From Escherichia phage ELT3, in the sequence record PQ368571: a stretch of DNA of 64,000 nt, one strand, 5' to 3'. The notes below the pieces were generated by a model. The model was not told where the DNA came from and made no database searches. It saw only the letters and a program-made list of their open reading frames with translations. The position numbers and the translations under genes are program-made. Positions 1 to 64,000 of the stretch are shown piece by piece. Each line of letters starts with the position of its first letter. Position 1 is the stretch's first letter.

Positions 1-20
1 TTTTTTATTTTAAAAAGTTG

Positions 21-80
21 TTGACTTACAGAATCCAACATTGCATAATACTCCCATTCCAAACAAAAGGAGAATCAAAG
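21..80 (+). promoter_or_regulatory. Early promoter cassette (TTGACT-N17-CATAAT) with conserved leader and RBS AGGAGAATCA before ATG at 81
   Basis: -35 at 21-26, -10 at 44-49; leader 'ccaaacaaaaggagaatcaaag' shared with other cassettes in window. Confidence 0.6.
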
Positions 81-353
81 ATGAACAACGAAAACAGCAA
101 AGTGTTAGCAATTGCAAATAAAGTAGGTTACTGGAAATGCTGGGATGATATGGAGAAATTAGGCGGTCGCTATCTCGATAACTTAGAGTTGCATTATTGC
201 CAAGCGCGTAATGCAGAAGTTGCGGGAGTAGCAATTGAAGATATTCCGTCTAAAGTCTTCGGATTCTCTAAAGATGATACTCTAGAATATGTTTTCAAGG
301 ATGTTATGGATCAAGCATGGGAAGACGCAGAGACACGCGCTCTTGATTGGTGA
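81..353 (+). CDS. hypothetical early protein (90 aa)
   Basis: ORF begins at ATG directly after conserved leader/RBS; the upstream in-frame extension in the ORF track overlaps the promoter. Confidence 0.55.
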   Translation: MNNENSKVLAIANKVGYWKCWDDMEKLGGRYLDNLELHYCQARNAEVAGVAIEDIPSKVFGFSKDDTLEYVFKDVMDQAWEDAETRALDW

Positions 354-357
354 TAAT

Positions 358-519
358 ATGAACTGGTATAAAATTTGGAAAAATCAGGTGGAGGCTTATC
401 TAGGGTATAAGCCCACCGACAAAGAATTACTTGATGCAATGTACGAAGACGGACTAAATCCGAAAGTAGCCGCGCAAGAATACGCGGAATGGGTGAAGGT
501 CGAAAATAATTTAAAATAG
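358..519 (+). CDS. hypothetical small protein (53 aa)
   Basis: ATG 4 nt after stop of preceding ORF; track ORF 289..519 trimmed to this internal Met. Confidence 0.35.
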   Translation: MNWYKIWKNQVEAYLGYKPTDKELLDAMYEDGLNPKVAAQEYAEWVKVENNLK

Positions 520-522
520 TTG

Positions 523-580
523 TTGACGTAAAGAAATGGGAGTAGTATTATACTCCCATACCAAACGAAAGGAGAATCAC
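523..580 (+). promoter_or_regulatory. PeSL-like early promoter cassette (-35 TTGACG, stem-loop GGGAGTA/TACTCCC enclosing -10 TATTAT, conserved leader)
   Basis: Inverted repeat gggagtagtattatactccc between -35 and ATG at 581. Confidence 0.65.
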
Positions 581-793
581 ATGAAATCTATCGAGCAAGT
601 AGTAACAGAGTTTATGAGCTACGAAGGAAACCGCATCTTTGGACGTTCTCAAGTTCGCGAGATCGTGGAAGAGGTCTCTGGAGAGTTTGCGGAATCTGGT
701 CACGTTATCACGCAAGAACGTAAAGAAGAAGCAGTAAACCAGATCATGGCTATGCAGAAAATGCGTATTAATGCACGAGCGGGTAAAAATTAA
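581..793 (+). CDS. hypothetical early protein (70 aa)
   Basis: ORF following cassette leader and RBS. Confidence 0.55.
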   Translation: MKSIEQVVTEFMSYEGNRIFGRSQVREIVEEVSGEFAESGHVITQERKEEAVNQIMAMQKMRINARAGKN

Positions 794-800
794 AAAGTAG

Positions 801-862
801 TTGACACCGGATTAAGGGAGTAGTAAGATACTCCCATCAAGAAAAACATTGAGGAATATATT
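801..862 (+). promoter_or_regulatory. PeSL-like early promoter cassette (TTGACA-N17-TAAGAT within stem-loop gggagtagtaagatactccc)
   Basis: Same stem-loop sequence recurs at 26690 and 35913. Confidence 0.65.
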
Positions 863-1663
863 ATGAAAAACATTATCGCTGCTATCGTTCTTTCTGCTAC
901 TGCTTTCGGTGCTAACGCTGCGTCCTTTGATTGCGCTAAAGCGACTACCAAATCAGAGAAGTTTATTTGTGCTAACGAGTCTATCTCCGCACTGGATTCG
1001 AAACTTCATGAAGTATATGTTAAGGCTGTTAAGATTGATCCGTCTCTGAAACAAGAGCAACGCAACTGGAATAAAACTGTTCGTGACACAATGATCAATA
1101 TCGGGCAGATTCAGCCACTGGAGGCTGTATACAACGCTCAAATTCAAAACTTGATGAGTGTATTATCTAAAGAAGAAACCGCGTCAGGGAGCGTTTCAGA
1201 GACTTCTGCGAAGGTTGAAGAAGAACAACCGAAACAGGAAGAAAAAGTGGTGGAAGAACAGAAGAAAGAAGAGAAAATCTCTGGGTCTATCACTTACCAG
1301 TGCATTGCAAAATTTACATGGAAAATCATTGATGGTATTGAAACAGACAGCCGCAAAGATCCATTGTATGGCAACTCTACTTATGGCAACAAGGGCGGCA
1401 AGCTGAAAATGACCATGACCGAAGGTGAATTGTCTTCTTTCGTATATGTTGATGAGCGCGAAGTGTTTAAATCAAATCTGACACGCAGCAAACAATATAA
1501 AAATATGGTTGTTGGTATGAGCAAACCGGATGTAGCAGGATACTTCAACGAGTACAAAATGTGGGTAGGGGAAAACGATGAAATCCGCTTTGAAGTCATC
1601 GAGAAAGGTCGCATTAGCTATGATTATGGTACTCAATATGTTTGTGAATATAAGAAGGGTTAA
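863..1663 (+). CDS. secreted/periplasmic protein with N-terminal signal peptide and DUF1311 (LprI N-terminal)-like domain
   Basis: N-terminus MKNIIAAIVLSATAFGANA is signal-peptide-like; 'FDCAKATTKSEKFICANESISALDSKLHEVY...QRNW' fits the C..A.T..E..IC...LD..L..Y...QR.W pattern of DUF1311. Confidence 0.5.
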   Translation: MKNIIAAIVLSATAFGANAASFDCAKATTKSEKFICANESISALDSKLHEVYVKAVKIDPSLKQEQRNWNKTVRDTMINIGQIQPLEAVYNAQIQNLMSVLSKEETASGSVSETSAKVEEEQPKQEEKVVEEQKKEEKISGSITYQCIAKFTWKIIDGIETDSRKDPLYGNSTYGNKGGKLKMTMTEGELSSFVYVDEREVFKSNLTRSKQYKNMVVGMSKPDVAGYFNEYKMWVGENDEIRFEVIEKGRISYDYGTQYVCEYKKG

Positions 1664-1945
1664 ATGATGAAATTTAACAACATGAAGTTTAAAAAAGATT
1701 GGTGGGATGCTATGAGAGCTAACGACCGGATCGGAATTGGAAAGGCAGAAAAGACAGTTGTTATTGTCAAGTATAAAGCGACGCAAGATCTTTTGATTAA
1801 GGAACTCATTCGAGCGGGTAACTATCAAACACCGGAAGGTCTTATCGACATGATGGTTGATAACATGTATAGTGACGAACCACCAAACATTAAACAATTT
1901 TACAAGAAGTATTACCGAAAGTGGCAGAAGTACAACCGAAAATAA
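1664..1945 (+). CDS. hypothetical protein (93 aa)
   Basis: ORF contiguous with the preceding gene in the same transcription direction. Confidence 0.4.
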   Translation: MMKFNNMKFKKDWWDAMRANDRIGIGKAEKTVVIVKYKATQDLLIKELIRAGNYQTPEGLIDMMVDNMYSDEPPNIKQFYKKYYRKWQKYNRK

Positions 1946-1968
1946 GTTGTTGACGTGAGGATTATATT

Positions 1969-2160
1969 ATGGTAATTTTTAATCGCGATGGTATCATAGT
2001 TCGGCAGCACCCATTCCTTGAATACTATCAGGTTGAACAATGGGGATATGGGGATTGCTCGCGCTCATATGGTCAAAGCTGGGGATACCGGACAGTTTTT
2101 GAATCAACTAATATTGACAAAGTACGACAGAAAGTTTTAGAGCTTCTTAACGATAAGTGA
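1969..2160 (+). CDS. hypothetical protein (63 aa)
   Basis: ORF with RBS GTGAGGA upstream of ATG. Confidence 0.4.
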   Translation: MVIFNRDGIIVRQHPFLEYYQVEQWGYGDCSRSYGQSWGYRTVFESTNIDKVRQKVLELLNDK

Positions 2161-2170
2161 GGATTACATC

Positions 2171-2539
2171 ATGGAAATTCAAAACAATTACGAAAAATGT
2201 GTTATTATCAATGATTTGCAACGTCAATTGCATCATTACGAAACCGATTATAAAACAGCAACCAAAACCGGAAAGCTGAAAGTGTGGGAAGTATGGTATA
2301 ACCGGAACTATCTGGGAAGCATCCACAAACTTGATCGCAGTGATGTTTATACAATGCATGTAGGTGCTTGTGGTGAATCGGATGTAGCATCTAATTTCAT
2401 GGAAGCACTTGCATTCTATGTAGAATATCTGGTAGACTATATCGAGTTGGAAGAGGAAGTGGTAGAATTGCTTCCTCCACCGGAAGAAGCACCGGAAGCA
2501 ACGATCCTGAAAGCATTAAAGAAAATCTTTGTTAAGTGA
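2171..2539 (+). CDS. hypothetical protein (122 aa)
   Basis: ORF with RBS GAGGA; acidic C-terminal tail. Confidence 0.45.
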   Translation: MEIQNNYEKCVIINDLQRQLHHYETDYKTATKTGKLKVWEVWYNRNYLGSIHKLDRSDVYTMHVGACGESDVASNFMEALAFYVEYLVDYIELEEEVVELLPPPEEAPEATILKALKKIFVK

Positions 2540-2547
2540 GGTGAACT

Positions 2548-2880
2548 ATGAAAAATGTACTGATTGTGTGGGAACTGATTCCAGAAACTACTGAATTATA
2601 CATGGTACAGGTTGACAATAAAGAATTTGAAATTCTGAAACGCGTCAACTGCAAATATATTAACATTGATGACATGACCCCAGAAATGGACTATGTAAAC
2701 TATGCTCTCATGCAGCCTAGTTGGATTATGGATGAAACTAAAGCAGACGCCGAATCGCTGGGTGTACCGGAAGAAGTATTAGCGAAATGGCATCAATTCA
2801 AAGTTGAAATAAAAGAGGGCGAACCGTTTATTCCTAGCGGTATGATCGATGCGGTGATCGTAACAGGTTTTCATCTGTAA
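2548..2880 (+). CDS. hypothetical protein (110 aa)
   Basis: ORF with RBS GAGGTG upstream. Confidence 0.45.
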   Translation: MKNVLIVWELIPETTELYMVQVDNKEFEILKRVNCKYINIDDMTPEMDYVNYALMQPSWIMDETKADAESLGVPEEVLAKWHQFKVEIKEGEPFIPSGMIDAVIVTGFHL

Positions 2881-2892
2881 GGGTATTCTATA

Positions 2893-3225
2893 ATGTTTAA
2901 CTTTGATCAATATGAATCATGGAAGGCGACCGAATTGAAAGAGGCAGCGCGGTTAATCACACCGCGTCTTTATCCGGTGTTGTTTAGCGCCGATAAAGTA
3001 ACAAGGGAAGTAAACGAGGCGCTATCGGCTTTAGGCTATCTGATCGATAAAGTAGAGAAAACATCGGTATTCACAAATAGCGTAGAATATACCCGGTATC
3101 GAGTGTTTTTAGATTCCTTGCTCGTTGTTATTAAGGCACTAAATGATCATAACTACACCATGAACATGACGAAAATAATCGACGAAGCAAGAATTATGAC
3201 AGAGAATATTTTCGGTAAATTTTGA
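2893..3225 (+). CDS. hypothetical protein, paralog of 3334..3663
   Basis: Shares length and C-terminal motif (ENIFGKF / ENVYGKFPE) with the neighbouring ORF. Confidence 0.5.
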   Translation: MFNFDQYESWKATELKEAARLITPRLYPVLFSADKVTREVNEALSALGYLIDKVEKTSVFTNSVEYTRYRVFLDSLLVVIKALNDHNYTMNMTKIIDEARIMTENIFGKF

Positions 3226-3333
3226 TTATGAAAGATGATGAATCGTTGAAAATTGCACTGGTTATGATATTACAAGGTATAGAATTAGCAAACCACGAAA
3301 AAATGTTGAAACAACAGCGTGAAATTATGAGAG

Positions 3334-3663
3334 GTGATTATGATCGAGTTTGAAATTGACAACTTTCACGAAAAAGCAGAAGACCTAACCAAAATTTTGA
3401 TTAGTCGAGGTGCATATAATACGAAAGATATTATAAAAGAAGTTAATGTAGCGATGGACGCGATCCGAAAGGAATTTAAACATATTTCAGCGATTGGAGA
3501 AAATGGTCATCTTGAAGATGTTGAGCTGGTAGCACTGCGACGCTATTACTTCTTTGTTGATTGCATCATTGATCTAGCTAAAAATTATAGTCATTACATG
3601 AAAGATATTGTAAAAGATGCACGTAAGCTGGCAGAGAATGTTTACGGGAAGTTTCCAGAATGA
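3334..3663 (+). CDS. hypothetical protein, paralog of 2893..3225
   Basis: Tandem paralog; RBS GAGAGGTG upstream. Confidence 0.5.
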   Translation: MIMIEFEIDNFHEKAEDLTKILISRGAYNTKDIIKEVNVAMDAIRKEFKHISAIGENGHLEDVELVALRRYYFFVDCIIDLAKNYSHYMKDIVKDARKLAENVYGKFPE

Positions 3664-3908
3664 AATTAGAACAAGCGATTGTATACTTTGAGATGGGCTA
3701 TGATATTGCTCGTGTGGAGTGGGAAGACGGTGATTTTGTCCGATTGATTGATCTTCCAGAAACAGCTATTGCACTGGTCAAAGTAGAAAACGGCATACAA
3801 CGCAATTACGCGTTTTCTGACGAAGACAAACAAGCCAATGACTGGTACGCTACCTGTTTTCATCATACAGCGTCAAAATGCGATTCAGGCGCGTCTATGC
3901 GCCAATAA
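3660..3908 (+). CDS. hypothetical protein (82 aa)
   Basis: Start overlaps preceding stop (ATGA), suggesting translational coupling. Confidence 0.45.
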   Translation: MKLEQAIVYFEMGYDIARVEWEDGDFVRLIDLPETAIALVKVENGIQRNYAFSDEDKQANDWYATCFHHTASKCDSGASMRQ

Positions 3909-3912
3909 AAAG

Positions 3913-3938
3913 AAGGGGAGGCCGAAAGGCTTCCCCTT
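3913..3938. terminator. Bidirectional intrinsic terminator hairpin between convergent genes
   Basis: aaggggaggccgaaaggcttcccctt flanked by A/T runs on both sides. Confidence 0.55.
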
Positions 3939-3942
3939 TAAG

Positions 3943-4599
3943 TTATCTAATCCTTCCGAGGATTCTGGCAGATTGATTGCAAAGAGTATCTAAATTCTCA
4001 ATGTCAATATCCGGTTTATTCTTCCATGAAATGGCGATACTACCAGAATAGACATTATCGAGATTGAATATAGGACAAGAATACATGAAACCTATATCGA
4101 TATTCTCTAATTTCTTTTCTCTTGATGGAATATACTGGAAATCTTTATCGGTAAAATATGATTTACCTAAAAGATGCCTACGATATTCTTCACTCGTTTT
4201 ATTGATAGGGAATCCGCCTAAATTTTTTTCATCGATTGTGTGTGGTAGCTTTCCTTCATATGCCACCAAATCAACAAAATAGTTTAGGTTTTTCGGACGA
4301 AAACTAAAAACAGCAGAAAAATCGGCATCAGCCGACACATGAACTATCTGTAACTGCTCCTGTGCTGCATTATCAAAATTGCGGTCTTTCTCTACCTGGA
4401 GAATGTGAGCATAAGTCTCATAACGAGTCTCTTTATAAAGCGCAAATAACTCGTTTTTACTATAAACGACAAATGCCAATATGGACAACACGACGGCAGC
4501 AAAAACACGAAGTACGAGCAACTCCGTGCTTTTAGTTGTGAAAATAGCGCGCAGGACATTTGAGATAGCAAAGTCTTTCCCTTTTTCAGAAACTTGCAT
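3943..4599 (-). CDS. t: holin (T4 gene t homolog)
   Basis: 218 aa, same length as T4 T; strong similarity to T4 holin as recalled (e.g. LEQLQIVHVSADADFSAVFSFRPKNLNYFVDLVAYEGKLP, CNQSARILGR); positioned after the tail fibre genes as in T4. Confidence 0.85.
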   Translation of the reverse strand: MQVSEKGKDFAISNVLRAIFTTKSTELLVLRVFAAVVLSILAFVVYSKNELFALYKETRYETYAHILQVEKDRNFDNAAQEQLQIVHVSADADFSAVFSFRPKNLNYFVDLVAYEGKLPHTIDEKNLGGFPINKTSEEYRRHLLGKSYFTDKDFQYIPSREKKLENIDIGFMYSCPIFNLDNVYSGSIAISWKNKPDIDIENLDTLCNQSARILGRIR

Positions 4600-4632
4600 A
4601 TAATGCCCTAAGATAACTATGACAGTGTACTC

Positions 4633-4872
4633 TTATTTAGGTAGTTGACTATCACCGGGTTTATCTTGCTCGTTACTATCTTCCGACTGATCTTTATTAA
4701 ACTCCTTATAAAGTTCTTCCACAAAACGATCATCAATTGGCGTATTGGTATAGGCCGCAAGACGACGAGCGCAATAGAAGAAAATTTTAGTGAGCATCTT
4801 TTCACTAATTAACTTTGACAATAATTTCATTCCGAAATTAGACAAAGCACCAATGACGATATTATAGACCAT
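4633..4872 (-). CDS. small protein with hydrophobic N-terminus and acidic C-terminus, between gene 37 and holin
   Basis: 79-aa ORF; sits where T4 has gene 38 but is far too small and unlike gp38. Confidence 0.35.
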   Translation of the reverse strand: MVYNIVIGALSNFGMKLLSKLISEKMLTKIFFYCARRLAAYTNTPIDDRFVEELYKEFNKDQSEDSNEQDKPGDSQLPK

Positions 4873-4912
4873 AGCCGTTTCTCCTTAGTAGTTCCCTTCC
4901 CTGGGAGTTTCC

Positions 4913-7858
4913 TTAATTCTTTTTAAGTTCCGCTAGTTCAGCTTTAACGGCTTTCAATTCTTCGCTCATTTCCTGAAACGCCTTAATTAAAAGAGCGTTG
5001 ACAGCAGAGTTAGAAATTGTTAAGATCTCTTCTGGCTTATCAGGATCGCCGATCTTAGAAGTTGTTACTGCTTCCGGCAATTCTTTTTCAAGATCCTGAG
5101 CAATAATACCAACTTCATGAGCGATAACAGTGCGGTCCGTCAAAGACTTAACCTTATCGTAGGTGTACACAGTCAAGCGATTAACTTTATCGGTGGCATT
5201 CTCCTTATACTCTTCCTTATTGATTTTAAGGCGAGCATCAGAACGAATATAAACATCGTTAAAGCTACCATTACGGCTTGCCTGGAAGTCACCGCTCGCA
5301 CTATGGTCAAAAGTTGCATCATTAACATGTAGACGCGCCAATGCGTTTGCTATATTTCCACCTGAAACGTGAATACCCATAGCTGCAATGTGGAATTTGC
5401 CCCAATGTGTCGCTTTCCACACGTTATGTGCAGAGTTTTCGGTATTCTGACAATCAACCAATAAGCCAGCAGCACGGTCTCTCCATTGTGTCCAAGCACC
5501 ACCTTGAACTTGTCCGCGAATCAAACCGTTACCAGATCCACTAACAGTAGCACTAGTTCCTAATTGGATCGTCTTATTGCCAAATATCCAATCTTGAGTT
5601 TGTTTTTGACCACGGAAACGAATAACGCCGTTGTCGTCACAATAAATCAAACCCAATTCTAAGCCGTCAGGATCTCTAAACCAGATGTGCTTATTGCCAG
5701 TGCGACGAAACTCAATGTCTGGTCCAGTTATCTTAATATTACCGGAAGTCTCAAAACCCTGAGATTGAACTTTCCCGTTAACATTGAATATAATCTCATT
5801 TGTTCCCGGACCGCCTGGACGTTGGGTATACCAATGCCACCCGCTTTCATCGCCGCATTCAAATATTTGTTTACGACTATCGTTACCCCATACACGTAGA
5901 GTAAACGTAGATGTGGCGGTCCCTTTACCCCATTTAATTTGACCAGCAGATTCCAAATCACCGAAAAATTTAGTTTTAATCGCACCAGTTGATAAAGTAC
6001 GTTCAGTGGTAAAATGTGCGCCCTGACTGTCTTCAATCTGTAGGATGTTATCGCGACCGTTATTGCTATCACCCCAATGGTTAAACCGGAAGTAATCGCG
6101 GGAATTTAATCGCCCAGCGTCGAAAGTCAAATGCCCTTTCTTAATGTAAACGTCATTACTAAAGCGAGCGGCACGAGAAGCACGTTCTAACGTTAATGCT
6201 TCTTCGTTACCATCACCGCCTAATTGAACGTTACCGGAAGTTAAATCATAAATGAATGGACGATAGGCATTCCATCCACCATACTTATCATTTTCAGCAG
6301 TAGAAAGAAGATAAACTTTAGTGCCGTCATTACGCCAGAATGCACCGTAATTACCAAAGATCATACGGTATGCATCAGAGTTAGCGGAATAATATTGACC
6401 ATTGGTATATACAATTTTGGTTGCACCTGTTCTGAAAGATATTTGACCAGATGTTTCTAGAACAGCACTGTTTTGTCCAATATCATTATTCCACACAATA
6501 GCATCACTAGTACCATCCGCATGACCGATATAACCACTACGTTGGTTTTTACCATCACGACGATCCCACCACGCCATATATGCAGCTTGACCAGTCTGGC
6601 GATGTAAAGTCATCGCATTACCACTACCATGCAATTCCATTTTACCAGTAATTACATATCCTTTATAGCTACCAGGTATAGCACTATTAGAATCAACTCT
6701 AAGAACTTCCGTAGAATCTGTAGCACCAGTAGCAAGACGATATACAGCACCCTGAATGGTTTCATGCCAAACCATTTCGTTATAGTTGCTACGGAATTTA
6801 CGAATATATTTTCGTCCAGTACCTCTATCATTACTCATGTGAACAATATCATAACTATTTTGTGTGTTGTCGTCAAAACTCAACACACCTCGTTTGTTTT
6901 CGGTGTTAAAAAGAGTTACCGCGCGACCGCCAATAACATTATCACCAACAGGACGATCAACAACAAAGTCTGGAACGTCATGAACTACCAGATTAACACC
7001 AACACTTTTACCAAATTCAACAATAACGTTATCAGTGTAACGCTGATATTTCACATAGATATCATAGTTATCACCAGAAGTATTAACAGCCAAAACATCA
7101 AATGATTTGTTTGTATTTCGGCGGTATGCAATAACGTTAACACCTTTAGGGCGACCATTTCCACTGCGAATAACAATTTCTACAATATCAACTTGATCGT
7201 ATGCAGTAACGTTATATCCGTTACCACCATGAATACGGAAAAATACGCTAAGACCGTTTTGTGGAATCATTGCAGTTGCTAATTTAAAATAGCCTTCAAC
7301 GATATCACTAGAAGATGTAGCAAGTTTAACGTTCTTAACAAACATGCGGTCAACTTCTTGCTTGCTATAAACGTTCAATTCTCCTGGAGTTGGTTTATCA
7401 CCTTCGTGATATACCTTATAGCTAAATGCTTTTTGACCTTCTTTATTATAGCCATAAGTTTCTACACGCGATCCAGTGTGTCCATACTGGAAAGTAAATC
7501 CTCGACCATGCTGAACACCAGTAGGATGAGGAACGTTTAGCGTTAGTTCTAGAAAACCATCAAGACCATTGGTACGGAAAGCGCCAAAGTAGTTAAGATC
7601 TCGCGCTGTCTGATCTTCCAGATAATTGGCGGTTTTACTTAAAATATAATTATTTCCTTTAACCTTACCTGCCATTGTAACATCGCGGTCATAAACCGGA
7701 GGACAACTTAAATTGATAATAGCACCGGAATCATTTTTAGTAAGAAGATATTGATCCGCAAGGTTGATTGCCAATTCCCCCGGATTCATCGTACTAGCAT
7801 CAGGTTTACGACCTTTAGTGCTAGTGCGTTTAAATTGGATTCTGCTTAAATCTGCCAT
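4913..7858 (-). CDS. 37: long tail fibre distal subunit gp37 with C-terminal intramolecular-chaperone (peptidase S74-like) domain
   Basis: 981 aa; N-terminus MADLSRIQFKRTSTKGRKPDAS...GELAINL resembles T4 gp37 N-terminus; C-terminus has SDARLK...IAQDLEKELPEAV...ALLIKAFQEMSEELKAVKAELAELKK typical of auto-cleaving fibre chaperone domains; synteny 34-35-36-37. Confidence 0.8.
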   Translation of the reverse strand: MADLSRIQFKRTSTKGRKPDASTMNPGELAINLADQYLLTKNDSGAIINLSCPPVYDRDVTMAGKVKGNNYILSKTANYLEDQTARDLNYFGAFRTNGLDGFLELTLNVPHPTGVQHGRGFTFQYGHTGSRVETYGYNKEGQKAFSYKVYHEGDKPTPGELNVYSKQEVDRMFVKNVKLATSSSDIVEGYFKLATAMIPQNGLSVFFRIHGGNGYNVTAYDQVDIVEIVIRSGNGRPKGVNVIAYRRNTNKSFDVLAVNTSGDNYDIYVKYQRYTDNVIVEFGKSVGVNLVVHDVPDFVVDRPVGDNVIGGRAVTLFNTENKRGVLSFDDNTQNSYDIVHMSNDRGTGRKYIRKFRSNYNEMVWHETIQGAVYRLATGATDSTEVLRVDSNSAIPGSYKGYVITGKMELHGSGNAMTLHRQTGQAAYMAWWDRRDGKNQRSGYIGHADGTSDAIVWNNDIGQNSAVLETSGQISFRTGATKIVYTNGQYYSANSDAYRMIFGNYGAFWRNDGTKVYLLSTAENDKYGGWNAYRPFIYDLTSGNVQLGGDGNEEALTLERASRAARFSNDVYIKKGHLTFDAGRLNSRDYFRFNHWGDSNNGRDNILQIEDSQGAHFTTERTLSTGAIKTKFFGDLESAGQIKWGKGTATSTFTLRVWGNDSRKQIFECGDESGWHWYTQRPGGPGTNEIIFNVNGKVQSQGFETSGNIKITGPDIEFRRTGNKHIWFRDPDGLELGLIYCDDNGVIRFRGQKQTQDWIFGNKTIQLGTSATVSGSGNGLIRGQVQGGAWTQWRDRAAGLLVDCQNTENSAHNVWKATHWGKFHIAAMGIHVSGGNIANALARLHVNDATFDHSASGDFQASRNGSFNDVYIRSDARLKINKEEYKENATDKVNRLTVYTYDKVKSLTDRTVIAHEVGIIAQDLEKELPEAVTTSKIGDPDKPEEILTISNSAVNALLIKAFQEMSEELKAVKAELAELKKN

Positions 7859-7904
7859 TTTATAAAATCCTTAAACGGTTATTAGAATAATATTATTTAG
7901 AAAA

Positions 7905-7923
7905 GCGGGGAGATAATCCCCGC
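7905..7923 (-). terminator. Stem-loop between genes 36 and 37 (weak U-tract)
   Basis: gcggggagataatccccgc hairpin. Confidence 0.3.
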
Positions 7924-7928
7924 TAAAA

Positions 7929-9419
7929 TTAGAAAGTACCAAAATCAATCACCGCATTAAGTGGAACCGCTCCAACATCAGCCGGAGTAGGTTTATTACC
8001 TTCATGATAAAGCTGATATCGGTCCACGGTTTGAGTATTGTTTCGAGAACGGAAAAACACGACCTTTGAGTCGTGGGTGATCCCCAGCTTTTCGGTCCCT
8101 TTAATATCACTAATACGGTGAATCATAGCAGTACCATCAGCACTATTTAACCCGGCATAGTAGTTATCACCATTATATGCACCTCTAGCCGTTCTAACAC
8201 CGTTTACAGCCGGAACAGTTAACGGTCCTGTCATGGTATCGCCAGTGACGTTAACATAGCGAATATCTGCTAATTTACGGTGATCTACATAGTTCCATGC
8301 AGTCCATGATTCATTAGAACACGAACGCCAGCACATCGGATGGTCAATAGATTCAGGATAATACACCTGAACAATTCGACGAGTACCAACAGCATCTTCT
8401 GGGCGATATACCATCAAAACGCCGTTATAATAGCTATCAGACGGTTTATTAGTACCCGACCCAGCATTTTCCACACGATAGATACCGCGATTAATAAGAG
8501 TGTTCCAATCAACGTTTCCAATGATGGTTGGATTTGCCACCATTGATTTTCTCTCAAAGTAGCTCAAACGAACCAATTCATTAGGACCAACAGGATCGTT
8601 TGTCGCCAACATTCTAGGCGCTTGCAAGTTACCTTCCATAATATCACCAGCACGTTTAACCTGTGCATCATTGGTGACATTACCTAGTCCAACATCGGCT
8701 TTAGTTGGTTTATTGTTGGTGTGATAAAAACGACCTTCTTTGCCATTAACAAAAATGGTAGGCTCATCTTTACTTCGGAAGACCAACGTGTCAAGAACGT
8801 TACCATAATAGATCTTAGTCGCATCAAAATTAATTAAATCACGTTCCCTTGCAATTAATTTAGAATCAACCGATAGTTTAACAGTGACAGTGTTTAAATT
8901 ATACGTTCCTGAGAGAGTATCACCGCGACGGGAAACTAAATCCAAATCATTATTCGTTGGTTTATTAACAGGGCTATAGACTCGTTGACCTGTGTCTTTA
9001 ATGGTTGCCCCTTCGATAGTCCCTTTAGACTTAAATTCGCCCGTTGTGGTGTCAATATACGCCATGATAACGCCATCACGGGCATTAACAAAGCCAATTG
9101 ACTTCCATGAATGCAAACCCCAGCTTACACCGTCAAAATTAGCAGCATCGCTCTGTCCTTTAAAAATACCGTTCTTTTTGGTTTCTCCAGCCGATGCACT
9201 ACCTACGCTTAAACCTTCCTCAAAATGAACTTGCTTTTGAAATGTACCACCTTCGGATGCACTAACAGCATCAAAATCGGTAGCCAACGGTTTATCAAAA
9301 GCGGTATAGATTTTATGACCTTTGTAGAAAAGCTGATCCCCCGCTGGCTGGATCGTCAAGTTTCCTTGCGTCCAAATGGGAGATCCACCTACAGTAGATC
9401 CATATTTCAAATCTGCCAT
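7929..9419 (-). CDS. 36: long tail fibre hinge/distal connector gp36 (extended, 496 aa)
   Basis: N-terminus MADLKYGSTVGGSPIWTQGN matches T4 gp36 N-terminus as recalled; synteny. Confidence 0.75.
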   Translation of the reverse strand: MADLKYGSTVGGSPIWTQGNLTIQPAGDQLFYKGHKIYTAFDKPLATDFDAVSASEGGTFQKQVHFEEGLSVGSASAGETKKNGIFKGQSDAANFDGVSWGLHSWKSIGFVNARDGVIMAYIDTTTGEFKSKGTIEGATIKDTGQRVYSPVNKPTNNDLDLVSRRGDTLSGTYNLNTVTVKLSVDSKLIARERDLINFDATKIYYGNVLDTLVFRSKDEPTIFVNGKEGRFYHTNNKPTKADVGLGNVTNDAQVKRAGDIMEGNLQAPRMLATNDPVGPNELVRLSYFERKSMVANPTIIGNVDWNTLINRGIYRVENAGSGTNKPSDSYYNGVLMVYRPEDAVGTRRIVQVYYPESIDHPMCWRSCSNESWTAWNYVDHRKLADIRYVNVTGDTMTGPLTVPAVNGVRTARGAYNGDNYYAGLNSADGTAMIHRISDIKGTEKLGITHDSKVVFFRSRNNTQTVDRYQLYHEGNKPTPADVGAVPLNAVIDFGTF

Positions 9420-9452
9420 AAAGTAACCTCAAAAATTAGTTATAGTTCCGAG

Positions 9453-9460
9453 TATTTATA
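9453..9460 (-). promoter_or_regulatory. T4-type late promoter TATAAATA upstream of gene 36
   Basis: Minus-strand TATAAATA about 34 nt upstream of the ATG at 9419. Confidence 0.6.
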
Positions 9461-9581
9461 GAATGTTAACAAAATATCGCTTCGCGACGTGCCGTAGGCA
9501 CTGACTAATTTTTAACCGAAACAAATTTTCTATTATTCTAAAGATCTTTCTTCGTTTTGGTTACATTTTAACCAACTGTAT

Positions 9582-9609
9582 AAAAATAAAGCCGACCACA
9601 TGGATCGGC
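9582..9609 (-). terminator. Intrinsic terminator downstream of gene 35
   Basis: Hairpin gccgaccacatggatcggc followed by a U-run on the minus strand. Confidence 0.55.
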
Positions 9610-9621
9610 TTGTAAAAAATG

Positions 9622-10761
9622 TTAATCAACATCGAACTCTTTAAAGTTGTTGGATGTGATATGTTTATTGTCTCTAGGCAGCTTAAGAAGACTCATTACA
9701 GGGTTAGTAAAATCACCGTTATCCTGAATATGAGTTGTTCTAACACCATTAACACCAAATGAAGTAGGACCAGTAGTTTTGACGACTCCACTGATTGGCG
9801 TTATTAGTATGTTTCTAATTTTAACAATACCTTCATTTGAGTTGGTTGGATATCTGATACAACCAGTTACTACACTATCAACTCCTTCCGGTACGGTATA
9901 GACGGCTTCAAACTTTTCCCATTGATCTTTTTTGCTGGCATTGTATCGAACACCAGTTTTATATTGTCCATCGGTGAAGTAGTTGTGATAGAAACGCGCT
10001 GTTACGTTGGCTGCGGCTGCGGCACTATCACGGAACAATTCAAAGGATATTGATAGTTTGTCACCTGCCTTTATGTTAAAATCCTCAAGTGGGGCGCTGA
10101 TCTCATCGTGAGGCCATTGTATTAGCTCGAAATGTTCGGCATCTTCGCTAACATACTCAACCGGATAATCTAAAAATCGTTGTGGTGTTCCTGTTATAGC
10201 AAGATCATCTATAGTATCATAGACTTTCTCAATTTGTATAGATGAATCTTGTCCTTCCCCGTGGGTCGCTTGCATACCTTCGCACACAATTTTACCCATT
10301 TTCGTAGAATAAATTGCTGCATAGGATACACGAGGCATTTGCTGTAACAAAATGTGATTCGGGAATGATACAGAACCCAGCTTAGAAAATACAACATCAC
10401 TTACCGGATCTGCAAACAATTCTCCATGCGTTGCCATCGCAATGATATAGTCACCTTTCAGCAAAGAAAGATAATCACGCATTGCCAAAACAGCACCGCG
10501 ACCATAGAATACCTTTTCTTCGTGTAGTTGTCCAGTTGGAGTAAGAACTTTAAAATTTAGGCCATTTTCATAGCCAGTGCCAACGATCTCCACTCCATTA
10601 AATCTAATCCTTGCTGGTTTGGTAGAATCCGCATTAGATCCGCGCACTTCCAGCTTATACATCACAGAGTTGTTTTCTGAAATGCTGGTAAATGTCGCGG
10701 AGTCCTCATCGAAATGCGCAAACCTAATTCTAGTGTTGCGTAATTCTATATCTTGTGTCAT
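9622..10761 (-). CDS. 35: long tail fibre hinge protein gp35
   Basis: 379 aa (T4 gp35 is about 372 aa); located between genes 34 and 36. Confidence 0.7.
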   Translation of the reverse strand: MTQDIELRNTRIRFAHFDEDSATFTSISENNSVMYKLEVRGSNADSTKPARIRFNGVEIVGTGYENGLNFKVLTPTGQLHEEKVFYGRGAVLAMRDYLSLLKGDYIIAMATHGELFADPVSDVVFSKLGSVSFPNHILLQQMPRVSYAAIYSTKMGKIVCEGMQATHGEGQDSSIQIEKVYDTIDDLAITGTPQRFLDYPVEYVSEDAEHFELIQWPHDEISAPLEDFNIKAGDKLSISFELFRDSAAAAANVTARFYHNYFTDGQYKTGVRYNASKKDQWEKFEAVYTVPEGVDSVVTGCIRYPTNSNEGIVKIRNILITPISGVVKTTGPTSFGVNGVRTTHIQDNGDFTNPVMSLLKLPRDNKHITSNNFKEFDVD

Positions 10762-10773
10762 AATAACCCCATA

Positions 10774-10789
10774 GGGGGCTTTCGCCCCC
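10774..10789 (-). promoter_or_regulatory. Intergenic GNRA-tetraloop RNA hairpin (GGGGGC-GAAA-GCCCCC) between genes 34 and 35
   Basis: Perfect 6-bp GC stem with GAAA loop on the transcript; identical hairpin at 21592..21607. Confidence 0.4.
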
Positions 10790-10794
10790 TTTAA

Positions 10795-13700
10795 TTAGTC
10801 TTCCCAGATAAAATCTACGGTACGAGTCAGATTATTGGCGATGATTTTAACATTACCAACCTTGATCCAGTCACGCACCGTCATAGAGTTCATTAAACCA
10901 CCTTCTGCAACTACTGCCCCGATTTCCTGAGCGGTAGGCTTATTCTGTTTGGTGTAAATTTCACCCCATGCGGTCCATTGACCACCAGTACCGGAACGGA
11001 TATAATGTTTATGAGTACCATCAGGGGACCAAAGCTGGGTAAGCCCGTCCGCGTCAGTACCCCATTGCATCAGAGTACCGTTTTTCTTCTCTGGATAAGT
11101 TTCTTTGATGTTCTGGGTAGTAACTCGCATATTCCAGAAACCGATGTTACCAATTGCCGGAGCGGTTGCCGCGCTAGCTTCATGCTTAACAGAAACAATA
11201 GGCGCATTATCCATAGTCAGCTTACCGACCATTGTATCGCCAGCATTCTTAACAAACTGACGGTTAAGAACTTCGTCAGCGTTTCCTGCGTGTACGATCT
11301 GATATTTCTGTCCGGCGATCTCTGTAGTTAACGTTTGATGACCTGCCTTGATGTTAACACTTCCACCGTGACCGATATTCAGCATACCATCTGGGGAACG
11401 AGTCATTGCCGGATTAGACTGGTCAACAATGTATAAACCGCCTTGTTTCGCATACAGGTTACGACCTGCAATAAAGTCTCTATATGCTGTCGCGTCGCCA
11501 CTGTGTTTCATAGCAAAGGCGTAATGCTCAACGACTCCACCATCATTGATTTTACCGAAAGCGATAGCATCACTATCAACAACTTGCGCTGTTCCCGTAC
11601 CACCAACGATAATCGACCAAGAGTTTTTCATGCCTTCCGATGCGGTTGTGCCATGCAGAGTAATTCCGGTGTGACCGTCAACTCCACGCTCACCCAACAC
11701 CAGATGACCATTAATCGGACCATCAGTAGAGTTCTTAGTCACAAACAGAGTTTCAAAGGAACCTGATTTTAAGCACTCTAAATCGCCCTTCACGTTAACT
11801 TTTTTATTAAACGTGTAATTGCTCTCTATAGTCTGGTCAATGTCTCTACGCGCCCATTTAGCGGCCTCTACGTTACCCAATTTCAAACTATTCTGAGCGG
11901 TTGCCATCTTAGGTAAGAAATTAGCAAGTGCGTAGTTTAATCCTTTCGGGGTAACAGCAATTCCGTCATGCTGGTAGTTTCCTAGTTCTTGAGTAGAACC
12001 TTGCAGATTATCACCAACAAAACAGTTTTCCTGAGTAGCAACTTTCAAGAAACCACGACGCGCTTCGGTTGCTTTCCATGTATCCTCTGTCTGAACAACA
12101 TATTTGAAGTTCTTCGGAGAAATTGCTACATTAGCCAATGCACCAGCCACGGTTTCGGCTTGAGTACCAACTCGGATAATACCTTCTTTACCTTCGGTGG
12201 CCTTTTTGCCTTGCAGCTTTTTAGGAGTAATGATTGTAGTATCATCTTGACCAGCATCCGTAAGCTGAGTAGTAGCAACTTTAGCGACACCTTTTGTGTC
12301 TTCGGTTGCATCCAGACCGCTGATCATGATACCTTGCCACAAATCACCAGTAAGGTTAAGCCCCTGAGTCGGATCTACTTTCAAACGCTGTGCATTCTCA
12401 AAGAAGGTTTTAATCTTCAATGGGGTAGAAATGCGAGCATCGTCACGACCTGCGTCAAATTCCGGCTGAGTTGCAATTTCTGCTAAACCGTGTAAAGTTT
12501 CCGTTGCGCGGCGAGTATGCAGCTTTTTAGGCGTGATGATATGGTTATCACTTTGACCTAAGTTTGTTTCTTCCTGAGTTGCAATTTCAGCGATACCAGT
12601 GCGCGATTCGGTAGCAGTACGTTTCGTTAGCGTGCGAGTCGTGATTAGTAAAGCATCTTGCGGGGTTGATTCTGTAGCCCCTTGCACTTCCGCGTCAGTT
12701 GCCAGATAGCCAACACCACGGGAAGTTTCGGTCGCCTTGACTTCGTTGATGTTTTGTGGCGTAACAATTTTAACATGGTCGTTGATGTTATAGATCCCTG
12801 TACCAGCTTCGCCACGTCGAGCGGCAGCACTACCGCCAGCCTGAACAATTTCAGCAATACCAGCGAGATCTTCGGAAGCGCGACGTTCTTCTAATTTCTT
12901 AGGAGTAATAGCGCGGGTATCGTCTAAACCTTCATTGGTTTCGTGCTGGGTTGCAATTTCCATCACACCACGACGGGCTTCGGTAGCAACACAGTCATTT
13001 AACTTTTTAGGAGTAACGATAACATCATCCAGGAAGTTGGAACCAGTATCTTGATGCGTTTCCGCTTGAGTCGCAATGCGAGCAATACCGCGTCGAGTTT
13101 CGTTGGCGGTTTTATTAGCCAGCATTTTTGGTGTTACTGCAACTTCGTCGCTAGGATTCTCTTCATGGTTTTTATTCGTTTCAGTCTGGGTAGCCAGTGC
13201 AATTACACCGACACGCGCTTTACGAGTCGGATCTACTCGTTCTACGATCGGATGAGCGTGTGCTACCAGCCAATGTTTCTTACCATCATCGCCTTCTGAA
13301 TAAGAGAACTCCAGATAAGGTACATAATCACTAGCCGCATTGAACGACAATTCAGACACTTCCTTCCATGTCTCGGTCCCGTTGAATGGGTACTCGCTAC
13401 GCTTAGGAAACTGAACCATATTTTTCTGCATAAGGATTTTTGTATCCTCTGCGGCGGTGATAATACGGCAATTCTGGTTTCCGTGCATATACTGCATAGA
13501 AACTTGAATACGATCACCCGGCTCGACATTGGTCGGTAGCGTCAGAGTAACATCACGATCACCAAATACAGCAACATAGCTATTAGGTTGCAAGCGAGTG
13601 TCATCGATGATCGGTTTAAGACGAACAGACTGATCACCATCCCACACCCGCCATAAGTTTTCCGGCTTATCAAAGATGAATACACCATGACCGCTACGCT

Positions 13701-14535
13701 TACCGATAATCTCTTTTAGACCGGACGTGCCGATTGATTGTTCTTCTGCGTGCTCATGGACTTTAACCGTAACGTGGTTGGTTGCGGTTAATCCGTCAAG
13801 GTCTGTAGTCTGGATCATGTCGCCATTGTTGGCAAACTTAGGAAGCACTAAGGTAATATTACCCAACGAACTACGACGAAATACCTGATCACCATTCTGC
13901 ATTTGAATAGCATCAATCGCTGGCTGTGCGTACACACCGCGTGGCTCTGTTCCTGTCTGATAAACATGCCAACGATTACGAACAAAGATGAAATAGTTCA
14001 TTGCATACGGGGTAGTGCAATACCATTTTCGGTTGTACACATTACCGTTATGGTAAAACTCATGTCCTGTACTCAAGAACGATAATTCGTTAACACCACA
14101 CTTGCCACCGATGTCTTTTACTGTTATAGTGTCTCCCTCTGCTGGTTTAGTTGGCATAGAGAAAGTCAAGTTTGCAAATTGACCATCTGCTGCGATATAA
14201 TCACCAGACTTTAAAGGAGTATCACTGGAAGTTGCTGCAATATAATCCCAACGTGGGTCCGTGCGCAGTGCTTGCCATTTAGTCGGGTCAAAATCACCTG
14301 CTGGCTTTGTGATATCTTCTTTTGCATAATACGGACGGTTTTGATAGATTGTAGTTCCGTATTGATCATAACCGCGAGTTGTGTCATACTGAGTAATACC
14401 ATTATGGTAATTGAAAAATTCAACGTTGACCGCATCCGTTGATGTGTTTTTATCTGCGTATGCTACATTGACGACCTTTTCATTACCAGCGTCAAAGCCA
14501 AATGTGGCCTTGAAATGTTGAGAAAAATCTGCCAT
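10795..14535 (-). CDS. 34: long tail fibre proximal subunit gp34
   Basis: 1246 aa; similarity to T4 gp34 as recalled (e.g. WQALRTDPRW, PKFANNGD, ARVGVIALATQ, repeated TPKKL motifs, C-terminal FIWED); divergent from rnh as in T4. Confidence 0.85.
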   Translation of the reverse strand: MADFSQHFKATFGFDAGNEKVVNVAYADKNTSTDAVNVEFFNYHNGITQYDTTRGYDQYGTTIYQNRPYYAKEDITKPAGDFDPTKWQALRTDPRWDYIAATSSDTPLKSGDYIAADGQFANLTFSMPTKPAEGDTITVKDIGGKCGVNELSFLSTGHEFYHNGNVYNRKWYCTTPYAMNYFIFVRNRWHVYQTGTEPRGVYAQPAIDAIQMQNGDQVFRRSSLGNITLVLPKFANNGDMIQTTDLDGLTATNHVTVKVHEHAEEQSIGTSGLKEIIGKRSGHGVFIFDKPENLWRVWDGDQSVRLKPIIDDTRLQPNSYVAVFGDRDVTLTLPTNVEPGDRIQVSMQYMHGNQNCRIITAAEDTKILMQKNMVQFPKRSEYPFNGTETWKEVSELSFNAASDYVPYLEFSYSEGDDGKKHWLVAHAHPIVERVDPTRKARVGVIALATQTETNKNHEENPSDEVAVTPKMLANKTANETRRGIARIATQAETHQDTGSNFLDDVIVTPKKLNDCVATEARRGVMEIATQHETNEGLDDTRAITPKKLEERRASEDLAGIAEIVQAGGSAAARRGEAGTGIYNINDHVKIVTPQNINEVKATETSRGVGYLATDAEVQGATESTPQDALLITTRTLTKRTATESRTGIAEIATQEETNLGQSDNHIITPKKLHTRRATETLHGLAEIATQPEFDAGRDDARISTPLKIKTFFENAQRLKVDPTQGLNLTGDLWQGIMISGLDATEDTKGVAKVATTQLTDAGQDDTTIITPKKLQGKKATEGKEGIIRVGTQAETVAGALANVAISPKNFKYVVQTEDTWKATEARRGFLKVATQENCFVGDNLQGSTQELGNYQHDGIAVTPKGLNYALANFLPKMATAQNSLKLGNVEAAKWARRDIDQTIESNYTFNKKVNVKGDLECLKSGSFETLFVTKNSTDGPINGHLVLGERGVDGHTGITLHGTTASEGMKNSWSIIVGGTGTAQVVDSDAIAFGKINDGGVVEHYAFAMKHSGDATAYRDFIAGRNLYAKQGGLYIVDQSNPAMTRSPDGMLNIGHGGSVNIKAGHQTLTTEIAGQKYQIVHAGNADEVLNRQFVKNAGDTMVGKLTMDNAPIVSVKHEASAATAPAIGNIGFWNMRVTTQNIKETYPEKKNGTLMQWGTDADGLTQLWSPDGTHKHYIRSGTGGQWTAWGEIYTKQNKPTAQEIGAVVAEGGLMNSMTVRDWIKVGNVKIIANNLTRTVDFIWED

Positions 14536-14563
14536 TATTGGGTCTCCTTTTATAGTATGTTCA

Positions 14564-14571
14564 TATTTATA
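14564..14571 (-). promoter_or_regulatory. T4-type late promoter TATAAATA upstream of gene 34
   Basis: Minus-strand TATAAATA about 29 nt upstream of the ATG at 14535. Confidence 0.6.
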
Positions 14572-14649
14572 AAATGAGGCTTGATAGAAACAAAAGAGGA
14601 TGATATATTATGGTTAAAGTTGATTTGTCAGAAGGTGCAAAATGGGTAG

Positions 14650-14678
14650 TTGACAGAATCCCTGATAAGGATTATAAT
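14650..14678 (+). promoter_or_regulatory. Sigma70-like early promoter (TTGACA-N17-TATAAT) upstream of rnh
   Basis: -35 at 14650-14655, -10 at 14673-14678. Confidence 0.5.
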
Positions 14679-14795
14679 TATTTCCGTGCCGAATTAAACA
14701 ATGCAATTCTGCGAGTTAGAGAAGTACGGGTATGATCGTGACGTATCTAACTCGTTTGGCGAATATGTTGTTGTGAGAGTGGAGAGAACTTAATT

Positions 14796-15743
14796 ATGAC
14801 GTATAACCCGTTTACAAAAACTACCGCTACACTTAATGATTTCTTCGATGATCCAGAAGATAAACTGCCGGAAGGTGTGCATTTGATTGATATGTCACAG
14901 CTTATGATTGCTACTATCTCGCATACCTTTAAACCGGAAGATCCTATTAATGAAGGCATGATTCGTCATCTTATCCTTGACACCATGCGTTATAATATGA
15001 CAAAATTCAAAGAGCAATACCCAATTACGGTACTTGCCTTTGATTCAAGTAAAGGTTACTGGCGACGTGATATCGCACCTTACTATAAACGCAACCGTAA
15101 GGAAAAACGAGACGCAGATCCGCGTGATTGGGAGATGATCTTTGCTGCGATCAATAAGATCACCGAAGAGTTTAAAGAGAACATGCCTTATCACGTTATT
15201 AAGGTTGACAAAGTTGAAGCGGATGATATAATCGCTGTGTTAACTAAAAAGTTTTCTGTAGAAGGTCGCCAGGTGCTAATCAACTCCGGCGATGGTGACT
15301 ACACACAGTTGCACAAATACAAAAATGTGAAACAGTGGGCGCCAGTACAGAAAGCATGGAAGAAATGCAAATATGGTAGCCCTTACAAAGACCTTATGGT
15401 AAAATGTGTTAAGGGTGACGCAAAAGACGGTGTAGCTTCTATCAAGTGCCGTAGTGATTTCATCATCTCTCGACTGGAAGGGGAACGAGCTAAACCAATT
15501 GCAACCAAATGGTTAGAGCAAATTTTCGATGCCGAAGATCCAAAGTCTTTGATGACAGAGGAAGAAGCACGACGCTTTGACGAAAACCGCGAACTTATTG
15601 ATTTTGAATTTATTCCTGATAACATCGAATATGAAATTTTGTTAGCATGGGAGAAATCTAAACCAGCACCACGCGGTAAAATTTATAACTATTTTGTAAC
15701 AAATGCGTTAGTTAAAATGTTGCAGAAAATTGGTGAGTTCTAA
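14796..15743 (+). CDS. rnh: RNase H / 5'-3' flap endonuclease
   Basis: 315 aa; strong similarity to T4 RNase H as recalled (HLILDTMRYN, GYWRRD, YKRNRK, EADDIIAVLTKKFS, GDGDYTQLHKY, PPRGKIYNYF). Confidence 0.9.
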   Translation: MTYNPFTKTTATLNDFFDDPEDKLPEGVHLIDMSQLMIATISHTFKPEDPINEGMIRHLILDTMRYNMTKFKEQYPITVLAFDSSKGYWRRDIAPYYKRNRKEKRDADPRDWEMIFAAINKITEEFKENMPYHVIKVDKVEADDIIAVLTKKFSVEGRQVLINSGDGDYTQLHKYKNVKQWAPVQKAWKKCKYGSPYKDLMVKCVKGDAKDGVASIKCRSDFIISRLEGERAKPIATKWLEQIFDAEDPKSLMTEEEARRFDENRELIDFEFIPDNIEYEILLAWEKSKPAPRGKIYNYFVTNALVKMLQKIGEF

Positions 15744-15753
15744 GGGTTGACAT

Positions 15754-16350
15754 ATGAAAGAACTTGAATTAAAATACTATGCACACTCACAGGAAGGTGT
15801 AGAAACAATCCATGATGTGTGGGTAGCAATGTATGACGGGTACAATCTCGTAGACCGAGATAACATATTAAAACACGAGTTTTATTATGACACCGAAGAC
15901 CATGCACTACGTCGAAAAGGAATTTATGCACGACTTGACGTTTACAGAACATTAGTTATGGTCAAAATGGGAGATAGTGAATCTGGACTGTTCAACCGTG
16001 AGGAAATGACGTTTTCAAAATGGGATGAGTTCGCCCATTTTGTTGATAGTCTAGGGGTGAACTCAGAACATGTCATTCCTCTAATGCAGATAATGACACA
16101 TCGCAAGTCATTGACTCTAGATATGGGTTGTGGTATAGTGGAAATGTGCAAAGACACTTTCTATTATCGACGTTTAGACGAAGGAATGGGCGATGCCCAC
16201 TATGAACTTGAGTTCGAGTTAAAATCAGGTGATGAAAAAGCACTTGACATTATCCGAGAAATGATGCTAGAATATGTGGGTGACGATTTAAGTCCTAGCG
16301 AAATCTCAAAAGCTGAACGTGGTTTTCAATTAATGACGAAAGAGGGTTAA
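15754..16350 (+). CDS. CYTH-like (triphosphate tunnel metalloenzyme fold) protein
   Basis: N-terminal ELELKY matches the CYTH ExExK signature; internal RR pair and C-terminal YELEFEL acidic strand; no counterpart between rnh and dsbA in T4. Confidence 0.4.
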   Translation: MKELELKYYAHSQEGVETIHDVWVAMYDGYNLVDRDNILKHEFYYDTEDHALRRKGIYARLDVYRTLVMVKMGDSESGLFNREEMTFSKWDEFAHFVDSLGVNSEHVIPLMQIMTHRKSLTLDMGCGIVEMCKDTFYYRRLDEGMGDAHYELEFELKSGDEKALDIIREMMLEYVGDDLSPSEISKAERGFQLMTKEG

Positions 16351-16355
16351 ATATT

Positions 16356-16631
16356 ATGACTGAACAGAAAAAAGAAAAAGTAGTATTCGATGAAAATGTA
16401 CACGGAAATACCCTGGCACAACTGATTAAAGAAGCCAGCGATCAGAAAACCATTCAAGAAGCATACGGCGATAAGATCAAAGAGATCAAACAGCGTGCTA
16501 AAGAAGAATTAGGCGTAGATGGTAAAATGTGGGGCATTCTGTTTAAACTGTATCACCAGCAACAGCGCGAAACCTTCGAAGCAGAACGCGATGAAGCGGT
16601 AGAACTCTATGATCGGGTGTTCAATGCTTAA
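16356..16631 (+). CDS. dsbA: double-stranded DNA-binding protein DsbA (late transcription enhancer)
   Basis: 91 aa; similarity to T4 DsbA as recalled (FDENVHG, IKEASD, AKEELGVDGKM, FEAE..E.VELYD.VF); synteny. Confidence 0.8.
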   Translation: MTEQKKEKVVFDENVHGNTLAQLIKEASDQKTIQEAYGDKIKEIKQRAKEELGVDGKMWGILFKLYHQQQRETFEAERDEAVELYDRVFNA

Positions 16632-16878
16632 TGAACATGCGGTAAAAGCCGCGAACAAAACAGCAAACGGTCTTGCAATCGAAAAACTGGTTGTTGAAGA
16701 GGGATTGACTTATCTTGAAGCGACAACGCAGTTTGTAGAGGAAAACTCTATCGAATATGGTCACTATCAGAAGTATATTCCGGTGTCCATTATTGACAAG
16801 ATCACACAAGAATGTATAGTAAATAGAACGCTCAGGAAGGGAGTGATCGACGAACCGACCAACACTCTCGATATTTAA
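16624..16878 (+). CDS. 33: late transcription co-activator gp33 (assigned by synteny; start uncertain, alternative ATG at 16609)
   Basis: Small ORF between dsbA and gene 59, where T4 has gene 33. Confidence 0.45.
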   Translation: MLNEHAVKAANKTANGLAIEKLVVEEGLTYLEATTQFVEENSIEYGHYQKYIPVSIIDKITQECIVNRTLRKGVIDEPTNTLDI

Positions 16879-16887
16879 GGGGTATGT

Positions 16888-17568
16888 ATGATCAGAAACC
16901 GTCTTCCTCCAGATCCAGATATGCGAATTAATGCTAAATCTGTGTATATGTTATATTGCATGATGAAAGCTCATATGAACGGGCGTTATGATTGCGTAAA
17001 ATACAATTGGAGGATGCGGTTATCTGATGCCGCATTCAATAAACGCAGAGATAAGTATTATTTCGCAAAATTAGCGGAAAAGTACAATCTAAGAGAATTA
17101 TACTTCCTATTCCTAAGCAATCTGGTAGCCAATACCGATGCATGGGTAGGTGAAATCACTGATGTTGACGCATACGGATTTTATATGGAATACATAGGAA
17201 AGATAACCGATGCAGCAACAAGATTTGACGATGACATTAAAAGTCTGGTATACTTCTCAGAGAAACGCGGGGTTACTCTTAAAGAGCTAATTACATACAA
17301 TCCCGCAACCGAAACTAGCGGTATCTTTAAACTACTGCAAAATCGGATTATATCGTTTGAGTCGTTTATGTTGTTAGATAGCTTTCTAAATATAATCGAC
17401 GAACACGACAAGGTAGCCAAAGACTTGATTTGGCAAACTTATAGTGTTAAAATGAAGGCGTACAAGAAACTACTTGTTATTGACGCCGCAAAAGCAAGAG
17501 CATTATTTGTTAAAGTAGTTAAAGAGTGTAAAGAAATATCTCAATTAAAAGCCGAAACAAATAGTTGA
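16888..17568 (+). CDS. 59: helicase loader gp59
   Basis: 226 aa; similarity to T4 gp59 as recalled (KSVY.LY.M.K.HMNG.YD..KYNW.MR.SDAA..KRRDKY, SNLVAN.DAW, ISFE.F.LLDSFLNIID.HD). Confidence 0.85.
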   Translation: MIRNRLPPDPDMRINAKSVYMLYCMMKAHMNGRYDCVKYNWRMRLSDAAFNKRRDKYYFAKLAEKYNLRELYFLFLSNLVANTDAWVGEITDVDAYGFYMEYIGKITDAATRFDDDIKSLVYFSEKRGVTLKELITYNPATETSGIFKLLQNRIISFESFMLLDSFLNIIDEHDKVAKDLIWQTYSVKMKAYKKLLVIDAAKARALFVKVVKECKEISQLKAETNS

Positions 17569-17592
17569 CAAGTAAATTTAAATCTGTATAAT
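17565..17592 (+). promoter_or_regulatory. Sigma70-like promoter (TTGACA-N16-TATAAT) upstream of gene 32
   Basis: -35 at 17565-17570, -10 at 17587-17592. Confidence 0.5.
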
Positions 17593-17633
17593 AATCTAGA
17601 AAATTAATAGTTAATGTATAAAGAGGTATAATT

Positions 17634-18608
17634 ATGAACATGTTTCGTCGTCAAGATTCTTCCAAACTGCAAGCTCAACTGGCCGCACTGAAAGGTGGCA
17701 ACGGTTTCTCCAAAGAAGATCCGAAAGAGTGGAAGATTAAGACTGATGCAGCAGGTAACGGTGAAGCCCTGATTCGCTTCCTGCCGTCTAAGACAGAAGA
17801 CGGTCTGCCGATTGTGAAACTGGTAAACCATTCCTTCAAAGTTAATGGCAAATGGTATTGGGAAAACTGCTCCAGCACCCACGGTGATTTTGATTCTTGC
17901 CCTGTGTGCAAATATATTAACGAAAAAGACCTGTACAATACCGATAAAACCGAATGGCAACTGATTAAGCGTAAAGCCTCTTACTACGCAAATATTCTGG
18001 TACTGAAAGATCCTCAAGCACCAGAAAATGAAGGTAAGGTATTCAAATTCCGCTTCGGTCAGAAAATTTATGATAAGATCGTTGCAATGGTGAACGTGAA
18101 TACCGACATGGGCGAAGTTCCGGTCGATGTAACTTGTGTGTTCTCCGGTGCTAACTTCCTCCTGAAAGCTAAGAAGGTTGATAAACACCAGAACTATGAT
18201 GATTCTCGTTTCATGCAGCAATCACAGCTTCCGAAAATTGAAGACGAAGCATATCAGAAATATCTGATGGAAAACATGGTTGACCTGAGTGAGATTGTAG
18301 CGCCTAGCCAGTTTAAACCGTTCGATGAACTGGAAACCAAATTTAAGAAAACTATGGGCGTTTCTATGGTAGCTGGTGCTGCGGCTTCCAGTGCTGCGGC
18401 AGCGATTAACAGCCAGCTTGACGATTTTGACGCACAGATGAATGCATTCGATGCTGGTATTAACGCAGCTAGCACTGTAGTTGGTATTAACGCAGCTAGC
18501 ACGGCGTTAGATTCTTCCGCTGATGACCTGATGGCATCGCTGGATCTGGGTGGCGGTACTTCCTCCGCTTCTGATCTGGATGATCTGGACTCTCTGTTAG
18601 CGATGTAA
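17634..18608 (+). CDS. 32: single-stranded DNA-binding protein gp32
   Basis: 324 aa; strong similarity to T4 gp32 as recalled ([52 protein letters not shown], acidic C-terminal tail). Confidence 0.92.
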
Positions 18609-18618
18609 TGAATTTTAC

Positions 18619-18645
18619 AGCCTCCCTTCGGGGAGGCTTTTTTAT
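18619..18645 (+). terminator. Intrinsic terminator after gene 32
   Basis: cctcccttcggggagg hairpin followed by a T-run. Confidence 0.7.
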
Positions 18646-18670
18646 TACCTAAAAATTTATGAAAAATGTG

Positions 18671-18698
18671 TTGACATGTTGGCGAGGTAATGTATAAT
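18671..18698 (+). promoter_or_regulatory. Sigma70-like early promoter (TTGACA-N16-TATAAT)
   Basis: -35 at 18671-18676, -10 at 18693-18698. Confidence 0.5.
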
Positions 18699-18734
18699 GA
18701 ACTAATCGAAACAACGGAGGATTAACAATGTTTT

Positions 18735-19058
18735 TTGAATGCTACCCTTTCCCAGAAAAGTGATAAAATCGAACTTCTGTATGTCATTGCTGATGTGGAC
18801 GTACAACGAAGAAATATAGATTTAAAAATTCACAAATATTATAATATGAGCGAATATCATGAAATCGAGATCCCACATAGTGTGTATCCTGCATTATTGT
18901 TAGGAAAAGGAAATCTAAGTGAATATTCTTTGAAAGTCATCAAAGATTCTAAATCAATGCTTGCTCATATGGAAAAAGATTTTCTTGATGAAGTTTCCGC
19001 GCTAGTTATTAAACTGAAAGAAGAAACAGCACCGCTTTTCATGGAACAAAAAGGTTGA
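18735..19058 (+). CDS. hypothetical protein (107 aa); start ambiguous (TTG start, or ATG at 18728 in another frame across a T6 run)
   Basis: RBS GGAGG precedes ATG at 18728, which is followed by TTTTTT; the long ORF is in the adjacent frame. Confidence 0.4.
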   Translation: MNATLSQKSDKIELLYVIADVDVQRRNIDLKIHKYYNMSEYHEIEIPHSVYPALLLGKGNLSEYSLKVIKDSKSMLAHMEKDFLDEVSALVIKLKEETAPLFMEQKG

Positions 19059-19082
19059 CAGCGTAACGCAATAGTGTATAAT
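19055..19082 (+). promoter_or_regulatory. Sigma70-like early promoter (TTGACA-N16-TATAAT)
   Basis: -35 at 19055-19060, -10 at 19077-19082. Confidence 0.5.
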
Positions 19083-19113
19083 ACAAACATCAAAACAAAG
19101 AGAGGATTATATT

Positions 19114-19443
19114 ATGTGGACTGTAGAACAAATCGTAGATGAAAAAGTAAGTATTATCTCATGCGGCACTATTGAAGAATGCCTTAAAGCCGCTAACCGT
19201 GAATGTATTACGGTTTATGAAGCCCGTCGCGGTGATGGTACTGTGTTAACCAGCGACTATCGATATGAACCAAAAATGATTACCTTTCGTTTTTGGGAAC
19301 ATGGTGTTAATGTTGGGGTATCTCACTTAAAACGTTTTCGTGATTATTCAGACCGTTATTTCATCACACCGGATAACGGTCAAGAATTTAAGACAGCAAT
19401 CACAGAAGAAAATGTAAACGAAAACTATTTCAAACTGATTTGA
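19114..19443 (+). CDS. hypothetical protein (109 aa)
   Basis: ORF with RBS GAGAGGA; lies between gene 32 and frd. Confidence 0.45.
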   Translation: MWTVEQIVDEKVSIISCGTIEECLKAANRECITVYEARRGDGTVLTSDYRYEPKMITFRFWEHGVNVGVSHLKRFRDYSDRYFITPDNGQEFKTAITEENVNENYFKLI

Positions 19444-19458
19444 TGGGAGATTTATATT

Positions 19459-20028
19459 ATGATTCAATGTGTATTTGCGATCGGTGACACTAAAATGTCA
19501 GATGAAAATTGGGCTTTTGGTTTTAAAGGCGGTTTACCGTGGGGACGTCCAATCAAAAAGGACATGGAAAACTTTAAAATGCGCACTATGGGAGATGTTG
19601 ATTTTGCGGCGGTTGTAATGGGACGTAATACCTTTGAAAGTCTGCCTAAATCACTGGAAGGTCGTCTTAATGTGGTTATTAGCACCGATACCAGCAAGCC
19701 AGAACCGAAAGCTAAAAACGGCGACCAACCTGATGTGTATACTGGAATTGAATTGAAGGATCTGTTAAAAGTCCTGGAGAAAACGCAAGGTTTGGTAAGT
19801 GTTATCGGTGGACCTTCCCTGATTGAAAAAGCGGTTGACTTTGCGGACCGTATTGTGTTAACGTATGTTCAACGTTCAGGGATCAACGATCCATTTGAAT
19901 ATGATGTTGGTATCTCTAAGGAAATGATTCAGGAATTGTATTTTGACTTTGTAACCAAAGAAGAACATAATTACTTCCTTGATAATTACCTGATCAGCGA
20001 ACAAATTTTAGAACGTAAGAAGGCGTAA
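19459..20028 (+). CDS. frd: dihydrofolate reductase
   Basis: 189 aa; DHFR-like motifs (GLPW, VVMGR.TFESLP, VIGG); immediately upstream of td as in T4. Confidence 0.75.
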   Translation: MIQCVFAIGDTKMSDENWAFGFKGGLPWGRPIKKDMENFKMRTMGDVDFAAVVMGRNTFESLPKSLEGRLNVVISTDTSKPEPKAKNGDQPDVYTGIELKDLLKVLEKTQGLVSVIGGPSLIEKAVDFADRIVLTYVQRSGINDPFEYDVGISKEMIQELYFDFVTKEEHNYFLDNYLISEQILERKKA

Positions 20029-20029
20029 C

Positions 20030-20122
20030 ATGAAAATTCTGACAGATTATGAGTGCAAACATTGTGGTGAATCTTTGATGTTTGCTGGTAGTCGGTGCTT
20101 ACATTGCGGACGGGAACAATAA
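20030..20122 (+). CDS. putative zinc-ribbon micro-protein (30 aa)
   Basis: CKHCG...CLHCG motif; stop overlaps the next start (TAATG). Confidence 0.25.
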   Translation: MKILTDYECKHCGESLMFAGSRCLHCGREQ

Positions 20123-20391
20123 TGAAAGTCGGTATTATTCAATTATGGACGGCTACCAGTGAAAACTACGCAGTAGCCGTAGATTATTATGGTTTACAAT
20201 ATCTCTATGATGAAGCGAGCGCATCATGGCTTCCAGTACAGGAAAATAGCGACATTTCAAGACCTGCTACTGTATTCGACCGTGGCGTTGTCTTTATCGA
20301 TATTGACGAGACAGTAGCAAAACTGCGTAAGAAAGCAATCAACAAGAAAAAGGTGATGTGGGATGAAAGAATATTTGAAACTGTTGCGTGA
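20122..20391 (+). CDS. hypothetical protein (89 aa)
   Basis: ORF between frd and td; track ORF 20095..20391 trimmed to the ATG overlapping the upstream stop. Confidence 0.4.
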   Translation: MKVGIIQLWTATSENYAVAVDYYGLQYLYDEASASWLPVQENSDISRPATVFDRGVVFIDIDETVAKLRKKAINKKKVMWDERIFETVA

Positions 20392-21586
20392 TGTTCTTGA
20401 TAATGGTTGGCCTCGTGAAGACCGCACGGGGGTAGGTACGCTCTCTAAATTCGGTGCAGAGATGCGAATTGATTTAAGCAAGGGTTTCCCATTACTGACC
20501 ACTAAAAAGATGGCTACAGCCTCTGTAATTGGCGAATTGCTATGGTTTATGGAGGGATCACTTGACCGCCGTCGCTTACAGGAAATTACACGCGGCAAGT
20601 TTGACGAGGAAGCCTTTGATATTTGGCGCGGCAACTGTCTTGATATGAAAGAAAAGAATCCATTGCGATTCAATGGTTATAATGTCGGTAATATGTATGG
20701 TATGGCGTGGCGACGCAAACCGATTCATCCACATGGTGAAATCAAAATTAAGCGCGTTAAGAGCAAATATACACATACATTTAAGCACCCGTGGGTAGAA
20801 GACTTTACGCCAACCAATGACACAGAAGACCGTTTATGTGCTATCTGGCGTGGTATGCGTTATGAAGAGTTTGATTATATTCTGGTAGCAGACCACTGGA
20901 AGACTCAATCTAATTTTGTTAATGATGCATATTGCTTGTGGGGATTCCAGGAATGGGTAGATGATGGTTATTTCGGTTATCTGCTTGATAGTGATTATCT
21001 GGGTGGGGATATTATAGCACCGGATACCACGATGTTTGTTAGTATGGACGTAGACACATCAAGCACTAAAGACGATGAAGAATATGTCTATCGCCCGAAG
21101 ATTTGGGAAGACCAGTTACAAAAAGTTATTGACATGATCAAGAATGATCCATATAGTCGTCGTATTATCATTGATTCATGGAACGTACAGGAAACGCATA
21201 ATGCTGTGTTAGGTGTATGTCATCCGATGGTACAGTTTTATGTTTCCAACGACAACAAATTGAGTTGTTTATTTTTCATGCGTTCGAATGATCTCTTTTT
21301 AGGGAATCCGTTCAACGTAGCGAGCTATGCACTGTTAACGCATATCATCGCGAAGATTTGCGGGTTAGAAGTTGGCGAACTGGTTTATCAGTGTGGGGAT
21401 TGCCACATTTACAAAAACCATTTTGATCAAGTTATGGAACAGTTAAGCCGTGTTCCGTTTGATAAACCAACAATTGAGTTGCCGGAATTTAAATCTTTAG
21501 ATGAGGTATTGACAAAGACTCCGAAAGATTTTAAAATTCACAACTATCAAAGCCATCCAGCGATCACCGCTCAAATGGCAGTATAA
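20363..21586 (+). CDS. td: thymidylate synthase, intron-less, with a ~115-aa internal insertion
   Basis: ThyA motifs (DRTGVGT, GFPLLTTKK, RRIIIDSWNV, CHPMVQFYV, LSC.FFMRS.D.FLG.PFN.ASYALL, GDCHIY, C-terminal MAV); 407 aa versus 264-286 aa for E. coli/T4 enzymes. Confidence 0.85.
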   Translation: MKEYLKLLRDVLDNGWPREDRTGVGTLSKFGAEMRIDLSKGFPLLTTKKMATASVIGELLWFMEGSLDRRRLQEITRGKFDEEAFDIWRGNCLDMKEKNPLRFNGYNVGNMYGMAWRRKPIHPHGEIKIKRVKSKYTHTFKHPWVEDFTPTNDTEDRLCAIWRGMRYEEFDYILVADHWKTQSNFVNDAYCLWGFQEWVDDGYFGYLLDSDYLGGDIIAPDTTMFVSMDVDTSSTKDDEEYVYRPKIWEDQLQKVIDMIKNDPYSRRIIIDSWNVQETHNAVLGVCHPMVQFYVSNDNKLSCLFFMRSNDLFLGNPFNVASYALLTHIIAKICGLEVGELVYQCGDCHIYKNHFDQVMEQLSRVPFDKPTIELPEFKSLDEVLTKTPKDFKIHNYQSHPAITAQMAV

Positions 21587-21591
21587 ACAAA

Positions 21592-21607
21592 GGGGGCGAA
21601 AGCCCCC
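21592..21607 (+). promoter_or_regulatory. GNRA-tetraloop RNA hairpin (GGGGGC-GAAA-GCCCCC) between td and nrdA
   Basis: Perfect hairpin without a following U-tract; same sequence as the minus-strand transcript hairpin at 10774..10789. Confidence 0.4.
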
Positions 21608-21654
21608 AATATGGAGGATAAACTTGTTCCTGCTAAAATATGAAGTGAGGTAAT

Positions 21655-23898
21655 ATGATTAAAAATGTTGTTAAGTCTTCCGGTCTGACTGTTCCGTTTG
21701 AAAAAGAAAAAGTAATGAAAATTCTGGAAGCGGCAGCCGAAGGTCATAACGTTGATCCATATGAATTGTTTGATATGGTTGAACCACTTCTGACAGAAGG
21801 TATGTCTACCAATGATATCCAGAAAGTATTGATTAAGGTCGCAGCAGATAACATTACTGTCGAAACACCCGATTATCAATATGTAGCAAGTAACCTTGCA
21901 ATGTTCGCGCTTCGTAAATCAGTATACGGTCAATTCCAACCGATTGATTTTTACAGCCATATTGAGCGTAATATTGCAACCGGAAAATATGATCGCGAAA
22001 TTCTGCAAAAGTATTCCCGTGAAGAAGTGGAATATCTGGAGAAATTCATCGACCATAAACTTGATTTTAAAATGACCTATGCTGGTGCGATGCAGTTAAA
22101 AGAGAAATATCTTGTTCAGGATCGCAGCACTAAGAAAATCATCGAAACACCGCAATTTGCGTATATGCTGATCGGTATGTGCTTACATCAAGAAGAGACA
22201 GAAAATCGACTTGAACATGTGATTGATTTTTATAATGCTGTTGCGAATAAGCAAATCTCTCTGCCTACTCCGATTATGGCGGGTGTGCGTACTCCAACAC
22301 GACAATTTAGTTCGTGTGTGGTGATTGAAAGTGATGACTCATTGCAGGGTATTAATGAAACCGCAAATGCAATCATTAAGTATATTAGCAAGCGTGCTGG
22401 TATCGGTATCAACGCTGGCATGATTCGCGCGGAAGGATCTAAGATCGGGCATGGTGAAGTTCGTCATACTGGCGTTATCCCATTCTGGAAACATTTTCAG
22501 ACTGCCGTTAAGTCATGCTCACAAGGCGGTATTCGTGGCGGGGCAGCGACTCTCTATTACCCAATGTGGCATTTAGAATTTGAAAGTCTTATTGTGTTGA
22601 AGAATAACAAAGGGGTAGAAGATAACCGCATTCGTCATCTTGACTACGGCGTACAGATTAATAACCTGATGGTAGAGCGATTCCTTAAACGGGATTACAT
22701 TACTCTGTTTAGTCCAGATGTTGCGGGTGGCTTGTTGTGGGATCTGTACTTCCGAGATGAGGAAGGTTTCCGCCAGCTTTACGAAAAACTGGAAAAAGAT
22801 CCGAGTGTTCGTAAAACTCGTGTTAAAGCCGAAGACCTGTTTTTAGCGGTGGCAATTGAACGTTTTAACACTGGTCGAATCTACCCAACGTTCACAGACA
22901 ACATGAACAATCACGGGGCGTTTATTCGTAATGTAGCACCGATTAAACAATCTAACCTGTGTTGTGAAATTGCACTGCCTACTAAACCGATGGGTCGTGA
23001 TGATTCAGAGATCAGCCTATGCACTTTGGCAGCATATGTTTTAGGTAATTTCGATATCGAAAACATGGAAGAAGTAGAACGCATTGCTATGGTTATGGTG
23101 CGTGCACTTGACAACCTGTTAGATTATCAGGATTATCCTGTAGAACAAGCTCTGACAGCCAAAAAACGTCGCTCTCTGGGTGTTGGTGTTACTAACTTTG
23201 CATCATATCTAGCAGATAATTTCTTCACGTATGAAGACGCTAACGAGTTTACGCATAAAACGTTTGAACGCTTGCAATATGCTCTGATTAAGGCTAGTGT
23301 GCGACTGGCTAAAGAGAAGGGTGCTTGCGAACTGATGCACGAAACACGCTATGGTCGCGGTGAACTTCCTATCGACTGGTACAAAAAGACAGTAGATGAA
23401 CTGGTTGATCCGGTGTATGAGATGGATTGGGAAGAACTGCGCGAAGACCTGAAAAAATATGGCATTCGTAACAGTACGCTTTCGGCGCTGATGCCCTGTG
23501 AGTCGTCTTCTCAGGTGTCTAACAGCACAAACGGTATTGAACCGCCTCGCGGGATTGTATCGGTTAAAGGATCGAAAGAAGGGCAATTTAATCAGGTTAT
23601 TCCGAACGTAGAGAATAATGCTGATGTTATTGACCTGCTTTGGACACTGATCAAGAAAGGTAACAAGCCTTATCTGACACTGGCAGCGATCATGCAGAAG
23701 TTTGTGGATCAGGCGATTAGTTCCAATACATCCTATGATCCAAGCACTTATAAGACTGGTAAAGTCGATATTGCTGATGTGTTAGATGATATGTTGTTCG
23801 CTCAACATTACGGTCTGAAAACCCTGTATTATGCGAACGTTCGCGACGGTGCAGATGGTACGGAAGACGCTATCGAGTGCTCATCTTGCAAGCTGTAA
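21655..23898 (+). CDS. nrdA: ribonucleoside-diphosphate reductase large subunit
   Basis: 747 aa; class Ia RNR alpha motifs (N-terminal ATP cone, SNLC.EI, C-terminal C..CKL); synteny with nrdB. Confidence 0.9.
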   Translation: MIKNVVKSSGLTVPFEKEKVMKILEAAAEGHNVDPYELFDMVEPLLTEGMSTNDIQKVLIKVAADNITVETPDYQYVASNLAMFALRKSVYGQFQPIDFYSHIERNIATGKYDREILQKYSREEVEYLEKFIDHKLDFKMTYAGAMQLKEKYLVQDRSTKKIIETPQFAYMLIGMCLHQEETENRLEHVIDFYNAVANKQISLPTPIMAGVRTPTRQFSSCVVIESDDSLQGINETANAIIKYISKRAGIGINAGMIRAEGSKIGHGEVRHTGVIPFWKHFQTAVKSCSQGGIRGGAATLYYPMWHLEFESLIVLKNNKGVEDNRIRHLDYGVQINNLMVERFLKRDYITLFSPDVAGGLLWDLYFRDEEGFRQLYEKLEKDPSVRKTRVKAEDLFLAVAIERFNTGRIYPTFTDNMNNHGAFIRNVAPIKQSNLCCEIALPTKPMGRDDSEISLCTLAAYVLGNFDIENMEEVERIAMVMVRALDNLLDYQDYPVEQALTAKKRRSLGVGVTNFASYLADNFFTYEDANEFTHKTFERLQYALIKASVRLAKEKGACELMHETRYGRGELPIDWYKKTVDELVDPVYEMDWEELREDLKKYGIRNSTLSALMPCESSSQVSNSTNGIEPPRGIVSVKGSKEGQFNQVIPNVENNADVIDLLWTLIKKGNKPYLTLAAIMQKFVDQAISSNTSYDPSTYKTGKVDIADVLDDMLFAQHYGLKTLYYANVRDGADGTEDAIECSSCKL

Positions 23899-23906
23899 AA
23901 TAAGTG

Positions 23907-23966
23907 TTGACGCGGGGAGAAATCCCCGCTATAATACAACCATCAAAAACAAGTGAGGATTTTATT
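23907..23966 (+). promoter_or_regulatory. PeSL-like early promoter cassette (TTGACG, stem-loop gcggggagaaatccccgc, -10 TATAAT)
   Basis: -35 at 23907-23912, -10 at 23930-23935, stem-loop between them. Confidence 0.6.
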
Positions 23967-24134
23967 ATGACCAAATTAAAATGTGTTGCTGTAGATTTTT
24001 AGCTAGCTGATAGCTTTGTTGTCGGTGATGAATATGATGCTCGAAATGATGGGGCTTGCTACTACGTTGAGGATGAATATGGCGTAGAATGGGCTATTCT
24101 TCCTGATGATAAATGCTTTGAGGTTGTCGAATAA
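23967..24134 (+). other. Small ORF interrupted by an in-frame amber (TAG) codon at 24000..24002 (11 aa, then 44 further in-frame codons)
   Basis: ATG follows cassette leader/RBS; frame stays open after the TAG up to TAA at 24132. Confidence 0.35.
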
Positions 24135-24307
24135 TGGCTACTGTATGGTTATTGATTGCAATCAGCCATTCAATGTATAATTACGGAAATATGTCAAGCA
24201 TTGAATTTGCAACAAAGCAGGATTGCGTTAAAGCTCGCGAGATTATCCGCGAAGACAATAAACGCTTTATGAATCTATATTGCGTTGAAAAACAGAAGGT
24301 GAACTAA
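24134..24307 (+). CDS. small protein with hydrophobic N-terminus (57 aa), tandem paralog 1
   Basis: MATVWLLIAIS...; start overlaps upstream stop (TAATG). Confidence 0.4.
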   Translation: MATVWLLIAISHSMYNYGNMSSIEFATKQDCVKAREIIREDNKRFMNLYCVEKQKVN

Positions 24308-24474
24308 TGGCTACAATATGGTTATTGCTTTCCGTTAGCGTAGGCGTATATAATAAAGGAACTGTTACCAGCGTAGAGTTTTCATCACATCAAAATTGTT
24401 TTGAAGCTGTGCAGGAATTGCAGCAGGATAGCGAAATAAACAGAAATACTAAGTTCTTTTGTGTTAAAAAGTGA
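24307..24474 (+). CDS. small protein with hydrophobic N-terminus (55 aa), tandem paralog 2
   Basis: MATIWLLLSVS...; paralog of 24134..24307; overlapping TAATG junction. Confidence 0.4.
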   Translation: MATIWLLLSVSVGVYNKGTVTSVEFSSHQNCFEAVQELQQDSEINRNTKFFCVKK

Positions 24475-24489
24475 TAGTGAGGTGAATTA

Positions 24490-25653
24490 ATGAGCGTATT
24501 TAACCGCGAACATGTTGATATTATGAACGAACCGATGTTTCTGGGTAGTGGGTTGGGTATCGCTCGCTATGATATTCAGCGTCATCAAGTATTTGAAGAA
24601 TTAATTGAAAAATCTCTGTCATTTTTCTGGCGTCCAGAAGAGATTTCACTTGCAACCGACCGCATTCAATATCTTAATATGGGTGACGTTGAAAAGCGTT
24701 TCTTTACTGAAAACTTGAAGTATCAGACATTACTTGATTCTATTCAAGGTCGCGCACCGTCCGCAGCATTTGGTCCAATTGTATCTGATCCAACTCTCGA
24801 TACATGGTTGCAAACATGGACATTCAGCGAAACGATTCATAGCCGAAGCTATACACACATTATGCGTAACTGTTTCATTGATCCGGCTAGTGAGTTCGAC
24901 CAGATCATCGATAACCCTGCTATCATGAAGCGAGCGGAATCTATCGGGAAATATTATGATGATGTTCTGGTGAAAATCCGTGAATACGAGGACGCTAAAG
25001 AAAGTTTTAGTCGTTCTTCTGAAAATGAATTTGACCTTGATGCATATTCTGATAGCATTTCGTACGTGGAAGAAACTAAACGCAATCTGATGGAATCACT
25101 CTATCTGTGTATGCATTGCGTTAATGCACTGGAGGCAATCCGTTTTTATGTGTCCTTTGCATGTACTTTCAGCTTTGCCGAACGTGGTTTACTGGAAGGT
25201 AACGCGAAGATCATGAAATTTATTGCGCGTGATGAACAACTTCACTTAAAAGGCACACAATACATTATTCGTCAATGGCAAACGGGGGTTGATGGTGATG
25301 AGTGGAAACAGATTGCGGAAGAACTTGAAGGCGAAGCAACGAAAATCTTTCTGGATGTTGTCGAGCAAGAAAAAGAATGGGTAGACCACCTATTCGCAAT
25401 GGGGGCAATTCCTGGCTTGTCACCGGAAATTCTGAAAACCTATGTAGAATACCTGGCAGATTCCCGTATGCGTGCTGTCGGACTGAAAAGCCCGTTTAGT
25501 GTTCGTCGTCATCCGTTACCGTGGATGCGTAAATGGTTAAACTCTGACGAAGTTCAAAACGCGGCACAAGAAGTAGAGATTATGTATCTGGTATCTCAGG
25601 TTAATACCGATTTAACAGACGATGACTACAACCGATTCGGGAAATATCTATGA
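24490..25653 (+). CDS. nrdB: ribonucleoside-diphosphate reductase small subunit (intron-less)
   Basis: 387 aa; R2 motifs (FFWRPEE, iron-ligand E/H residues, acidic C-terminal tail); synteny. Confidence 0.9.
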   Translation: MSVFNREHVDIMNEPMFLGSGLGIARYDIQRHQVFEELIEKSLSFFWRPEEISLATDRIQYLNMGDVEKRFFTENLKYQTLLDSIQGRAPSAAFGPIVSDPTLDTWLQTWTFSETIHSRSYTHIMRNCFIDPASEFDQIIDNPAIMKRAESIGKYYDDVLVKIREYEDAKESFSRSSENEFDLDAYSDSISYVEETKRNLMESLYLCMHCVNALEAIRFYVSFACTFSFAERGLLEGNAKIMKFIARDEQLHLKGTQYIIRQWQTGVDGDEWKQIAEELEGEATKIFLDVVEQEKEWVDHLFAMGAIPGLSPEILKTYVEYLADSRMRAVGLKSPFSVRRHPLPWMRKWLNSDEVQNAAQEVEIMYLVSQVNTDLTDDDYNRFGKYL

Positions 25654-26126
25654 TATATTTTGTCGATTTAGATTTTACGATCACAGATCCAACACATCGG
25701 CTAGCAAAGATGCCAACCGAAAATCTTGATAAAGTCGAGTCATGGATCGAATATAACAAGGCATGTGGGGGAGATTCCCCCATTTACGATGTAATTCGTG
25801 TTATTAATGCTCTTTCCGACAACGGGCATTTGATTTACATCCTCACCGGACGAAGTTCACATGCTTACATGGAAACAATTGATTGGTTAATTTCTAACGG
25901 GGTGTGTTTTGATAAAATCTTTATGAGAGGCCGTACCGATTCCCGTAAAGACTATCACATCAAATTAGAGGTAATTAAATCCTTTGATAAAGATGAAGTT
26001 GTCGGAGTCTTTGAGGATAACCCAGAAGTGATTAAAGTTTTGCGTGAAAATGGTTATCGTGTCTTTGACGTAGGAAATCACAAAGATAAGACGCGAGCGG
26101 ATATTGCAAATCACGGTCATGATTAA
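25650..26126 (+). CDS. HAD-superfamily phosphatase-like protein (putative nucleotidase)
   Basis: N-terminal DLDFT (DxDxT), ILTGR, later K and FEDNPE motifs; occupies the position where T4 has denA. Confidence 0.45.
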   Translation: MIYFVDLDFTITDPTHRLAKMPTENLDKVESWIEYNKACGGDSPIYDVIRVINALSDNGHLIYILTGRSSHAYMETIDWLISNGVCFDKIFMRGRTDSRKDYHIKLEVIKSFDKDEVVGVFEDNPEVIKVLRENGYRVFDVGNHKDKTRADIANHGHD

Positions 26127-26136
26127 TGTTTGTTCA

Positions 26137-26166
26137 AAGTCGCCCAATAGTGGCGACTTTTTTTGT
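26137..26166 (+). terminator. Intrinsic terminator
   Basis: agtcgcccaatagtggcgact hairpin followed by a T-run. Confidence 0.6.
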
Positions 26167-26175
26167 TATTGGGTG

Positions 26176-26226
26176 TTGACAATCGGATCTTGCCATAGCA
26201 TAATACACATCGAAACGGAGGAACAT
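26176..26226 (+). promoter_or_regulatory. Early promoter (TTGACA-N17-CATAAT) with cassette-type leader
   Basis: -35 at 26176-26181, -10 at 26199-26204; leader 'acatcgaaacggaggaacat'. Confidence 0.55.
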
Positions 26227-26445
26227 ATGGAAACAGAAGAACAAGTCATTGCATATTTTCATCGTAAAAAGATGAAACTTAGAATCGAAAAGCAGTACAT
26301 CAATCACTACATTGACCGAGTTCACTTAACAAGTACACCTTACCTATTCCGGTTGATAAACCCTAGAAAACGGTGGGAGAAGTTGGATAGAAACACAAAA
26401 ATAATTGATAAGCTAACCCAATGGTGGAATGAATACAACAAGTAA
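26227..26445 (+). CDS. hypothetical protein (72 aa)
   Basis: ATG after promoter leader; the longer track ORF would overlap the promoter. Confidence 0.45.
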   Translation: METEEQVIAYFHRKKMKLRIEKQYINHYIDRVHLTSTPYLFRLINPRKRWEKLDRNTKIIDKLTQWWNEYNK

Positions 26446-26452
26446 AAAGTAG

Positions 26453-26519
26453 TTGACACTGAATAACGGGGGTAGTAATATACCCCCATCGAAACGAAAT
26501 ACACTTTAAGGAGAATCAA
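26453..26519 (+). promoter_or_regulatory. PeSL-like early promoter cassette (stem-loop gggggtagtaatataccccc)
   Basis: TTGACA at 26453, -10 TAATAT at 26476, conserved leader ...gaaacgaaat...aaggagaatcaa. Confidence 0.6.
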
Positions 26520-26669
26520 ATGAACAACTTTGACGCGGTACTGAAAATGGCAATCGAAACTTACGCGGAGATCTCCGGCGAGAAAGTAGAGGACATTATC
26601 AAAGAATGTCAGAATTTTGAAAGCCAGACAGCCAAGAATGTTCAAATGTTGATGTTTGCGGTTGCATAA
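26520..26669 (+). CDS. hypothetical small protein (49 aa)
   Basis: ORF immediately after cassette RBS. Confidence 0.45.
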   Translation: MNNFDAVLKMAIETYAEISGEKVEDIIKECQNFESQTAKNVQMLMFAVA

Positions 26670-26678
26670 AAAAAGCAG

Positions 26679-26740
26679 TTGACAGCATATCACGGGAGTA
26701 GTAAGATACTCCCATACCAAAACAACTAAGGAGTATCAAG
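26679..26740 (+). promoter_or_regulatory. PeSL-like early promoter cassette (stem-loop gggagtagtaagatactccc)
   Basis: TTGACA at 26679, -10 TAAGAT at 26702. Confidence 0.65.
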
Positions 26741-27139
26741 ATGATTAAATTTCAAACTCGCAAAGACGTTCTGGACTTCGTTAAAGTTTTCGGTTACGCT
26801 GCATTGCAACATGCAATGGACAAAATGACCATCTCCCCAGATCAGACTATGCTGATCCGTATGGTTAAAGCAACCGCCTACAAAAACGACATTACCCTCT
26901 CAGAAATCAACGACGGTAATACTGTTCGCGAGGTAATTGTTTCTTTCGAATCACCGAAAATTGGCGGTTTTCATACCACGATGTTAGGTGAAATCACTGT
27001 CACTGTATACGGGCAAGGTGGCGGAGTGTTTACCGTCAAAGAAGCAATGGAAAACGGAACACTAAACAAAGAAAAACTGGAATTTGTCCTGAAAATCATC
27101 AAGGAGCGTAACGAAGCTCGCGATATTCTGGAAAGTTAA
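26741..27139 (+). CDS. hypothetical protein (132 aa)
   Basis: ORF after cassette; followed by a terminator. Confidence 0.5.
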   Translation: MIKFQTRKDVLDFVKVFGYAALQHAMDKMTISPDQTMLIRMVKATAYKNDITLSEINDGNTVREVIVSFESPKIGGFHTTMLGEITVTVYGQGGGVFTVKEAMENGTLNKEKLEFVLKIIKERNEARDILES

Positions 27140-27145
27140 TAAGGT

Positions 27146-27170
27146 GGGCGGGAGAAATCCCGCCTTTGTT
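27146..27170 (+). terminator. Intrinsic terminator
   Basis: gggcgggagaaatcccgcc followed by tttgtt. Confidence 0.6.
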
Positions 27171-27189
27171 GTGACGTGAGGAAAGGATA

Positions 27190-27444
27190 ATGATTAATGA
27201 GCTAATAGAAAACTATGGATTCGTTAAATATTCATGTTTAGAGTGTAAAGATGGTGATGTGATTCTGCCGCCTCAGAAGAACCGTTTAAATGTTCTTTAC
27301 GCTATTGTTGTTGATGATGAACTGGTATATATATTGGTCAGACTGTCAATCTCAGAAAGCGGATCAATTATTACCGGACTAGCATTAACAGACAAACACC
27401 AACAGCGGATACTCGCAAGAGTAAGAATATTCATAAGGCGCTAG
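27190..27444 (+). CDS. hypothetical protein (84 aa)
   Basis: ORF with RBS GAGGAAAGGA upstream. Confidence 0.4.
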   Translation: MINELIENYGFVKYSCLECKDGDVILPPQKNRLNVLYAIVVDDELVYILVRLSISESGSIITGLALTDKHQQRILARVRIFIRR

Positions 27445-27588
27445 AGGAAGGTAAGACAGTAACATTCTATTACCGACAGTGCTTTGAGTTGTACATCGAG
27501 AATCCAACGGGTAAGGATATTATAAGCACTGCCGATATCGAAGAACCTGTTTTGATCACCAAATTTAAACCAGAATGGAACACAAATT

Positions 27589-28758
27589 ATGTCAACAAAA
27601 GAAAACAACAAAAAAGTTTTAGCATTGTTCAAAAATCTGATGGCACTATGTGACGGATCTGATACGTTCTATTACAAAGATGAAATTACGGCGATGCAAA
27701 CCCGTATGCGCATTTTTAGCTATCTGTACTTGAGCAAACCGGAAATGTGGAATAAACCAGATGCGTTAGAGTGTCGCGGGATCATGTTTGAAATTGACGA
27801 TAAAGGTCGTCCGGTCCGCATCGCATCTCGTCCTATGGAGAAGTTTTTTAATTTGGGTGAGAATGATCGCGCTCGCTTTAAGCCGGAAGATGTGGAAATG
27901 GTCATGGACAAAATGGACGGTAGTCTAGTAAGCACATACATTGATAACGGCTATGTTCAGTTGAAGTCTAAAGCGGCCTTGTACTCAAGCCAGGCAGAGA
28001 GAGCAAACGGTCTTCTGTATTCAGAGAAGTATGCGGATCTACGCGCTAAGATTGCTGATATTGGGTCTGATTATACTTTCAACTTTGAATATACAGCACC
28101 CAGCAACCGAATTGTTGTAGAATATTCTGAACCGTCGCTAACACTTCTGAATGTACGCCATAACGTCACAGGAGAGTACGTACCGCATCAAATGCTATTT
28201 GCTGACGCAATCCTACGTCCTCATCTGGTAAATGCGTTACAGGTTGATTCAGCGCGTTTTAGCAATATTCTTGATGAAGTTAGGACCGCAGAAGGTATCG
28301 AAGGAATTGTTGCACGCACTAAAGACGGTCAAATGTTCAAAGTGAAGAGTGAATGGTATATTGGTGTGCATAACATTAAAAACACATCGATGTTTCCTAA
28401 TAACCTGATCTACTATGTCGTAGAAAGCGAAACCGATGATTTGCGTGCTGCATATGAAGGCGAACCGGAAGCACTGGAACGAATCGAGCTATTCGAGGAA
28501 GCATTCAGGTCTATTCTTCGCAATGCCTTCACGACAGCAACAGAATTTTATAACGCACACGCGGGAGAAGACAGAAAGACATATGCATCCAATGCGACGA
28601 TCGAATCAAGTAAACATGGTGATGCACAAGCATATATTTTCATGTGTCTGATGATTGCATTTGATGGCCTTGATTATGACCGTATTCTGAATTCAATGAA
28701 AACTTACTATCTACGGAATTATAAGAAACTTATTCCGGCTGATAAGATTGATTGGTAA
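27589..28758 (+). CDS. rnlA: RNA ligase 1
   Basis: 389 aa; similarity to T4 Rnl1 as recalled (PDALECRGIMFE, RPMEKFFNL, KxDGSLVSTY nucleotidyltransferase motif, C-terminal NYKK.IP). Confidence 0.88.
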   Translation: MSTKENNKKVLALFKNLMALCDGSDTFYYKDEITAMQTRMRIFSYLYLSKPEMWNKPDALECRGIMFEIDDKGRPVRIASRPMEKFFNLGENDRARFKPEDVEMVMDKMDGSLVSTYIDNGYVQLKSKAALYSSQAERANGLLYSEKYADLRAKIADIGSDYTFNFEYTAPSNRIVVEYSEPSLTLLNVRHNVTGEYVPHQMLFADAILRPHLVNALQVDSARFSNILDEVRTAEGIEGIVARTKDGQMFKVKSEWYIGVHNIKNTSMFPNNLIYYVVESETDDLRAAYEGEPEALERIELFEEAFRSILRNAFTTATEFYNAHAGEDRKTYASNATIESSKHGDAQAYIFMCLMIAFDGLDYDRILNSMKTYYLRNYKKLIPADKIDW

Positions 28759-28764
28759 TAATAA

Positions 28765-28788
28765 GCGGGGCTAGTTCCCCGCCTTTTG
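28765..28788 (+). terminator. Intrinsic terminator after rnlA
   Basis: gcggggctagttccccgc followed by cttttgt. Confidence 0.55.
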
Positions 28789-28802
28789 TCGTTGGGGGTA
28801 AT

Positions 28803-29126
28803 ATGTCAAAGCTGGTATACATTGTTATCATATCTGCGTTGCTGGGGGTGGGTGGCAATATGTGGTGGGAAAATAAAAAGGAGGTAGATCGACTGAATCA
28901 GGAATTTACAGAGTATAAGAAAAAGACAGATGAGAAGATGAAGGTCGTAGACTCACTACAAAAGGAGATGTACGGAATAAGAACTAAGTTTGCAGAAGAA
29001 CAAAACAAAGCAATGAAAGACGCTACACGAGGTTATGTAGTAGCACAAAAACCCAAGTTGGTAGAGAAACAGCTTAATGACTCATTTAAGGAGTTTACTG
29101 AAGAATTAAAGGAGGCTACTAAATGA
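28803..29126 (+). CDS. putative i-spanin (N-terminal transmembrane segment plus coiled coil)
   Basis: MSKLVYIVIISALLGVGG hydrophobic N-terminus then charged helical region; located next to pseT, where T4 has pseT.3. Confidence 0.5.
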   Translation: MSKLVYIVIISALLGVGGNMWWENKKEVDRLNQEFTEYKKKTDEKMKVVDSLQKEMYGIRTKFAEEQNKAMKDATRGYVVAQKPKLVEKQLNDSFKEFTEELKEATK

Positions 29127-29575
29127 GCATAGAAATATTGCCTACACAAGAGCAGATAAGCAATTTTAATCTGGTTGATTATCTGGGGATAGGTGCAAGC
29201 ATTATTATCCTGATGGTGTTTTCAATTTTCGTGATACACTGGATGTTTAAGAAAGCACATAAGAATTTTCAGACCGCCATAATCCATGTCTTCGCTGTGC
29301 CTATTGTATTTGCTCTTTCTTCGTGTACAATGGACCAGTATTCACAGGAACCGAAATTACATCCTCAACTACCAGCACCAATAGAAAAAGTTGACATTGA
29401 CCTGAAAGTGGATACAATAGACGGTAAACCTAGAGTTTCTATGTCGTGGGAGGACTCCCAAAAATTTAGAGTCTGGCTTGCGGATATTAAGAGATATACA
29501 CTTGAAAGTAAGTTGATCATGTGTTATTATCGAAAAGAACTTAATGAGGAACGGTGCAAACCGAAGGAGAAATAA
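29123..29575 (+). CDS. putative o-spanin lipoprotein (lipobox LSSC); mature product may start at internal ATG 29243
   Basis: ...VFALSSC lipobox after a hydrophobic stretch; ATGA overlap with upstream stop; adjacent to the i-spanin as for T4 pseT.2. Confidence 0.45.
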   Translation: MSIEILPTQEQISNFNLVDYLGIGASIIILMVFSIFVIHWMFKKAHKNFQTAIIHVFAVPIVFALSSCTMDQYSQEPKLHPQLPAPIEKVDIDLKVDTIDGKPRVSMSWEDSQKFRVWLADIKRYTLESKLIMCYYRKELNEERCKPKEK

Positions 29576-30453
29576 TGCCGAAATGTGAAGTGATTTTAAC
29601 CGTTGGTTGTTCTGGGTCCGGTAAAACTACATGGGCTATGGAAACGTGTAAACGGTTTAGTAATTATCGTAATGTGAATCGCGATGATCTTCGTCTTATG
29701 TTGTTTGGTGTTGACTCACATTTGAAATACAAGTACACTAAGGAAAAAGAAAAGCTGGTAGAGTCTATTCAGAGAATGATTGCTCGTGAGACTCTATCAC
29801 GCGGATTGAGTATCATTATCTCCGATACCAACCTGAAAGAAAAACATCGTGTATTCTACAAAGAACTTGCAAAAGAATTTAACGCGGTGTATACTGAACA
29901 AGTGTTCAATGAATCATTTGAGACACTAAAGAAACGTAATTTCTATCGCGGCGAGAAAGCAATTCCACTTTCTCATTTGCGCAACCAATTTTATCTGATG
30001 CAGGAATATATGGGTCAAGAAGTATACAAACCGAATACCATGCTGCCAAAGGCAGTGATCTTTGATATTGATGGAACATTAGCGGATAAGGGCGGTCGTC
30101 ATCCGTTTGACTGGACAAAGGTCAAAGAAGATAAACCGCGTCCGCAAGTGATCGAAATGCTTAAACTGTATCGTGATAATGGCTATCGTATCATTACATG
30201 CTCAGGGCGTGAGGATGTTTGCGAAGAAGATACTCTGCAATGGCTGCGTGAACAAGGTATTGAACCTAGTGATCACTTTCAACGTGAAACTAATGATCGT
30301 CGTCCTGATCATGAAGTGAAGAAAGAGATCTTCTTCTCTGAAATTGCACCGCGTTATCATGTTGTTTTGGCGGTAGATGACCGTGATCAAGTGGTTGACA
30401 TGTACCGCTCAATTGGTGTAGAATGTTTTCAGGTTAACTACGGAGAATTTTAA
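29575..30453 (+). CDS. pseT: polynucleotide 5'-kinase / 3'-phosphatase
   Basis: Similarity to T4 Pnk as recalled: kinase P-loop GCSGSGKTTWA, NRDD.R; phosphatase DxDxT motif (IFDIDGTLA), DDRDQVV, GVECFQV. Confidence 0.9.
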   Translation: MPKCEVILTVGCSGSGKTTWAMETCKRFSNYRNVNRDDLRLMLFGVDSHLKYKYTKEKEKLVESIQRMIARETLSRGLSIIISDTNLKEKHRVFYKELAKEFNAVYTEQVFNESFETLKKRNFYRGEKAIPLSHLRNQFYLMQEYMGQEVYKPNTMLPKAVIFDIDGTLADKGGRHPFDWTKVKEDKPRPQVIEMLKLYRDNGYRIITCSGREDVCEEDTLQWLREQGIEPSDHFQRETNDRRPDHEVKKEIFFSEIAPRYHVVLAVDDRDQVVDMYRSIGVECFQVNYGEF

Positions 30454-30656
30454 TGTTTACCGATAAACTCAAGCAATTAGGCGAAGCACTTGCTAAACGT
30501 GGTTTTAGTGTTGATATTGAACCAGCGCCAGTTATGCCGTTTAGCGATGAACGTCGCAGTGTATATGTCATCATGAGAAATAATCATGGTGTGAATACAT
30601 TCAATGTAAAACAGTATAGCGACGGATCAGTAGAATACTTTCGCGTATACGGTTAA
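30453..30656 (+). CDS. hypothetical protein (67 aa)
   Basis: Start overlaps pseT stop. Confidence 0.4.
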   Translation: MFTDKLKQLGEALAKRGFSVDIEPAPVMPFSDERRSVYVIMRNNHGVNTFNVKQYSDGSVEYFRVYG

Positions 30657-30677
30657 TTACTATGTGAGGATTATATT

Positions 30678-31184
30678 ATGTTGTCACAAACTTACATGCA
30701 GATCGCCTATCTGATCGCAAAGAACTCTAAATGTGTTTCGTGGAAGGTAGGCGCACTGATCGAAAAAGACGGGCGAATCATTTCTACTGGATTTAACGGA
30801 ACTCCAGCAGGGCAAGTAAATTGTAGCTGTCATGCACATAAAAACGGTTGGCTGGATGATGACGGCAAAATGATCCCAGAAAAACGACCAGAGCATAGTG
30901 CATGGTCACAGAAAAACGAGATCCATGCTGAATTAAATGCTATTTTGTTTGCTGCCCGTAGCGGTGTATCGATTGAAGGCGCTAGTATGTGGTGTACTGC
31001 TTCACCGTGTCCAGATTGCGCTAAAGCAATTGCAAACAGTGGTATTAAACATCTATACTATTGCGACACATATGATCGAAATGGTGGGCGTGATTGGGCT
31101 GATATTCTGAATAATGCAGATATTACGATCACGCGTATTCCAAAAGCATTATTGACTGATTTGAAGGGTATTGATAATGACTGA
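30678..31184 (+). CDS. cd: dCMP deaminase
   Basis: Cytidine/dCMP deaminase zinc motifs (HAELNAI and SPCPDCAKAI); synteny between pseT and gene 31. Confidence 0.85.
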   Translation: MLSQTYMQIAYLIAKNSKCVSWKVGALIEKDGRIISTGFNGTPAGQVNCSCHAHKNGWLDDDGKMIPEKRPEHSAWSQKNEIHAELNAILFAARSGVSIEGASMWCTASPCPDCAKAIANSGIKHLYYCDTYDRNGGRDWADILNNADITITRIPKALLTDLKGIDND

Positions 31185-31491
31185 ACAAGTTGATAATATC
31201 GCACTTCGTGAAGCACTAAAGAAAATGTTTTCGGTCGGTACTCACTCTTTGCAGTTTACTAAGAAAGATGGTACTGTCCGTGAGATGATCGCCACGCGAG
31301 ATCCGGCACTGATGCCGTTTGAAACATACGAAAAGTGGTTAGTTCCGAATGTTGAAAAACCGCGTAAAGAATCAGAAACATCTTTGCCAGTATATGAAAT
31401 TGCAGTTGAAGGTTTCCGTAGTTTTGGGCTTGATAGTCTGATTAATGTAGACGGGCTGACTCCAGCGCAGATCGTCGAAATTTATAAATAA
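31171..31491 (+). CDS. hypothetical protein (106 aa)
   Basis: ORF overlapping the cd stop. Confidence 0.45.
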   Translation: MIMTEQVDNIALREALKKMFSVGTHSLQFTKKDGTVREMIATRDPALMPFETYEKWLVPNVEKPRKESETSLPVYEIAVEGFRSFGLDSLINVDGLTPAQIVEIYK

Positions 31492-31532
31492 TTCATCATT
31501 AAACTGTATTGATTTGAAGAGGTAATAAAATT

Positions 31533-31856
31533 ATGACCGTTAAAACTCCTAAAGCACTTGGTGACTATGTGATCATTGAAGCTAAAGCAGAAAGCGCAGG
31601 GACAGAAGTAAAAAGCTCTATGGGGATCATTATTGAGCAAAAGCGCACTATGGGCGAGATTCCGCTGGTAGGTAAGATTATTGATATCGGTGAAACGGTA
31701 GATAAAGAATTGCTGGGTAAAACTGTTTTACTGCCACATGGCAAGATGAATAAAGTTCCTCATCCAGACGTTATTAACGGCGTTAAGAAGGAAGAAGAGA
31801 TCGACCTGAAATGGACTGTAACGCACAAACAGAATATTGTGGTAGTTTACGGTTAA
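31533..31856 (+). CDS. 31: co-chaperonin gp31 (GroES-like)
   Basis: 107 aa; GroES-like pattern (GDYVIIEAKAE, KVPHP); synteny. Confidence 0.75.
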   Translation: MTVKTPKALGDYVIIEAKAESAGTEVKSSMGIIIEQKRTMGEIPLVGKIIDIGETVDKELLGKTVLLPHGKMNKVPHPDVINGVKKEEEIDLKWTVTHKQNIVVVYG

Positions 31857-31867
31857 TGATTTTAAAC

Positions 31868-31896
31868 GGCGGGAAATAATCCCGCCTATATTTTGG
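31868..31896 (+). terminator. Intrinsic terminator after gene 31
   Basis: ggcgggaaataatcccgcc hairpin followed by a T-rich tract. Confidence 0.55.
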
Positions 31897-31939
31897 TTAT
31901 ATGATTTTGTAAGTTATTGATTATTAAGGAAATTTTATT

Positions 31940-32104
31940 ATGAAAACTATGAATGTAAACATCCACGAAATCCATACCGAAGTATTCACCGAAGAAGACC
32001 AGTTTGGTGTACGGGTAAACCCTCATTCGATTACTATCGATATTCCTAATGACGATTATGATCCGTTCTCTCTGATTAGCGAGATTAGTTTCAATGACTT
32101 CTGA
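31940..32104 (+). CDS. hypothetical small protein (54 aa)
   Basis: ORF with RBS; overlaps the next start. Confidence 0.35.
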   Translation: MKTMNVNIHEIHTEVFTEEDQFGVRVNPHSITIDIPNDDYDPFSLISEISFNDF

Positions 32105-32573
32105 AATTGATATCTATGCGGGTGGACCTTATCCATCGGGTGAATTGAGTAATTTCAATAAAAGACCATTCCGTCTATTTGGTTGCGATATTAACAGCAC
32201 AGAAGGATTTTTACAGGGGCTAAGATTTAAGAACCCTCAGAGACAAAGAGAAATCTTTTTGATGCACGGTGGCAAAGCAAAAAGAACCGGAAGAACTGAA
32301 AAGATTGAGAATAACATGTTATATTTTCAGGGTCGCCCGATTCATCGAATGAGTGAGCATTATTACAGACTGGCACATCTGGCATTTGTTACGATGGCAC
32401 GGAATAACCCAGAATTTTGTAAAGCATTACTCTCTACCGGAAATAAGAAATTACGTCATAGCATAGGTGGAACTGATCCGTTAAAGACTATATTGACTGA
32501 ATCGGAATTTTGTAGTATCCTCAATGATATTCGTGAACGTTTAACAAAACGAGGTGAAAATGTCAATTCTTAA
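32094..32573 (+). CDS. NADAR (YbiA-like, DUF1768) domain protein
   Basis: GELSNFNKRPF...GCDINSTEGFLQGLRF and ...NPEFCKALLSTGNKKL resemble the YbiA/NADAR core motifs as recalled. Confidence 0.55.
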   Translation: MTSEIDIYAGGPYPSGELSNFNKRPFRLFGCDINSTEGFLQGLRFKNPQRQREIFLMHGGKAKRTGRTEKIENNMLYFQGRPIHRMSEHYYRLAHLAFVTMARNNPEFCKALLSTGNKKLRHSIGGTDPLKTILTESEFCSILNDIRERLTKRGENVNS

Positions 32574-34056
32574 TATCATTAATCAGCTTGCAGCAACAGA
32601 CAAAACATCGCTGAAAGAAAAGATTCTGAAAGAATCCGCGAGCAATGAAACGCTGAAAGAATGCTTTTATCTGGCATATTGCAAACAGGTTACGTTTGGC
32701 GTAAAGAAATACGATAAACCGTCTCGCTATTCGTCTGTATTGTCTTTATCCGGTGCATTACAGGTCTTTAAAAATAAACTTGCCACGCGTCAAGTAACTG
32801 GTAATGCAGCATTACAGCTAGTTACCGATACTCTGACTTGCTTGTCAGAAGATGATGCTAAAGTTGCAATGATGGTCCTGAATCGTGATCTGGAATGTGG
32901 TTGTTCCGCTACTACTGCAAACAAGGTATGGAAGAAACTGATCCCCCAGCAGCCGTGCCACCTTGCATCGTCATGTTCTGATAAGACTATTGCTAATATC
33001 AAGTATCCGGCGTATGCACAACTTAAAAGCGATGGCGCTCGTGGTATGGCTGATATTGACGGGGAAACATTAGCAATCTATACCCGCTCAGGTAATACCT
33101 ATCAAGGGCTTGATGATTTGTTTGCGGTTTTAGAGCGTCTACGAGGACGTGGAATTGTTCTAGATGGCGAATTGGTATATATGCCTACCCTTTCGCAAAC
33201 ACCAGCGCAGAACTTCGTTGAAAGCGTTTATGATGGTACTCTGTCATGGATATTTGAAGAAGAGGAAATGCCATTAACGCCAGTAGCGGAAGCAGTGAAA
33301 GAATCCGTTGTTGCAGATCGTCAGACCGGAAATGGTATCCTCAACAAATCACTTAAAGGAACTATTCCAAAAGAAGAAGCCCAATGTATTGTTTACACTG
33401 TCTGGGATGTTATCGACCGTGATGTGTATTACGGAAACGAGAAAGCAACGAAGCAATATAAAGATCGATTCGAAGAACTAAAACAGATTGTTGAAGAACT
33501 TAACGATCCTCGTGTTCAGATCATCGAAAACACTGTAGTTAACAATATCGATGAAGCTCGCGAAGTATATCATCGTTATGTCAACATGGGCTTAGAAGGT
33601 ATTATCCTTAAAAATTTACATGGTGTATTTGAAGATCGCCGTAGTAAAGATCAGGTTAAATTTAAAGAAGTGATTGACTTCGACGCGGAAATTGTTGATG
33701 TATATCCGCATAGTAAAGACCCCAATAAGGTAGGCGGTTTTACTGTCCGTAGTGCGTGCGGACGAATGATGACTAACACCGGATCGGGATTAACCGACAC
33801 TACAACCGAAAAAGGTGATGATGGTACTGAACGTGTAATTCCGTTCGATCGTCGAAATGAACTCGACCGAGAAATGTTATGGGCTGACCGTCATAACCTG
33901 ATTGGAAAAGTTATTGAGATGACATGCAACGGGTATATCCGCAGCAAATCACGTAAAGAAGATGAACCGGAGTTCTCTTTATTTCTCCCGATCATCAAAC
34001 GTATTCGATACGACAAGACCACTGCAAATACAGTAAAAGAGGTATTCGATGTGTGA
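32554..34056 (+). CDS. 30: ATP-dependent DNA ligase
   Basis: 500 aa; similarity to T4 ligase as recalled (TGNAA, MMVLNRDLECG, adenylation motif AQLKSDGAR, DGELVY, LEGIILKN, FLPI..R.R.DKT.ANT). Confidence 0.9.
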   Translation: MKMSILNIINQLAATDKTSLKEKILKESASNETLKECFYLAYCKQVTFGVKKYDKPSRYSSVLSLSGALQVFKNKLATRQVTGNAALQLVTDTLTCLSEDDAKVAMMVLNRDLECGCSATTANKVWKKLIPQQPCHLASSCSDKTIANIKYPAYAQLKSDGARGMADIDGETLAIYTRSGNTYQGLDDLFAVLERLRGRGIVLDGELVYMPTLSQTPAQNFVESVYDGTLSWIFEEEEMPLTPVAEAVKESVVADRQTGNGILNKSLKGTIPKEEAQCIVYTVWDVIDRDVYYGNEKATKQYKDRFEELKQIVEELNDPRVQIIENTVVNNIDEAREVYHRYVNMGLEGIILKNLHGVFEDRRSKDQVKFKEVIDFDAEIVDVYPHSKDPNKVGGFTVRSACGRMMTNTGSGLTDTTTEKGDDGTERVIPFDRRNELDREMLWADRHNLIGKVIEMTCNGYIRSKSRKEDEPEFSLFLPIIKRIRYDKTTANTVKEVFDV

Positions 34057-34525
34057 TAATGAAGGGGCGAAAGCCCCTAAACCTAAAAAAATGTCAAAGA
34101 AAGAGCAACGCCAGATCCTGAAAATGAAATATGGTGGACGTTGTGCCTATTGTGGCGAGGAACTAGGGGATCGCTGGCACGCAGACCACATCAAACCAGT
34201 ATTGCGACGCTCAAAAGTAGTCTATGATGAAAATGGACGAATTGCCCGTAATGATGATGGATCGTGGAAGTATAAGGTTGTAGGAATGCATAAACCGGAA
34301 CATGATATACTTGATAACATGAATCCGTCGTGTGTGCAATGCAATCTTTATAAAAGCTGTATGGGCTTAGAATACTGGCGTAAGTGTATACGCGAGAACT
34401 TCCAGAAATACATTCAGCGCAATATGGGGTTGCGAGCGGCTAAACGCTTTGGCTTACTGTCAATCCACGACCAGCCAGTAGAATTTTATTTCGAAAAGTA
34501 TGAGCGCGAGCATCAAGAAAAATAA
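34049..34525 (+). CDS. HNH endonuclease
   Basis: CAYCG...HADHIKP...N...CVQCN HNH/zinc-finger signature; start may be the internal Met (MSKKEQ). Confidence 0.6.
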   Translation: MCDNEGAKAPKPKKMSKKEQRQILKMKYGGRCAYCGEELGDRWHADHIKPVLRRSKVVYDENGRIARNDDGSWKYKVVGMHKPEHDILDNMNPSCVQCNLYKSCMGLEYWRKCIRENFQKYIQRNMGLRAAKRFGLLSIHDQPVEFYFEKYEREHQEK

Positions 34526-34539
34526 TTCAAAAAAAGTTG

Positions 34540-34602
34540 TTGACAGGGGATCACCGATCCCCTATACTACACACATACCGAAACGAACTAGGAGAATCAA
34601 TT
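34540..34602 (+). promoter_or_regulatory. PeSL-like early promoter cassette (stem-loop ggggatcaccgatcccc)
   Basis: TTGACA at 34540, -10 TATACT at 34563, conserved leader ACACATACCGAAACGAA...AGGAGAATCAA. Confidence 0.65.
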
Positions 34603-34782
34603 ATGAACTTCAACGAAATCATCGCTAAAATCCGCTACAACGAAGAAACCATTGAACTGATGCAAAACAATATCACCAATGGTTATATGATTGCAGCGTC
34701 ACAAGAAATCATTGATTTGACGGTAGCAGAAAATGCTCAGTTGAAACATCAACTTTCAACGGCTGGCGTGATTGTTATGTAA
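34603..34782 (+). CDS. hypothetical small protein (59 aa)
   Basis: ATG after cassette leader. Confidence 0.45.
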   Translation: MNFNEIIAKIRYNEETIELMQNNITNGYMIAASQEIIDLTVAENAQLKHQLSTAGVIVM

Positions 34783-34799
34783 TAAAGAGAGGTGACTAA

Positions 34800-35102
34800 A
34801 TGGCCAAAGTTCAGGTAGGTGAGGTCTTCAAAATGGAAGACCATACCGTGGAAGAGATGAAAGGCGCAGTATTGAAAGTAATTAATTCAATGTGGCGTAG
34901 TGTGCTTTACATCAACTTTATCGACGGTGATGTGTGGTGGGCTAGCGATAGCGATAAATGGGATATCAAGTTCTACAAAGGCCATACTCACTGGTTAGGG
35001 TCCGAGGATGTTGTAGAAGTTCTGGCGGTTGATGTTATGCCAGGCGAGATCGAGAATCTTAGCGGAACAGCAAAAGAAGCATTGACACGCCATTTTGCGT
35101 AA
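34800..35102 (+). CDS. HxHW-family small protein (paralog family member 1 of 5)
   Basis: KGHTHWLGSEDVVEVLAVDV motif shared with ORFs at 36153, 36832, 37142, 37853. Confidence 0.55.
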   Translation: MAKVQVGEVFKMEDHTVEEMKGAVLKVINSMWRSVLYINFIDGDVWWASDSDKWDIKFYKGHTHWLGSEDVVEVLAVDVMPGEIENLSGTAKEALTRHFA

Positions 35103-35158
35103 TGTAGTATAACAATAATCGGGAGGGTAATACTCTCCCACAAATTGAGGATAATATT

Positions 35159-35350
35159 ATGTGTGGTCTTAAAATGGTTGCTGAATATAAGCGAACTGGT
35201 AATGTTATGATGTATCGACGCAATGCCAACGAAGAATGGAAACCTTCAAACCGCATTAAATCCATCCAGACGTTTATGAATAACATCAAAGAAAACCTTT
35301 TCGTTAAGCGTGCTGGTGTTGGACATTGGGAAGTTTACGAAGCTGTATAA
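35159..35350 (+). CDS. hypothetical small protein (63 aa)
   Basis: ORF with RBS GAGGA. Confidence 0.35.
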   Translation: MCGLKMVAEYKRTGNVMMYRRNANEEWKPSNRIKSIQTFMNNIKENLFVKRAGVGHWEVYEAV

Positions 35351-35366
35351 TTTTGAGGAAATTACT

Positions 35367-35660
35367 ATGGAACATACTAATTTGTTTGTAGCCGAACCTT
35401 TCGTTGAAGGCAATAAAAATCTTGCTAATACCGTTATTCTTTATGAAGATTGGATCTTTTACATCGACGAGCATTTAGATGTATTTTGTCGCACAGATAA
35501 AAGTGACCAATTTCCAATTGAAAAAAATCGAACATCAAATCATTGGTACGGCGGGAATGACGAAACCGACCTAGCTATTGTTCTCGAATCAGGCGTAGAA
35601 TCTGAACATGCCAATGAAGTGGCAGACAAATTTATGAAATACGCATATAAAGCATTATAA
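35367..35660 (+). CDS. hypothetical protein (97 aa)
   Basis: RBS GAGGAAA before internal ATG of track ORF 35310..35660. Confidence 0.4.
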   Translation: MEHTNLFVAEPFVEGNKNLANTVILYEDWIFYIDEHLDVFCRTDKSDQFPIEKNRTSNHWYGGNDETDLAIVLESGVESEHANEVADKFMKYAYKAL

Positions 35661-35665
35661 AGTTG

Positions 35666-35728
35666 TTGCCAGGGGATCGGTGATCCCCTATAATACACAC
35701 ATACCAACGAGATATAGGAGAATCAAAA
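35666..35728 (+). promoter_or_regulatory. PeSL-like early promoter cassette (TTGCCA, stem-loop ggggatcggtgatcccc, -10 TATAAT)
   Basis: -35 variant at 35666, -10 at 35689. Confidence 0.6.
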
Positions 35729-35896
35729 ATGTTCCAGACTAAAGCAGAATGCGAAGCATACATTGTAGCAAATCACGGTGAAGACTACCTGAAATTCGAT
35801 ATCGTAGTGGCACAGAAGATCACCGGAATGGTTGCAAAATATCTGGGTGTTAAAGAAGGTTACTATCCTAGCAACGCACCAGAAATTAACAAATAA
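35729..35896 (+). CDS. small protein (55 aa), near-identical paralog of 38985..39152
   Basis: MFQTKAECEAY...GYYPSNAPEINK versus MFETKAACEAY...GYYPSNAPEINK. Confidence 0.55.
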   Translation: MFQTKAECEAYIVANHGEDYLKFDIVVAQKITGMVAKYLGVKEGYYPSNAPEINK

Positions 35897-35898
35897 TA

Positions 35899-35960
35899 GT
35901 TGACAATGATTAAAGGGAGTAGTAAGATACTCCCATCAAGACAACAAACGGAGAATCAAA
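35899..35960 (+). promoter_or_regulatory. PeSL-like early promoter cassette (stem-loop gggagtagtaagatactccc)
   Basis: TTGACA at 35899, -10 TAAGAT at 35923. Confidence 0.65.
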
Positions 35961-36140
35961 ATGAAAGCTATCGAAGTTCAGAAGTACATGGAACTCATCA
36001 TTGAAGGTAAAGCACATACAGTATTGACTACCCACGTAGGATATGATAAAAATGTGCATATGCTGGTAGACAATATCGGTTGGATGAAGTTTAATCCTAA
36101 CGAGAATGTACAAGCTCAAGAAATGACCATCCCTTTCTAA
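35961..36140 (+). CDS. hypothetical small protein (59 aa)
   Basis: ATG after cassette leader. Confidence 0.45.
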   Translation: MKAIEVQKYMELIIEGKAHTVLTTHVGYDKNVHMLVDNIGWMKFNPNENVQAQEMTIPF

Positions 36141-36152
36141 GAGGAATATATT

Positions 36153-36431
36153 ATGATGCGAATTACTGCAACGCTGGATAAGACACACAAAGAAAGATTT
36201 TTAGGTATGATCTTAAAAACGCCGATTTTCGATAATTACCTTTATGTTGACTATGACGGTCACATTAGCTATAAATGTAAAAATGATATTCGTGATTCCT
36301 TTGGTGATAAATCACAAGCCGATATTCATGACCACTGGTGGAACCATGACGAACCTTTACGAGTTATCGCAGTTGATGTAAAAACAACAAAAGAAGCTGA
36401 TAAGGTAGTGAATGATTATGAGCAAATTTAA
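36153..36431 (+). CDS. HxHW-family small protein (member 2)
   Basis: DIHDHWWNHDEPLRVIAVDV motif. Confidence 0.55.
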   Translation: MMRITATLDKTHKERFLGMILKTPIFDNYLYVDYDGHISYKCKNDIRDSFGDKSQADIHDHWWNHDEPLRVIAVDVKTTKEADKVVNDYEQI

Positions 36432-36627
36432 AGAATACAAAGCATATCAACAGATTTTGCGAGTATACGCACCAGAGTTCGCCGAAAAGATGATGGAAGA
36501 TGCATCAAAATGCCCGTCCTTTTCTGGAAACAAAAACCATTATTCGACTGGTATTGTGTCATGGAAAGAAACCGCATATACTCAACAATGGATAGAGGTT
36601 TTCTCAAAAACTCTTGATTGGTGTTAA
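36418..36627 (+). CDS. small protein (SKFKEYKAY family), tandem paralog 1
   Basis: MSKFKEYKAY...MMEDA...GIVSWKET; paralog of 36630..36845. Confidence 0.5.
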   Translation: MSKFKEYKAYQQILRVYAPEFAEKMMEDASKCPSFSGNKNHYSTGIVSWKETAYTQQWIEVFSKTLDWC

Positions 36628-36629
36628 TT

Positions 36630-36845
36630 ATGAGCAAATTTAAAGATTATCGAGCATATAAAGCGATCTGCGATATATTCGATGAAAAGACCGCTCATGC
36701 AATGATGGAAGATGCAGAACAATATGAATCATTCGTCAATTCCAAAGATTGCACAGTAAACGGGATTGTGTGCTGGAAAGATACAAAGTATGAAGAAAAA
36801 TGGATTACTGTGTATTACGGAGAACTAGAATATGAAATTAACTAA
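36630..36845 (+). CDS. small protein (SKFKDYRAY family), tandem paralog 2
   Basis: MSKFKDYRAY...MMEDA...GIVCWKDT. Confidence 0.5.
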   Translation: MSKFKDYRAYKAICDIFDEKTAHAMMEDAEQYESFVNSKDCTVNGIVCWKDTKYEEKWITVYYGELEYEIN

Positions 36846-37152
36846 AAATATTTTCCCAGAATTGCGTAACTGTCTGTTACTGGTTACTGAATATAAACCT
36901 TATACGATCTATTTGTACGTCGATGAAAATCTGAAAATCCGTTACTATGATTATACGTCTCCGGTGATGAAATCATTTGCTCACTCGATCGCAAATAACT
37001 GTATGAATCACAATCATTGGGTATCAGAAACGGATGACGATGCGTCAGAAGTTGTAGTGGTTGCATGGAATCTATCACCATCGGAAGCAGATCAAGCACG
37101 CATTAAGCATTATGCGAAAAACAATTGGTTTGACCTTATAAGTGAGGACTAA
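36832..37152 (+). CDS. HxHW-family small protein (member 3)
   Basis: NHNHWVSETDDDASEVVVVAWNL motif. Confidence 0.5.
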   Translation: MKLTKNIFPELRNCLLLVTEYKPYTIYLYVDENLKIRYYDYTSPVMKSFAHSIANNCMNHNHWVSETDDDASEVVVVAWNLSPSEADQARIKHYAKNNWFDLISED

Positions 37153-37435
37153 TATTATGTTCAAAGTAGGTGATAAGTTTATTCTTAGTCGTGATATTAT
37201 CCCTAATCTGAAAGGTTGTATCATCAATCCTAGTAAAAATTCATGGTTTTATCTGTTTATCGACGACAAACTGAATGTACGCGCCGAATATAAAGAAGGT
37301 CTTCGCACTGGCCTCGGTTTCTTTAACGATCACGATCATAGCCATTGGCTAAACGGTGGATTCGAAGCAACGGTGCTCGCGGTTGATGTGACCTACACAA
37401 ACATCATAGAAAAATATCAAAAAATTATTTTATAA
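37142..37435 (+). CDS. HxHW-family small protein (member 4)
   Basis: HDHSHWLNGGFEATVLAVDV motif. Confidence 0.55.
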   Translation: MRTNIMFKVGDKFILSRDIIPNLKGCIINPSKNSWFYLFIDDKLNVRAEYKEGLRTGLGFFNDHDHSHWLNGGFEATVLAVDVTYTNIIEKYQKIIL

Positions 37436-37441
37436 AAAGTG

Positions 37442-37516
37442 TTGACATAAGATCGGGTGTATAGCATAATACACCCATCGAAACGAGATACACTTTCTAA
37501 CTAGGAGAATCAAATT
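37442..37516 (+). promoter_or_regulatory. PeSL-like early promoter cassette (stem-loop gggtgtatagcataatacaccc)
   Basis: TTGACA at 37442, -10 CATAAT at 37465. Confidence 0.65.
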
Positions 37517-37804
37517 ATGGCATACATCACCATCACTCTGAAAGTTAACAAATTTGCTCACGCTGCACACGAAACCGATAATGCAATCCGTAACAACAAG
37601 TTCGCACGTCTGGTACGCGATGCGGTAGCTAAAGAGTTCAACTTCAAATTTGCCGATGGTAAAGTTATCACTAAATGGACTCATGACGGCGAAACTAAAG
37701 TAGAACTTGCTGACAACTTCGCAAATCAGGAATATGCACACCGTCGCATTAATGAAATTATCAGCGATGAACTCTACTACGGTGTACAGGAAGGACTGTT
37801 TTAA
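37517..37804 (+). CDS. hypothetical protein (95 aa)
   Basis: ORF after cassette; terminator downstream. Confidence 0.5.
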   Translation: MAYITITLKVNKFAHAAHETDNAIRNNKFARLVRDAVAKEFNFKFADGKVITKWTHDGETKVELADNFANQEYAHRRINEIISDELYYGVQEGLF

Positions 37805-37809
37805 TATAC

Positions 37810-37829
37810 GGGGCGTTAAGCCCCTTTTC
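37810..37829 (+). terminator. Intrinsic terminator
   Basis: ggggcgttaagcccc followed by tttt; same hairpin sequence at 41830. Confidence 0.6.
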
Positions 37830-37852
37830 ATCCAACTATTGAGGATAATACT

Positions 37853-38161
37853 ATGAAAGATAATATCTTTGAATTTACCCGCGAAAATCTCCCAATGTTC
37901 CGAAAGTCTCTGCTTAAGCTAGAGAACAGCAATTACGATGTATATTTTTACATCACCGAAGATCTAGAGATCCTTTACGCTGATTACCCAGGTCCGATTC
38001 GTACCTTCGAAGAAGCATCGCAGTATAAAAATGTTCACGGTCATGAGCACTGGTTACGAGAAAACCCAGGTCGCAAGAAAGCACGCGTTAAAGTGCTGGC
38101 GATTGACATAACACCAGCATACGCCGACCGGATTGCACAGAATGATTATTTGTCTAAATGA
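37853..38161 (+). CDS. HxHW-family small protein (member 5)
   Basis: HGHEHWLRENPGRKKARVKVLAIDI motif. Confidence 0.55.
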   Translation: MKDNIFEFTRENLPMFRKSLLKLENSNYDVYFYITEDLEILYADYPGPIRTFEEASQYKNVHGHEHWLRENPGRKKARVKVLAIDITPAYADRIAQNDYLSK

Positions 38162-38168
38162 TTTTATT

Positions 38169-38194
38169 AGCCGACCTTAGTGTCGGCTTTTTTA
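38169..38194 (+). terminator. Intrinsic terminator
   Basis: agccgaccttagtgtcggct followed by tttttt. Confidence 0.65.
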
Positions 38195-38218
38195 TTGCAT
38201 AAAATTTTAAAAAAGGCA

Positions 38219-38287
38219 TTGACACCAGATCACGCCTATAGCATAATACACACATCGAAACGAGATACCACTTAGGAGAATCAAACA
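38219..38287 (+). promoter_or_regulatory. Early promoter cassette (TTGACA-N17-CATAAT) with conserved leader
   Basis: -35 at 38219, -10 at 38242. Confidence 0.6.
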
Positions 38288-38557
38288 ATGGCACTGACTA
38301 AAACCACTACCAACTTTGCAAAACGTCACGGCTTCGACCTTGAACTCAATAGCTTTGAAGATTACACTCTTCTGTGTGTATATGAAATCGAAAATGATTG
38401 CGAGTGGATGTTCAGCTATCGCGTAAACGAAGACGGATCTTTCACTTGGAACGGAAATATCTATCTTGCACAGGAAGTAAAAGAAGAACTTCCGGCGACT
38501 ATCAAAGATGAGAAACATTTACGTCAAGTTTTAAAATTTATTTCTGAAAATATCTAA
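38288..38557 (+). CDS. hypothetical protein (89 aa)
   Basis: ORF after cassette. Confidence 0.5.
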   Translation: MALTKTTTNFAKRHGFDLELNSFEDYTLLCVYEIENDCEWMFSYRVNEDGSFTWNGNIYLAQEVKEELPATIKDEKHLRQVLKFISENI

Positions 38558-38564
38558 AAAGTTG

Positions 38565-38626
38565 TTGACACCAAAGTAAGAACATAGCATAATACACCCA
38601 TACCGAAACGAACTGGAGAATCAAAA
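38565..38626 (+). promoter_or_regulatory. Early promoter cassette (TTGACA-N17-CATAAT) with conserved leader
   Basis: -35 at 38565, -10 at 38588. Confidence 0.6.
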
Positions 38627-38908
38627 ATGAAATTCATCAAAGCAACCGAAATCCTGAAAAACAAAGAAGCATACATCGGAAACATCGTTGGTATGAACAT
38701 TCGCGGTGCTGGTAGCCAGTGGACCAAACTGGTTGATGTTAAAGCTAAAGGCGATAAAATCGAGTTCACTGTAAAAATGCTTACTCATAACGCACATATG
38801 GGTATCAAGACAAAAACGATGGCAGCAGATAAAAGCATCAACTATCAAGATCTGGGCGATTGGCTGAACTGGTGCAAAATGCACAACATCGAAACTAATC
38901 ACGAATAA
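38627..38908 (+). CDS. hypothetical protein (93 aa)
   Basis: ORF after cassette. Confidence 0.5.
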   Translation: MKFIKATEILKNKEAYIGNIVGMNIRGAGSQWTKLVDVKAKGDKIEFTVKMLTHNAHMGIKTKTMAADKSINYQDLGDWLNWCKMHNIETNHE

Positions 38909-38922
38909 TTTTAAAAAAGTTG

Positions 38923-38984
38923 TTGACGGGGATCGGGAGATCCCCTATAATACACACATACCGAAACGAAATAGGAGAATCAAA
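38923..38984 (+). promoter_or_regulatory. PeSL-like early promoter cassette (stem-loop ggggatcgggagatcccc)
   Basis: TTGACG at 38923, -10 TATAAT at 38946. Confidence 0.65.
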
Positions 38985-39152
38985 ATGTTCGAGACTAAAG
39001 CAGCATGTGAAGCATATATCATTGAAACCTACGGTGAAGATTATCTGAAATTTGACATTGTAGTAGCACAGAAGATTGTAGGGATGGTTGCGAAATACCT
39101 CGGAGTTAAAGAAGGTTACTATCCTAGCAACGCACCAGAAATTAACAAATAA
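38985..39152 (+). CDS. small protein (55 aa), near-identical paralog of 35729..35896
   Basis: Duplicated gene including its promoter cassette. Confidence 0.55.
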   Translation: MFETKAACEAYIIETYGEDYLKFDIVVAQKIVGMVAKYLGVKEGYYPSNAPEINK

Positions 39153-39166
39153 TTTTATAAAAAGTG

Positions 39167-39235
39167 TTGACAGGGGAGGATAACTCCCCTACAATACAAC
39201 CATCAAGACGAGATACCACTTAGGAGAATCAAACA
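39167..39235 (+). promoter_or_regulatory. PeSL-like early promoter cassette (stem-loop ggggaggataactcccc)
   Basis: TTGACA at 39167, -10 TACAAT at 39190. Confidence 0.65.
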
Positions 39236-39487
39236 ATGGCTAACATCGAAACCGCAAAGAAAATCGCTAAAGACCTGAACGTTAAAGGCTTCCGTAAACT
39301 GAAATTACAGCGTGTACGCTACACCATCGGCAAACAGTGCTCTTTCATGAGCGAAGAAGTTGCTAACAGCCTGATTGATAACCTGATTGCGGCTGGCTGG
39401 GAAGTTGCGGATCTGAAAACTTGCCGCGAACTGGCTAACAAAGGTCTTTTAGATTCTGTTACTATCAAACCAATGGGGGCAGCGTGA
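39236..39487 (+). CDS. hypothetical protein (83 aa), first gene of a translationally coupled operon
   Basis: ORF after cassette; stop overlaps the next start. Confidence 0.5.
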   Translation: MANIETAKKIAKDLNVKGFRKLKLQRVRYTIGKQCSFMSEEVANSLIDNLIAAGWEVADLKTCRELANKGLLDSVTIKPMGAA

Positions 39488-39729
39488 AAAGAAAATTAAT
39501 TAAACGCAATAAGGAATTTCTTAATAACTGCATTAAGGCCGCTAATGGTTGGCCTTTGTGCCTCTTCCTTTATGATTGGTATTCTAAACAATCGGTTGAG
39601 GAAGCACGACACTATAAGAAGATCAGAAAAGAATCACACACAAAACAAGGTCGCATTAACGGACTTTACTTAATGTGGCACGGTAAAGAACCGACTAAAA
39701 TCTGTGCTGGGTTAAAGGGTCGTATATGA
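39484..39729 (+). CDS. hypothetical basic protein (81 aa)
   Basis: ATGA overlaps on both sides. Confidence 0.45.
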   Translation: MKRKLIKRNKEFLNNCIKAANGWPLCLFLYDWYSKQSVEEARHYKKIRKESHTKQGRINGLYLMWHGKEPTKICAGLKGRI

Positions 39730-40442
39730 AACAAAAATTAATATTCTGCAACTTTGACGGATCGGGGATAATGGGGCTAGAATGGGCTAAAGCAGGTCAT
39801 AAGGTAGTCTGCTTTAATGCGGATGACGCCGACCACGGTACATACAAAAAGTATAATACCAGATTTGAACATCCAAACATTACCTATGTAAACACATGGA
39901 TTGATTTGAACTGGCTGGAAAGAGCAATGGACCTTGAATGGGGGAAACCGGATATTATCTTTGCATTCCCACCGTGCACCAATTTAGCTGTTAGTGGCGC
40001 TGCGCACTTTGAACGAAAGAAACGAGAACAAGGACCATTGATTCAAGTTCATGATGTACGGGCAGCTAAAATAACCGCTTATTTGGGTGAATGGCTCGGA
40101 GTTCCCTACATGATAGAGAATCCTGTAAGCGTTATCTCTAGCATGTGGCGTAAGCCTGATTACATGTTCCATCCGTGGGAATATGGCGGTTATTTGCCGG
40201 AAGATGATAAGCATCCTACGTTTCCTGAGTATATTGCCGCCCGTGATATGTACCCGAAAAAGACTTGCTTATGGACCGGACAAGGCTTTATAATGCCAGA
40301 AAAGAAACCGTTGCAGATTAATAAAGGGTACAGTAAACAGCATTCTAAGCTAGGCGGGAAAGGAACGAAAACAAAGACTATAAGGTCACTTACCCCGCGA
40401 GGATTCGCAAAGGCAGTATTTGAAGCAAATAAGGATCTATAA
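39726..40442 (+). CDS. C5-cytosine methyltransferase-like catalytic-core protein (238 aa; no obvious target-recognition domain)
   Basis: Motif I-like FCNFDGSGIMG, motif IV-like FPPCTNLAVSGA (Pro-Cys), motif VI-like IENPVSV. Confidence 0.4.
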   Translation: MKQKLIFCNFDGSGIMGLEWAKAGHKVVCFNADDADHGTYKKYNTRFEHPNITYVNTWIDLNWLERAMDLEWGKPDIIFAFPPCTNLAVSGAAHFERKKREQGPLIQVHDVRAAKITAYLGEWLGVPYMIENPVSVISSMWRKPDYMFHPWEYGGYLPEDDKHPTFPEYIAARDMYPKKTCLWTGQGFIMPEKKPLQINKGYSKQHSKLGGKGTKTKTIRSLTPRGFAKAVFEANKDL

Positions 40443-40771
40443 TGAGATTGTTTAAGTATTCGCTAACGTCAAATTACGATAAACAAGGTCATTGCATCCG
40501 TTGCCCTGATTGTCATAGCCATAACATCGAAAGCAAGATCACCGATCATATTGATGGACTTTGGTCGCCAGCAAGTGAAATAGAATACTATTGCGCTGAT
40601 TGTGGAATTGTAGTAGCATATTGGGCATACGGATCATATGATCCATACTTCCAGATGGGAGAGCGTTCAATCCCTGCTCTTATCTGGAGAATTAAGAACA
40701 ACATCCGCCATTCATGGGATGAGTTCTTAAAAGATATTGATTTACGTGATGATCCATTCAGGAGACTATAA
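40442..40771 (+). CDS. zinc-ribbon protein (109 aa)
   Basis: CIRCPDC...CADCG paired CxxC motifs. Confidence 0.45.
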   Translation: MRLFKYSLTSNYDKQGHCIRCPDCHSHNIESKITDHIDGLWSPASEIEYYCADCGIVVAYWAYGSYDPYFQMGERSIPALIWRIKNNIRHSWDEFLKDIDLRDDPFRRL

Positions 40772-40772
40772 C

Positions 40773-41291
40773 ATGAACCGTTTAACGCCTAAACGCCGTT
40801 ACTATACCAATACTAAAAACTTTGTCATCTCTGTTTATGATGCATGGTTAGAAGATGGCTATATCAACATGAACCCAGATTATCAGCGTCCTTTAGTATG
40901 GGACACCGAAAACAAACGTATGTTTATCGAAAACCTGATTAATGATTTTCCGGTTGGTGCTATCGCAATGGCTAAGATTGATGATGGCTCTCGCTATGAG
41001 ATCGAAATCGTGGACGGTAAACAGCGTTTAAACGCAATATTCTCCTTTATGAAGGATGAGTTTAGCATTGCTTGTAATGATGATTCTATGTTGTATTACA
41101 GTGATTTTACGCCAGCAGAAAAGCGACGTTTCCGAAATCTCGGACTACCCGCGATCATGATGGAAGAGAGCACACGAGAAGACCGATTAGAGTATTTCTA
41201 CAAAACAAACTTTTTCGGTGTGCCTCAATCGGAAGAACATCGCCAGCATGTGATTGCCCTATTGCAAGATGAGCAATTAAAAAATAACTAA
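40773..41291 (+). CDS. DUF262 (ParB/Srx-like NTPase domain) protein
   Basis: DYQRPLVW and IVDGKQRLNAI motifs (DUF262 hallmarks (Y)QR..VW and DGQQR). Confidence 0.5.
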   Translation: MNRLTPKRRYYTNTKNFVISVYDAWLEDGYINMNPDYQRPLVWDTENKRMFIENLINDFPVGAIAMAKIDDGSRYEIEIVDGKQRLNAIFSFMKDEFSIACNDDSMLYYSDFTPAEKRRFRNLGLPAIMMEESTREDRLEYFYKTNFFGVPQSEEHRQHVIALLQDEQLKNN

Positions 41292-41299
41292 AAAATTTG

Positions 41300-41360
41300 T
41301 TGACAGGGGATCATCGATCCCCTATAATACACCCATACCGAAACGAAAGGAGAATCAAAC
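41300..41360 (+). promoter_or_regulatory. PeSL-like early promoter cassette (stem-loop ggggatcatcgatcccc)
   Basis: TTGACA at 41300, -10 TATAAT at 41323. Confidence 0.65.
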
Positions 41361-41540
41361 ATGAAACAATTAACCATCGAATCGGCAATCATCGCAATCG
41401 CTAAAGTTCAAGCGGCTTATAATTGCACTGACATTGAAGCCATTTCAAAAATGCAAGCAGAAGCCGCAAAAGCAGGTGACGAGAAATCTTTAGATGTTCT
41501 CTGCGAAATCAAAGCAGAATTAATTTCAAAAATGTTCTAA
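41361..41540 (+). CDS. hypothetical small protein (59 aa)
   Basis: ORF after cassette. Confidence 0.45.
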   Translation: MKQLTIESAIIAIAKVQAAYNCTDIEAISKMQAEAAKAGDEKSLDVLCEIKAELISKMF

Positions 41541-41545
41541 AAGTT

Positions 41546-41611
41546 GTTGACATAACAGAGGGTGTATATCATAATACACCCATACCGAAACGAACTACTA
41601 AGGAGTATCAA
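41546..41611 (+). promoter_or_regulatory. PeSL-like early promoter cassette (stem-loop gggtgtatatcataatacaccc)
   Basis: TTGACA at 41546, -10 CATAAT at 41570. Confidence 0.65.
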
Positions 41612-41824
41612 ATGGCTAACATCGAAATCATCATTACCGACGTAACTTATGACCGCATTAACGAAATCGGTACTGCATTACTGGAAGATGGAACAACTCG
41701 TACCATCAACTACGCAGAATACGTTGAAATGCGTGGTTGTATTAAACGAGTAGGAAAATATATCCTGATTGAAAAAGACTATTCAGGATACACCTTAGAG
41801 CAATTGCTTGATGGTGCATTATAA
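41612..41824 (+). CDS. hypothetical protein (70 aa)
   Basis: ORF after cassette; terminator downstream. Confidence 0.5.
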   Translation: MANIEIIITDVTYDRINEIGTALLEDGTTRTINYAEYVEMRGCIKRVGKYILIEKDYSGYTLEQLLDGAL

Positions 41825-41829
41825 TAAAT

Positions 41830-41849
41830 GGGGCGTTAAGCCCCGTTTT
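41830..41849 (+). terminator. Intrinsic terminator
   Basis: ggggcgttaagccccgtttt. Confidence 0.6.
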
Positions 41850-41890
41850 CATAAATATAGGTTTATAGGTTATCAACTAGAGGATATAAA

Positions 41891-43942
41891 ATGTTTAACT
41901 TAGAAATCGACGATCTAATGATTGAATCTTTCGAGAAATGGCTGTTGACGGAAGAGGAAGAAAACTTTGGCAGTATTGCTCCGGTACAGTGCTTAAAGCC
42001 TAAGCAGAATCCTAAACAGCTTTTTGCAGTACAGACACGCGATAAAGATGTGATTGTCCGTCTTTGTAACTTCACCAACAAAACACCTAAAATCATTCGT
42101 ATGGGTGACAAGACCGCACATGTTGTACTGTGCGAAATGAACAAAAGCGGTCGTATTGTACAGCTTAAAAATGGTCTAGGCGATAACCCGATTGCAGTTA
42201 TGGCAAGTGCTTTTGATGTGGTTATGGAAACAGCCCGTAAAGCGCAATTAGACGCTGTTATGTTCCGTTTTAACGTATCCCGCATGAAAGGTAAGACCGA
42301 ACTGGTTAAGCGCGTTATAGAGCGTTTGGTGCGTCGTACACCGAAGTTTGAAGTATTCCAGCAGGAAGTAATGACCAGCAAAAAGATCGCTTTAGTTGTT
42401 GTCAAGCGTCGCGGGATGGCGATTGATAAGATTAAAGGGATTAAACTTGATGAATCCTTGTTCACTAAAGTAGAAAGTGATTTAGGTGATCGCTGGGTAT
42501 CTAAGGCTACTGGTGAATCTCTGACTAAAGATGAGGCGTATGCGGCTAGTCTTGTGTCAGAAGAAGAACGAAACGCGGAAGCAGAACAACGCGTAGCGGC
42601 TAAATCTCGTTTGACTAAAGAAGAAATGCTGAAAACTCAAGCGACCTATAACAGCGACTACGTGAATCATCCAGAAAAAATTAATCTTAAACCGGAAGAA
42701 GATATCACCGAAGCAGAACCTAAGAAACAGTTTAATACTCTGATTGACCGTCAAGCCTTAGAACGTTCAACCGCCCGTTCTCTGAATGACTGGACAAGTG
42801 ATATTATCACTCGCTATGGTTTCATGCGTACTATTTTTGAAAGCGAAGCCGATGCAAAATACGCAGTAAGCGAACTGGTAAAAGTTCAGGATCAATATGA
42901 TCCGTTGTCTGCGGAAGTTATCGCAGCATCAATCAAACGCTTAAAAGAAATCATGAGCGAGGAAGTATTTGAAAACAAGATCACCGCCCTGGCAATGGAT
43001 CGAGTAGACCAGTCTATGCCAGCAGATGTAAAAGCTGAAATGCTGCGTAGTCATATCACCCAGATTAAAACCGATGCCCTTCGTAATGTTGCGTCCGGTA
43101 TGTTTGAAGCAATTGCTAGCAACATGGGTGAAATGATGGCAGATATTGATCTTGATCTGCCGGGCGCGGAAGGTTTTGTGTTGAGCGAATATGCCGATGC
43201 AGCATACATCAATATGAACAACTTCCTAACTGATCGCAAGCTGGAAGAGTTTGAGGGAATCGCAGATCCAGAAGAATTGGTCAAGATGTGCGATGCACTG
43301 GATAATGCCTTCTCTAACTATGGTGTTAAACTTGATCCGGGTACTATTCTGTATCGTGGTATGGACTTCCGGTCGCAAATGTGGGAAACTGCACGTAAGC
43401 AAAAAGCGTTTTACTTTAAAAACTATGTGAGCACTTCCCTTGCACCTAACATTTTTGGTGGCTGGAATGCAAACGTGGCTAGTGCCATTGCTGGTGTTGA
43501 TTCTATGGCTGGCTCTCGCGGTGAAGGTGGCGCTAATGTTGCTTTCTCCATTGCTGGCGCGGAAAACATCCCTGTATTGCCAGTAGGTAACAAAGCATTT
43601 GCTTACAAAGAATGCGAGATTTTACTTCCTCGCGGTGTTGTGTTATCCTTTGATACGGTAACTCGTGCTACTGCATCGACGGATTCACAAGAAACTTATT
43701 ACATCGAGGCACATATTATGAACAAAAATGAACTGGCAGCATTACAAGAATCTGGCGAGATGATCGCGGACGGCGATGCATTCATCCGTGAAGGTGTTGT
43801 TAAACCTGCTTCTGACCTGTCTTTCTCCAGATTTATTACCGAAGCTAAAACCGAACGTAAGAAAGCAGATAAGGCAACTCTACGTCAGCTTATCGCTGAT
43901 CTGGTATCTGTAGACGCAATGCCAGATAAATTTAAAATGTAA
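41891..43942 (+). CDS. alt: ADP-ribosyltransferase Alt (packaged RNA polymerase-modifying enzyme)
   Basis: 683 aa (T4 Alt is about 682 aa); ART motifs YRG, STS (YVSTSLAP), ExE (ECEILLPRG); similarity to T4 Alt as recalled (LFTKVES.LGD, FYFKNYVSTSL.PNIFGGW). Confidence 0.85.
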   Translation: MFNLEIDDLMIESFEKWLLTEEEENFGSIAPVQCLKPKQNPKQLFAVQTRDKDVIVRLCNFTNKTPKIIRMGDKTAHVVLCEMNKSGRIVQLKNGLGDNPIAVMASAFDVVMETARKAQLDAVMFRFNVSRMKGKTELVKRVIERLVRRTPKFEVFQQEVMTSKKIALVVVKRRGMAIDKIKGIKLDESLFTKVESDLGDRWVSKATGESLTKDEAYAASLVSEEERNAEAEQRVAAKSRLTKEEMLKTQATYNSDYVNHPEKINLKPEEDITEAEPKKQFNTLIDRQALERSTARSLNDWTSDIITRYGFMRTIFESEADAKYAVSELVKVQDQYDPLSAEVIAASIKRLKEIMSEEVFENKITALAMDRVDQSMPADVKAEMLRSHITQIKTDALRNVASGMFEAIASNMGEMMADIDLDLPGAEGFVLSEYADAAYINMNNFLTDRKLEEFEGIADPEELVKMCDALDNAFSNYGVKLDPGTILYRGMDFRSQMWETARKQKAFYFKNYVSTSLAPNIFGGWNANVASAIAGVDSMAGSRGEGGANVAFSIAGAENIPVLPVGNKAFAYKECEILLPRGVVLSFDTVTRATASTDSQETYYIEAHIMNKNELAALQESGEMIADGDAFIREGVVKPASDLSFSRFITEAKTERKKADKATLRQLIADLVSVDAMPDKFKM

Positions 43943-43959
43943 TTTTTAAGAAATAATGG

Positions 43960-44020
43960 TTGACTCAAACGGGGACTAGTTTTATACTAGCCCCGTTTTC
44001 TGTTATATGGGAGGCTTAAA
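43960..44020 (+). promoter_or_regulatory. PeSL-like promoter cassette overlapping a terminator hairpin (stem ggggactagt...actagcccc)
   Basis: TTGACT at 43960, -10 TATACT at 43983; hairpin followed by a T-run. Confidence 0.55.
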
Positions 44021-44845
44021 ATGTTCAAGAAATTACAGGATTTTCGTCTTTCAGAAGAATCACGCGAATCAATGATGGAACGTATGGATAATTACATCGA
44101 AACATATGACATTGAGGGGATTAATGGTTACATGATCACTGAGATGATCAGCGATCAGATTAACTTTGATGATTATGTGAAGGTTATCCGCTTCCTTGAG
44201 CGTGAGACACAAGATTATGGATTTGTCAAGAAAATCATTAATGTGATGTATGAAGTACACTCCGAAGACTTTGGAGATAATGTATTCAAACATTACAAAC
44301 ATAACAACATAACCCCAGCAGAATATAATGCAATCTGTGATTATGTGTCTGAACAATACGAATGGGTAAATGGTGCTCTCTTAGGGGAAGAAGACATGAC
44401 CGATGAGATATCAGAGATTGTTGATTTGATGGATTGCGTCATGGATAAAACCGAAAAGTTAAACGGTACTCTTTATCGCGGTCAACATCTTGACATTCAG
44501 ACAATAGAGCGTATTATTGAAGATAAGGAGTTTACCTTTAAAAACTTTGTATCTACCAGCATGACACCGATCATCTTTGGAGGATGGCTATCAAACAGCA
44601 CTAGCCTTTATTGTGAGAATCGATATGAATCAATGACCGGAAAGATGCAACATTCTTGTAATGTATCATGGGTAATTGACGTAAAAGATCATAAAGGTTT
44701 TGTTGTTGGGTCAATTGCATGGAACCCTTGCGAATGTGAAGTAATTTTACCGCGCGGGACTTGCGTCAAGGTAAACGACGTAGTAGAATCTTTCGGCGAT
44801 GAGAATCGTAGACAATTTACAATTTTCGGTGAGGTGACTAAATGA
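44021..44845 (+). CDS. second ADP-ribosyltransferase (Alt/Mod family)
   Basis: R-S-E triad motifs LYRG, FVSTSMTP, CECEVILPRG, paralogous to the Alt C-terminal domain. Confidence 0.7.
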   Translation: MFKKLQDFRLSEESRESMMERMDNYIETYDIEGINGYMITEMISDQINFDDYVKVIRFLERETQDYGFVKKIINVMYEVHSEDFGDNVFKHYKHNNITPAEYNAICDYVSEQYEWVNGALLGEEDMTDEISEIVDLMDCVMDKTEKLNGTLYRGQHLDIQTIERIIEDKEFTFKNFVSTSMTPIIFGGWLSNSTSLYCENRYESMTGKMQHSCNVSWVIDVKDHKGFVVGSIAWNPCECEVILPRGTCVKVNDVVESFGDENRRQFTIFGEVTK

Positions 44846-45327
44846 AAATGATTAAACTGATTGGTCTTGCGGCTGCATTCATGCTTACTGGTTGTGCCAA
44901 CATGGAAGCTATGATGAATGCTAAATCAGATCCGGTTTTCTTGCTTCGTGAATGTAAAGCAGCATATGCAAGTGATGATCAGATCGAGTCGTGCTTTATT
45001 TCTAAAATGGAACGTCGAGACGTGGATCGCGTTAAAGTTGGTTTAGCACCACAAACGCAGATGTTCAAGGATGCAATCAAAGAAGCGCGGGAAGAGAAAG
45101 CACAAGAAGAAAAGAAGCGTCAAGAAGAATTGCGCAAACAGAAAGAAGAGTCTATACAACTTGAGAAGATGAAAGCACGGGATCGCTGTATTATCATGTC
45201 TGACATGCAGATAGAGCAAGAAGCAAGAAAGGCAGCATTAAACGGTGATTATGACCGTTATGAAGAACTTAACAGCGCAGAATTTCAAACTAAGGCACTA
45301 AAATATTGCAATGATTTAGCAAAATAA
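44842..45327 (+). CDS. putative lipoprotein with charged helical region
   Basis: Signal peptide plus lipobox (AAFMLTGC); EEKKRQEELRKQKEE region. Confidence 0.5.
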   Translation: MKMIKLIGLAAAFMLTGCANMEAMMNAKSDPVFLLRECKAAYASDDQIESCFISKMERRDVDRVKVGLAPQTQMFKDAIKEAREEKAQEEKKRQEELRKQKEESIQLEKMKARDRCIIMSDMQIEQEARKAALNGDYDRYEELNSAEFQTKALKYCNDLAK

Positions 45328-45353
45328 AAAGGCGGGGGATAATCCCCGCCTTT
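45321..45353. terminator. Bidirectional terminator between convergent genes
   Basis: ggcgggggataatccccgcc flanked by A-run and T-run. Confidence 0.55.
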
Positions 45354-45359
45354 CGCTTA

Positions 45360-46292
45360 TCAGAACCAGTTAGTGACAGTATTCACCACACGCCCACCAA
45401 CGCCATTTAGACGCGATAAAGCATTACCAGCAGCAGATAACCCACTATCAAGTAAATTATTGCCGAAAGTGTTTGTTATTGCGTTTATTGCCTTATCCTC
45501 AATCCATTCTCGCGCGGCTTGCTCTCCTACAGCACCAGTTTGCATAGAACGATATGCGAAAGTAACATCGAATGTTGTAATTTCGTTGTTGTTTTCATAG
45601 GTTAATTCCGGTGCACTCACACCAACAGGAACACAACCATTAAACATCATGATCGTGTGAGGAACTCCCATTCGGTTATGTAAGTTGACCTGAATATCTG
45701 CTTCAACGTCAACAGGAAGCGCACGAAGCCCTGTAACGGGGTCTTCTACTGAGTTAACCCAATCCTGCATTGCTCGATAGTTTGATGCGCTAGAGTCCAT
45801 TCTAAAGCTAAATACAAGCGGATCGAAATCACGTCCGGTAATTCGAATGTTTGGCGCATTGTGGTTACGGTCCATTTCATAATTCAATCTGTTTTCTGGA
45901 ACCTTAACAGCATACACCAGAAGACCGCTTGTCTTATATGCCATATTGAACCAGTCAAGCGCATATGTACCAACATCAAATTGCCCCAGAAGAGATTGAA
46001 CTACGCGGGATGACATTGCACCTAAAAGATACTTTTTGACACCAGATGAATCAACAGCACGCCTAACACCCTGTACAGCAAGATTTGTTAATGCGTCAGT
46101 ATAATCACCACGAGTAATCCCGAAATAGTCATTTAATGCATTTGGTATAATATCATATACCGCACCGCCCATACTTTCTAGGATCGCTTGTGTCTTATTA
46201 CTTGGAGTGGTGGCAAATGCCACGCTGAATAAGTTAGATCGCTGAAAGTCAAGGTTAGCGGCTTGTTCGTTAAAGTCATTTAAATCAAACAT
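45360..46292 (-). CDS. 54: baseplate tail-tube initiator gp54
   Basis: 310 aa; synteny (alt-54-48-29-28-27-51) and similarity to T4 gp54 as recalled. Confidence 0.75.
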   Translation of the reverse strand: MFDLNDFNEQAANLDFQRSNLFSVAFATTPSNKTQAILESMGGAVYDIIPNALNDYFGITRGDYTDALTNLAVQGVRRAVDSSGVKKYLLGAMSSRVVQSLLGQFDVGTYALDWFNMAYKTSGLLVYAVKVPENRLNYEMDRNHNAPNIRITGRDFDPLVFSFRMDSSASNYRAMQDWVNSVEDPVTGLRALPVDVEADIQVNLHNRMGVPHTIMMFNGCVPVGVSAPELTYENNNEITTFDVTFAYRSMQTGAVGEQAAREWIEDKAINAITNTFGNNLLDSGLSAAGNALSRLNGVGGRVVNTVTNWF

Positions 46293-47350
46293 TATGCCGC
46301 ACTCCCAAATATAGTACCACGGGAAAGTGTCAAGATCTCTCTAAATGATACTTCCAGGACAAAGGTACTCGGCAAGTTAGGAGAAATAGCAAGGCCATTA
46401 AACTTACCATCAGGCGACTTGTCCAGACGTACACTTGAGATCTGAGCGGGACCAAATGCATCGCTACGCCCTTCAAACGATGTACGCTTACCGAAGTTAG
46501 AGATCATCCATATTGTCGGGTTAGATACAGTAATTGCGTTTGATAGAAAATCGGTGATCCCTTCAAACAGAGTATCATTTCTCTTCGCTTCCTCTGGGGT
46601 GGATTTTCTCAATAGTGTATTTTTATACCACGCATCAACTTCCGCTTTTAATTCTTTTGCGGTGCTGGAAATACCACTAGAACCATAAGACAATTCTAAA
46701 AACGTTTCGTATATGATCAGAATATTGCGAAGGTCTTCAATACTACGTGGGGTTAGATGCCATACGTAGTTTTTAGTTCGTGCGTCAGCACCCGCATACA
46801 TGCTTCGCGCAGTATTATAAATCTGTTCACCGTGATCGGCAAGGTATCCACCAGTAATACTTTCGATACCACCAAAAACGGCAGTAGATGCCATATTAGA
46901 AAGAGCACCGCCTAAAGTACCACCGCCGCGAGAGATGACAGATTCACCAACATCATTAAACTTATGGCTAGCAGCGTCAACGTCAGATTGACTACGAGGA
47001 AGAAGAATATTAGCAATTGCCTCTCGGTCAAATGCAGCATTTCTCCCACCCAAATTTAAATCAAAACCAGCGATATTAACGCTACCGCCAAAACCGCTAG
47101 CAACATTTTTCTTTTTCCTGAAATCACGCAACGATCCAGTAGTACGAGATGTATAATCGTATGCAGTGAATAACAGACCATTATTATATAAGTCGTTGAT
47201 ATAATAACCGCTAGCATCATTACCGCTAGCACGTTCAGCGGGGAATTGAGCGGTTAATGTTTTCCCTTTATTTTTTGAGGTAAAACCAGCGGAGGTTTTA
47301 ACCCCCGCTTTAAAGCTATCAACGGCATCATTGATAACACTAATTTTCAT
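46292..47350 (-). CDS. 48: baseplate tail-tube cap gp48
   Basis: 352 aa; synteny and size versus T4 gp48 (about 364 aa). Confidence 0.7.
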   Translation of the reverse strand: MKISVINDAVDSFKAGVKTSAGFTSKNKGKTLTAQFPAERASGNDASGYYINDLYNNGLLFTAYDYTSRTTGSLRDFRKKKNVASGFGGSVNIAGFDLNLGGRNAAFDREAIANILLPRSQSDVDAASHKFNDVGESVISRGGGTLGGALSNMASTAVFGGIESITGGYLADHGEQIYNTARSMYAGADARTKNYVWHLTPRSIEDLRNILIIYETFLELSYGSSGISSTAKELKAEVDAWYKNTLLRKSTPEEAKRNDTLFEGITDFLSNAITVSNPTIWMISNFGKRTSFEGRSDAFGPAQISSVRLDKSPDGKFNGLAISPNLPSTFVLEVSFREILTLSRGTIFGSAA

Positions 47351-49083
47351 TAAAAGTTCCCCATATTAATTGTACCGGGGGCATCAATTCTAGTTGTTGG
47401 TGCACCCTGTTTAATAGTTCTATTGTTTGTTACAATTTGTGTATTATTTACGTTTGAGGTCTGATTTGTCGTTTGTTGCTGGATTGCAGCTTGTTTCTGC
47501 ATTTGTTCAGTACGCTCCGCTTGTTTTGCTGTTTCCGTTTCAGTTGCCGGAACTGGCTGTGTTTGCACAACACCCTTAGTTTTATCAGCATACATCTCAT
47601 CAAATTTTTCAATAAGACGCTCTAACTGAGAACGATCACTTTCAACTAATGTAGGATCTTGAACTTTCTCACGGTAAACATCAATATCCTTTTTCAACTC
47701 TCCCATTCTTTCTTTGTCATAGTCACCGCTCAAATTCTCCATAACTTCATTAATATTATTGATCGCTCCCTCGCTTTTAATTTTAAGTTTACGACTAGCA
47801 GATCGTTGTTCAGCAGAAACAGACTTGTATTCCCCGCGCTTTAACTCTTCTTGTCGTTTCTCTGCGTCAACATCCTTTTGATCTCTCCAACCCAGACTAA
47901 CAAGACCTTCGTTAACTTTATCCTTAATAGAATCCCCAATAGCTTCGCCAATATCACGGGCTTTTCCGGTCCACCCTGTGCGCTCCCCGTATTTGTCCTC
48001 TTCGTGTTCAGACTCGACCTTATCCATTAATTCGAGTTCTCTTTCATTTGGCGTATAGCCTTGAGCGACAGCAGATTTTAAAGCACCATATTCTAACTTA
48101 TCGGCATAATCACCCATACCAGGGATCATGCGAAGAATTTTAGCAATACCAGTAGTGATAATTCGATCAAGTTGGATAAAGGTTTTATAGAATGCATCAC
48201 CAATACCCATAACCAGCGATTTAATTAATTCTCCATATTCACCTTTAGACCAATAATCTCGAACTTGACGAATAGTTGTTAGAATATCACTAATTGGTCC
48301 AGCCCATTCTCCGGCCTTATCCATAAATTCATCGAATTGTGTTTCGAATAAATCACTCCAATATCTGAAATGAACCATCAGGGTATCAATGACAAAAACA
48401 ATACCCATCAAAATAGCACCCCATTTTGCGGCTTCTGCCATAGCGGTCAAAGTGATCTTAAATAACATCCCTAAGACCTTATTAGAGATACCTATGGTTT
48501 CTTTAAATCCTCCACGAACAACTTTAAGAAGATTTTCCATAGAATCCGCATTACGCTTATCTGTGGCGTTCTTTTTCTTTCGGTCATCAACATCTGGTTT
48601 TTTCTTCGGAAGACCTTGATAGTTGTCATTATTAGGCTGTTCCGGTACAGTAGGCAAAACTGGCTGAGGTGATGGCATTGTTTGCGGTTGTTCCGGTTTT
48701 TTCAGTGCTTCTTCAATCGCACCAATACCGCTAGCCATTTTACTGACAACACCAAATCTACGTTCCATCATAACACCAAAACCACGTAATTTCTCATTCA
48801 TCTGAGAAGAGAAATTATTGAGTTTTTGCAATTCTTCATAAGTTTTTTGGGTATTGCCAGCGGTAGATTGTGTATTTTCTGCCGTCAATTCATTGGCTGC
48901 GGTGTTATCCTCTACCGCACCAACAACTTCATTAGATTTTTGTTCTACTGTCTCCGCCACCAATTCGGTAGCGGCTTGCAGATTATCAATAGAATCAAGT
49001 TTATCTAACTTGTTAAGTTTATCAATCGGGTTTTCTTCCGCTTCCTTGCGCATCCCGCGAAATGATGTTAATGCGTCATTCAT
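47350..49083 (-). CDS. 29: tail tape-measure / baseplate hub protein gp29
   Basis: 577 aa; synteny and size versus T4 gp29 (about 590 aa). Confidence 0.7.
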   Translation of the reverse strand: MNDALTSFRGMRKEAEENPIDKLNKLDKLDSIDNLQAATELVAETVEQKSNEVVGAVEDNTAANELTAENTQSTAGNTQKTYEELQKLNNFSSQMNEKLRGFGVMMERRFGVVSKMASGIGAIEEALKKPEQPQTMPSPQPVLPTVPEQPNNDNYQGLPKKKPDVDDRKKKNATDKRNADSMENLLKVVRGGFKETIGISNKVLGMLFKITLTAMAEAAKWGAILMGIVFVIDTLMVHFRYWSDLFETQFDEFMDKAGEWAGPISDILTTIRQVRDYWSKGEYGELIKSLVMGIGDAFYKTFIQLDRIITTGIAKILRMIPGMGDYADKLEYGALKSAVAQGYTPNERELELMDKVESEHEEDKYGERTGWTGKARDIGEAIGDSIKDKVNEGLVSLGWRDQKDVDAEKRQEELKRGEYKSVSAEQRSASRKLKIKSEGAINNINEVMENLSGDYDKERMGELKKDIDVYREKVQDPTLVESDRSQLERLIEKFDEMYADKTKGVVQTQPVPATETETAKQAERTEQMQKQAAIQQQTTNQTSNVNNTQIVTNNRTIKQGAPTTRIDAPGTINMGNF

Positions 49084-49598
49084 GATAGGCGATCCAATAT
49101 GTTAATTCCACCATAGATAGTACCTTCCGGTGTATCAAGTGCAATAGTTTTTCTTAATCCTGTAGCCCAATCCATAATAAAAGCTGGGAAATCATGGAAG
49201 TCTACACTAGGATCGTGATAATGATGACTCAAGAAATCAGCGTCATCGATAATGGGGTCAGAAGTATACATTGGATTTTTAAATTTAAAGACTTTACCAT
49301 TTAAAGTAAATTCAGTCTCTGTACAAATATACACATCAGACAGCTTAAGACCATCTTTTTCTTCCAGACACTTACCATTAAACGCACAAAGGTTAAGCAT
49401 AACCAATTCAGACTCGGCAGCGTTTAACCCAGGACAGATTGAATCAAGAAGAATCTTTAATGTTTCATCACAGCTACGAACATCTTTTAATAATCGATGT
49501 TGCTTAATCCCCATTTTTGGGATCTTGATATGTTTCCCGTTTATCTCTAATTTTTTTACAGGAACAACAAATTTTAACATAGGTTTAGTTTCTGTCAT
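49080..49598 (-). CDS. 28: baseplate distal hub subunit gp28
   Basis: 172 aa; synteny. Confidence 0.65.
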   Translation of the reverse strand: MTETKPMLKFVVPVKKLEINGKHIKIPKMGIKQHRLLKDVRSCDETLKILLDSICPGLNAAESELVMLNLCAFNGKCLEEKDGLKLSDVYICTETEFTLNGKVFKFKNPMYTSDPIIDDADFLSHHYHDPSVDFHDFPAFIMDWATGLRKTIALDTPEGTIYGGINILDRLS

Positions 49599-50707
49599 TA
49601 TATCTTACCTTCAAATTTGACTTCCTGTAATTCTTCGCTGTTACCGATCATATACAGGTGAGTTAATGATTGCTCTCGGCTAATTTCATGCACCACTTCG
49701 TCAACAATAAAATCATTGCGTGCTTGTTGCTTCTCATCAAAGAATCGAATAACCATACCGGGGCGCAACGAAAAATTACCGTGACACACGGCGGTAGCAT
49801 ATGAATCATATTGTTCTATTGTGGCAAGTTTAGAACCTTCCAAAAACGCATTCTTATAAGTTAAATTACCATAAGCGCCACCATGAGCAAAGTGTGCAAT
49901 ATTATCCCCATTACCAACAACAATTTTATTATACTGCTTAGTAACAAAATCAATAGTTGTGTATGTCACATTGCTAAATGAATTTTTAACTTTAGCATTG
50001 CTCTTAGTCTGCCACTCGAAATTAAAAACCATCAGATTAGGCGACATATCAATAAATTGCCCCATGAGTCTAGGCTCACAGATTATAGCTGGTATTGGCT
50101 CATTTTTTAATATTGTATCGTGTCCAGCGATCGTTATACCATCAAAATCTTCCCAGCAATACACGAAAGACTCGGTTTCTACGCTTTGCCCGTATGCCCT
50201 AACAAAATCCATATAGTCATTTATGGTACTAACCCACGGACAACGAGGAATAACAACGTTATCACCCTTTATAGTAGGTTTCCATAAAGGAACTTCCTTA
50301 TAGATGGCATCAATCATACTGGTTACGTTATTAACAGCGTTATTTGTCAATGCGCGAGAAAATTTAAGGTTTAGTGTTTCGTGATAGCTCTTTAACTGGA
50401 ATGTTAAAATGTTGTCAGATTTTTGGTCAATAGTTACATTACTATGAGAGATCCCATAGATTCGGTTGAACACTTCATCTGTGTTGGCAGTGGATAGCGA
50501 AATCTGAATAATCTCTCGTCCGTTTAATTTTGTATGCATCGCTTTATTATCATAGAATTGCAACAATCCTTCGTTCACCCCACGAATCGAATCACGCAGA
50601 GTCATTGTAACAAAGGTAGCACCCAATTCTATAAAGCGATGATTTAGAAACGCCTCATAATCCTGATAAAGTTTTATTGAGACATTAGGAAACCCCGTTC
50701 TTTGCAT
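49598..50707 (-). CDS. 27: baseplate hub subunit gp27
   Basis: 369 aa; synteny. Confidence 0.7.
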   Translation of the reverse strand: MQRTGFPNVSIKLYQDYEAFLNHRFIELGATFVTMTLRDSIRGVNEGLLQFYDNKAMHTKLNGREIIQISLSTANTDEVFNRIYGISHSNVTIDQKSDNILTFQLKSYHETLNLKFSRALTNNAVNNVTSMIDAIYKEVPLWKPTIKGDNVVIPRCPWVSTINDYMDFVRAYGQSVETESFVYCWEDFDGITIAGHDTILKNEPIPAIICEPRLMGQFIDMSPNLMVFNFEWQTKSNAKVKNSFSNVTYTTIDFVTKQYNKIVVGNGDNIAHFAHGGAYGNLTYKNAFLEGSKLATIEQYDSYATAVCHGNFSLRPGMVIRFFDEKQQARNDFIVDEVVHEISREQSLTHLYMIGNSEELQEVKFEGKI

Positions 50708-51455
50708 TGTTTGCCTCTTTTACGTCTTTCTCGACCAGTGTCAGTGCAATGTTTCTCTCGACGGGCAACATGTCCATAAGATCACTGATAGAATAATTTG
50801 ATTTTGCCAATAGATGGTTTATTCGATAAAAGATGAATAACTCATCTGGATTCAACAACAATTTGAATAATGGAAGAAGACCTATGTATTTCAGGTCATG
50901 ACTTTCACAACAAGATATCTTTTGTTCGATCTTGATCGTGTGCATCTGCTTAACAACTTCTTCAAATTCAGCAAATGAGATTGAATCGATAACCTGTTCT
51001 CTGACTTCTTCCGGTAATTCAGTCCATAGATAATCATTAACACCATCAGATACACGCTCTATCGCATCCAGAAACGTTTTTGCATAGTCGGTTGATGGTT
51101 TAACATACCGGAAAGTTATTTTAAGCCCTGCGGCCTCCAGAACGATTGGTTTTAGTGCTTCAACCTGTAAGTTAAGCAACATTCTTCTTTCTTTGTTGCA
51201 AGTCGGGCAAGTAAAACAAAGCGGTATCTTCGTTTTACCAATTGAACTAGTAAAGACATTCAGGAAAATATATTCACGAAATGCCGGATCTACATCTGGA
51301 TATATTTCTTCTAATAGCTCATCAAGAATCGTGTGTTCTTCTTCTGGATTCATCTTAATTTCAGTTGACACCAGAAGGAAATCTCTATAATCTTTTACCG
51401 TGAATGGTTTAAATCTCTGCACACCTTCCGGTAGTTTTATTCGGATAATATTCAT
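50685..51455 (-). CDS. 51: baseplate hub assembly catalyst gp51
   Basis: 256 aa; synteny; shares a Cys motif with the divergently transcribed gene 26. Confidence 0.65.
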   Translation of the reverse strand: MNIIRIKLPEGVQRFKPFTVKDYRDFLLVSTEIKMNPEEEHTILDELLEEIYPDVDPAFREYIFLNVFTSSIGKTKIPLCFTCPTCNKERRMLLNLQVEALKPIVLEAAGLKITFRYVKPSTDYAKTFLDAIERVSDGVNDYLWTELPEEVREQVIDSISFAEFEEVVKQMHTIKIEQKISCCESHDLKYIGLLPLFKLLLNPDELFIFYRINHLLAKSNYSISDLMDMLPVERNIALTLVEKDVKEANNAKNGVS

Positions 51456-51475
51456 GGTATAATCCCCCTTTCGGG

Positions 51476-51483
51476 TATTTATA
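51476..51483 (-). promoter_or_regulatory. T4-type late promoter TATAAATA upstream of gene 51
   Basis: Minus-strand TATAAATA about 21 nt upstream of the ATG at 51455. Confidence 0.55.
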
Positions 51484-51525
51484 AAATACTAAATAATTCT
51501 ATGTGTTTATAAAGGGTGTTTTATT

Positions 51526-52155
51526 ATGCAATACTTTTTCAAGATCCAATTAGGCGAAAAGTTAATACACGCCCGTGCTTTCACCTTCGGCGAATTTCAA
51601 AAACTGGTAGCAGCAAAAGAGACTGGCAAGCTGTCAGAGGTTGTTATAGAGATCATACATGAATGTACGGGGATCAATGCATTAGAGCTAGAGAAATGCG
51701 AAGCAGAATATATTTTTCTTCTCTTATGGTGTCACAGCCTAAATAAGATGAAAATTGATGCTACTTGGGTATGTGGTGTATGCAATAAAGAGAAAGTATA
51801 TTCTCTTGATGTTTCACGCACACAGATACCAGAAGTTGAACCGTATATTCTGGACTTAGGTCAAATAAAAATTAAATTTCGTCAACCTAAGTTTACAGAA
51901 GATGTTGATATTATGCAGATGGTAATTGCATGTATCGAATATATCGTGATCGGCGATCAGCAATTCAATATAGACGACCTGAACGCACAGGACTTTGACC
52001 GTGTGTTGGATATGCTTACCACGGATAAAGTGGAAGAAGTGATCGACGAGCTAACAAGAAATCAAATCACGCTGGCAGTACCGATCAAATGCGAATGCGG
52101 GGAATCTGGTGTATATTCATTATCAGGTCTATCCAGTTTCCTTAAAATTCTTTGA
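51526..52155 (+). CDS. 26: baseplate hub subunit gp26
   Basis: 209 aa (T4 gp26 is 208 aa); synteny with gene 25. Confidence 0.7.
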   Translation: MQYFFKIQLGEKLIHARAFTFGEFQKLVAAKETGKLSEVVIEIIHECTGINALELEKCEAEYIFLLLWCHSLNKMKIDATWVCGVCNKEKVYSLDVSRTQIPEVEPYILDLGQIKIKFRQPKFTEDVDIMQMVIACIEYIVIGDQQFNIDDLNAQDFDRVLDMLTTDKVEEVIDELTRNQITLAVPIKCECGESGVYSLSGLSSFLKIL

Positions 52156-52550
52156 GGTATAACATGGCAACTATTAATCAGATGTATACTGATTTGGATC
52201 TCAATATATCCAGATCATGGAATAACGACGTTAAAAAGAACATAGGAATTAAAGCGGTTAAGGATTCGATTCTACTGATCGTTACTACTCGCAAGGGATC
52301 TCGTCCATTTGATCCACTGTTTGGATGCGATCTCAATAAATCACTGTTTGAGAACATGAACCCACTGACAGTGGACACCTTATCAAAAAACATCAATGAG
52401 GCGATCCGAAACTATGAACCACGGGTCCGAAACCTGACAGTAGAAGTAACTCCGCAGTACGACGATAACTCAATCATAGTATCAATCTACTTTTCAGTAA
52501 TAGATAACCCAGATGATCTTGAACAACTACGCATAAGACTTGCAAAGTGA
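52152..52550 (+). CDS. 25: baseplate wedge subunit gp25
   Basis: 132 aa; strong similarity to T4 gp25 as recalled (TTRKGSRPFDP.FGCDL...LFENM.PLT.DT, RNYEPR, FSVIDNPDD.EQ). Confidence 0.9.
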   Translation: MRYNMATINQMYTDLDLNISRSWNNDVKKNIGIKAVKDSILLIVTTRKGSRPFDPLFGCDLNKSLFENMNPLTVDTLSKNINEAIRNYEPRVRNLTVEVTPQYDDNSIIVSIYFSVIDNPDDLEQLRIRLAK

Positions 52551-52597
52551 TTTTGTGTGTGATATGATATAGGTCTTAGTGTGAATAAGGGGATATT

Positions 52598-53005
52598 ATG
52601 GACCTAAACGATTTGAAAGAACAATTAGAAGCTGACATGAAGATCGATGCGACTAAGTTGCAATGGGAGGCGCTGAATAATCCGGTAGTATACTCAAAGT
52701 GGTTAAGGATTTACAGCGAGGCGAAAAGAGAGACGATTGCTCTTGAGGCTAAAAAGAAAAAGGCTATGAAAAATCGTCTTGACTTTTACACTAACCGTAG
52801 TGATGACTGGTGTCGCGCTGAGTATGAGAAATCAGAATTGAAAGTTGTCATGGCAGCAGACGACGAGATCTTACCACTTGATACGAAAATTGCATACTAC
52901 CAGATGGTAATGGATTTCGCTGGTCGCGCACTTGATATCGTTAAATCTCGTGGATTTGCGATCAAGAATGCTATAGAATTGCGTATGCTTGAATCTGGTC
53001 GCTAA
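52598..53005 (+). CDS. uvsY: recombination mediator UvsY
   Basis: 135 aa; similarity to T4 UvsY as recalled (TKLQ.EA.NN...YSKWL, YEKSE.K.V..AD, KSRGFAIK). Confidence 0.88.
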   Translation: MDLNDLKEQLEADMKIDATKLQWEALNNPVVYSKWLRIYSEAKRETIALEAKKKKAMKNRLDFYTNRSDDWCRAEYEKSELKVVMAADDEILPLDTKIAYYQMVMDFAGRALDIVKSRGFAIKNAIELRMLESGR

Positions 53006-53026
53006 ATACATGCAGGAGGAATTTTT

Positions 53027-53203
53027 ATGAAAATCTGTATTTGTTGTAAACAACCTGTCGAGGATGCGTTAGCCGTCCAGACAGAAAACGGCGTTGTTCA
53101 CACTGGCTACTGCTTACAGCTAGTAACAGAACGTTCGATTAGTGAAGATGCGAACGGCGAAGAACAAGAACAACTCGTAGAGCAAACAATGCTGTTAATG
53201 TAA
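53027..53203 (+). CDS. small Cys-rich protein (58 aa)
   Basis: KICICCKQP...GYC; positioned like the uvsY.-1 family. Confidence 0.4.
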   Translation: MKICICCKQPVEDALAVQTENGVVHTGYCLQLVTERSISEDANGEEQEQLVEQTMLLM

Positions 53204-53236
53204 TTTGTTGATAACCGATTTTAATTGGTTTATTTT

Positions 53237-53262
53237 GCCCCATCATTGATGGGGCTTTTTTA
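53237..53262 (+). terminator. Intrinsic terminator
   Basis: gccccatcattgatggggc followed by tttttt. Confidence 0.65.
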
Positions 53263-53266
53263 TATC

Positions 53267-53503
53267 TTAAAAATCCTCTTCTGGCTCCTCTTCTGGCTCG
53301 TTGTCGGCCTCCAATTGCTTACGGCGTCCAGCGATGGCATCACGGATCGAAATATCATCAGCAGGTTTCAATTCTGTTTCTTTCTTGCGCTTCTCATAAT
53401 ATGCCTCAAGTTCATTTAATCCCTCGATAGTATTACAAGAATAAATCTTACTCATGAAACCGTCAATAGCGGCCTCAACCAAAAAACGTTTAAAGCTAAT
53501 CAT
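53267..53503 (-). CDS. uvsW.1: UvsW.1-like small protein
   Basis: 78 aa ORF immediately downstream of uvsW on the same strand (T4 UvsW.1 is 76 aa); acidic C-terminus. Confidence 0.6.
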   Translation of the reverse strand: MISFKRFLVEAAIDGFMSKIYSCNTIEGLNELEAYYEKRKKETELKPADDISIRDAIAGRRKQLEADNEPEEEPEEDF

Positions 53504-53546
53504 TTTTAATCTCCGTAGAATAAAGGGGCATTAAAGCCCCTATTTA

Positions 53547-55064
53547 TTAAATCTCGATGGTTTTCGTGACATATTCGAATCGATCGGTGTTGTAAATTTT
53601 TATTCTTTCAAGGGCATGTTTAAGAGCATAATTAAGGTGACTAAACTGTTTCTTAGCATTCTTGCTCTTTGTCTTCACCGCCAGATGATCTATAAGATCC
53701 CAAACGGTAGCAATATCCTTAGAACCATGTTTACGCAATGCACGACCGATACTCTGACGAACGATAGTTGATTCCTTCACTGGATGACCGAAAATAACAT
53801 GGTGCAAATTCTTAATTGAAACACCAGTAGAGAACACACCATAAGACGCAACACAAATGATCCCTGTGTCACCCTCCGCCATTTTCTTAAATTCATCACG
53901 TTCTTCTGTCTTAACTCCACCGTCAATATAATAAACCTTGTCGTGTACCTTCTGTAACGCATCATACATAAGTTTTCCGTGCTTAGTATTGCGGAACATC
54001 AGGAATACGTTTTCGCCCTTCTTAGCGAGTTTTAGCGCCAAATTACAAGCAAACTTATTTCGTCGTGGGTTAGACGTAATATACTTGATCTCTTCCGCAT
54101 ATTCTCTACCCTTAACCGCGCTACATTCCTCATCGGTATAACGAAGGAAAAGACAGTTAATTTTCAGTTTTGTCACCTGCCCTTCTTCCATCAGGCGGTC
54201 AATACTCACGATCTTAGAAATATCACCGAAAAGCCCGACATACTGCATCATGTTAGCTTTCCCGTCACGAGGGGAACCAGTCATGCCGATCTTAAACTGG
54301 CAATGATCCATATCAGTAACGATGTTTAGCAGGTTTTTAGCAGTAGCCTTGTGACATTCGTCAACAATAACCATCCCGAATTGTTGGAACCACTCACGAG
54401 GCTGTTTACATGCTGATTGCCACGTACTAACAACGATCAGGCGATCACCTACGTGTTTACTAGTACCGCTCATGATAGTATGAATTGCTTCATAAGGAAA
54501 CTGGCGATAATCAACAAAATCATCACGCATTTGCAGCACTAGCGACGTGGTAGGAACGATGATCAGCACTTTCCCTTCGTAGTTCTCTAAGTACCAACGA
54601 GACAACATACAAGCAATCGCAGATTTACCAGCGGACGTAGGCAAAACTAACATACGGCGTTTATGATGAATACCTTCAAAGACAGCCTTTGATTGATACC
54701 AGTGCGGGGTGATCCTGTTAGCACCGGAATATAATTCTAAGTCATTACACCATTTTGTAATTTCTTCTTCTGTAACTTGTTCTTTTTCGAATAAGCGAGG
54801 ATCTACCCATACGCTATAGCCCATATTTTTAGCGAAGATTCCCACGGTTTTAGTTAGGCCGATTGGCAGCTTTCCGTTGTAATCTAAAAGACGAATACGC
54901 CCATCCCATCCACCATACTTAAATCTTTTTTGGAACCGCGCTCCCTCGACTTCAAAACTAAAATAATCTCGCATTTCTAATAAAATTGAATCGCTACATT
55001 CAATTTGAACATGGGAGTAGTTCAGAAAGTGAATTTTAATATCTTGCATAGCGAATAGCCTCAC
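53547..55064 (-). CDS. uvsW: UvsW DNA/RNA helicase
   Basis: 505 aa; similarity to T4 UvsW as recalled (PHWYQ, Walker A LPTSAGKS, EGKVLIIVPTT, DECH, GSPRDGKANMMQYVG, IGR.LRKHGSK). Confidence 0.9.
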   Translation of the reverse strand: MRLFAMQDIKIHFLNYSHVQIECSDSILLEMRDYFSFEVEGARFQKRFKYGGWDGRIRLLDYNGKLPIGLTKTVGIFAKNMGYSVWVDPRLFEKEQVTEEEITKWCNDLELYSGANRITPHWYQSKAVFEGIHHKRRMLVLPTSAGKSAIACMLSRWYLENYEGKVLIIVPTTSLVLQMRDDFVDYRQFPYEAIHTIMSGTSKHVGDRLIVVSTWQSACKQPREWFQQFGMVIVDECHKATAKNLLNIVTDMDHCQFKIGMTGSPRDGKANMMQYVGLFGDISKIVSIDRLMEEGQVTKLKINCLFLRYTDEECSAVKGREYAEEIKYITSNPRRNKFACNLALKLAKKGENVFLMFRNTKHGKLMYDALQKVHDKVYYIDGGVKTEERDEFKKMAEGDTGIICVASYGVFSTGVSIKNLHHVIFGHPVKESTIVRQSIGRALRKHGSKDIATVWDLIDHLAVKTKSKNAKKQFSHLNYALKHALERIKIYNTDRFEYVTKTIEI

Positions 55065-55119
55065 TCAATAAATACAGTATACAAATATTTATACAAACAC
55101 CCCCAATCAGGAGAATAAC

Positions 55120-55845
55120 ATGTTTGATAAAGAATATTTCGAAGAACTCCGCGCTATTGCGGCGTCCGACGACAAAGAAGCACAGAAAACAGCTAAAACA
55201 GAATTAGCTGACTACGCAAAACAATTTGATATTAAGGTCAAAAAGACTTTATCACTAGAGAACATGATCGAGTTCGTAGAAACCGAATTAACTAAACTGG
55301 CTTCCGAAATGGAAGAAGAAACTCCGGCAGAAGGAACCAGTATTAACGATCTTATTCTGGCAGCAGACACCGCAGATGATAAAGTGGTATTCGACGAAGT
55401 TGACCCGTCTCTGGTTGAAGCAATGAAAGAAACTGAGATCGTCATTGAAGAAACAAAAGAAGAATCTCCAGCAGTTGAACCAGTGGTCGAAGAAGTTAAG
55501 TCAGATGTTGAAGAAGCACCGGAAGTTAAAGTGGAATCTCCGGTAGCCAACATTTTCTCTAACGAAGCAGAGCATCGTTCCCCAGCACATGACACTGATT
55601 CATTTTGCGATCTTACTGGCTTCCGTCCGACCATTTGCTTGATCGGTGGCGGTCGTGGTTACTACTCCTGCCCGTGGTGGATTTTCGACTGGATCGTTAA
55701 TACTCCAGATTGGAAGAAGTATCCAGAGCGTTTCCCGCACGCGTATGTACACGACACCCTCAAGTCACTGATCTATTATATCAAACGCGATGGGTCTGTC
55801 AAGGTGCGAGAGACTAAACATAGCCAATTCCACACACTCAAGTAA
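55120..55845 (+). CDS. Inh-like protein with acidic central region and Hoc-like C-terminal module
   Basis: C-terminal WWIFDWIV resembles Hoc C-terminal WWVFDEIV in this window; position upstream of hoc matches T4 inh. Confidence 0.4.
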   Translation: MFDKEYFEELRAIAASDDKEAQKTAKTELADYAKQFDIKVKKTLSLENMIEFVETELTKLASEMEEETPAEGTSINDLILAADTADDKVVFDEVDPSLVEAMKETEIVIEETKEESPAVEPVVEEVKSDVEEAPEVKVESPVANIFSNEAEHRSPAHDTDSFCDLTGFRPTICLIGGGRGYYSCPWWIFDWIVNTPDWKKYPERFPHAYVHDTLKSLIYYIKRDGSVKVRETKHSQFHTLK

Positions 55846-55941
55846 TTTTTGGGTGATAAAAGTTGTGAAATATTTGTTATAATTTTAATTGTAGTTCCGT
55901 TATGCAATTAAAAAGAGGATACTACATGTCTAACAAAATCA

Positions 55942-56133
55942 ATGTATTACATCAAACAGAACAAATACCCAGACGAGATCGATACTATTTCGGCATCGTT
56001 GCATCACTATTCTAATACTCATGTATTGGAATCTCGCAATGGTTATCTGGTTGATGACAATCAACTATTTCAATTAATTAAATTCGGATTTTCGATGGGA
56101 GTGGCTTTATATGGCTTTCACAGTATCAATTAA
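55942..56133 (+). CDS. small ORF resembling a fragment of the Hoc C-terminal domain (possible remnant)
   Basis: ESRNGYLVDDNQLFQL versus Hoc ESRNGFMYHSKDLHKL; N-terminal MYYIK echoes the YYIK at the end of the preceding ORF. Confidence 0.3.
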   Translation: MYYIKQNKYPDEIDTISASLHHYSNTHVLESRNGYLVDDNQLFQLIKFGFSMGVALYGFHSIN

Positions 56134-57325
56134 ATCTAACAAAAGATGTTTTCTTGCTGGAGATGGTTTCACCTTAACGGCGACTTTAGCGGGTGACGAC
56201 CCATTACCCAGCAATTTGACATATACATGGACAAAAGACGGCCAACCGCATGAAAATAACACAGCTACGCTAACTGTAGAAGGCGCAACAAGTGAAAATG
56301 CGGGTAGCTATAAAGTAACGGTACAAGATACCGATACGATGGCATCAGTAGAATCTGAAGTTTTCCTCATGGAAGAAGCGGAATTAATCGTAAATATCAC
56401 CGAACCGCCGCATTTCTACGTATCATCACAAAAAGACGTAGAATTACATGCAACAGTAAATTTTTCGGGTGGGAAGACTCCAGCAGACAACTATGAACTA
56501 CATTATAGTTGGAGTAAGGGCGAAGAAGTTATAGACACAAAACAGAATACTACAATCAAAAAATTTACAGCAGATAAAAACGGCGTGTATACTGTAAAAG
56601 TGTGGGGTGAGTCGGAAAATTCAGCCGATAGCGCATCGACTAAAATCATGCTGGCAACAATGAACGTAGATCAGGATGTGGTGGAATCAAAGACCGTGGC
56701 ACTAGGTAATGAGATCTTACTTAATTATGTTGTATCAGAGGACATTGTAGGCGATTCTAGCGGTATGCCTGAATTGACGATCAAACATAACTGGTATTTG
56801 CAGCGCGAAGGGCAACCGTCACCGACTCTAATCGGTAGTGAGGACGGCGAAGCACTGGAAGGATTTTCTATCATGCCAGACGGTCATCTGTTCAAAGAGA
56901 GTGCTACTTACGATGACACAGCCAAATTCTGGTGTGTTGCTAAACTATATCAACAGATCGAAGATGAAACAGTAGAAGTTGCAGCAAGTACAAGCAGAAA
57001 ATGTTCCATTGAAGTTGTTAAAATGTTTCGTTACGTACACCCGATCCCGTGGCGCAAAACTTCATTTATCTACATTGGATGGTGGGTATTTGACGAGATT
57101 GTTAAATTCAATGAGGCTGGGTTAGAGTGGCGTGACCGAGAAGTTTATTCTACCAGCAAGTACGCCAAAGATCTGGAGACGATCGCGGCAGCGGAAGAAA
57201 AATATAGTGATTGCACTTGCATGGAATCTCGCAATGGTTTCATGTATCATTCCAAAGATTTACATAAACTGGACCGAGATACGTTAGAGCGAGTTCTATG
57301 CATTCGTGAAACGCATCCTGCTTAA
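56111..57325 (+). CDS. hoc: highly immunogenic outer capsid protein Hoc (Ig-like repeats plus capsid-binding C-terminal domain)
   Basis: 404 aa; repeated Ig-like segments (TYTW, YSW) and C-terminal similarity to T4 Hoc as recalled (HP.P.R...YI.GWWV.DEI, ESRNG). Confidence 0.8.
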   Translation: MAFTVSIKSNKRCFLAGDGFTLTATLAGDDPLPSNLTYTWTKDGQPHENNTATLTVEGATSENAGSYKVTVQDTDTMASVESEVFLMEEAELIVNITEPPHFYVSSQKDVELHATVNFSGGKTPADNYELHYSWSKGEEVIDTKQNTTIKKFTADKNGVYTVKVWGESENSADSASTKIMLATMNVDQDVVESKTVALGNEILLNYVVSEDIVGDSSGMPELTIKHNWYLQREGQPSPTLIGSEDGEALEGFSIMPDGHLFKESATYDDTAKFWCVAKLYQQIEDETVEVAASTSRKCSIEVVKMFRYVHPIPWRKTSFIYIGWWVFDEIVKFNEAGLEWRDREVYSTSKYAKDLETIAAAEEKYSDCTCMESRNGFMYHSKDLHKLDRDTLERVLCIRETHPA

Positions 57326-57336
57326 TGAAATCTATC

Positions 57337-57362
57337 AGCCATCCTTCGGGGTGGCTTTTTTG
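57337..57362 (+). terminator. Intrinsic terminator after hoc
   Basis: agccatccttcggggtggct followed by tttttt. Confidence 0.7.
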
Positions 57363-57372
57363 TTTTTAGTGC

Positions 57373-57400
57373 TTGACAGAGCGATTTAGATGCCTATAAT
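57373..57400 (+). promoter_or_regulatory. Sigma70-like promoter (TTGACA-N16-TATAAT)
   Basis: -35 at 57373, -10 at 57395. Confidence 0.5.
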
Positions 57401-57526
57401 GGCACGCATCGACATGCTACTGTCATCGTGAGGCGAAGAAAATATTATGAATATGGGGTTGAAAATGGCGTTGATAACTGTTACTGTCCTATTCGTTGTT
57501 GTGTTTATGAATGTATGAGGTGAAGT

Positions 57527-57724
57527 ATGAATGAGATTGTACGATTGATCAAAGAAGCACCAATCGAGATGTATTTTCTGGCTTTGGTTGCAACAATGGT
57601 CTATCAGCTAGTCGCATGTCATGTGTGGAAGTCGGAAAATGCGTTTATCCGGTTTATTGGCACTATCATGATCCAGTTTCCGGTGCTGATCACTATCCTG
57701 TTAATCGTCAATGGGGCGAAGTGA
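57527..57724 (+). CDS. small hydrophobic (membrane) protein (65 aa)
   Basis: Two hydrophobic stretches; RBS GAGGTGA upstream. Confidence 0.4.
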   Translation: MNEIVRLIKEAPIEMYFLALVATMVYQLVACHVWKSENAFIRFIGTIMIQFPVLITILLIVNGAK

Positions 57725-57999
57725 TGGACAAGAAAACAGCGTTAATGGTTTACATGCTACGCGAAGACCACGGTCTTAATTTTGTTGATATTGCTAAGAA
57801 GATTGGCGGGATCAGCGGACAAGATGCGGCTAAGGCATGGTTGATGGTAAAAGACGCACGCGAGGCTTACGCCAACCGTGAAAAGGTTGTTTATCGTAAA
57901 CACCACATCAACAAAAAATTTAAAAATAAAGTTCAAAAACGTGTTGACATGCCAAATAACACTGTTATAATGGACGCATTCAAACGGGCAATGTCCTGA
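57724..57999 (+). CDS. small basic protein with helix-turn-helix-like segment (91 aa)
   Basis: ATG overlapping upstream stop; LREDHGLNFVDIAKKIGGISGQDAAKAW looks like an HTH. Confidence 0.35.
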   Translation: MDKKTALMVYMLREDHGLNFVDIAKKIGGISGQDAAKAWLMVKDAREAYANREKVVYRKHHINKKFKNKVQKRVDMPNNTVIMDAFKRAMS

Positions 58000-58045
58000 T
58001 TTGTAATTAATATTCTGAATAACTAATCAATAGAGGTGACTAATT

Positions 58046-58483
58046 ATGAAATTCCGTAAAAACCACGTAGCAATGAAAAAGGCAATGTTTGAAGCATTCA
58101 AAGCAGTTGATCAGGGCGGTGTTACTCTGATTGAGCAAATTAATGTTGATGTTTGGCAATCTCCGGCGATCACCTGCTCCCGTCTTGCTACGGCTGGCCT
58201 TCTGAAAGTTCACAGCTCTACCGCATACGACGAAGCATTGCAAGTTATTAAGGCTTTTGCTGGAGACGTTACCAGCAAGTGGGTCTATGAGAATAAAGGT
58301 GAAATTGCGGTTGCTCACGTAGGCAACAATATCCAGATGGAAATCAAGATTAAGGAAGGGTCTAAACGCAATCAGATGCTTGTTCGCTTCCAGCCATACA
58401 AAACTAACGTAGTGCCGGATGATCTGATCATCTCTAAGAGTAATGTTACCATTCGCCGAAATCAGATCGTTATCAACAAATAA
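58046..58483 (+). CDS. hypothetical protein (145 aa)
   Basis: ORF with RBS GAGGTGA; terminator downstream. Confidence 0.5.
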   Translation: MKFRKNHVAMKKAMFEAFKAVDQGGVTLIEQINVDVWQSPAITCSRLATAGLLKVHSSTAYDEALQVIKAFAGDVTSKWVYENKGEIAVAHVGNNIQMEIKIKEGSKRNQMLVRFQPYKTNVVPDDLIISKSNVTIRRNQIVINK

Positions 58484-58491
58484 TTAACATT

Positions 58492-58516
58492 AGCCGTCCT
58501 TCGGGGCGGCTTTTTT
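58492..58516 (+). terminator. Intrinsic terminator
   Basis: agccgtccttcggggcggct followed by tttttt. Confidence 0.7.
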
Positions 58517-58540
58517 GTATCTGTTATCAACATAATTTTA

Positions 58541-58750
58541 GTTTACATGTGCACAATATTAATACTGTTTGATTAAATTATGATCAAAACGAAGAAAGAT
58601 CTTTAGAACATAGAAAATGTATCTTTGGTTAATTATTAATCACTACATATTGTAACACAAATGTTATACTCCGTAGGAGTTCGCGAAGCGATATCCTTTT
58701 GTGTAGTTTTTACATGTATGATTAAATTATGATCAAAACGAAGACTTATC
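58541..58750. repeat. AT-rich non-coding region with two copies of a direct repeat (25-nt core gattaaattatgatcaaaacgaaga at 58571..58595 and 58720..58744)
   Basis: Exact 25-nt repeat, each preceded by a tacatgt motif, 149 nt apart. Confidence 0.6.
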
Positions 58751-58897
58751 TTATAGAATAATAAAAATTTGTTTCGAACATTTATTAGTCAATTGCTGGA
58801 AGTGTTTTTATTGCTCGCTGTGCTCGCTTCCGCTACGCGGATACTTGTATTTGTTATTAACTTGTAGTATGATACTGCTTTCTATGGAGGAAATATT

Positions 58898-59485
58898 ATG
58901 TTTGACCAGTTACAAGATCTATTTGGAGTAAAACCACTTCGTAGATGTGCTTTAATAGGCTCTAGAAAAGCGCCTAGCGACATTTTGATAATGGCTAGTA
59001 CCATTGGGAGGGTATTGTCAGAAAATCGCGTTGTAGCGCATTCTGGAGGGGCTTACGGTATGGACAATGCTTTCATGAAGTATTACGATCCAGATTATAG
59101 AAAAATTTTCATTCCAAATTGGAAGTTTTATGACCACAAGCATAACGGTCATGATGTGATTGCATGGCAAACCTTAGAACAAAAAAATCTGGCGATGGAT
59201 GAATTAGAACATGTTTATGATAATCCTCGTTCTATACCGTTATACATGCAAAATCTGTTTTCTAGAAATGTTGCTCAAGTCTTAGGTGAGACACTTGATG
59301 ATCCTGTAGATTGTGTGATATTCTGGGCGAAAGAAGTTAATGGAATCGTTTCGGGAGGAACTAGAATTGCTGTTTATGTTGCCCGTAGACATGGGATACC
59401 ATGTTTTAACTTATATCATCAAGAAAATAGATCCGCCGTCGAAAAAATCTTGGGCGGATCTGACTTGTCTTGGTTAGATATTTAG
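58898..59485 (+). CDS. DprA/Smf-like (SLOG-type Rossmann fold) protein
   Basis: ALIGSRKAP, HSGGAYGMD and GTRIAVYVARRHGIPCF resemble DprA Rossmann-domain motifs; located where T4 has rnlB. Confidence 0.4.
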   Translation: MFDQLQDLFGVKPLRRCALIGSRKAPSDILIMASTIGRVLSENRVVAHSGGAYGMDNAFMKYYDPDYRKIFIPNWKFYDHKHNGHDVIAWQTLEQKNLAMDELEHVYDNPRSIPLYMQNLFSRNVAQVLGETLDDPVDCVIFWAKEVNGIVSGGTRIAVYVARRHGIPCFNLYHQENRSAVEKILGGSDLSWLDI

Positions 59486-60727
59486 TTAAGCGTTGTCAAT
59501 CTCAAGCGGTGGCAGTTCGATTCCTAAAATGTAGGACATTTCTGAACGTCCAGCCATTTTACCCCAATCGTCACCCTTGATGACCTGGTGTTCTTCCTGA
59601 TCAACTTTTGATGTATATGGGTTGACAGAGAGTGAATAACGATTCATAATAGCTACATGATGCTGGAAGCTATTAGGGTCAATTACGCTCTTATACGCGC
59701 CAGCGCCGTCGGCTTCTGTATATGGAGAGTAGAACAGAGAACCTACACTCTCCATATCACCGATCATGTGCTTACAACCAACGAGCATATAATCGAAAGG
59801 TGTTGTCGTGTCTGCGTACACTTCCAGACCGCAACGTAGACGACCTTCGCTTAGAGCATTGTCGGTTTCTTCCATCCATCCGGTAGATTGCAGGAGGCCA
59901 ACAACGCGAGAAGACGCCAAAACGTATGTACCAGCAAAGGAGGAAGTCCGCAACATTTGATTGCTCATTTCGCAAGCATAGCGGTAAAGTTCACGCGCTT
60001 GTGTTGGTGCATCCTGAACGCTAACGAGAGAAAGTACGCCATCAGGGGTGATCCCTTTAATTTTATAGCGAGATGATACAGTGATCAACTTCTGAATAAT
60101 ATCTTTGTTGATCTCTTCGGAAGCAACAGTAGCCAGAAGATCAATTACAGAGTTTTCAGAGTTGATTTGGCTTGCCTCAAGATCCTGCATCAATTCGGTC
60201 GTGAATGAGGTTTTCAGTTTACGAGAACCTACATTAACCTGCCATTTATCAAACTGCATAGAGGTAGACGAAATTTCGGTGTTTTTATCTTCAAAGTATT
60301 CTACCGATGCACAATCGCTATAGAAACGAATTTTGTTTGTCATTACGCCTTTAAAGATTGCAGCTTCTGGAGTTTCGGCATCTTCACCGACTGTACCAGC
60401 GGTCACAACTTCGTATACAACATCGTCTGATTTGAACAGTGCGCCTTCGTCATAAGATTTTTCTTTTGAAAACTCTTCAATCTCTGTGCGATCACCAGCC
60501 GCGCCACCGTAGGTTGTAGCAGTTCGGAAAGTCATCTGACCATCACGATTAAGATAACGTAGGCCGTACAATGCAGATACTGGTTGATCCGTTGGCTGGA
60601 TTGCTACCAGATCAGAGAAAATCAGGTTGTTTACCGCGCGAGTTAATGATAATAGTTGCGGTCGCGCTGTCTGGTTAGCTACTGAGGAAGTAGATTCCCG
60701 CAACAGTTCAGTAAAAATATGAGTCAT
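59486..60727 (-). CDS. 24: capsid vertex protein gp24
   Basis: Similarity to T4 gp24 as recalled (ELLRESTS, NKWQ..V.SRKLKT, ITVS.RYK..GIT, C-terminal SANPYT); start set at the ATG matching the T4 N-terminus, downstream of the late promoter. Confidence 0.88.
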   Translation of the reverse strand: MTHIFTELLRESTSSVANQTARPQLLSLTRAVNNLIFSDLVAIQPTDQPVSALYGLRYLNRDGQMTFRTATTYGGAAGDRTEIEEFSKEKSYDEGALFKSDDVVYEVVTAGTVGEDAETPEAAIFKGVMTNKIRFYSDCASVEYFEDKNTEISSTSMQFDKWQVNVGSRKLKTSFTTELMQDLEASQINSENSVIDLLATVASEEINKDIIQKLITVSSRYKIKGITPDGVLSLVSVQDAPTQARELYRYACEMSNQMLRTSSFAGTYVLASSRVVGLLQSTGWMEETDNALSEGRLRCGLEVYADTTTPFDYMLVGCKHMIGDMESVGSLFYSPYTEADGAGAYKSVIDPNSFQHHVAIMNRYSLSVNPYTSKVDQEEHQVIKGDDWGKMAGRSEMSYILGIELPPLEIDNA

Positions 60728-60764
60728 GTTTATGAATCCTGTATTTGCCTTAATGGATATATCA

Positions 60765-60772
60765 TATTTATA
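60765..60772 (-). promoter_or_regulatory. T4-type late promoter TATAAATA upstream of gene 24
   Basis: Minus-strand TATAAATA 38 nt upstream of the ATG at 60727. Confidence 0.55.
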
Positions 60773-60801
60773 CAAAAAGAAAAAGGAATCCGAAGGATTC
60801 C
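60773..60801 (-). terminator. Intrinsic terminator between the small ORF and gene 24
   Basis: ggaatccgaaggattcc hairpin followed by a U-run on the minus strand. Confidence 0.5.
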
Positions 60802-60811
60802 AAAAATAAAC

Positions 60812-60964
60812 TTACTTCTTCCTAGAAACATTATCAACGCTACGGTTAACTTTGTTTACCAGATTAATTGCATGATCAGAACGAATAATTGCATAAGCTA
60901 ATGCTAACATCAATTCGTTGTATTCCTTACGAGTCATAACATAGCTGTTTTCTTTCTTACTCAT
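60812..60964 (-). CDS. hypothetical small protein (50 aa)
   Basis: ORF with GGAGG RBS on the minus strand, between genes 23 and 24. Confidence 0.4.
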   Translation of the reverse strand: MSKKENSYVMTRKEYNELMLALAYAIIRSDHAINLVNKVNRSVDNVSRKK

Positions 60965-60996
60965 GCATTCCTCCTTATGGAGAATTTTGGGTTAAT

Positions 60997-61149
60997 TCAG
61001 GGAACAGCGTACCAAAACCAAAAATTACCGCTAGCGTCACGCTGGAATGTCATAAAAAGGTCGGCATACACCAGATCTGTATATCTACCAAATCTATCCG
61101 ACCCAATATCAACATGAACGCTCATTTCATTCATTGGTCCCTTTGCCAT
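60997..61149 (-). CDS. hypothetical small protein (50 aa)
   Basis: Minus-strand ORF between genes 23 and 24; weak evidence. Confidence 0.2.
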   Translation of the reverse strand: MAKGPMNEMSVHVDIGSDRFGRYTDLVYADLFMTFQRDASGNFWFWYAVP

Positions 61150-61348
61150 GCAGTTACTACGAAAATTGGTGGAATTGTTTGTTGTGTTTTAATAAATCCA
61201 GCATCAAAAGAAATCACATATCATAGCCACCGGATTTAGGCTAGCAACCCACCGATGTTCTGCATCTTCCTGTCTTTGTTGTGTGTATCTATTTTCGCTC
61301 ACAATAGAATATAGGCTTGCAACCTTATTTATAACTGGTTATAATACG

Positions 61349-61378
61349 CAAAAAGGGAAGACCCTTTCGAGTCTTCCC
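61349..61378 (-). terminator. Intrinsic terminator downstream of gene 23
   Basis: gggaagactcgaaagggtcttccc hairpin followed by a U-run on the minus strand. Confidence 0.65.
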
Positions 61379-61462
61379 TTTGGAATTAACACTTTACACT
61401 GTCATAAGGTTTATGATAAGTCGGGTATTGCACCCGACCGGAGTTTTCAGGAATGGCTTATA

Positions 61463-63049
61463 TTAGCAACCTTTAACCCATACACGACGGAAGTATGCGT
61501 TTTTACCTACGCTGTCTTTGCTCAACATACCGGAGGTGATGCGAGCGGACGGTGCCTGGGATTTGCTGTCTGCAAACGGGTTAATGCCGATGCCATAGCG
61601 AGTCTTGAAGCCCAGAACCGGGTGGAAAGACTGCGGGTCAGTTGCACGCAGCGGAGTCAGAGCAACATACGGAGCATAGTAGATACCAGCATCCATTTCG
61701 TTGTCGCCTTTGTAACCTACGGTGAAGTAGTCTTGACGAGCATACTGGTCGATGAACACTTTGTACTTACCAGCCAGAACACCAGCGAAAACAGCTTTAG
61801 TGGTGTCGGTATTCAGACCTTTTGCAGCACCCTGCATAGCAAGACTGATACCCTGATCAGCAGAAGCCAGAATGTTTACAACGTTACGGGAAGCGATAAC
61901 AAAGTTACCCGCACCGCGACCAGTCTGACGAGCGATTTCAGCAGCTTCTTTGTCGATCTGGTAGATCAGAGATTTGAAGGATTCACCAGCCCAACGAGCA
62001 CCGCGAGTATCGATCGGGTCTTGCAGGTCAAATACACCAGCTTTAGAACCAACGGTCTGAGTCATACCAGTTTTACCAACCTGAGCGGTAAAGTTGATAA
62101 CGTCAACGATTTCACGGTTGATTTCCAGCAGAACTTCGTTAGCCAGGATAGCATTCAGTTCGGCATCAGCATCCATACCGTGTACAGCACGCAGATCCTG
62201 CGCAACTTCGATAGAATAACGGGCTTTCAGTTGGCGAGATTTCGCTTCAACAACCTGTTTGTCAATACGCATTGACATTTCAGCCCACGGGTTATTGCTG
62301 GAACCGTTAAAGCCTTCCTGAATTTCGGCAATGGAAGTAGCCATACCGAAAGCGATTTCAGCCAATTTACCTTCTTCAATCAGCTTCATTACTACTTCAT
62401 CTTCGGATTCGCTACCTACTTTCTGTGGTGTTACAGAATCACCAGTTACGTTTTGCAGATAAGCAATACCAGTTTCTGCGAAGGTGTGATATACGATATC
62501 ACCAGCAGCGATAGCCTGGGAAAGAGTTAGTTTAGCGAATGCAGTACCAGTTGGTGAACCTACAGTTGCCTCTTTAGCAGCAAGAGAGCTATGGAACGCA
62601 TCAGGTGCATACATCGGATGGAATGCTTCGCGAGCACCAGATTTCAGCGGATCGCCACCGTATACAGAACGGATTGCAAAGATCTGGCTAGTCGGAGTGC
62701 TCATCGGCTGAACACCACAAATATCAAATGCAATCAGGTTAGGGATAGCACGGCGAACCATACCGATAACAGCCGGACCTACGTTGGTGATTGCACCGGT
62801 AGTCTGACCAGCCGCGATATTAGATGCGTCATAACCGTGGTCGCCAGCAACTTCGGCTTCTGCGATAAAGCCACCGAATGCTTCAACAACTTTTTCATCC
62901 TTATAGATCGGGTCTACAGCAAAATCCGCTTCCTGAGATTCCAGAATTTTAGCAACCAGTTTCTGCTTAGACGCAGTTGCGATTTCCGGCAGTTTTTCGT
63001 TCTCCAGCAGCGGGGACCATTTTTCCATCAGTTCTTTGGTAGTTTTCAT
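61463..63049 (-). CDS. 23: major capsid protein gp23
   Basis: 528 aa; very strong similarity to T4 gp23 as recalled (GPAVIGMVRRAIPNLIAFDICGVQPM, DKQVVEAKSRQLKA.YSIE.AQDLRAVHGMDADAEL, ASRNVVN.LAS, YFTVGYKG.NEMDAGIYYAPYVALTPLR, GIGINPFA). Confidence 0.95.
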   Translation of the reverse strand: MKTTKELMEKWSPLLENEKLPEIATASKQKLVAKILESQEADFAVDPIYKDEKVVEAFGGFIAEAEVAGDHGYDASNIAAGQTTGAITNVGPAVIGMVRRAIPNLIAFDICGVQPMSTPTSQIFAIRSVYGGDPLKSGAREAFHPMYAPDAFHSSLAAKEATVGSPTGTAFAKLTLSQAIAAGDIVYHTFAETGIAYLQNVTGDSVTPQKVGSESEDEVVMKLIEEGKLAEIAFGMATSIAEIQEGFNGSSNNPWAEMSMRIDKQVVEAKSRQLKARYSIEVAQDLRAVHGMDADAELNAILANEVLLEINREIVDVINFTAQVGKTGMTQTVGSKAGVFDLQDPIDTRGARWAGESFKSLIYQIDKEAAEIARQTGRGAGNFVIASRNVVNILASADQGISLAMQGAAKGLNTDTTKAVFAGVLAGKYKVFIDQYARQDYFTVGYKGDNEMDAGIYYAPYVALTPLRATDPQSFHPVLGFKTRYGIGINPFADSKSQAPSARITSGMLSKDSVGKNAYFRRVWVKGC

Positions 63050-63082
63050 GTTCTTTAAACCTTGTTTGTTGTTAACCTAAAG

Positions 63083-63090
63083 TATTTATA
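63083..63090 (-). promoter_or_regulatory. T4-type late promoter TATAAATA upstream of gene 23
   Basis: Minus-strand TATAAATA about 34 nt upstream of the ATG at 63049. Confidence 0.65.
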
Positions 63091-63108
63091 AAGTAGATTT
63101 GAATTACA

Positions 63109-63903
63109 TTAGATGAAATTCAGGTAGCGGGATACGCCGGAATCTACAGTTGCCTTTTTATCTGATTTTTCGACATTTTCTGCAATAACATTCAGCTTGT
63201 CGGCATCAGTATTTAGTGATTCTTCAATCTTCGATTGTTTGTCTTCTTTCTTAGCAACCATTTCGACAATTGCAGTTAATTTCTTATCGAAAGTTTCGCT
63301 ATATTCCAGACCTTCAATCAGCGCGGTTACTTTTTCTTTCTGAGTATCGGAAAGATCACGAGTGCTTTCATTGATCGCTTGTTCGCGCTTCATGCCACGA
63401 ATTTCGCTTTCAAGTTGCAGTTTGGCATCAAAGAGTTCGGAGGTTTTTTCTTTTTCTTCTTTGAGTGCTTCGTCAAGTTCAGCAACAACGTCTACAGATT
63501 CTTCCGGTACTACAACATTGTGAGTAACGAAAACATCTTTCAGAGAACCAATCAGGGATTCGCACAGATCCGCTTTAATATTACGGGTGACGGCTTCTTT
63601 ATTTTCTGCCAGCCATTTAGCGCCTAAGTGATTCAGGAATTTATCTGCATCTTCGTACAGTTTGGTTTCAATCTCGGTGCGTGCTTCTTCGACCTTTGAT
63701 TCTACCAGTTCATCGGCTTTAGCGGCGATTTTTTCAATGTGGCTTTCTGCCAGAGCAACAGCATTAGCTTTTACCGCCTGAGCGTAGATAGCACCAAAAT
63801 TTTCTTTTACTTCCGGCGACAGTTCGACGGATTCAAACAGGTCATCGAGAGCAACGTCTACGGTGATCTGTTTTGCTTCTTCGAGCAGCATTTCTTTAAG
63901 CAT
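63109..63903 (-). CDS. 22: prohead core scaffold protein gp22
   Basis: 264 aa; similarity to T4 gp22 as recalled (HNVVVPEESVDVVAE, ALIEGLEYS, LTAIVEMV); highly charged. Confidence 0.85.
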   Translation of the reverse strand: MLKEMLLEEAKQITVDVALDDLFESVELSPEVKENFGAIYAQAVKANAVALAESHIEKIAAKADELVESKVEEARTEIETKLYEDADKFLNHLGAKWLAENKEAVTRNIKADLCESLIGSLKDVFVTHNVVVPEESVDVVAELDEALKEEKEKTSELFDAKLQLESEIRGMKREQAINESTRDLSDTQKEKVTALIEGLEYSETFDKKLTAIVEMVAKKEDKQSKIEESLNTDADKLNVIAENVEKSDKKATVDSGVSRYLNFI

Positions 63904-63934
63904 GGTTATAACCTTCTTGTTGATAACGACGTTA

Positions 63935-64000
63935 TTATTTATAGCGTTTAGATAACGCTTCTGCGAGCGCCATAAACGCGCTATTATTCGATTCTACGAT
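63935..64000 (-). CDS. 21: prohead protease gp21, 3' end only (gene continues beyond the window)
   Basis: Open frame running off the window edge, ending 31 nt upstream of gene 22; assigned by synteny. Confidence 0.4.
   Translation of the reverse strand: MVESNNSAFMALAEALSKRYK

Follow-up and report, generated by a model that had tools for sequence, protein, structure and literature searches.

The Rossmannoid SLOG superfamily, reportedly delineated by Burroughs et al. in 2015, contains domains that bind small molecules, as ThsA does with 3'cADPR and LOG with AMP. The DprA domain of this superfamily is defined by two ssDNA-pocket motifs, G-[STA]-R and [FLY]-x-x-R-[ND], and in DprA itself Arg52, Phe140, Arg143 and Asn144 hold one inserted base and the backbone (Wang et al.; PMC3950713). 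ShosA, a DprA-like antitoxin that binds both ssDNA and RecA, likewise needs these two arginines to bind ssDNA. In viruses, SLOG proteins have been surveyed computationally by Iyer, Burroughs, Anantharaman and Aravind (2022; PMC9503650), who reported fusions to Macro, NADAR and DUF4326 domains and predicted that these proteins sense or degrade soluble ADPr derivatives. NADAR removes ADP-ribose from guanine in DNA, and gp30.3 of T4 (AdfN) defeats the DarTG1 defence. The phage family treated here is not new to the databases: it is already catalogued, as PHROG 768 and under a RefSeq product name. Our literature search found no experimental work, whether on binding or genetics, for any member of this DprA-like family.

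We analyzed a 64,000-nt stretch of Escherichia phage ELT3 (PQ368571), hereafter the window. The gene of interest, which we call the SLOG gene, occupies 58898..59485 on the plus strand, with an ATG start and a TAG stop at 59483-59485, encodes 195 aa and carries a Shine-Dalgarno GGAGG (58887..58891, plus strand) 6 nt 5' of the ATG. The initial annotation had quoted three DprA-like motifs in its product, and all of them are present in the translation: IGSRKAP at residues 20-26, HSGGAYGMD at 48-56 and GTRIAVYVARRHGIPCF at 154-170. The protein is 100% identical to its RB49 counterpart and at least 95% identical to proteins in 58 Krischvirus-type records, and the 3.5-kb region around the gene shows 98-99% identity to 58 Krischvirus-type genomes. 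By these identities the source of the window is a Krischvirus, an RB49/JSE-type T4-like coliphage, and the ORF is a real, well-conserved gene, far beyond a chance reading frame. The AF2 model of the product has a pLDDT of 94.7. The JSE orthologue bears the RefSeq product name "DprA-like DNA recombination-mediator protein".

The protein matches the PHROG 768 profile almost from end to end (E 1.2e-60, 205 bits, residues 15-187 against profile positions 4-181 of 191). Relatives are found by tblastn in 1,354 of 50,697 phage records (about 2.7%), from many host genera, and an exhaustive HMMER profile search recovered 4,319 cluster representatives, most of which stand alone and are about 180 aa long. 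In a set of 138 diverse members, conservation is complete or nearly so at G21-S-R23, P26, S49-G-G-A-x-G-x-D56, P73, R123-N124, Q127, G130, G153-G-T155, A158 and N171. Within the SGGAxGxD loop G50 and D56 are invariant and S49, A52 and G54 reach at least 96%, while G153, G154 and T155 of the GGT loop are conserved at 99-100%. Residue 48 is Arg in 76% of the family and His in the ELT3 protein. Isoelectric point proved indecisive as a discriminator of DNA binding: it is 6.4 (mildly acidic) for this protein against a family median of 8.6, with 32% of members acidic.

The fold is three-layered, alpha/beta and Rossmann-like, matching known SLOG members, with G21-S-R23 placed after the strand at 16-21 and the glycine-rich loop S49-G-G-A-x-G-x-D56 after the strand at 46-49. 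Both profile and structure searches returned SLOG/DprA matches and, together with the motifs, bear out the initial reading of a DprA/SLOG-like Rossmann protein, so that fold and family membership are established. DprA is the best match both by sequence and by structure. Indeed, when the family profile was run against all PDB sequences, the significant matches were to DprA only (E about 3e-6, over the first 50-70 residues). Profile-profile alignment with 55 enterobacterial DprAs extends over 145 columns and the whole Rossmann domain, with the motifs in the expected register, albeit with weak statistics (probability 46%, E 2e-4); the hhalign comparison with a single Smf sequence was uninformative (probability 21%).

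As read from the aligned residues, the protein retains the DprA base/phosphate pocket, comprising R23, L120/R123/N124 and the SGGAxGxD and GGT loops. Motif 1 of PMC3950713 is G21-S22-R23 (codons at 58958..58966, plus strand), which HMMER aligns with GTR50-52 of Helicobacter pylori DprA (HpDprA). The loop after strand 2, S49-G-G-A-Y-G-M-D56 (59042..59065, plus strand), aligns with SGGALGVD of HpDprA. Motif 2 of the same definition is L120-F-S-R123-N124 (59255..59269, plus strand), paired by hhalign and BLASTP with NFPRRN of Escherichia coli Smf. Finally, the GGT loop, G153-G-T155-R-I-A158 (59354..59371, plus strand), is the equivalent of SGS in DprA and of GGxGT in LOG, with Ala at the position of the LOG catalytic Glu. 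We counted the motifs in two sets of members (n=138 and n=114): motif 1 is retained in 131/138 and 113/114, motif 2 in 123/138 and 105/114, and both together in 117/138 and 104/114, as well as in the SLOG domain of every fusion protein examined.

This is nevertheless not an orthodox DprA. A Pfam search of the protein returned DprA (PF02481) alone, at 22.3 bits against a gathering threshold of 29.6 and over residues 15-60, and the score for the NCBIfam dprA equivalog TIGR00732 was 14.4 against a cut-off of 191.15. Among the 138 relatives, 96 match Pfam DprA weakly (best E 8e-7) and 18 match SLOG cluster 4. Enterobacterial DprAs have the architecture PF25317+PF02481+PF17782, whereas the same Pfam search found neither the SAM-like N-domain PF25317 nor the C-terminal winged helix PF17782 in this 195-aa single-domain protein. 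Compared with bacterial DprA/Smf (PF02481; 4LJK/4LJR, 3UQZ, 3MAJ), identity is about 15-20% and TM about 0.5, which implies that the periphery differs, including any dimer or RecA surface; the dimer and RecA interfaces are not conserved in sequence even among DprAs. The phage family also has invariant positions of its own (P26, P73, F77, Q127, N171) and, in contrast to DprA and its competence genes, is often linked to NADAR or NAD-metabolism genes.

Other SLOG relatives are more distant. Structural scores are lower than those of DprA for LOG, or 'lysine decarboxylase-like', phosphoribohydrolases and for the cADPR sensor ThsA, and neither the protein nor its 138 relatives match Pfam LOG (PF03641). 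In place of the LOG catalytic motif PGGxGTxxE the protein reads S-G-G-T-R-I-A158, and Ala stands at the Glu position in 132/138 members, which argues against a LOG-like hydrolase. The other SLOG family common in large phages and giant viruses, YspA/YAcAr (DUF2493), co-occurs with this type of domain in giant polyproteins, but the protein has no Pfam YAcAr (PF10686) match, and YspA-type proteins in BFVD score at TM about 0.40-0.46 (E>1e-3), against 0.6-0.8 for true family members. Because the scores stay below the curated cut-offs and both the accessory domains and the LOG catalytic motif are missing, we file the protein under PHROG 768, which on sequence grounds is a divergent phage sister family of the DprA domain inside the SLOG superfamily. 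It belongs over its full length with the viral SLOGs of PMC9503650, sharing their stand-alone architecture and their NADAR and DUF4326 fusions. That survey placed most viral SLOGs in a 'YpsA-like clade'; here DprA is clearly the closest characterized relative and the ssDNA motifs are kept, so that, compared with the earlier prediction, weight shifts toward nucleic-acid binding.

In the window the gene order is uvsW (minus strand), inh, hoc, three small ORFs and the SLOG gene (plus strand), which converges on gene 24 (minus strand), with 23 and 22 beyond; in JSE, likewise, the orthologue is flanked by three small ORFs, themselves downstream of hoc, and by the convergent capsid-vertex gene 24. 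In T4 it is rnlB that converges with gene 24, and 24.2, 24.3, hoc, inh and uvsW come next. The initial annotation was thus right to place the gene where T4 has RNA ligase 2 (Rnl2), but to read this as a replacement is misleading, as JD18, Slopekvirus and Pseudotevenvirus keep both genes. Klebsiella phage JD18 (Jiaodavirus) has hoc, small ORFs, rnlB and the SLOG gene in this slot, the last of them converging on gene 24 and overlapping the rnlB stop with its start. Slopekvirus Matisse and Pseudotevenvirus IME-CF2 keep the pair, with NAMPT four genes downstream, and so do nine IMG/VR contigs, among which L022 represents a separate lineage; in all of these groups the SLOG gene directly follows rnlB (L003 2991-4546; L002 2953-4543; L004 2915-4531; L021-L029). 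Two independent searches found the two genes 6 nt apart in phage W14-4. By tblastn, no Rnl2 remnant was found in the 415-nt gap upstream of the SLOG gene or in the rest of the window, and both Rnl2 and NAMPT are absent from the whole JSE genome. The simplest history would start from an rnlB-SLOG pair in the ancestor, with loss of the SLOG gene in T4 and of rnlB in Krischvirus and no substitution. Since hoc lies upstream in all the rnlB/SLOG loci compared and either gene can persist on its own, the adjacency probably reflects the inherited synteny of a single ancestral region and not coupled function.

Several features of this region deserve mention in their own right. The SLOG stop (TAG, 59483-85) abuts that of gene 24 (TTA, that is TAA on the minus strand, 59486-88) with zero intergenic bases and no terminator, so transcripts of the SLOG gene should run antisense into late gene 24. 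Gene 24 itself spans 59486-60775 in the ORF list (TTG start, 429 aa); the JSE annotation gives 413 aa (1,242 nt), so that translation probably begins at an internal ATG some 48 nt past the TTG. Among the three small ORFs between hoc and the SLOG gene (58046-58483, 57527-57999), one is a gp24.3 homologue according to JSE, and the 145-aa ORF at 58046-58483 is without annotation. Contig L022 has two tandem gene-24 paralogues (6574-9092), each 43-45% identical to gp24 of the window, and contig L016 a second, diverged hoc-like ORF upstream of hoc (2051-4433). In other phages, unannotated ORFs overlap the 3' end of the SLOG gene; they carry no Pfam domain, only those of Slopekvirus and Pseudotevenvirus are homologous to each other, and they were set aside. 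The region contains no tRNA genes or credible Rfam matches.

Upstream of the SLOG gene a strong intrinsic terminator hairpin, AGCCGTCC-TTCG-GGGCGGC plus T6 (58492..58516, plus strand), ends the preceding transcription unit, and the T4-type late promoter motif TATAAATA is absent from the 415-nt non-coding gap. By these two features the SLOG gene is a transcription unit of its own, and its expression would be non-late. A sigma-70 scan of the plus strand of the gap gave no promoters at 9/12 or better, and we accordingly propose only a weaker candidate, TTGTAT-17 nt-TATGAT (58845..58873, plus strand; 8/12 to consensus, under the scan threshold), a block that, unlike most of the gap, is conserved in the diverged contig L017. 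With the promoter a prediction, the timing of expression is one too. Near-identical terminator hairpins (AGCCnnCC-TTCG-GGnnGGC plus T6) occur at 57337-57361 and 18619-18643, and 12/12 sigma-70 promoters lie close to hairpins, at 57373, just past the second hairpin, and at 57944; these elements flank the small ORFs that separate hoc from the SLOG gene. The three hairpins and their promoters resemble the mobile 'promoter-early stem-loop' cassettes reported from RB49-type phages. The gap also holds a 38-nt direct repeat in two copies (58566-58603 and 58715-58752), 149 nt apart and 89% identical, with an exact 25-nt core, GATTAAATTATGATCAAAACGAAGA; the repeat is found nowhere else in the window (0 expected by chance), and it is conserved in JSE and L016 and absent from L017. 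Directly 5' of the candidate promoter there is a small hairpin, TCCGC-TAC-GCGGA (58829-58841). At the same site L017 has TCGGC-GTA-GCCGA, one compensatory base-pair change in an otherwise diverged spacer, and from this single covariation the hairpin may be a regulatory element.

Fusions and neighbours offer another view of the family. Among the 150 best of the 4,319 representatives, five are fused to NADAR (three two-domain NADAR-SLOG proteins and two polyproteins of about 1,480 aa that also contain YAcAr and SLOG-cluster-4 domains); DUF4326 and a complete RecJ exonuclease are fusion partners in one representative each. We also examined the SLOG-gene neighbours in eight metagenomic contexts with precomputed Pfam tags. 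In one (L038 3694-5558) NAD kinase, NADAR and the SLOG gene follow each other in overlapping ORFs, the NADAR-then-SLOG order being that of the natural fusion proteins P0047, P0123 and P0154; a NADAR gene lies 0.56 kb downstream of the SLOG gene in one of the eight, NAMPT and PRPP synthetase lie upstream of it in one, and a sponge gene of the Acb2/Tad1 type lies 1.2 kb away in one. In L037 (3737-6601) the SLOG gene overlaps at its start with a Gad2 (anti-Gabija) gene and at its end with one for an AAA/NACHT-like NTPase, an arrangement that may be an anti-defence gene cluster; it sits downstream of topoisomerase II subunits. In the remaining metagenomic contexts, as in annotated phages from other families, the neighbours are replication or nucleotide-metabolism genes. 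Of 31 loci, which are highly redundant and represent few Straboviridae lineages, 12 have an adjacent Rnl2 gene and 10 a nearby NAMPT gene, and NADAR is adjacent in two of about 16 independent contexts; the scans with single proteins covered 15 loci. Elsewhere in its genome JSE encodes UvsX, UvsY, gp32, Rnl1, PseT, gp30.3 (NADAR-type), Tk.4 (Macro), Alt, ModB and 57B.

We propose, with a probability of roughly 40%, that the protein is a pocket-based binder of single-stranded nucleic acid, an accessory or counter-defence factor acting on phage ssDNA and not primarily a loader of RecA or UvsX. Its hold would be that of DprA and ShosA, with one base inserted in the pocket and two arginines holding the backbone. 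Given the replacement of the LOG catalytic Glu by Ala, it would be a non-catalytic binder and not an enzyme. The separately transcribed, non-late product could work as an accessory factor on phage ssDNA intermediates, in a protective or counter-defensive role suggested by the fusions and neighbours, delivering or holding ssDNA substrates for coupled enzymes such as NADAR or the ssDNA exonuclease RecJ. In Krischvirus it might cooperate with the gp30.3 NADAR encoded elsewhere in the genome. Single-stranded nucleic acid is our preferred ligand because conservation falls on exactly the residues with which DprA and ShosA bind ssDNA, and because the fused NADAR and RecJ are known to act on DNA. Against this, the pocket is that of a single nucleotide, so that sequence cannot separate ssDNA from a free nucleotide, and the neighbouring NAMPT, PRPP synthetase and NAD kinase, like the three-SLOG polyproteins, fit a small molecule at least equally well. 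The NADAR association is moreover a minority pattern, T4 AdfN works without a SLOG partner, and the mildly acidic pI, His48 and the differing periphery of the ELT3 protein also count against the proposal.

The main rival is the small-molecule reading of viral SLOGs (Iyer et al., 2022), which would have the pocket bind, and perhaps degrade, a soluble ADPr-derived or other nucleotide signal or toxin of host immunity, such as the cADPR isomers or ADPr derivatives of TIR/Thoeris-type systems, making the protein a sponge, a sensor or an ADPr-processing enzyme beside NADAR, Macro, DUF4326 and NAD+ salvage. For PHROG 768 we consider this somewhat less likely than the binding of single-stranded nucleic acid. 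The NAD-metabolism neighbours and multi-SLOG polyproteins are what such a function would lead one to expect. However, the conserved set of residues is the DprA ssDNA pocket and not the LOG catalytic one, and DprA leads the matches in sequence and structure alike. The demonstrated substrates of NADAR are ADP-ribosylated bases in DNA and not soluble signals, viral SLOGs of the YspA/YAcAr type form a separate structural group (TM about 0.4), and our literature search found no anti-Thoeris or anti-CBASS sponge with the fold of the SLOG protein. Some leads from this literature were followed and dropped: TadIV-1, the T4 sponge against type IV Thoeris with escape mutations in gp24, is Vs.3, an unrelated 92-aa protein; the NAD+ reconstitution pathway NARP3 comprises PnuC and NadR and no SLOG protein; and a paper on Klebsiella anti-defence does not mention DprA or SLOG.

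A classical recombination mediator, that is a dimer that binds ssDNA and loads host RecA or phage UvsX onto strands coated with SSB or gp32, is what the public annotation proposes. The DprA pocket motifs and fold are compatible with it, as is a slot near uvsW and, further off, uvsY. We nonetheless find such a role improbable. The phage already has UvsX, its dedicated mediator UvsY and gp32, and T4 manages without a SLOG gene; the match to DprA falls under the Pfam and TIGRFAM cut-offs and is limited to the N-terminal third, the SAM-like and winged-helix domains are missing, and RecA loading leaves the NADAR and NAD-metabolism partners unexplained. The initial annotation had suggested recombination or the sequestering of a nucleotide signal, either of which is possible; of the two, a RecA-loading role is the less likely, given the encoded UvsX, UvsY and gp32, the absent accessory domains and the recurrence of these partners.

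Like ShosA and PsyrA of the ShosTA and PsyrTA defence systems, the phage protein is a DprA-type domain found outside natural transformation and apparently in the setting of phage-host conflict, and it has in common with ShosA the two core arginines for ssDNA binding. It could be imagined as an antitoxin mimic that replaces labile ShosA or PsyrA once infection has silenced host expression or ssDNA titrates them, so blocking abortive infection by ShosTA or PsyrTA. This appears very improbable. The PADLOC matches to PsyrA (E 4e-5) and ShosA (E 3.5e-4) are confined to residues 15-61, a generic 45-residue N-terminal motif, and conservation of the RecA-contact residues could not be demonstrated. ShosA, which binds RecA and is encoded beside a bacterial PRTase toxin, is stabilized by an N-terminal SAM domain and by an additional helix (alpha14). 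None of these contexts applies to the phage protein, and among the SLOG-gene neighbours (the hoc-region ORFs and gene 24) there is no gene for a toxin of the PRTase or RecQ-like kind. The family also occurs in phages of many hosts, far past the known range of ShosTA and PsyrTA. As for an RNA-repair partner that binds or prepares damaged RNA ends or bases for Rnl2, the overlapping or abutting rnlB ORF directly upstream in Jiaodavirus, the L022 lineage, Slopekvirus and Pseudotevenvirus and the tight spacing in W14-4 are its evidence, but we give it hardly any credence, as the shared upstream hoc points to inherited synteny, each gene persists alone (rnlB in T4; the SLOG gene in Krischvirus, with JSE lacking Rnl2), and Rnl2 is not adjacent in Acinetobacter Straboviridae or in the sampled contexts outside Straboviridae.

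A bolder extension of the ssDNA-binding proposal, which we regard as speculative and unlikely as it stands, is that the family is a dedicated counter-defence module. It would recognize exposed or ADP-ribosylated bases on single-stranded phage nucleic acid and pass them to NADAR-type glycohydrolases (gp30.3/AdfN, fused or separate), or else stand in for DprA-like antitoxins such as ShosA, and so represent a new anti-defence class against DarTG, ShosTA and similar systems.

The initial annotation of the ELT3 gene correctly recognized a family that was already catalogued, and is no discovery. Databases call this family a "recombination mediator" from a sub-threshold DprA match, an annotation that overstates what is known. 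If the protein were a binder of soluble signals, it would be a new sponge fold. If the link to NADAR is functional, the family would add a part that recognizes ssDNA or ADPr to the phage defence against nucleic-acid ADP-ribosylation by DarTG and similar systems, and would offer in RB49/JSE-type coliphages a simple, testable candidate gene for that role.
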